Source of the DNA: a virus
Lineage: Duplodnaviria; Heunggongvirae; Uroviricota; Caudoviricetes
Virus record (IMG/VR): IMGVR_UViG_2609460005_000007
Reading direction: 5' to 3' (one strand)
Length of the DNA stretch: 26,748 nt
Shown here: positions 1-26,748 of the stretch, piece by piece
How the letters are laid out: each line of letters begins with the position of its first letter
Numbering within the stretch: the first letter of the stretch is position 1
Made by a program: the position numbers and the translations under genes
The notes under the pieces: generated by a model
Database searches by the model: none
What the model saw: the letters and a program-made list of their open reading frames with translations, nothing else
Told to the model about the DNA's origin: nothing

Positions 1-97
1 AATCATTGCTCATCGTGTTCTCTTGCCTGAACTAATAAAATATGATAGTACTCATCCTTAATTATTATTGTAACTCAGACATCCATGATTTTTATTA

Positions 98-1123
98 TTA
101 TCCAAATAGTTTTCTTTTATACTTATTTAATTTAAATTTAATGAAGTAAATAAAAGCGTTAAACGTATCACCATTTTTCTTTGCATGTTGATATTTCACT
201 TGATACTGCTTTTCATTCGTGGCTGGAATAAACGCCACATCATTCCAGCAAGAAGCCTGATAAGCCTCATTAAAATACTTCTGGCAGGGATAATTCGTCC
301 AGTCGTTCCAGGGCTTCGTTACGCCAACATAATGAATCAGCTTAGTATCATCGGTAATGGTCTTTTTATAATCTTCATCGCTTTTATTTTTTAACTCATA
401 GTCAATGCCATAAAAGCAATCATAATCGCTGCTAATAAAAATACAATGACCAAAGAACAGAATATTTAAAATATCCTGATCAAGGCATTTATACTTCGTG
501 TGCTGCGGGTCACTTGCCAGCATAGCAATGGCTTTATTCATAAAATCATTTTTCGCCCATGCTTCAAGCTGCAGATATACTACACCGGCGTTGAAATAAT
601 TCCCTGGAAGTCCCTCTATAGCCAGACGCTTCGCTGGTTTTTCCTGCATAAAAGGCACATCTTTAATAACAGCTGCGAACTTATCCTCATCAAAATTAAT
701 ATCAAGCAATCCAGCTAATGAGCCTTTACAGATGACATCAGCATCGATATATAACAGATTTTCAATAGTTTCACTCAAATACTGGAACGCAACTAAACGG
801 AAGAATGTTGCATAAGACCACTGTTTCAGGCTGGGGAAGATATCAATAAAGGCATTGGAGACTTTATAAATTATTACTTCAACGTTAGCATTTTTGCTGG
901 TAAAAGCATTAACACGTTGTAGATAATCTTCATCAATGTAGTCGGTAAAGAGATGAAACTTAACCGCAAGGTCCGGGTTATGCATAACAACTGATTGCAT
1001 AGATACTGCCGCACCAAATAAAAAGTTACGGTCAATACCGTAAGCGATATTTAACACACGATCGGTGTTAGCAATTTCCCCAGAGACAGCGACTTCAGTA
1101 ATACTCTCAGCTAATAAATCCAT
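98..1123 (-). CDS. waaW: GT8-family LPS outer-core glycosyltransferase, WaaW-like (alpha-1,2-galactosyltransferase of R1/R4 core types)
   Basis: 341-aa ORF, paralogous to the two GT8 ORFs at 1851-2846 and 2863-3879 (shared N-terminal YGID(R/K)NFL(F/Y)G block, DAD and DQD motifs, C-terminal HY(V/T)G(x)TKPW). Sits distal to waaY as in R1/R4 waa loci. AT-rich. Ortholog name is inferred from gene order only. Confidence 0.65.
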   Translation of the reverse strand: MDLLAESITEVAVSGEIANTDRVLNIAYGIDRNFLFGAAVSMQSVVMHNPDLAVKFHLFTDYIDEDYLQRVNAFTSKNANVEVIIYKVSNAFIDIFPSLKQWSYATFFRLVAFQYLSETIENLLYIDADVICKGSLAGLLDINFDEDKFAAVIKDVPFMQEKPAKRLAIEGLPGNYFNAGVVYLQLEAWAKNDFMNKAIAMLASDPQHTKYKCLDQDILNILFFGHCIFISSDYDCFYGIDYELKNKSDEDYKKTITDDTKLIHYVGVTKPWNDWTNYPCQKYFNEAYQASCWNDVAFIPATNEKQYQVKYQHAKKNGDTFNAFIYFIKFKLNKYKRKLFG

Positions 1124-1148
1124 GTTGGTTCCGTTTTGACTGTGTGGT

Positions 1149-1841
1149 TTACGCTTTGCCTTTTAATTTTTTAATAAATTTGCGTAGTTTGGTTCTGTAG
1201 ATTACTGAATAGTAGCCATAATCTTTTATTTCGTTGACAATACCCAGGTGACGTTCCATGGCCAGACGATCACGAGCTTTACGCTCTGCCGTACAGCTTT
1301 TACCGGATAGGTCAATTATCCTGACACCATCTTTACTAACGATAAAGTTACCCCGGTGTGGGTCGCCCGATAGCATATTTAAGGCATGCAATTTTTCCAT
1401 TGAAGCCTTAATTTCTGCTTTAACATTTTCTGGAATAATCGGCATATCATTGAGCTCTACGCCCTCGACATACTCGATAAGCATGATAAAAACACTAGCA
1501 TAGTTGAAAATTTTACGCTCAGCCAGAAAATAAAAATCATTAGGAAAAGTAAGACCTGCACTTCTGACACGATCGGTTTCAACGATCAAATTCTGATAGT
1601 AGTCACCTTTTACAAAAGATTTTAAAAAACGTTCATTCCTTTTCGTTTTCGGAGCAAAGACTTTAAAAACATAGCGACCATATTTCGTATCAATCAAAGA
1701 TACTTTGGTATCATCAATATTACGTAATACTTTTACTGTTTTAAAATTATAGGCCAGTATTTCATCAAAGATTTCTTTATATTTATTATCATTATCTTTG
1801 TAATAAAATGAGAAGCCGCGATAACGTATACTTGTAATCAT
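1149..1841 (-). CDS. waaY: LPS core heptose(II) kinase WaaY
   Basis: 230-aa ORF (K-12 WaaY is about 232 aa). Kinase-like catalytic loop DPHRGNFIV and DLSG (DFG-like) motif. Positioned between GT8 genes in the waa operon. Confidence 0.8.
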   Translation of the reverse strand: MITSIRYRGFSFYYKDNDNKYKEIFDEILAYNFKTVKVLRNIDDTKVSLIDTKYGRYVFKVFAPKTKRNERFLKSFVKGDYYQNLIVETDRVRSAGLTFPNDFYFLAERKIFNYASVFIMLIEYVEGVELNDMPIIPENVKAEIKASMEKLHALNMLSGDPHRGNFIVSKDGVRIIDLSGKSCTAERKARDRLAMERHLGIVNEIKDYGYYSVIYRTKLRKFIKKLKGKA

Positions 1842-1850
1842 AAGAGTAAT

Positions 1851-2846
1851 TTATTTCTTAAGCTTGTACTTAATTAATGAAGTTATGCCTTTTATATACT
1901 CACCATGGGCAAACAGATGCTTATATTGTTTCTGCATTTCTGCAACAGTCCGCGCCTCTTTAAGAGGATATTTCTTCCAGGGAGATTGTTCACGCGCGAT
2001 ATTAAAGTATGATGCAGACGGATATCCAGCCCAGCTATGCCATGGTTTAGTTATCCCTGTATAGTGAATCAACACTGTTTTATCGGTAATGGTTTGCTGA
2101 TACTTTCGATGACTACGATCATAAAGTTCGTTTTTCAGGGTATAAATAGTATCAAAATCCTTCGCAAGGTAGATATTATTCATATTAAATGCGATATTCA
2201 ACGCATCCTGATCTAAATATTTAAGAGAGCCATATTTAGTTTCCCCTCGTAAAAGTTTGAGTAAATACGGTGTCAAATTTGCTTCATGCCATTTTTTAAG
2301 ATTGACATAGATAACGCCTGCATTGAAATAACGTCCATTCATTTCGGGAATGTTGAGGCGTTTTGCACATGCCGCCTGAGTACTATCATTGTCAGGAATG
2401 ACCGCAGCAAACTCATCTTTAAATATAATTTCTGTGAGAGGTTTCAGGCTTCCTTTACAAACAACATCGGCATCCAGATACAGCAGTGTGGAAATACTTT
2501 CACTCAGATATTCAAAAGACAATACCCTGAAGTATGTCGCGTACGACCAAAACTGTGACGTCGGCAGATCAGCAAAGTATTTGGGGTCAATTAAATATAC
2601 AATAATTGAGGTATTAAATTGTTTTGCTGTTTCATTAAATGACTTTAAATAATCATCATCCACATAATCAGTGAAAACATGAAAGACAAAATTAATATCT
2701 GAATTATTAATCAAAACGGAAGAAATTGAAACGCCAGCACCATACAAAAAATTCTTATCGATACCGTAGGAAACATTTAGCTCTGGGGCGTTTTCTTTTT
2801 TATTATCTGCTAAATACGAAAACCGTTCTTTTATAAATTCATTCAT
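1851..2846 (-). CDS. waaT: GT8-family LPS outer-core glycosyltransferase, WaaT-like (alpha-1,2-galactosyltransferase)
   Basis: 331-aa ORF with GT8 motifs (YGIDKNFLYG, LDADVVC, LDQDALN). Second gene after waaP, immediately before waaY, as in R1/R4 order. Confidence 0.65.
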   Translation of the reverse strand: MNEFIKERFSYLADNKKENAPELNVSYGIDKNFLYGAGVSISSVLINNSDINFVFHVFTDYVDDDYLKSFNETAKQFNTSIIVYLIDPKYFADLPTSQFWSYATYFRVLSFEYLSESISTLLYLDADVVCKGSLKPLTEIIFKDEFAAVIPDNDSTQAACAKRLNIPEMNGRYFNAGVIYVNLKKWHEANLTPYLLKLLRGETKYGSLKYLDQDALNIAFNMNNIYLAKDFDTIYTLKNELYDRSHRKYQQTITDKTVLIHYTGITKPWHSWAGYPSASYFNIAREQSPWKKYPLKEARTVAEMQKQYKHLFAHGEYIKGITSLIKYKLKK

Positions 2847-2862
2847 TTAACTTTTCTCAATT

Positions 2863-3879
2863 TCATTTTATTATCTTTAAATAAAAATAATAAATATAAT
2901 TCATTATCCCGTTAATTGGTTTGTTTTGTTTAAAATTATGCTTGGCGCAATAACGAGCATAGTTTGAGTTAACTGGCCGCATTAACGGTTCATTTTTCCA
3001 GGGCGATGCTTCTTTGGCTTTGATAAAAGGTTGCGCACTTGGATAACCGGCCCAGTAATGCCAGGGTTTTGTCGGGCCGACATAATGAATTAATACGGTT
3101 TCATCATTAATTGGACAAACAAATGATTTTTTTAATTCATAATTTAAACTAAATTGCGTATTGTATTTAGCATCAATGAATTTAACTTTCCCTAACAGGA
3201 TAAGATTAAGGATATCTTGATCCATATAGGTTAAACGGGAAACGATGGCTTTATCAGCAAGCATCGACATCGCTTTAGCAGAAACGGACTCCTGCGCCCA
3301 CGCTAGTGTATTAATTAACAGGACACCTGAATTAAAGTAACCCTTTTCAAGTTCATTACACTGCAGACTTTGACCCCGTAACGACCACCAGTTAGCATCG
3401 CGTTCAGTAACAACAGCAGCAACGTTATTGGCAAGATCCATTGTTATCAGCGGCTTTAAGTTTCCCTGACAGGCGATATCAGCATCCAGGTAAAGGATCT
3501 TATCTTGTTGATCAATAAAGTAATCTGCAATTACAAAACGGAAATACATGGCAATAGACCAATTTTTGGTCGTCGGTAATGCCTTAAGCCGTTCACAATT
3601 TACTAGATGGATCTGGATACAGGTACGATAGCTTTTCGCCAATTGGGCTAAACGCTGGATATCGGCTTCAGGGATATCATCAATAAAAACGTGGAAAACA
3701 AAACTCACGTCGTTGTTATGTAACAAAACTGACGTGATTGAAACACCACAACCAAAAAGAAAGTTTTTATCAATGCCATAAGCAACATGGAATGATGATG
3801 CCACTGACGCCGCTGGCCTTTCATCGAAGATGATTGTCTTATTGATCATCTCTTGTGGATTAAAATAGTGGGCACTCAT
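2863..3879 (-). CDS. waaO: GT8-family LPS core alpha-1,3-glucosyltransferase WaaO (WaaI)-like
   Basis: 338-aa ORF with GT8 motifs (YGIDKNFLFG, LDADIAC, MDQDILN). Directly downstream of waaP with no waaS/waaB (GT4) between them, unlike K-12. Confidence 0.7.
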   Translation of the reverse strand: MSAHYFNPQEMINKTIIFDERPAASVASSFHVAYGIDKNFLFGCGVSITSVLLHNNDVSFVFHVFIDDIPEADIQRLAQLAKSYRTCIQIHLVNCERLKALPTTKNWSIAMYFRFVIADYFIDQQDKILYLDADIACQGNLKPLITMDLANNVAAVVTERDANWWSLRGQSLQCNELEKGYFNSGVLLINTLAWAQESVSAKAMSMLADKAIVSRLTYMDQDILNLILLGKVKFIDAKYNTQFSLNYELKKSFVCPINDETVLIHYVGPTKPWHYWAGYPSAQPFIKAKEASPWKNEPLMRPVNSNYARYCAKHNFKQNKPINGIMNYIYYFYLKIIK

Positions 3880-3894
3880 ATTTCTCTCCGGAAA

Positions 3895-4692
3895 TTACAA
3901 CGATTTTCGAATCGTTCTTTCCCTGATTTTTGTGGCTTTTGCTTCTGCTTGCGACAGCAGTCCTTGTTCCTGCTTGAGAATGTCTTTAAGCGGGGCGGCA
4001 AAATACACTTTCATAAACCGCCAGATATCCCGCTGAGTCAGGCCGATATTCATTGAAGAAAAATAAAGCCCTATAAGATCTTTATCGCGCCAACGACGTG
4101 GAACGCGCGTGCGAAGCTGCGCCCGGTGTAGGTCAATTACCGAAATTTTTAACTCCTCTTCCTTACCGGAAAAAGGCAAGTGCAGCAGGAAATGACAGAT
4201 ATAACAGTCACGGTGGTTAATGCCCGCAGCATGCATATCGCGCACCATCGTCGCGACACGCTTAATAAGCATACGCTTTACACGAACATCTGGAGGGTTA
4301 GTCGCCCAATCAGCACAGTAATCTTCCAGACTTATGGTTGGTGTCAGATCTTCGGTAATAATAAACGAGGTTCTGGTCAGCGGATTCATGCCTTTTTCGC
4401 CGAATGCCACCCCATACATAGTATCAACGCCGACATCCCGCAGTCGATGAATCGCATTCCATTCGCGGTCTGCGCCTAATACTGGCATCCGCAATGAGAG
4501 TAAATTTTTGATTATCTCTTTCAGGGTCGTGCCGCGATGCCATTTGAGAAAATAGCTTTTGCCCGCCATTTCAAAGCGCAGAGTACGGCGAGTTTCCAGT
4601 TCACGAAATACCTCACCCTGCAAGGTTTTAACTTCCTCAAAAGGATCTTTGCCGCGCCATAACGTGGCAAACGGCTCTTTAAGTTCAACCAT
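3895..4692 (-). CDS. waaP: LPS core heptose(I) kinase WaaP
   Basis: ORF 3895-4701; translation from the internal Met ([21 protein letters not shown]...) gives the 265-aa WaaP recalled for K-12. Kinase motif [11 protein letters not shown] and IDLHR. Start overlaps the waaG stop. Confidence 0.88.
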
Positions 4693-5809
4693 CCAGACCA
4701 CCCGTTATGATATCCGCCGCTTTCTCTGGCAGACTGTATAAATCTTGTGTATCAGCATAATGTCGCGCATTTTCCGCCCAGGCCTGGCGCAATGAAGATT
4801 GCGTTAACGCTTTGCGTAAAATCTCATTCAATGTTTCCTGGCGGAATGGCTCAGCAATAGCCTCGCCGCAATTGGCGTCGACAATATAATGCGCATAGCC
4901 ACAAACGGCTGTTGTTAGTACCGGTAATCCTGCAGTAATCGCTTCCAGCAGCACAATTCCCGCCGCTTCCTGGTAGGCAGGATGCAGTAATAAATCCGCC
5001 GCCGCCATTAATTCCGAGACATCATTGCGCCCCGAGAAAAAGTGAACATTACTGCGCACGCCGCGTTTTTCTGCCAGCGCCTCAAATTTTCGCGGTTTAT
5101 CCTGCCCAACAACATATAGCAATGTGTTGTGGCGCAGCGAATCCGGTAACGAAGCAAGTGCTTCAATGGAACGATCGACACCTTTACGCGTGAAGTCTGA
5201 ACCGACCTGCAACAATAAATATTGTTGTTCGGTTATTCCATTCTTCTTACGGAATATTTCACGGCTATTGGCTGGCTGCTGGCTATATTTACGATCAGGA
5301 TAAATCCCCGGTGGCAGAATATGAAAACGCTCCGCTTCAGTCTGATAATGTTTCTGGAAATCGGCGATTTGCTTATCTGTCAGCATCAGCAGCTGTGTCG
5401 GCTTGCCCTGTTCGAAGGTTGCCCGCTCAAAGGCGGCATAATGGCGATAACGTGACGTCAGGCGATAGAAAAAGCCTTTCTCCTGCGCTACTTTCTCGGC
5501 ATAACAAACATCAGCGGCATAATAAACGTCCAGCCCCGGCATTTTGTTGAATCCAACGACTTTATCGACGGGATGTTCGCGTAAATGTTTTTGCACCCAG
5601 GTAAAATACTCCGCATTGCGCCCGTGATTGGTACGCGATTTAACCGGCACTTTGATCAGTTCAAATACATCAGGGCATTCGCCTTCCCACGACTGGGTAT
5701 AAACCCGAACATGATGACCTCGGGCGGCGACTGTCTGAGCAATACGCATAAAATCGCGCTGCAAACCGCCAAAGGGAAAATATTTATATAAACAAAAAGC
5801 AACGATCAT
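4685..5809 (-). CDS. waaG: LPS core alpha-1,3-glucosyltransferase I WaaG (GT4)
   Basis: 374-aa [23 protein letters not shown]..., same length and near-identical to K-12 WaaG as recalled. ATGA overlap with the waaQ stop. Confidence 0.93.
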
Positions 5810-6864
5810 AACGACGTACCTGTCGTGGAGGAGGGCAGTAATTTATCGACAGCAGCAATGACATCTGCCGCCGGAATAACCGAAAGATACATCTCATTTC
5901 GGTCACGCTGATCGCGCGTTGGCATTTCCCGGTAATCTCCCGCCCAGAATTGAATCATGTTATTTGACCAGGGACGCCAGAAAATATGATCTGTTGCGCC
6001 AAACAGCGATATCAGCGGCGTATTAACTGCAGCGGCAATATGCGCCGGTGCGGAATCAACGCCAATAAACAGCTGCGCATGATCGATTAACGCACCAAGT
6101 TCCGGGAAGGTCACCTTTCCAGCCAGCGCCGTTACTGGTGGCGTCTGGCATCCCTGCGCAATTTCATTGACGCAGGCCAGATCGTCTTTATCTGGGCCGG
6201 ACGTCAGAACGACTTCATAACCACGAGCATGTAAGGCATCAATCACAGCGGAAAACTTGGCGTTGTCCCAGCATTTGAAGATTTGCCGCGCCGTAGGTTG
6301 GATAACCACATAATTTTGTCCAACACCAGCGTGATCAAGTTCGCGACGCATACGTTTCCAGCTTGCAGGCGGGTAACTCATGGTTGTCTGCTTCACCAAC
6401 GAATCAAGTCCCAATGGTGTCAGCACGGATAAGTTACTTTCCACCACATTTCCACCCTGCAACGGCACCAAATGGGTGAAACTTTTACGCCAAAAAGCAG
6501 ACTGCCGATGATGATAATCCTGGGAAATTTTCACACGAGCATTTAATAAGCGAACCAGTATAGCAACCATCCATTGATCGGTAAGATTGACGATAAGGTC
6601 ATACTTATTGGCACGTAATACCTTGATGAGATGAAAAAAGTTGGCAATTTTTTCTGAGGCTTTTGCTTTTTTATTTTTTATGCCGTAGAGCGCGTTAATC
6701 TCTGGATTTTCAGACAGGATCGGGATGGTGTCCTGATAAAGCAGCACATCGATTTTTGCGTCAGGGTAATTTTTTTTCAGCGAACTAATGACGGGAGTAG
6801 TTAATAACATATCCCCATGAAAACGCATCTTAATGAGCAAAATTCTTCGAAATGGCTTATCCAC
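5806..6864 (-). CDS. waaQ: LPS core heptosyltransferase III WaaQ (GT9)
   Basis: 352-aa ORF. N-terminus RILLIKMRFHGDMLLTTPV resembles the heptosyltransferase N-terminal motif. First gene of the operon, downstream of the ops element. The start could instead be the internal Met 12 codons in. Confidence 0.85.
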   Translation of the reverse strand: MDKPFRRILLIKMRFHGDMLLTTPVISSLKKNYPDAKIDVLLYQDTIPILSENPEINALYGIKNKKAKASEKIANFFHLIKVLRANKYDLIVNLTDQWMVAILVRLLNARVKISQDYHHRQSAFWRKSFTHLVPLQGGNVVESNLSVLTPLGLDSLVKQTTMSYPPASWKRMRRELDHAGVGQNYVVIQPTARQIFKCWDNAKFSAVIDALHARGYEVVLTSGPDKDDLACVNEIAQGCQTPPVTALAGKVTFPELGALIDHAQLFIGVDSAPAHIAAAVNTPLISLFGATDHIFWRPWSNNMIQFWAGDYREMPTRDQRDRNEMYLSVIPAADVIAAVDKLLPSSTTGTSL

Positions 6865-6913
6865 AAGTAACTCTTTTTGTTGAGATTATCCGATTAAGGT
6901 GAAGCAGAAAAAG

Positions 6914-6925
6914 CACGCTACCGCC
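6914..6925 (-). promoter_or_regulatory. ops element (RfaH-dependent antitermination signal, core of the JUMPstart sequence) in the waaQ operon leader
   Basis: Minus strand reads GGCGGTAGCGTG, an exact match to the ops 12-mer, followed by CTTTTTCTGCTTCAC. Lies about 50 nt upstream of the waaQ start. Confidence 0.75.
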
Positions 6926-7276
6926 CCAGGCTCAACAGCTACCTGAATACTGATACCGCACTGATATTGACGCGCTAGTGTATCACTTCTTTCGCGGCAA
7001 TCCGACCCGAATGATTTTTAAGCACATTGTTGATTTTCAATAAAGAAATCAATCAAATAAAATCATTAGCAACCATATTCTTTCACTGTTGCTCTGCGAT
7101 TCCTTCCTGCACGTACAGCAGAAATCAATGAATCGCATAAAAATACAAAAAAAGTATAGATGTTCAGCAAGAATTGGCGGGTAAATTGCTATTTAAGTCA
7201 AAAACGGGAAAAGTAATGGTAAAGCCACAGCTAAATACATAGAATCCCCAGCACATCCATAAGTCAGCTATTTACT

Positions 7277-9041
<1,765 letters not shown>

Positions 9042-9048
9042 CGTTTAT

Positions 9049-9070
9049 GCCGGATGGTATGCCATCCGGC
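9049..9070. terminator. GC-rich hairpin between convergent coaD and mutM (possible bidirectional terminator or REP-like element)
   Basis: GCCGGATGG-(tatg)-CCATCCGGC perfect 9-bp stem. No strong U-tract on either side. Confidence 0.3.
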
Positions 9071-9079
9071 GCGCATGAA

Positions 9080-9889
9080 TTACTTCTGGCACTGCCGACA
9101 ATAAAACGTTGCCCGCTGCGCATGTTTAGTCGCCACAATCGGCGTACCGCACACCCGACACGGCTCGCCTTTTCGCCCGTAAACCTGCAATTCCTGAGCG
9201 AAATAGCCCGGTTTACCATCACTTTGCAGAAAATCTTTCAGCGTTGTACCACCCTGCTCAATCGAACGCAGCAACACCGCTTTAATCACCCGAGCTAACA
9301 ATTCACACTCTGCCAGCGACAGTGATGACGCCAGCCGATCCGGATGGATCCCCGCCGCAAACAGTGATTCGCTGGCATAGATATTCCCTACCCCTACCAC
9401 CAGCTTGTTATCCATCAGCCACGGTTTAATCGCCGTTTTTTTCTTCGCGCACTTCTGATGCAGATACTCACCATTGAAATCGTCGCTAAGCGGCTCCGGT
9501 CCAAGATGGGTCAGCACATTATGCCCTTCCAGCTCTTTGGTCCACAGCCAGGCACCAAAGCGGCGCGGATCGGTGTAGCGCAGCACTTTGCCGTTGCTCA
9601 TCACCAAATCCACATGGTCATGCTTTTCAGGGGGAAGTTCTTCTGGAAGGATGCGCAGGCTGCCAGACATCCCTAAATGAATGATAATCCAGCCCTCAGG
9701 CAGCTCCAGCAGCAGATATTTAGCCCGCCGCTGCACGCTAAGCACTGGTTGGTCGCTTAAACGGTAGATCTCTTCTGAAACCGGCCAGCGCAAGCGTCCG
9801 TTGCGCACCACTGCATGAAGAATGGTTGCACCAACGAGATGCGGTTCTATGCCGCGGCGGCTGGTTTCAACTTCGGGTAATTCAGGCAT
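9080..9889 (-). CDS. mutM: formamidopyrimidine-DNA glycosylase MutM/Fpg
   Basis: 269-aa ORF with N-terminal MPELPEVE (catalytic Pro2/Glu3) and C-terminal zinc finger CRVCGTPI...FYCRQCQ. Confidence 0.95.
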
Positions 9890-9940
9890 AGCATCTCCAG
9901 GAATGAACAGATGCAGTCAATATGGGGGCAAGCAGATAAC

Positions 9941-9969
9941 AAAAAACCCCGCCGGAGCGAGGTTTTTTG
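9941..9969 (-). terminator. intrinsic terminator downstream of rpmG
   Basis: On the minus-strand RNA: CCUCGC-uccg-GCGGGG (one G-U wobble) followed by U6. Lies between the rpmG stop and the mutM start. Confidence 0.5.
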
Positions 9970-9986
9970 TTACATCAAAGCGAGAA

Positions 9987-10157
<171 letters not shown>

Positions 10158-10174
10158 TTATTTCCTCTAAGTAC

Positions 10175-10432
<258 letters not shown>

Positions 10433-10627
10433 TTAGCTCGAGCTTCGTATGGGGTATTGGCGCCTCGTCAGGCTTTACAGCCCGGTCATCGCAGTTCTAT
10501 GTGAACTCTCGATTGCCAGGCCCAAATGCCAAACCCGAGATTCTCAAAGGTGGCGTAGTATACGCTGACTCAGCGATGTGCTCAAGTCCCGAACAGACAA
10601 AGATCCCGAAGGATCGCGCATAGCGGG

Positions 10628-11303
10628 TTAAATCCAGCCGCGTTCGGCAAAAGAAACATACTCTCCACGCCCAATCACGATATGGTCGAGCACGCGTAAA
10701 TCCATGAACTGACAACTCTTTATTATCCGTTCAGTAATGAGTTTATCCGCTTTACTGGGTTCAGCACAACCCGAAGGGTGATTATGTGCAAGGATCAGCG
10801 CCGAGGCGTTTATTTTTATCGCTTCGCGGATAATTTCCCGAGGATGGACTTCAACATGGTTTAGCGTGCCGGAAAAAAGACGGCTATGCGTTATAACCCG
10901 GTGTTGTGAGTCGAGAAAGATCACCATAAAGATCTCCCGCTCCTCACCCGTGAGCTGGCTTTGTAAAAATTCCCGCGTCATCTCCGGGCTGAGTAAAGGG
11001 CTTTCTTCACGCATCCGCACGTTGTAGTAACGTCGCGCCAGTTCAGCAATCCCCCTTTAACTGGGCAAATTTCGCCACGCCAATTCCATGAACGCCACTA
11101 AATTGTTCATATTCAGAGGTTAACAAGCCATAAAGAGAGCCGAAATTCTCCAGCATCTCTTTTGCCAGGGTTAATACATCTTTACCGCGCGTTCCGGTAC
11201 GCAGAAATAGCGCCAGCAGCTCGACATCCGTTAAGGCGCTAATACCAAACTTCAGCATTTTTTCGCGCGGCATCAACAGCTGTGAATTGTTTTTCACCTT
11301 CAC
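10628..11303 (-). pseudogene. yicR: radC/yicR (UPF0758 JAB/MPN-domain protein) interrupted by a +1 frameshift in a 5-nt homopolymer
   Basis: N-terminal ORF 11043-11303 (...[11 protein letters not shown]) and C-terminal ORF 10628-11020 (...RMREESPLL...HNHPSG...). They join into one about 222-aa YicR if one C is removed from the CCCCC run at 11051-11055 (plus strand), restoring ...[21 protein letters not shown]. Confidence 0.75.
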
Positions 11304-11468
11304 CTCCTTTGTGGTGCTCGCATCCTGTCATAGCCGTTTCGTTAAATCGACGGCCAGTTTTCAATCCTGGAAAGCGCCTCGCAAAGTGAATCTCAGGTGA
11401 AGGCACGACAACAAAAGTATTGTGATAAAATCGCCAACTTCTGGTGTCACCCTACAGGAAAAATCATC

Positions 11469-12689
11469 ATGAGCCTGGCCGGTAAAAAAATCGTTCTCGG
11501 CGTTAGCGGCGGTATTGCTGCCTATAAAACCCCTGAACTGGTGCGTCGTTTGCGCGATCGCGGGGCCGACGTCCGCGTAGCCATGACCGAAGCGGCAAAA
11601 GCCTTTATCACCCCACTTAGCTTGCAGGCGGTTTCTGGTTATCCCGTTTCCGACAGTCTGCTGGACCCGGCAGCCGAAGCCGCTATGGGCCATATTGAGC
11701 TGGGTAAATGGGCTGATTTAGTGATTCTCGCCCCTGCCACGGCAGATTTGATTGCCCGTATTGCTGCCGGAATGGCGAATGACCTGGTATCGACGATTTG
11801 TCTGGCTACACCTGCGCCTGTAGCCGTGCTCCCCGCCATGAACCAGCAGATGTACCGTGCCGCTGCCACGCAGCATAATTTAGAGGTGCTTGCTTCCCGT
11901 GGTTTGCTCATCTGGGGGCCAGACAGTGGCAGTCAGGCTTGTGGTGATATCGGTCCTGGGCGAATGCTCGATCCGTTAACCATTGTGGATATGGCGGTGG
12001 CGCATTTTTCGCCCGTCAACGACCTGAAACATCTGAACATTATGATTACCGCCGGTCCGACGCGTGAACCGCTCGATCCGGTGCGTTATATCTCTAATCA
12101 CAGCTCCGGCAAGATGGGTTTTGCTATCGCCGCCGCCGCTGCCCGTCGTGGCGCGAACGTCACGCTGGTATCAGGTCCGGTTTCACTACCGACGCCACCG
12201 TTTGTTAAACGTGTTGATGTGATGACTGCGCTGGAAATGGAAGCCGCCGTGAATGCTTCTGTACAGCAGCAAAATATTTTTATCGGTTGCGCCGCCGTGG
12301 CGGATTATCGCGCAGCTACCGTGGCCCCAGAGAAAATCAAAAAGCAGGCCACGCAGGGTGATGAATTAACAATAAAAATGGTTAAAAACCCCGATATCGT
12401 CGCAGGCGTTGCCGCACTAAAAGACCATCGACCCTACGTCGTTGGATTTGCCGCCGAAACAAATAATGTGGAAGAATACGCCCGGCAAAAACGTATCCGT
12501 AAAAACCTTGATCTGATCTGCGCGAACGATGTTTCCCAGCCAACTCAAGGATTTAACAGCGACAACAACGCATTACACCTTTTCTGGCAGGACGGAGATA
12601 AAGTCTTACCGCTTGAGCGCAAAGAGCTCCTTGGCCAATTATTACTCGACGAGATCGTGACCCGTTATGATGAAAAAAATCGACGTTAA
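11469..12689 (+). CDS. coaBC: bifunctional phosphopantothenoylcysteine decarboxylase / phosphopantothenate-cysteine ligase CoaBC (Dfp)
   Basis: 406-aa product from [20 protein letters not shown]... (flavoprotein fold N-terminus, CoaB C-terminus). The ORF-track upstream extension is rejected. Confidence 0.95.
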
Positions 12690-13125
12690 GATTCTGGACC
12701 CGCGCGTTGGGAAGGAATTTCCGCTCCCGACTTATGCCACCTCTGGCTCTGCCGGACTTGACCTGCGTGCCTGTCTCGACGACGCCGTAGAACTGGCTCC
12801 GGGTGACACTACGCTGGTTCCGACCGGGCTGGCGATTCATATTGCCGATCCTTCACTGGCGGCAATGATGCTGCCGCGCTCCGGATTGGGACATAAGCAC
12901 GGTATCGTGCTTGGTAACCTGGTAGGATTGATCGATTCTGACTATCAGGGCCAGTTGATGATTTCCGTGTGGAACCGTGGTCAGGACAGCTTCACCATTC
13001 AACCTGGCGAACGCATCGCCCAGATGATTTTTGTTCCGGTAGTACAGGCTGAATTTAATCTGGTGGAAGATTTCGACGCCACCGACCGCGGTGAAGGCGG
13101 CTTTGGTCACTCTGGTCGTCAGTAA
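12667..13125 (+). CDS. dut: dUTP diphosphatase (dUTPase)
   Basis: 152-aa [38 protein letters not shown]... Start overlaps the coaBC 3' end by 23 nt. Confidence 0.95.
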
Positions 13126-13231
13126 CACATACGCATCCGAATAACGTCATAACATAGCCGCAAACATTTCGTTTGCGGTCATAGCGTGGGTGCCGCCTGG
13201 CAAGTGCTTATTTTCAGGGGTATTTTGTAAC

Positions 13232-13828
13232 ATGGCAGAAAAACAAACTGCGAAAAGGAACCGTCGCGAGGAAATACTTCAGTCTCTGGCGCTGATGCTG
13301 GAATCCAGCGATGGAAGCCAACGTATCACGACGGCAAAACTGGCCGCCTCTGTCGGCGTTTCCGAAGCGGCACTGTATCGCCACTTCCCCAGTAAGACCC
13401 GCATGTTCGATAGCCTGATTGAGTTTATCGAAGATAGCCTGATTACTCGCATCAACCTGATTCTGAAAGATGAGAAAGACACCACAGCGCGCCTGCGTCT
13501 GATTGTGTTGCTGCTTCTCGGTTTTGGTGAGCGTAATCCTGGCCTGACCCGCATCCTCACTGGTCATGCGCTGATGTTTGAACAGGATCGCCTGCAAGGG
13601 CGTATCAACCAGCTGTTCGAGCGTATTGAAGCGCAGCTGCGCCAGGTATTGCGTGAAAAGAGAATGCGTGAGGGTGAAGGTTACACCACCGATGAAACCC
13701 TGCTGGCAAGCCAGATCCTGGCCTTCTGTGAAGGTATGCTGTCACGTTTTGTCCGCAGCGAATTTAAATACCGCCCGACGGATGATTTTGACGCCCGCTG
13801 GCCGCTAATTGCCGCGCAGTTGCAGTAA
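13232..13828 (+). CDS. slmA: nucleoid occlusion factor SlmA (TetR family)
   Basis: 198-aa product from [24 protein letters not shown]... with a TetR-type HTH ([20 protein letters not shown]). Confidence 0.92.
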
Positions 13829-13834
13829 TATGAC

Positions 13835-13864
13835 GCCGGATGACTTTTCATCCGGCGAGTTTCT
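13835..13864. terminator. bidirectional intrinsic terminator between convergent slmA and pyrE
   Basis: GCCGGATGA-(cttt)-TCATCCGGC perfect 9-bp stem followed by GAGTTTCTTT on the plus strand. Confidence 0.5.
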
Positions 13865-14506
13865 TTAAACGCCAAACTCTTCGCGATAGGCCTTAACCGC
13901 CGCCAGATGTTCCGCCATTTCCGGCTTCTCTTCCAGATAGGCAATCAGATCTTTCAGGGTGATGATAGAGATCACTTTGCAGTTGTAATCACGCTCAACT
14001 TCCTGAATCGCCGAAATCTCGCCGCGCCCCCGTTCCTGACGATCAAGCGAAATCAATACGCCAGCAAGCGTCGCGCCATTAGCCTGAATAATCTCCATCG
14101 ATTCGCGAATCGCCGTTCCGGCGGTGATCACATCATCTACCAGCATTACGCGTCCTTGTAACGCGCTACCAACCAGATTGCCGCCTTCACCGTGGTCTTT
14201 TGCCTCTTTGCGGTTAAAGCAGTACGGCAGGTCAAGGTCATGATGCTCCGCCAGCGCCACGGCGGTAGTGGTCGCAATCGGGATCCCTTTGTAAGCAGGG
14301 CCAAACAGCAGATCGAACTCAATGCCAGAATCCACCAATGCTTCAGCGTAAAAACGGCCTAACAGTGCCAGGTCGCGCCCGGTATTAAACAGCCCGGCGT
14401 TGAAGAAATAGGGGCTTTTGCGCCCGGATTTCAGCGTAAACTCGCCAAACTTTAACACCTGCTTGCTAAGCGCAAATTCAATAAACTGGCGCTGATATGG
14501 TTTCAT
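13865..14506 (-). CDS. pyrE: orotate phosphoribosyltransferase PyrE
   Basis: 213-aa product from [38 protein letters not shown]... with the PRPP-binding motif [14 protein letters not shown]. Confidence 0.95.
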
Positions 14507-14538
14507 GCCTTCGCTCCTCATCTTACTTTTCTACAGAC

Positions 14539-14564
14539 AAAAAAAAGGCGACTCATCAGTCGCC
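14539..14564 (-). terminator. pyrE attenuator (intrinsic terminator in the rph-pyrE intercistronic leader)
   Basis: Minus-strand RNA: AAGGCGACU-(gaug)-AGUCGCCUU followed by U8. Lies between the rph stop and the pyrE start. Confidence 0.7.
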
Positions 14565-14571
14565 TTAAAAA

Positions 14572-15288
14572 TCAGTTTGCCAGCGCCGCCTTCTGCGTCG
14601 CTACAATGGATTCGATTCCCCCTCGGGCCAGCGCCAACAAGGTGAGTAGCTCTTCATGGGTGAACGGCTCGCCTTCTGCCGTCCCCTGCACTTCAATGAT
14701 GCGCCCGTCTTCGGTCATCACTACGTTCATGTCGGTCTCTGCGGCTGAGTCTTCAACGTATTCCAGATCGCAAATTGCTTCACCGTTTACAATACCGACA
14801 GAAACTGCGGCTACCATCCCTTTCATCGGGTTGGTTTTCAGCTTGCCGTTTTCCACCAGCTTCTGTAGCGCATCTGCCAGCGCCACGCAGGCACCCGTAA
14901 TCGACGCGGTACGCGTGCCACCATCAGCCTGAAGCACGTCGCAGTCCAGCGTAATGGTGAACTCACCCAGCGCTTTCAAATCTACTGCCGCGCGAAGAGC
15001 ACGGGCGATCAGACGCTGGATTTCCATTGTGCGTCCACCCTGCTTACCTTTCGCCGCTTCACGAGCGTTACGGGTGTGGGTAGAACGTGGCAGCATGCCG
15101 TACTCTGCGGTGATCCAGCCCTGGCCCTGACCTTTCAGGAAGCGCGGCACGCCTTCTTCAATAGAGGCGGTACACAACACTTTGGTATCGCCAAATTCGA
15201 CCAGCACCGAGCCTTCTGCATGTTTTGTATAGTTACGAGTCAGGGTAACGGGACGCACCTGATTATTGCTACGGCCTGCTGGACGCAT
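14572..15288 (-). CDS. rph: ribonuclease PH (full length)
   Basis: 238-aa product from [28 protein letters not shown]... to ...[16 protein letters not shown]. There is no C-terminal frameshift of the kind K-12 MG1655 carries (rph-1). Confidence 0.95.
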
Positions 15289-15414
15289 ATTGAAATCTCC
15301 GGCTTGAAACAAATGTGGCTGCGCATTATACGGACTTCCGGCGGTTATTCCTATCCTGACAAGGCATCGATGGCTATAATCCTTCCACCTCTCCTTTTAT
15401 AAACAGGAACGTCT

Positions 15415-16278
15415 ATGATCCGCAGTATGACCGCCTACGCCCGGCGTGAAATCAAGGGTGAATGGGGGAGCGCAACCTGGGAAATGCGCTCGGTAAACCA
15501 GCGTTATCTGGAAACTTACTTTCGTCTGCCGGAGCAGTTCCGTAGTCTTGAACCTGTCGTTCGCGAGCGTATTCGTTCTCGCCTGACGCGCGGTAAAGTG
15601 GAATGTACCCTGCGCTATGAGCCAGATGTTAGCGCGCAAGGTGAGCTGATCCTCAACGAAAAACTGGCTAAACAGCTGGTAACTGCCGCGAACTGGGTAA
15701 AAATGCAGAGTGACGAAGGGGAAATCAACCCGGTTGATATTCTACGCTGGCCGGGCGTGATGGCAGCCCAGGAGCAGGATCTTGACGCCATTGCCGCTGA
15801 AATTCTCGCGGCGCTGGATGGTACGCTGGACGACTTTATTGTCGCGCGCGAAACCGAAGGTCAGGCACTGAAAGCATTGATCGAGCAGCGTCTGGAAGGC
15901 GTCACCGCCGAAGTGGTCAAAGTCCGCGCCCATATGCCGGAAATCCTGCAATGGCAGCGTGAGCGTCTGGTCGCGAAGCTGGAAGATGCTCAGGTTCAGT
16001 TGGAAAACAACCGTCTGGAGCAGGAGCTGGTTCTGCTGGCACAACGAATTGACGTTGCCGAAGAACTGGACCGCCTGGAAGCGCATGTCAAAGAGACCTA
16101 CAACATTCTGAAGAAAAAAGAAGCCGTTGGTCGTCGTCTGGACTTTATGATGCAGGAATTCAACCGCGAGTCGAACACTCTTGCGTCGAAGTCTATCAAT
16201 GCCGAAGTGACAAACTCCGCGATTGAGCTGAAAGTGTTGATTGAGCAGATGCGCGAGCAGATTCAGAACATTGAATAA
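15415..16278 (+). CDS. yicC: YicC-family protein (UPF0701; stress-induced, implicated in sRNA turnover)
   Basis: 287-aa ORF MIRSMTAYARREIKGEWGSATWEMRSVNQRYLE..., same length as E. coli YicC. Divergent from rph. Confidence 0.9.
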   Translation: MIRSMTAYARREIKGEWGSATWEMRSVNQRYLETYFRLPEQFRSLEPVVRERIRSRLTRGKVECTLRYEPDVSAQGELILNEKLAKQLVTAANWVKMQSDEGEINPVDILRWPGVMAAQEQDLDAIAAEILAALDGTLDDFIVARETEGQALKALIEQRLEGVTAEVVKVRAHMPEILQWQRERLVAKLEDAQVQLENNRLEQELVLLAQRIDVAEELDRLEAHVKETYNILKKKEAVGRRLDFMMQEFNRESNTLASKSINAEVTNSAIELKVLIEQMREQIQNIE

Positions 16279-16314
16279 CTCGTAACGCCAATTCTTACTT
16301 TTCAGCCTTCACAA

Positions 16315-16349
16315 ATGCCGCCCACTCAAACAGAGCGGCATTTTTCTTC
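16315..16349 (+). terminator. intrinsic terminator downstream of yicC
   Basis: ATGCCGC-(13-nt loop)-GCGGCAT followed by TTTTTCTT. Confidence 0.5.
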
Positions 16350-16437
16350 CCCGCAACTTCAATTCTGTTTTGCGTGCCTGCTCCAGATTTTGCGATGTTT
16401 TTTTGCCCAGCACACTGAGAACGTGAGATACTCACAA

Positions 16438-16453
16438 CTGTATATAAATACAG
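16438..16453. promoter_or_regulatory. LexA operator (SOS box) of dinD
   Basis: CTGTATATAAATACAG: a perfect CTGT-N8-ACAG palindrome with AT-rich spacer, about 45 nt upstream of the dinD start. Confidence 0.75.
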
Positions 16454-16498
16454 TTACAGATTTACTTTCTTTGCAATCGATATCACATGGAGTGGGCA

Positions 16499-17323
16499 AT
16501 GAACGAACATCATCAACCTTTTGAAGAAATACGGCATTATGGCACTGAAGGGCAAGAATTTTGGTCAGCTAGAGAATTGGCACCGTTACTGGATTATCGG
16601 GACTGGCGCAATTTTCAAAAGGTACTGGCCCGCGCGACTCAAGCGTGCGAAGCCAGCAATCAAGCTGCATCTGACCATTTCGTTGAAACCACCAAAATGG
16701 TTGTATTAGGTTCAGGGGCTCAACGAGAACTTGAAGATGTTCATCTCTCCCGCTATGCCTGTTACCTGGTAGTACAAAACGGCGACCCTGCGAAACCGGT
16801 TATTGCGGCAGGGCAAACTTATTTTGCTATCCAGACCCGACGGCAGGAGCTGGCTGACGATGAAGCTTTCAGGCAACTTCGTGAAGACGAAAAGCGTCTT
16901 TTTCTGAGAAATGAATTGAAAGAACATAACAAACAATTGGTTGAGGCAGCGCAGCAAGCTGGGGTAGCGACAGCTATCGATTTCGCCATATTTCAGAATC
17001 ATGGTTACCGGGGGCTGTATGGTGGATTAGATCAGAAAGCCATCCATCAGCGGAAGGGGCTGAAAAAGAGTCAGAAGATCCTGGATCATATGGGTTCAAC
17101 AGAACTGGCGGCTAATCTCTTTCGAGCTACCCAAACAGAAGAAAAACTCAAGCGGGATGGCGTGAATTCAAAACAGCAAGCTAATACCACACACTTTGAC
17201 GTGGGTAGCAAGGTGAGGCAAACCATTCAGGAACTTGGCGGAACCATGCCTGAGGAGTTGCCGACCCCGCAGGTCAGCATCAAGCAGTTGGAAAACAGTG
17301 TAAAAATTACAGAGAAGAAATAG
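16499..17323 (+). CDS. dinD: DNA damage-inducible protein D (DinD)
   Basis: 274-aa product from MNEHHQPFEEIRHYGTEGQEFWSARELAPLL... GGAG Shine-Dalgarno 6 nt upstream of this ATG. LexA box upstream. An alternative start 4 codons earlier (16487) is possible. Confidence 0.85.
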   Translation: MNEHHQPFEEIRHYGTEGQEFWSARELAPLLDYRDWRNFQKVLARATQACEASNQAASDHFVETTKMVVLGSGAQRELEDVHLSRYACYLVVQNGDPAKPVIAAGQTYFAIQTRRQELADDEAFRQLREDEKRLFLRNELKEHNKQLVEAAQQAGVATAIDFAIFQNHGYRGLYGGLDQKAIHQRKGLKKSQKILDHMGSTELAANLFRATQTEEKLKRDGVNSKQQANTTHFDVGSKVRQTIQELGGTMPEELPTPQVSIKQLENSVKITEKK

Positions 17324-17614
17324 CAGAAACTAAAAACTCTTTTTGTTGATTGAGATACCCGATGCGTAAGCCAAAGTCCAGGTGCGGTGAACACAATGGC
17401 TAAACATTGCACCTTTCTTTTCCACCCCTCAATTTTAACCTATTTTTTCTTATGCATTTTCTCAGACAAGAAGTCAGAAGAATGCATCTACGCTACAGAA
17501 AATAGCGATTTCACATAACTACAAGTTATCAATTTCCTCTCACCTTAAAAAATCTCAATCGTGACAATACGCACAAATCGCTACCCTGCCAGACAGATTT
17601 TTAGGGAGAGAACC

Positions 17615-20025
<2,411 letters not shown>

Positions 20026-20044
20026 TCACAGGCAAATGCGGAAA

Positions 20045-20792
<748 letters not shown>

Positions 20793-20846
20793 ACCTGATT
20801 TCAGTATCATGCCCAGTCATTTCTTCACCTGTGGAGCTTTTTAAGT

Positions 20847-21122
20847 ATGGCACGCGTAACTGTTCAGGACGCTGTAGAGAAAATTGGTAACCGTTTTGAC
20901 CTGGTACTGGTCGCCGCGCGTCGCGCTCGTCAGATGCAGGTAGGCGGAAAGGATCCGCTGGTACCGGAAGAAAACGATAAAACCACTGTAATCGCGCTGC
21001 GCGAAATCGAAGAAGGTCTGATCAACAACCAGATCCTCGACGTTCGCGAACGCCAGGAACAGCAAGAGCAGGAAGCCGCTGAATTACAAGCCGTTACCGC
21101 TATTGCTGAAGGTCGTCGTTAA
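20847..21122 (+). CDS. rpoZ: RNA polymerase omega subunit
   Basis: 91-aa [34 protein letters not shown]... Confidence 0.95.
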
Positions 21123-21140
21123 TCACAAAGCGGGTCGCCC

Positions 21141-23249
21141 TTGTATCTGTTTGAAAGCCTGAATCAACTGATTCAAACCTACCTGCCGGAAGACCAAATC
21201 AAGCGTCTGCGGCAGGCGTATCTCGTTGCACGTGATGCTCACGAGGGGCAAACACGTTCAAGCGGTGAACCCTATATCACGCACCCGGTAGCGGTTGCCT
21301 GCATTCTGGCCGAGATGAAACTCGACTATGAAACGCTGATGGCGGCGCTGCTGCATGACGTGATTGAAGATACTCCCGCCACCTACCAGGACATGGAACA
21401 GCTTTTTGGTAAAAGCGTCGCCGAGCTGGTAGAGGGGGTGTCGAAACTTGATAAGCTCAAGTTCCGCGATAAGAAAGAGGCGCAGGCCGAAAACTTTCGC
21501 AAGATGATTATGGCGATGGTGCAGGATATCCGCGTCATTCTCATCAAACTTGCCGACCGTACCCACAACATGCGCACGCTGGGCTCACTTCGCCCGGACA
21601 AACGTCGCCGCATCGCCCGTGAAACTCTCGAAATTTATAGCCCGCTGGCGCACCGTTTAGGTATCCACCACATTAAAACCGAACTCGAAGAGCTGGGTTT
21701 TGAGGCGCTGTATCCCAATCGTTACCGCGTAATTAAAGAAGTGGTGAAAGCCGCGCGCGGCAACCGTAAAGAGATGATCCAAAAAATCCTCTCTGAAATC
21801 GAAGGGCGTTTGCAGGAAGCGGGAATACCGTGCCGCGTCAGTGGTCGCGAAAAGCATCTTTATTCGATTTACTGCAAAATGGTGCTCAAAGAGCAGCGTT
21901 TTCACTCAATCATGGACATCTACGCTTTCCGCGTGATCGTCAATGATTCTGACACCTGTTATCGCGTGCTCGGGCAAATGCATAGCCTGTACAAGCCGCG
22001 TCCGGGTCGCGTGAAAGACTATATCGCCATTCCTAAAGCGAACGGCTATCAGTCGTTGCACACCTCGATGATTGGCCCGCACGGCGTGCCGGTTGAGGTC
22101 CAGATCCGTACCGAAGATATGGATCAGATGGCGGAGATGGGTGTTGCCGCGCACTGGGCTTATAAAGAGCACGGCGAAACCAGTACTACCGCACAAATCC
22201 GCGCCCAGCGCTGGATGCAAAGCCTGCTGGAGCTGCAACAGAGCGCCGGTAGTTCGTTTGAATTTATCGAGAGCGTTAAATCCGATCTCTTCCCGGATGA
22301 GATTTACGTTTTCACACCGGAAGGGCGAATTGTCGAGCTGCCTGCCGGTGCAACGCCCGTCGACTTCGCTTATGCAGTGCATACCGATATCGGTCATGCC
22401 TGCGTGGGCGCACGCGTTGACCGCCAGCCTTACCCGCTGTCGCAGCCGCTTACCAGCGGTCAAACCGTTGAAATCATTACCGCACCGGGCGCTCGCCCGA
22501 ATGCCGCGTGGCTGAACTTTGTCGTTAGCTCAAAAGCGCGCGCCAAAATTCGTCAGTTGCTGAAAAACCTCAAGCGTGATGATTCTGTAAGCCTGGGCCG
22601 TCGTCTGCTCAACCATGCTTTGGGTGGTAGCCGTAAGCTGAATGAAATCCCGCAGGAAAATATTCAGCGCGAGCTGGATCGCATGAAGCTGGCAACGCTT
22701 GACGATCTGCTGGCAGAAATCGGCCTTGGTAACGCAATGAGCGTGGTGGTCGCGAAAAATCTACAACATGGGGACGCCTCCATTCCACCGGCGACTCAAA
22801 GCCACGGGCATCTGCCGATCAAAGGCGCTGATGGCGTGCTGATCACCTTTGCGAAATGCTGCCGCCCCATTCCTGGCGACCCGATTATCGCCCACGTCAG
22901 CCCCGGTAAAGGTCTGGTGATCCACCATGAATCCTGCCGTAACATCCGTGGCTACCAGAAAGAGCCAGAGAAGTTTATGGCTGTGGAATGGGATAAAGAG
23001 ACGGCGCAGGAGTTCATCACCGAAATCAAGGTGGAGATGTTCAATCATCAGGGTGCGCTGGCAAACCTGACGGCGGCAATTAACACCACGACCTCGAATA
23101 TTCAAAGTTTGAATACGGAAGAGAAAGATGGTCGCGTCTACAGCGCCTTTATTCGTCTGACCGCTCGTGACCGTGTGCATCTGGCGAATATCATGCGCAA
23201 AATCCGCGTGATGCCAGACGTGATTAAAGTCACCCGAAACCGAAATTAA
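21141..23249 (+). CDS. spoT: bifunctional (p)ppGpp synthetase/hydrolase SpoT
   Basis: 702-aa ORF (HD domain HDVIED, synthetase domain, TGS and ACT regions). The start codon is TTG at 21141, which the track renders as M. Confidence 0.95.
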   Translation: MYLFESLNQLIQTYLPEDQIKRLRQAYLVARDAHEGQTRSSGEPYITHPVAVACILAEMKLDYETLMAALLHDVIEDTPATYQDMEQLFGKSVAELVEGVSKLDKLKFRDKKEAQAENFRKMIMAMVQDIRVILIKLADRTHNMRTLGSLRPDKRRRIARETLEIYSPLAHRLGIHHIKTELEELGFEALYPNRYRVIKEVVKAARGNRKEMIQKILSEIEGRLQEAGIPCRVSGREKHLYSIYCKMVLKEQRFHSIMDIYAFRVIVNDSDTCYRVLGQMHSLYKPRPGRVKDYIAIPKANGYQSLHTSMIGPHGVPVEVQIRTEDMDQMAEMGVAAHWAYKEHGETSTTAQIRAQRWMQSLLELQQSAGSSFEFIESVKSDLFPDEIYVFTPEGRIVELPAGATPVDFAYAVHTDIGHACVGARVDRQPYPLSQPLTSGQTVEIITAPGARPNAAWLNFVVSSKARAKIRQLLKNLKRDDSVSLGRRLLNHALGGSRKLNEIPQENIQRELDRMKLATLDDLLAEIGLGNAMSVVVAKNLQHGDASIPPATQSHGHLPIKGADGVLITFAKCCRPIPGDPIIAHVSPGKGLVIHHESCRNIRGYQKEPEKFMAVEWDKETAQEFITEIKVEMFNHQGALANLTAAINTTTSNIQSLNTEEKDGRVYSAFIRLTARDRVHLANIMRKIRVMPDVIKVTRNRN

Positions 23250-23255
23250 TGTTTT

Positions 23256-23945
23256 ATGAACCCAACACGTTATGCACGCATCTGCGAAATGCTCGCCAGG
23301 CGGCAGCCTGATCTGACCGTCTGCATGGAGCAGGTCCACAAACCTCATAACGTTTCTGCGATTATTCGTACCGCAGATGCCGTTGGCGTACATGAAGTTC
23401 ACGCCGTCTGGCCTGGTAGCCGCATGCGCACCATGGCTTCGGCAGCGGCGGGTAGTAACAGCTGGGTACAGGTGAAAACACACCGCACCATTGGCGATGC
23501 CGTCGCTCATCTCAAAGGCCAGGGCATGCAGATTCTGGCAACCCATCTTTCTGATAACGCTGTCGATTTCCGCGAAATTGATTACACTCGCCCGACCTGC
23601 ATTTTGATGGGACAGGAGAAAACGGGCATCACGCAGGAAGCATTGGCCCTGGCGGATCAGGACATCATCATTCCGATGATCGGCATGGTGCAGTCGCTGA
23701 ATGTTTCCGTTGCCTCAGCCCTCATTCTTTACGAAGCCCAGCGTCAGCGGCAAAATGCAGGCATGTACCTGCGTGAAAACAGCATGTTGCCGGAAGCAGA
23801 GCAACAACGCCTGTTGTTTGAAGGCGGCTATCCGGTGCTGGCGAAAGTCGCAAAACGCAAAGGCCTGCCTTATCCCCACGTCAATCAGCAAGGCGAGATC
23901 GAAGCTGATGCCGACTGGTGGGCTACTATGCAGGCTGCAGGGTAA
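23256..23945 (+). CDS. trmH: tRNA (guanosine-18 2'-O)-methyltransferase TrmH (SpoU)
   Basis: 229-aa ORF with SPOUT motifs (NVSAIIRTADAVG, ILMGQEKTG, SLNVSVA). Starts 7 nt after the spoT stop. Confidence 0.92.
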   Translation: MNPTRYARICEMLARRQPDLTVCMEQVHKPHNVSAIIRTADAVGVHEVHAVWPGSRMRTMASAAAGSNSWVQVKTHRTIGDAVAHLKGQGMQILATHLSDNAVDFREIDYTRPTCILMGQEKTGITQEALALADQDIIIPMIGMVQSLNVSVASALILYEAQRQRQNAGMYLRENSMLPEAEQQRLLFEGGYPVLAKVAKRKGLPYPHVNQQGEIEADADWWATMQAAG

Positions 23946-23950
23946 GTGCC

Positions 23951-26032
23951 ATGAAAGGTCGCCTGTTAGATGCTGTCCCACTCAGTTCCCTAACGGGCGT
24001 TGGCGCAGCACTTAGTAACAAACTGGCGAAAATCAACCTGCATACCGTGCAGGATCTACTCTTACACCTTCCCCTGCGCTACGAAGATCGCACCCATCTC
24101 TACCCCATCGGAGAACTACTGCCGGGCGTTTATGCCACGGTGGAAGGCGAAGTGCTGAACTGCAATATCTCCTTCGGCGGTCGGCGGATGATGACCTGCC
24201 AGATCAGCGACGGTTCCGGCATCCTCACCATGCGCTTTTTCAATTTCAGCGCGGCAATGAAAAATAGCCTGGCGACGGGCCGCCGTGTACTGGCTTATGG
24301 CGAAGCAAAGCGCGGTAAATATGGTGCGGAGATGATCCACCCGGAATACCGCGTGCAGGGCGATCTCAGCACGCCAGAATTACAGGAAACGCTCACGCCG
24401 GTTTATCCAACAACGGAAGGCGTAAAGCAGGCCACGCTGCGTAAATTAACCGACCAGGCGCTGGATCTGCTCGACACCTGCGCCATTGAAGAACTCCTGC
24501 CGCCGGAACTGTCACAAGGAATGATGACGCTACCGGAAGCGTTGCGCACTTTGCACCGCCCGCCACCGACGCTACAGCTTAGCGATCTGGAAACCGGGCA
24601 GCATCCGGCGCAACGTCGTCTGATTCTGGAAGAACTGCTGGCGCACAACCTCAGCATGTTAGCCTTACGTGCCGGAGCACAGCGTTTTCATGCCCAGCCG
24701 CTGAGCGCCAATGACACGCTGAAAAATAAACTCCTCGCCGCCTTACCGTTCAAGCCAACGGGCGCACAGGCACGCGTAGTGGCGGAGATCGAGCGCGATA
24801 TGGCGCTGGATGTGCCGATGATGCGTCTGGTGCAGGGCGATGTAGGTTCCGGTAAAACGCTGGTCGCCGCCCTCGCCGCGTTGCGTGCGATTGCCCACGG
24901 CAAACAGGTAGCATTGATGGCACCAACCGAATTACTCGCCGAGCAGCACGCCAATAACTTCCGCAACTGGTTTGCACCGCTCGGTATCGAAGTGGGCTGG
25001 CTCGCCGGTAAGCAGAAAGGTAAAGCACGGCTGGCACAGCAGGAAGCCATCGCCAGCGGTCAGGTGCAGATGATTGTCGGTACACACGCCATCTTCCAGG
25101 AACAGGTGCAGTTTAACGGCCTGGCGCTGGTGATTATCGACGAACAGCATCGTTTTGGCGTGCATCAGCGTCTGGCATTGTGGGAGAAAGGCCAGCAGCA
25201 GGGCTTCCATCCGCATCAGTTGATCATGACCGCCACGCCGATCCCCCGCACGCTGGCAATGACTGCGTATGCCGATCTCGATACCTCGGTGATAGATGAG
25301 CTGCCGCCAGGCCGCACGCCAGTGACTACGGTCGCTATTCCTGATACCCGCCGTACCGACATCATTGACCGCGTGCGCCACGCCTGCATAACTGAAGGTC
25401 GTCAGGCATACTGGGTTTGTACGTTGATTGAAGAGTCGGAATTGCTGGAAGCGCAGGCGGCGGAAGCTACCTGGGAAGAGTTGAAACTGGCGCTACCAGA
25501 GTTGAACGTTGGCCTGGTACACGGGCGGATGAAACCTGTCGAGAAACAGGCGGTGATGGCGTCGTTTAAACAAGGTGAGCTACACCTGCTGGTTGCCACA
25601 ACCGTTATTGAAGTCGGCGTTGATGTGCCTAACGCCAGTCTGATGATTATCGAAAACCCGGAGCGTCTGGGTCTGGCGCAGTTACACCAGCTTCGCGGGC
25701 GTGTAGGTCGTGGTGCGGTGGCTTCTCACTGCGTGCTGCTCTACAAAACGCCGCTCTCCAAAACCGCGCAAATTCGGCTGCAAGTGCTGCGCGACAGCAA
25801 CGACGGTTTTGTGATTGCACAGAAAGACTTAGAGATTCGTGGACCGGGTGAACTGTTAGGTACGCGTCAGACGGGTAATGCTGAGTTTAAAGTGGCGGAT
25901 TTACTGCGCGATCAGGCGATGATCCCGGAAGTTCAGCGCCTGGCGCGACATATTCACGAACGTTACCCACAACAAGCAAAAGCCCTGATAGAACGCTGGA
26001 TGCCGGAGACGGAACGTTACTCCAACGCATGA
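23951..26032 (+). CDS. recG: ATP-dependent DNA helicase RecG
   Basis: 693-aa product from MKGRLLDAVPLSSLTGVGAALSNKLAKINLH... with Walker A GDVGSGKT, DEQH box and helicase motifs. Starts 6 nt after the trmH stop. Track ORF start trimmed. Confidence 0.95.
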   Translation: MKGRLLDAVPLSSLTGVGAALSNKLAKINLHTVQDLLLHLPLRYEDRTHLYPIGELLPGVYATVEGEVLNCNISFGGRRMMTCQISDGSGILTMRFFNFSAAMKNSLATGRRVLAYGEAKRGKYGAEMIHPEYRVQGDLSTPELQETLTPVYPTTEGVKQATLRKLTDQALDLLDTCAIEELLPPELSQGMMTLPEALRTLHRPPPTLQLSDLETGQHPAQRRLILEELLAHNLSMLALRAGAQRFHAQPLSANDTLKNKLLAALPFKPTGAQARVVAEIERDMALDVPMMRLVQGDVGSGKTLVAALAALRAIAHGKQVALMAPTELLAEQHANNFRNWFAPLGIEVGWLAGKQKGKARLAQQEAIASGQVQMIVGTHAIFQEQVQFNGLALVIIDEQHRFGVHQRLALWEKGQQQGFHPHQLIMTATPIPRTLAMTAYADLDTSVIDELPPGRTPVTTVAIPDTRRTDIIDRVRHACITEGRQAYWVCTLIEESELLEAQAAEATWEELKLALPELNVGLVHGRMKPVEKQAVMASFKQGELHLLVATTVIEVGVDVPNASLMIIENPERLGLAQLHQLRGRVGRGAVASHCVLLYKTPLSKTAQIRLQVLRDSNDGFVIAQKDLEIRGPGELLGTRQTGNAEFKVADLLRDQAMIPEVQRLARHIHERYPQQAKALIERWMPETERYSNA

Positions 26033-26664
26033 CCAGACTCATCACAAGACAAGTCACGCAGTAAATCTTCAATCTGGATAGTGAGGATATCCATTGCCTC
26101 ATACGCATCCTGTGCAATTCGCGCCGCCATTGCGCCTTCCGGTTCACCACGCAGAATTTCAGCCGCTGCCTGTACGCCAGCCACAATCATTTCAGGTGTT
26201 AACATTTGGCGAAGAAAAGCGCGATTATCAGAGGACCAGCCATCTTTATGGCCTAATGGATGCCCCCAGCCTATCCATTCTTGCGACCATAACGGATTGG
26301 CTTCTATGGGATAAATTAGATGCGCGGCATACTGAATAGCACACACCGCTTTTCCTGGCGTATCCAGCGCCCACCAGCGCGACCAGAGAGAATGAATTAA
26401 CGGCGCGGCCCCACCCAGAGTATTGAACACCGCCAGCCAGCAAAGAACGTTATTGAAACCACGCTCGTTATCCATACGCTGCAACGCGGTGTCCAGTAAA
26501 AATTGCCGTACCTGCTGGCGTTGGGAAGCATTCATCATCTCCTGCCAGAGATAGGGCCGACACAATGCCTTCATTAAGGATTCTTCGAAGTGATCACCAT
26601 AACCGCCAGCTAAAACGGTTTCATGCCATTGCGCCAGGCAGAGCGGAAACAGATAGCGAAACAA
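26017..26664 (-). CDS. hypothetical soluble Trp-rich protein of unrecognised family; N-terminus uncertain (frame is open up to 26710)
   Basis: 215-aa ORF on the minus strand with host-like codon usage. No in-frame ATG or GTG before codon 31; the track start is TTG. Converges on recG and overlaps its last 16 nt. Occupies the position where K-12 has gltS, but the product is charged and soluble-looking. Confidence 0.4.
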   Translation of the reverse strand: MFRYLFPLCLAQWHETVLAGGYGDHFEESLMKALCRPYLWQEMMNASQRQQVRQFLLDTALQRMDNERGFNNVLCWLAVFNTLGGAAPLIHSLWSRWWALDTPGKAVCAIQYAAHLIYPIEANPLWSQEWIGWGHPLGHKDGWSSDNRAFLRQMLTPEMIVAGVQAAAEILRGEPEGAMAARIAQDAYEAMDILTIQIEDLLRDLSCDESGHALE

Positions 26665-26748
26665 CTCTATTTGGGGGAACCGCAGAATTCGGAAAAAATC
26701 GTACGCTAAGCTAACGGTGTTCTCGTGACAGCTCTTTGACTAGGCTTT

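Follow-up and report, generated by a model that had tools for sequence, protein, structure and literature searches.

The question raised by this locus is which type of lipopolysaccharide (LPS) core is encoded by a group of glycosyltransferase genes at the beginning of a 26,748-nucleotide stretch of DNA from a viral record (IMGVR_UViG_2609460005_000007), the whole of which is called the window below. The initial annotation ascribed positions 98-3879 to either the R1 or the R4 core type and left the choice between them open. According to the data considered here, this cassette is, very probably, the type-specific part of the waaQ operon of the E. coli R1 LPS core with the gene order waaQ-G-P-O-T-Y-W-(V).

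The cassette is located on the minus strand, and the list of open reading frames (ORFs) contains waaO, waaT, waaY and waaW in this order after waaQ-waaG-waaP (Table 1). All four ORFs are intact. Three of them are paralogous genes of glycosyltransferase family 8 (GT8), and waaY is situated between the second and the third. The succession GT8, GT8, waaY, GT8 after waaP, as it had been described initially, was confirmed by the ORFs as well as by Pfam and NCBIfam. The waaP gene itself belongs to the conserved inner-core context and is outside the type-specific cassette. The order waaQ-waaG-waaP-waaO-waaT-waaY-waaW on one strand is that of the R1 locus. No ORFs corresponding to waaS, waaB (GT4), waaZ, waaK/waaU or waaD were found from waaP to the window start using the ORF list and Pfam; because Pfam assigns WaaG and no other protein of the operon to GT4, waaB is absent from it.

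Table 1. Position of the genes and other elements of the waaQ operon in the window.
Feature	Position	Strand	Basis or remark
waaV, first 13 nt (ATGAGCAATGATT)	1..13	-	remainder of gene beyond window
waaW-waaV intergenic spacer, R1-specific version	14..97	-	same as in R1-type genome; no alignment with two R4-type genomes
waaW, GT8, 341 aa	98..1123	-	Pfam GT8 + GT8C; RefSeq product name
waaY, LPS core heptose II kinase, 230 aa	1149..1841	-	Pfam WaaY, NCBIfam RfaY
waaT, GT8, 331 aa	1851..2846	-	Pfam GT8 + GT8C; UniRef representative Q9ZIS6_ECOLX
waaO, GT8, 338 aa	2863..3879	-	Pfam GT8 + GT8C; NCBIfam PRK15171; UniRef representative Q9ZIS5_ECOLX
waaP, heptose I kinase	3895..4692 (RefSeq-equivalent start; ORF 3895-4701)	-	Pfam Kdo/WaaP, NCBIfam RfaP
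waaG, GT4 glucosyltransferase I, adds Glc I	4685..5809	-	Pfam Glycos_transf_1 / GT4; annotation
waaQ, heptosyltransferase III, first gene of the operon	5806..6864	-	NCBIfam RfaQ
JUMPstart element, waaQ leader	6914..6952	-	Rfam RF01707

Both the Glyco_transf_8 and Glyco_transf_8C domains of Pfam were found in all three GT8 proteins, with E values of 7e-81 (WaaO), 1e-72 and 2e-72. PF01501 scored 244-272 bits at a cut-off of 24.3, and the C-terminal domain is PF08437. Having a catalytic domain above the curated threshold and a DXD motif, these three proteins belong to the GT8 family. They are 33-43% identical to each other in a global identity matrix, the second and third being 34-37% identical to the first in the alignment. 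The blocks Y34-G35-I36-D37-x-N39-F40-L41-x-G43, D132-A133-D134, D220-Q221-D222 and H265-Y266-x-G268-x-T270-K271-P272-W273 are invariant in all of them, so that the description of the three proteins as clear paralogs sharing YGIDxNFLxG, DAD, DQD and HYxGxTKPW was borne out. WaaY corresponds to PF06176 (E 4e-129) over residues 1-229 of 229 and scores 399.8 bits against the RfaY equivalog NF007684 (NCBIfam, cut-off 248), which identifies it as a heptose II kinase. WaaO gave 612 bits with NCBIfam PRK15171 (cut-off 461), and its exact sequence also bears the name 'UDP-glucose:(glucosyl)LPS alpha-1,3-glucosyltransferase' (Q9ZIS5_ECOLX). The inner-core proteins are assigned in the same manner: WaaP by the Pfam Kdo/WaaP family (E 1.5e-75) and the NCBIfam RfaP equivalog (482 bits, cut-off 170), and WaaQ by the NCBIfam RfaQ equivalog (714 bits, cut-off 467).

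The waaQ leader contains, on the coding strand, a JUMPstart element (55.2 bits, E 3e-10, gathering score 35), which is the only Rfam match in the window. Inside it, at positions 6914-6925, there is the ops 12-mer GGCGGTAGCGTG, found once, with 0.06 occurrences expected by chance. The ops sequence is the known site of RfaH recruitment. Both elements mark the operon as one of the JUMPstart/ops kind, and its dependence on RfaH is predicted. Consensus scans of positions 1-7300 were uninformative, the 19 sites resembling promoters (20.1 expected) and the 4 resembling terminators (6.8 expected) being no more than chance would give.

Loci of K-12, R2, R3 and Salmonella all share waaQ-G-P, waaY and GT8 paralogs, and the NCBIfam label on WaaO is a Salmonella-derived '3-alpha-galactosyltransferase', as would suit another enterobacterial core misread from the gene order. 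The probability of such a misreading is, however, practically negligible, since waaS, waaB, waaZ, waaK/waaU and waaD are all absent, and the GT8 proteins are only 32-51% identical to those of K-12, R2 and R3 (best values for the three proteins, 51%, 44% and 39%), WaaY being 52% identical to its counterparts in these three types. WaaO is 50-51% identical to K-12 and R2 WaaO and R3 WaaI, and WaaT is 42-44% identical to K-12 WaaJ(R), R2 WaaR and R3 WaaJ. At about 51% identity, WaaO is equally close to an annotated glucosyltransferase (K-12 WaaO) and an annotated galactosyltransferase (R3 WaaI), so that the use of Glc or Gal as a donor is not separable from sequence alone. A K-12, R2, R3 or Salmonella-like cassette was rejected on gene content and the identities of 32-52%; WaaY and all three GT8 proteins have their orthologs in the R1/R4 locus, not among the proteins of K-12, R2 and R3. 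The comparison of the GT8 proteins with those of K-12 and R3 and the search for waaB, suggested in the initial annotation as a test, led to the same result: identities were 94-100% to R4 and, for the three proteins, at most 51%, 44% and 39% to K-12, R2 and R3, with no waaB. The arrangement is thus that of R1/R4, as had been concluded from gene order, and the annotated R3, K-12 and R2 loci differ in the way claimed. GT8-waaY-GT8 was rightly given for R3, where the annotated locus reads waaP-waaO(I)-waaY-GT8(waaJ); as to the GT4 gene waaB said to follow waaP in K-12/R2, it is present there, but waaS and not waaB stands directly after waaP. Gene order in 98-3879 alone cannot separate R1 from R4, because the window shares 99-100% identity with an R4-type genome in waaO, in waaT, in waaY and over most of waaW. 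The same waaO-T-Y-W cassette could therefore belong to an R4-type locus and be followed by the GT25 beta-1,4-galactosyltransferase gene waaX and R4 waaL, but the junction downstream of waaW makes this very improbable. The R1 and R4 loci are almost the same as far as about position 193, inside the waaW 3' end, and past this point they are unrelated. Positions 1-192 comprise the last 32 waaW codons, the spacer and 13 nt from the start of the gene that follows. Two genomes carrying a GT25 gene beside waaW align perfectly starting from about position 193, but cannot be aligned in the part before this point, whereas positions 1-192 are identical to those of a genome with GT2. Bases 98 to about 192 encode the R1-specific version of the C-terminal 32 residues of WaaW, whose length of 341 aa is also that of WaaW in the waaV-carrying strain TK001 (PMC12548472). 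An R4 waaW 3' end with GT25 waaX downstream was not found at this junction, and the R4 core type was rejected because of the junction sequence. The choice initially left open is narrowed in this way to R1, of which positions 1-192 are the version. The distinguishing gene had been placed just past the 5' end of the window; most of waaV is indeed outside, but its first 13 nt are inside, and the R1 junction points to waaV, not waaX, as the gene directly downstream of waaW.

The R1 reading was also compared with sequenced genomes. Positions 1-192 match 1834 of 5426 complete E. coli genomes (33.8%), while the R4 junction followed by the GT25 gene waaX occurs in 692 (12.8%); the sum, 2526, is all genomes that carry this waaW. 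These values fit the published shares of 35.4% for R1 and 12.3% for R4 (PMC13293308). Positions 1-13000 are 100% identical, with no mismatch, to the complete E. coli genome AMSCJX02, in which the annotated order is rfaQ, waaG, rfaP, waaO, GT8, rfaY, alpha1,2-galactosyltransferase, GT2 and O-antigen ligase, and, with such full identity to complete E. coli chromosomes, chance is of no concern. Exact copies of WaaO, WaaT, WaaY and WaaW were found on at least 1000 contigs each, and the four cassette genes are the commonest alleles. In AMSCJX02, a 327-aa 'glycosyltransferase family 2 protein' (Pfam Glycos_transf_2, E 9e-40) starts at the equivalent of window position 13, and the O-antigen ligase gene waaL is also present, at a distance of about 1 kb from the window start. 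For the typing primer R1R4-R, there is an exact match at positions 235-254, and in silico PCR with the same genome placed R1-F in waaV, 842 bp from R1R4-R, which is the published size of the R1 product (PMC13293308).

Among 60 sampled rows sharing positions 1-192, a GT2/GT-A gene (waaV) is annotated beside waaW in 58, and a GT25 gene in none, which again speaks against R4. One of the 58 rows names the gene only as GT8. The two remaining rows lack the waaW-plus-GT2 pair under the match: in one (H115), the GT2/GT-A gene is not listed and the match begins at query 7, and in the other (H120), only the GT2 gene is given, the match covering query 1-159 at two places in the record. They would be compatible with an R1-derived locus that is non-canonical beyond the window, either through an insertion sequence in waaV or waaL or as an R1/R4 double locus or chimera. 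IS1 inserted in waaW of the otherwise identical locus of strain 2-1, a natural variant, shows that such changes occur, and a precedent is given by ECOR46 with its R1/R4 double locus containing both waaV and waaX (PMC13293308). The consequence would be a truncated or hybrid core despite the textbook waaO-T-Y-W cassette; disruption of waaV or waaL by an insertion sequence would lead to a truncated core or to no O-antigen ligation. With the GT2/GT-A neighbour in 58 of 60 rows and with four cassette genes that are all intact copies of the commonest alleles, a non-canonical locus is nevertheless unlikely, and only a small probability may be given to it. As judged from genomes sharing the junction, waaL and the rest of waaV are presumably present and intact in this strain.

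For the canonical R1 locus, the following course of core assembly may be proposed, built on gene content, order and intactness, protein families, identity to R1 genomes, the R1 junction and JUMPstart, all observed here. Transcription would start upstream of waaQ and pass through the JUMPstart/ops leader. Such a leader is known to recruit the antiterminator RfaH, which would carry transcription through the whole of this long, AT-rich operon. The core would be assembled at the cytoplasmic face of the inner membrane, where WaaG would transfer Glc I onto Hep II, and three retaining GT-A-fold GT8 enzymes would then lengthen the main chain by one sugar each. With specificities taken from the literature, WaaO (UDP-glucose:(glucosyl)LPS alpha-1,3-glucosyltransferase) would add alpha-1,3-Glc II to Glc I, WaaT (UDP-galactose:(glucosyl)LPS alpha-1,2-galactosyltransferase) would add alpha-1,2-Gal I to Glc II, and WaaW would add alpha-1,2-Gal II. 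WaaY would phosphorylate Hep II of the inner core. WaaV, the R1-specific GT2 beta-1,3-glucosyltransferase, would be the last to act, adding the R1-defining beta-1,3-Glc side branch, reportedly the site at which O-antigen is attached. The enzyme order as well as the sugar and linkage specificities are those given in papers summarising earlier work (bioRxiv 10.1101/2022.09.06.506728; PMC12548472), where the R1 core structure appears as Glc-Glc(-betaGlc)-Gal-Gal. The predicted outer core thus contains three glucoses and two galactoses, the beta-Glc branch being on Glc II.

In our opinion, the locus is an ordinary, already known R1 LPS core operon that opens no new question. The practical result is the annotation of the strain as having the R1 core, the commonest core type (about 34-35% of complete genomes), and a reusable point is that the last ~95 nt of waaW alone separates R1 from R4, without waaV or waaX. 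Core type sets the acceptor for O-antigen ligation and also directly determines the receptor of phages that bind LPS. Mutations conferring phage resistance were reported in waaW, waaV, waaT, waaY and waaO for phiX174 on E. coli C, a strain of the R1 core type which this phage infects through the LPS (bioRxiv 10.1101/2022.09.06.506728), and for other coliphages on TK001 (PMC12548472).

Among known systems, the closest solved relative is the GT8 galactosyltransferase LgtC of Neisseria (PDB 1g9r/1ga8), which serves as the structural prototype for the retaining galactosyltransferases of this family. It shares the family, the catalytic domain and the DXD and DQD blocks, the query DAD (127-129) being aligned opposite LgtC DID 103-105 and the query DQD opposite LgtC DQD. 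However, it is a distant sequence match only (E 5e-17), which ends at query residue 283 and leaves the Glyco_transf_8C tail of the Waa enzymes unmatched, and its linkage is alpha-1,4 on lipooligosaccharide, unlike those of the Waa GT8 enzymes. The K-12, R2 and R3 loci are likewise situated between waaA/coaD and rfaD-F-C on the chromosome, and have waaQ-G-P, the WaaY kinase and GT8 main-chain transferases in common with the window. K-12 and R2 (waaQGP-S-B-O-J/R-Y-Z-U/K) carry waaS, the GT4 gene waaB and waaZ, unlike the window, and R3 (waaQGP-waaI-waaY-waaJ-waaD) has two GT8 genes, not three, and a GlcNAc transferase. The R4 locus (waaQGPOTYWX-waaL) is identical in order through waaW, and its WaaO, WaaT and WaaY are 99-100% identical to those of the window (WaaT and WaaY, 100% each), but its 342-aa WaaW is 94% identical, with differences concentrated in the last 32 residues. 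GT25 waaX stands there in place of GT2 waaV of R1, and the WaaL proteins of R4 and R1 are only 35% identical. The R1 locus (waaQGPOTYWV-waaL), whose prototype strain is F470, has the same gene order and proteins as the window, with 100% DNA identity over 13 kb. Within the window, which extends to the first 13 nt of waaV and stops before the rest of this gene and waaL, there is no detectable difference from it, and the R1-specific waaW 3' end, the spacer, the waaV start and the JUMPstart leader are all present.

At the left end of the window, seven closely packed intact ORFs lie on the minus strand (table). NCBIfam equivalog models for RfaY, RfaP, RfaQ and WaaO agree with the Pfam assignments, and the layout GT8-GT8-waaY-GT8 after waaP, proposed in the initial annotation, was confirmed in full by the ORFs and both model sets. 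Using alignment and an identity matrix, it was shown that the three GT8 proteins share 33–43% pairwise identity, WaaT and WaaW being the closest pair, and that the four motifs quoted earlier for their paralogy (YGIDxNFLxG, DAD, DQD and HYxGxTKPW) are invariant. Judged by these alignments, they are indeed paralogs, though old ones. Their catalytic domains can be aligned with LgtC, a GT8 enzyme of solved structure, and the DXD and DQD blocks coincide in the alignment.

Features of the window, with protein identities to counterparts in other E. coli core types
Feature	Position	Strand	Length (aa)	Assignment (Pfam for waa genes)	R4 counterpart	Other core types
waaV, first 13 nt	13-1		327 (whole gene)	GT2 gene
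Type-specific junction segment	1-192
waaW	98-1123	minus	341	GT8 + family's C-terminal domain	94%	K-12/R2/R3 proteins <=39%
Primer R1R4-R	235-254
waaY	1149-1841	minus	230	WaaY	100%	K-12/R2/R3 proteins 52%
waaT	1851-2846	minus	331	GT8 + family's C-terminal domain	100%	K-12 WaaJ(R), R2 WaaR, R3 WaaJ 42-44%
waaO	2863-3879	minus	338	GT8 + family's C-terminal domain	99%	K-12/R2 WaaO, R3 WaaI 50-51%
waaP	3895-4692	minus		WaaP kinase
waaG	4685-5809	minus		GT4
waaQ	5806-6864	minus		GT9 heptosyltransferase
JUMPstart element with ops	6914-6952	coding strand of waaQ leader
yicR/radC	~10628-11297	minus	86 and 130	split ORF
Extra G	~11051-11055			GGGGG (K-12, GGGG)
Site of SW07164 insertion	~16279-16486			between yicC and dinD
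Transposon end	26674-26748			Tn3 family, probable

The initial annotation held that the window could not separate R1 from R4, but its first 192 nucleotides and a junction at ~193 decide the matter. When window 1-330 was aligned with one genome carrying the GT2 gene (waaV, R1) and two carrying the GT25 gene (waaX, R4), identity was perfect in all from ~193 rightward; leftward, the GT2-type genome remained identical and the GT25-type genomes had no meaningful similarity. Since identity with the latter ends at ~193, the R1/R4 recombination boundary lies inside waaW, whose last 32 residues differ between the types (342 aa in R4). At its left end, read as 13-1, the window has ATGAGCAATGATT, the start of waaV; the rest of that gene and the ligase gene waaL lie outside it. 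The R1 and R4 ligases, encoded downstream, are only 35% identical, so the type-specific block comprises the waaW 3' end, waaV or waaX, and waaL.

Window 1-192 is present in 1834 of 5426 genomes (33.8%), and the R4 junction, adjoining the GT25 gene, in 692 (12.8%); together these 2526 are all the genomes with a window-type waaW. Both values are in line with the published shares of R1 (35.4%) and R4 (12.3%) (PMC13293308). Among 60 sampled rows sharing window 1-192, a GT2/GT-A gene adjoins waaW in 58 and a GT25 gene in none. Primer R1R4-R, common to both types, matches the window exactly, and its R1 partner in waaV of AMSCJX02, an E. coli genome of R1 type, gives the published 842-bp product (PMC13293308). 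A non-canonical waaV/waaL continuation beyond the window has precedents, namely IS1 in waaW of strain 2-1 and the R1/R4 double locus of ECOR46 (PMC13293308), and is very improbable. On nucleotide evidence, the core type can be narrowed from "R1 or R4" to, almost certainly, R1.

Donor sugars are not readable from sequence, and enzyme roles were taken from the literature. In the main chain, WaaG adds Glc I, WaaO Glc II, WaaT Gal I onto Glc II, and WaaW Gal II onto Gal I, in agreement with the Gal-alpha1,2-Gal outer core predicted earlier; WaaV adds beta-Glc onto Glc II after WaaW has acted, and WaaP, WaaQ and WaaY act in this order on the inner-core heptoses (bioRxiv 10.1101/2022.09.06.506728; PMC12548472). 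Loss of waaV in a strain carrying it abolished the O-antigen bands (same sources), which is consistent with O-antigen ligation onto the WaaV-added glucose. RefSeq/NCBIfam (PRK15171) labels WaaO 'lipopolysaccharide 3-alpha-galactosyltransferase', in conflict with K-12 curation (alpha-1,3-glucosyltransferase); the literature on R1 WaaO (bioRxiv 10.1101/2022.09.06.506728) and one source name of the exact sequence, 'UDP-glucose:(glucosyl)LPS alpha-1,3-glucosyltransferase', also give the glucosyltransferase. The label looks like a donor-sugar naming error spread via the equivalog model.

The JUMPstart element is the only Rfam match in the window (55 bits, gathering score 35) and contains the ops 12-mer, a known RfaH recruitment site. 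GC content is 0.34–0.40 over window 1-~4000 and 0.48–0.59 elsewhere, with the shift around waaP/waaO; such an AT-rich outer-core cassette fits a horizontally exchanged type-specific module.

The first 7 kb has matches in 5425 of 5426 complete E. coli genomes, with query cover of at least 80% in 2519, many at 100% identity. AMSCJX02 shows no mismatches over window 1-13000, and its annotation places rfaD-F-C and waaA-coaD on either side of the locus. Each of WaaO, WaaT, WaaY and WaaW belongs, as an exact copy, to a very large cluster and is seen on at least 1000 contigs; the UniRef representatives Q9ZIS5 and Q9ZIS6 are listed with WaaO and WaaT.

In strain 2-1 (NZ_CP097198.1, pig isolate), an IS1B-family element lies under the match at the equivalent of window 1-1130, where RefSeq lists GT8 fragments, the locus being otherwise 100% identical; here IS1 has naturally disrupted waaW or the sequence next to it. 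The extra G splits yicR/radC, which RefSeq also calls 'frameshifted' in AMSCJX02. The exact 61-mer recurs in just 12 of the 3175 genomes that match, so the extra G marks either a lineage-specific pseudogene that is rare or a sequencing error in the homopolymer.

None of the genomes examined matched the whole window contiguously. From the breakpoint 26673/26674, the last 75 bases depart from the gene downstream of recG, in other strains a hypothetical ORF of 288 aa followed by gltS. This tail begins with GGGGAACCGCAGAATTCGGAAAAAATCGTACGCTAAG, which we take to be a Tn1721/Tn1722-type terminal inverted repeat; thousands of plasmids from many genera carry the whole 75-mer at 100% identity. AMSCJX02 is without it; among the matches listed, only genome SW07164 has it in place, followed by a methyl-accepting chemotaxis protein gene, as in Tn1721. 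A chromosomal transposon insertion probably truncates the hypothetical gene. SW07164 also carries a ~7-kb insertion (L009 4967-11303) absent from the window, with an integrase, IS1, IS3 and a PerC-family regulator.

Annotated K-12, R2-like, R3 (O157:H7) and R4-like loci were compared with the window, in which waaS, waaB and waaZ are absent. K-12 and R2 have waaS and the GT4 gene waaB inserted after waaP, and also carry waaZ; waaB is indeed present there, as had been claimed, but waaS directly follows waaP. In the O157:H7 locus, as stated earlier, waaY stands between two GT8 genes, and there is no third. The GT8 proteins are 94–100% identical to those of R4 and do not fit K-12 or R3 best; from this gene content and these identities, the R1/R4 assignment holds. 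The locus is a textbook one, already known, and had been read correctly.

Follow-up and report, generated by a model that had tools for sequence, protein, structure and literature searches.

A chromosomal Tn1721 insertion truncates an accessory gene between recG and gltS of Escherichia coli, a candidate orphan toxin-immunity gene

Genes and features at the end of the window

The window, by which we mean the whole stretch of 26,748 nucleotides analysed here, ends with recG, a convergent open reading frame and the beginning of a transposon (Table 1). Read from the letters of the window and the list of open reading frames, the minus-strand ORF covers 26017..26664 and encodes 215 aa when counted from a TTG. 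Its frame is uninterrupted up to the TAG at 26711-26713, no ATG or GTG lies 5' of the internal Met, and at its 3' end it shares 16 nt with the end of recG, which stops at 26032. The open frame, the lack of an upstream ATG or GTG and the overlap had been described in an earlier reading made without database searches (the sequence-only reading), and the sequence and the ORF list bore them out. The same reading had called the product hydrophilic, Trp-rich and without a family; congruently, the 218 aa of the translation that are native to the gene include 10 Trp (4.6%), with a GRAVY of -0.10 and a pI of 4.9, and profile and PDB searches gave nothing significant.

Table 1. Features at the recG end of the window.
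Feature	Position	Strand	Basis
recG, ATP-dependent DNA helicase	23951..26032	+	RefSeq annotation in L001 and L002, whose sequence is near-identical here; ORF list
Accessory gene WP_000747337.1, 3' fragment (codons 71-288 and stop), pseudogene	26017..26672	-	Identity to the intact gene of RM10466
Target-site duplication TATTT, left copy, 5 bp	26668..26672	.	Intact gene reads AACTC TATTT GCATCGG
Tn1721 38-bp terminal inverted repeat GGGGGAACCGCAGAATTCGGAAAAAATCGTACGCTAAG	26673..26710	+	E. coli chromosomal homology ends at 26673
Tn1721, first 76 nt (Tn3 family, TnAs1-type transposase, tet(A))	26673..26748	+	Remainder beyond the window
In-frame TAG closing the apparent open frame	26711..26713	-	Sequence; the TAG belongs to the transposon and directly follows the inverted repeat

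Tn1721 cuts the gene

Megablast identity to ~1900 E. coli genomes stops exactly at 26673. Up to that point the fragment shows 0 differences from the intact gene of RM10466 (26017-26673), and at 26672/26673 the gene is cut by the 38-bp terminal inverted repeat of Tn1721, present at 26673-26710 in its GGGG...TAAG form; the right-end repeat in L001, the sister genome SW07164 described below, is an inverted near-copy of it. The tail of the window from 26673 gave 870 plasmid matches. The ORF is the 3' remnant of an accessory gene, a pseudogene cut by Tn1721 that has neither the start codon, nor the first 70 codons, nor the link to gltS. Its start codon is missing because the transposon inserted, and the apparent open frame over 26673-26710 is the inverted repeat, which happens to be in frame. 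That 26673-26748 is transposon DNA foreign to the gene could not be seen by the sequence-only reading. Of the two options that it had offered, the remnant of a rearrangement was the right one, the cause being the Tn1721 insertion.

The complete arrangement was observed in the near-identical sister genome SW07164, in which the order is 3' fragment, ~11.1-kb tet(A) transposon Tn1721, 5' fragment and gltS. There TATTT stands on both flanks of the insert; the intact gene has a single TATTT and the window holds the left copy. The element contains mcp, tnpR, tnpA, tetR(A), tet(A), a DMT transporter and a partial tnpA. Copies with 100% identity to it occur on many plasmids, and one is annotated as Tn1721. 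The fragment in SW07164 is annotated as a pseudogene, 'incomplete; missing N-terminus'. As the full Tn1721 and its tnpA/tnpR/tet(A) module were seen in the sister genome and the window shows 76 nt, we infer from SW07164 that the window strain carries this module beyond the window end. The 38-bp repeat of the window, together with the 5-bp duplication and the gene set of the sister genome, is the same as in Tn1721; nothing about the element is unusual, and here it is a chromosomal insertion. The sister genome also places gltS, which had been thought displaced by the ORF, just beyond the gene and the transposon.

In the window strain, Tn1721 transposed into codon 70/71 and duplicated TATTT. What it left is a pseudogene, parted from the start codon, from the first 70 codons and from transcription driven by gltS. 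Explaining a start-less ORF as a pseudogene made by a chromosomal Tn1721, a carrier of tetracycline resistance, helps annotation and the tracking of resistance genes.

The intact gene and its distribution

The intact gene is 867 nt long and encodes a 288-aa protein listed in RefSeq as "hypothetical protein" (WP_000747337.1). Of 5426 complete E. coli genomes, 1918 (35%) carry it as a single chromosomal copy between recG and gltS; 1873 of the 1918 copies are at least 99% identical, and 1912 genomes have a normal ATG 210 nt further upstream. Carriers include BL21(DE3), O157:H7 and RM10466, and K-12 is without the gene, as part of the 65% of E. coli in which gltS is present alone. At the intact locus 2 nt separate the gltS stop codon from the start of the gene, whose other end reaches 16 nt into the convergent recG. 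The suspicion of a strain-specific element is thus correct for the transposon, whose junction with the gene is common to only one of the 5426 complete genomes, and wrong for the ORF. The ORF was also presumed to be undescribed, which holds in that it has no named family, but not in that the gene occupies this same position in 35% of complete E. coli genomes and is annotated, as 'hypothetical protein'; it is largely the widely conserved, annotated gene that would speak against novelty, albeit an accessory and not a core gene. A 2026 paper noted the recG-gltS interval merely as holding 'a variable intervening gene', and literature searches by locus tag or accession of the gene found nothing relevant. 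The gene is present in about one third of E. coli, in laboratory and pathogenic strains, and is still without a name or a family.

Outside E. coli, Salmonella and further Enterobacteriaceae likewise carry the gene at the 3' end of recG, a position seen in at least 7 enteric genera, and the gltS-gene spacing is 0-2 nt in Salmonella and one metagenome enteric. In Superficieibacter, Klebsiella sp., Pseudocitrobacter, Intestinirhabdus and Enterobacter sp. the recG-side copy has no adjoining gltS; the Leminorella copy lies beside gapA, and the non-enteric members are unlinked to recG. A profile scan of genome contigs with a narrower family alignment gave 12 loci. By tblastn the family is absent from phages, among which the protein found no match, and from plasmids, where it found only three E. 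coli matches; one of these lists gltS under the match, two are in records 1.0-4.8 Mb long, and the three look like chromosomal sequence.

Alignment to the K-12 recG-gltS junction showed the same flanking genes in the same order, but separated in K-12 by a 168-bp spacer that resembles REP and terminator sequence and has no similarity to the gene. Between K-12 and the window, the last four recG codons differ synonymously, and the two allele types already diverge there. The spacer holds no remnant of the accessory gene, so the K-12 junction is not a simple internal deletion scar.

Next, we compared the divergence of the gene with that of its neighbours. The gene has a dN of 0.22 with saturated synonymous sites, and the flanks recG, gltS, trmH and xanP have a dN of 0.02-0.04 and a dS of 0.8-1.2, which makes the dN of the gene 5-10 times that of the flanks. 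The E. coli-Salmonella pair gave a pN of 0.19 against a pS of 0.75, and the Superficieibacter pair a dN/dS of 0.19. The gene evolves much faster than its flanks, yet under purifying selection. Both its patchy distribution and its raised divergence relative to the flanks are as found for polymorphic-toxin immunity genes.

Predicted fold and family of the protein

For the structure prediction and the exhaustive profile search, the Salmonella orthologue was the lead sequence and stood in for the intact E. coli protein. AlphaFold2 returned 14 helices with a pLDDT of 87.2 and a pTM of 0.87, and the protein, presumably cytoplasmic, is confidently modelled as an all-alpha solenoid. Among known systems, HEAT/ARM/TOG alpha-solenoid proteins may be compared with it. 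The N-terminal part lost in the window comprises 3 of the 14 predicted helices and the conserved WExEFD motif. The maximum 19-residue Kyte-Doolittle value of the intact 288-aa protein is only 1.48, so no membrane span is expected. As for GltS itself (PF03616, Glt_symporter), the protein has no Pfam match to it, a GRAVY of -0.21 and no stretch resembling a membrane span, in agreement with the sequence-only reading that the ORF is not gltS, which lies further out.

The exhaustive search yielded 444 clusters at 50% identity, all single-domain proteins of ~300 aa. Searches of the 288-aa protein against Pfam, NCBIfam, PADLOC and PDB sequences gave nothing significant, the best sub-threshold matches being at E = 0.16 in NCBIfam (chance) and E = 0.58 in PDB; a Pfam scan of 49 diverse family members gave isolated matches only (E = 0.03 or worse), and the family profile found nothing in PDB. 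Two motifs, WExQFD and LQP[DE]LFxYLFPxCL, are conserved across the whole family. A conserved ligand or target accounts for such family-wide motifs no less well than would a toxin interface under co-evolution, a point against immunity.

Distant homologues adjoin Rhs toxin genes

Three homologues, P0166, P0191 and P0189, are encoded 2-12 nt downstream of Rhs proteins that carry a PxxxxDPxGL motif followed by a common 107-aa C-terminal domain. The three loci are independent, one lies inside a VgrG cluster, and the family members that follow the 107-aa domain are ~50% identical to each other. At a further locus (L070), an Rhs gene with a different C-terminal domain is followed by its own 224-aa downstream gene and then by P0190, at the place typical of orphan immunity genes. 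In a direct alignment, the E. coli protein and P0191 share 25% identity over 240 aa (E = 4e-17), and P0166 matches the enteric-centred profile at E = 1.5e-27. The Rhs-linked clade is nevertheless distant, at ~21-25% identity, and it is only in this clade that the family gene co-varies with the toxin C-terminal domain. The 107-aa domain has no Pfam match and no homologue in plasmids, the latter being one of the observations that tell against immunity. The Rhs link yields a definite hypothesis that is cheap to test and, in addition, points to a toxin domain of Rhs proteins that is still undescribed.

Also in favour of an immunity role, closer members of the family adjoin barstar, NADAR or Macro-NADAR, RlaP, PNKP and TIR genes, and one member belongs to a row of small unknown genes that adjoins McrBC. 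When 103 neighbouring proteins were pooled for a Pfam scan, no partner recurred; the top counts were three for ketoacyl synthase and two each for RlaP, NADAR and muramidase. Most of the ~22 other genomic contexts are without a toxin, which, like the lack of a recurring partner, counts against immunity. So does the setting of the enteric copies, whose neighbours are housekeeping genes with no adjoining toxin gene. As the Rhs linkage is confined to the distant clade, function may also have diverged between the two.

Probable orphan immunity and alternative functions

The function of the intact protein, as far as its homologues can tell, is most likely that of an orphan toxin-immunity protein. 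Given that Rhs toxin genes directly precede its distant relatives, the gene is probably a leftover that once served toxin immunity. At the window locus the gene is not directly downstream of a co-oriented toxin C-terminal domain, as upstream of it lies gltS (here Tn1721); having no toxin at its own locus and distant homologues next to Rhs genes, the E. coli gene could belong to the immunity genes only as an orphan. The protein would bind and neutralise the C-terminal toxin domain of a T6SS-delivered Rhs-type effector from competitors, and the gene would be kept without a neighbouring toxin gene and inactivated in the window strain. RhsI-type immunity proteins are the nearest comparison. The distant homologues share with them the canonical slot after the toxin domain, the VgrG cluster and the orphan slot; the accessory protein is likewise small, cytoplasmic and non-enzymatic-looking, and its gene is, like RhsI genes, a patchy, fast-evolving, single-gene insertion between core genes. 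Unlike RhsI, the E. coli and enteric copies of this candidate immunity gene have no adjoining toxin and the family has no Pfam, NCBIfam or PDB relative; the paired 107-aa Rhs domain is itself unnamed. The joint explanation, that the ORF is the Tn1721-cut C-terminal three quarters of a 288-aa accessory protein and that the intact protein is an orphan toxin-immunity protein, is the best one available and we hold it to be rather probable.

Among the alternatives, a different role in biological conflict, for example as an accessory in phage defence, as an antitoxin-like factor or as a partner to ADP-ribose or RNA-repair enzymes, is unlikely, though the most probable of them. NADAR or Macro-NADAR lies directly upstream in two loci, other neighbours include RlaP with an R2K ATP-grasp, PNKP, a TIR-domain protein and McrBC, and the family-wide motifs suggest a common target. 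This role is opposed by the lack of a PADLOC match and of a recurrent partner, by the absence of the family from phages and plasmids, and by the fact that the sole tight, repeated and co-varying linkage that we found is to Rhs C-terminal toxin domains. The position of the gene, on the same strand as gltS and within 2 nt of it in E. coli, Salmonella and the metagenome enteric, would suit a co-transcribed and translationally coupled partner of the glutamate transporter GltS; in five genera the recG-side copy has no gltS beside it, most E. coli carry gltS alone and, outside the enterics, the gene is never beside a Glt_symporter gene, which renders this partnership quite improbable. Even less credible is a role related to RecG or DNA repair, which would account for the constant convergence with recG in Enterobacteriaceae: the convergent orientation precludes co-transcription, shared descent explains the conserved position across the enteric genera, the Leminorella and non-enteric members lie away from recG, and most E. 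coli lack the gene.

We give hardly any weight to the remaining option of the sequence-only reading, namely that a non-canonical start codon opens an intact gene, the mark of an undescribed and strain-specific element, or to a frame artefact over a gltS homologue. The open frame without ATG or GTG had suggested such a start, but the intact gene has its normal ATG and the upstream frame is transposon repeat; the artefact is excluded by the lack of similarity to gltS, the purifying selection and the confident fold model.

Beyond the orphan immunity protein of E. coli, a wider proposal is possible and is made here tentatively: the 444 clusters without a Pfam entry may form an unnamed, widespread immunity family paired with the unnamed 107-aa Rhs toxin domain, and the orphan copies at the recG 3' end in one third of E. 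coli, BL21 and O157:H7 among them, and in Salmonella may protect against T6SS/Rhs attack by competitors. If so, diversifying or trans-species selection would lie behind the unusually deep divergence seen at the locus.

A Tn1721 insertion truncates the gene next to recG

The sequence-only reading had described a Trp-rich minus-strand ORF convergent with recG, and its coordinates, its frame up to the TAG, the overlap with recG, the Trp content and the lack of a family match all proved correct (see the table). Of the 218 residues in the native part of the translation, 10 are Trp (4.6%); GRAVY is -0.10 and pI 4.9. In RM10466 and BL21(DE3) the same DNA is part of an intact gene of 867 nt encoding 288 aa, to which the window fragment 26017-26673 is identical. 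The intact gene begins with an ATG 2 nt past the stop codon of gltS and ends 16 nt within recG.

Coordinates of the features in the window and in three Rhs loci (L024, L067 and L069)
Feature	Position	Strand	Remark
recG	window 23951..26032		final 16 nt overlapped by the ORF
ORF	window 26017..26664	minus	215 aa counted from TTG
Target duplication	window 26668-26672		
Inverted repeat	window 26673-26710		
TAG	window 26711-26713		closes the ORF frame on its upstream side; sequence belongs to the transposon
107-aa Rhs C-terminal domain	L024 6636-6986; L067 6676-6996; L069 1432-1752		after PxxxxDPxGL

We searched 5426 complete E. coli genomes by megablast with the segment 25900-26748. The 100% matches ended at window base 26673 in essentially all genomes having the region, and a single one, SW07164 from Galapagos wastewater, matched through to 26748; a further 870 plasmid matches were attributable to the final 76 nt of the window. 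The gene order in SW07164 is recG, a 3' fragment, mcp, tnpR, tnpA (TnAs1 family), tetR(A), tet(A), a DMT transporter, a cysteine hydrolase, a partial tnpA, a 5' fragment, gltS and xanP, and the two fragments are annotated as 'incomplete; missing N-terminus' and 'missing C-terminus', respectively. Its left junction reads ...AACTC TATTT / GGGGGAACCGCAGAATTCGGAAAAAATCGTACGCTAAG... and its right junction ...CTTAGCGTACGATTTTTTCCGAATTCTGCGGGCTCCCC / TATTT GCATCGG; at the same site the uninterrupted gene reads AACTC TATTT GCATCGG. The insert thus ends in inverted repeats of 38 bp within a target duplication of 5 bp, the signature of Tn3-family transposition, and over 11,052 nt it recurs at 100% identity on many plasmids, in one case under the annotation Tn1721.

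The ORF is a pseudogene of a conserved accessory gene, truncated by Tn1721. Given the positions of the target duplication, the inverted repeat and the transposon-borne TAG, the open frame without ATG or GTG, although read correctly, really consists of codons 71-288 plus an inverted repeat that is in frame by chance. The apparent TTG start is Leu74 of the intact protein, and a non-canonical start codon, offered earlier to explain the frame, or a frame artefact is refuted with next to no probability left. The cut takes away helices 1-3 and the conserved WExEFD motif of the protein, and what remains very probably has no function. In itself the window feature is ordinary. For SW07164, RefSeq already lists this fragment among the pseudogenes and labels the insert a TnAs1/Tn1721 element.

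The intact gene in E. coli

Based on the 851 nt of the gene that lie outside recG, 1918 of the 5426 complete E. coli genomes carry it, BL21(DE3) and O157:H7 among them. The gene is chromosomal without exception and single-copy except in four genomes with two matching places, and identity is at least 99% for 1873 of the 1918. K-12 has in its place a 168-bp REP-/terminator-like spacer with hairpin sequence, in which no similarity to the gene was found. The last four recG codons already differ between the gene-type (TCC AAC GCA TGA, window 26018-26032) and the K-12-type allele (TCG AAT GCG TAA, 5278-5292 of the K-12-type locus L003), all synonymously, which places the replacement breakpoint inside recG.

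Every source labels the 288-aa protein as hypothetical or uncharacterised (in RefSeq 'hypothetical protein', WP_000747337.1 and WP_000747329.1), and literature searches by accession and locus tag returned no relevant paper on it. For the interval from recG to gltS, a 2026 paper mentions 'a variable intervening gene' but does not characterise it (PMC13185298).

A conserved family of soluble proteins

Sequence searches of Pfam, NCBIfam, PADLOC and PDB gave no meaningful match to the 288-aa protein. A word-indexed search found only 33 relatives, the E. coli sequence being hidden from it because its 90% cluster had been wrongly merged with GltS. That 90%-identity cluster is represented by a GltS sequence, and its 9280 members are a mixture of GltS and the 288-aa protein, a clustering artefact that possibly stems from fused gene calls. 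With an exhaustive profile search we obtained 444 clusters (50% identity) at E ≤1e-3, 113 of them at E ≤1e-30; nearly all of these proteins have a single domain and a length of 280-320 aa. Pfam gave no family match for any of 49 diverse members. The conserved core comprises WExQFD, LQP[DE]LFxYLFPxCLxxW and several invariant Trp.

An orthologue flanks the 3' end of recG in Salmonella, Klebsiella sp., two Superficieibacter species, Pseudocitrobacter, Intestinirhabdus, Enterobacter sp. and a metagenome enteric. This accessory gene is genuine and evolves under purifying selection: a comparison of E. coli with Salmonella (12118-12984 of the RM10466 locus L002 against 6001-6849 of the Salmonella locus L004) gives a pN of 0.19 and a pS of 0.75, and the closer Superficieibacter pair a dN/dS of 0.19. 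It diverges much faster than its neighbours, with a dN of 0.22 and saturated synonymous sites for the E. coli-Salmonella pair, whereas recG, gltS, trmH and xanP of the same genomes show dN of 0.02-0.04 and dS of 0.76-1.17. Protein identity is 48-70%, against 92-94% for RecG. The locus is either older than its surroundings or was exchanged separately from them; replacement of the allele, trans-species polymorphism or no more than a weak codon bias are possible causes.

AlphaFold2 modelled the Salmonella orthologue from an 18-sequence alignment with a pLDDT of 87.2 and a pTM of 0.87, as 14 helices and no strands. In 19-residue windows the hydropathy of the intact protein peaks at 1.48, and a membrane span is therefore not expected. 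The model shows a predicted soluble alpha-solenoid of an unnamed family.

Gene neighbourhoods and possible function

The decisive clue to function comes from distant homologues of the protein, which are linked to Rhs genes. P0166, P0191 (within a VgrG cluster) and P0189 are each encoded 2-12 nt 3' of an Rhs protein gene (DUF6531, RHS repeats, YD shell, RHS core), and in all three Rhs proteins one and the same 107-aa C-terminal domain (AFNPI...GGGTHGLVNRIREQILG...VPK.CR) comes after a PxxxxDPxGL cleavage motif. Pfam gives no match for this domain, a candidate for a new toxin domain that pairs with the family. A fourth homologue, P0190, follows an Rhs gene with a different C-terminal domain and that toxin's own 224-aa downstream gene, a typical orphan-immunity position. 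That this clade is homologous to the E. coli protein is solidly supported: P0166 matches the enteric-centred profile over nearly full length (E = 1.5e-27), and BLASTP aligns the E. coli protein directly with P0191 over 240 aa at 25% identity (E = 4e-17).

Among the other non-enteric neighbourhoods examined, no recurrent partner gene was found. Neighbours of family members include a barstar gene 3 nt 3', RlaP with R2K ATP-grasp, PNKP, a TIR protein and, in a Zoogloeaceae MAG, an overlapping upstream gene for a retropepsin-like protease; in Cupriavidus the member lies in an array of small unknown genes (DUF6869, DUF6714) adjoining McrBC. NADAR and Macro-NADAR proteins are enzymes that reverse ADP-ribosylation, and in two metagenome loci a gene for one lies directly 5' of a family member on the same strand (L050 1664-2527; L054 1531-2652). 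This pairing might represent another kind of functional linkage, or else a shared immunity-gene array.

Homologues show the canonical toxin-immunity arrangement, the neighbourhoods are of the conflict type, and the gene is patchily distributed and diverges fast. On these grounds the intact protein may, with roughly even chances, act as an orphan immunity protein: a Rhs-type toxin domain delivered by neighbouring competitors would be bound by it and thereby blocked. Against this, none of the enteric copies has a toxin gene beside it, the clade linked to Rhs is a distant one, and the motifs, kept across the whole family, may instead point to a shared ligand or target. A different role in a conflict system is conceivable but rather unlikely. 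A partnership with GltS is improbable, since among the Enterobacteriaceae an adjoining gltS is confined to E. coli, Salmonella and a single metagenome enteric. The constant neighbour across these bacteria is convergent recG, and in Leminorella the gene is a single-gene insert adjoining gapA; a RecG-linked role has the smallest likelihood of these.

The gene family, uncharacterised and without a name, probably falls among the Rhs/T6SS immunity proteins, a known class, and the candidate Rhs toxin domain paired with it is likewise unnamed. Carried by one third of E. coli, the gene is a clean, testable lead and involves no surprising biological principle.

The window strain

The window is 99.98% identical to SW07164, but only from 16258 on. 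An island 5' of dinD in SW07164 (1-5360 of its locus L001), with IS1, IS3, a PerC-family regulator and hypothetical genes, is absent from the window, which is RM10466-like through this stretch, with yicC adjoining dinD. The window thus comes from another, closely related strain with the same Tn1721 junction, for which we infer the whole transposon and the 5' fragment past 26748.

Mechanical ORF calling started recG at GTG 23918, 33 nt 5' of the RefSeq start (window 23918-23950), probably merely an in-frame GTG. By megablast, window 1-14000 is an ordinary core region with the waa LPS-core cluster (waaA, waaG, rfaQ, waaO), coaBC and 13 other annotated genes, 100% identical to several isolates including pig and panda ones. 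It is covered at ≥80% in only 2526 of the 5426 genomes, probably because the waa core type varies.
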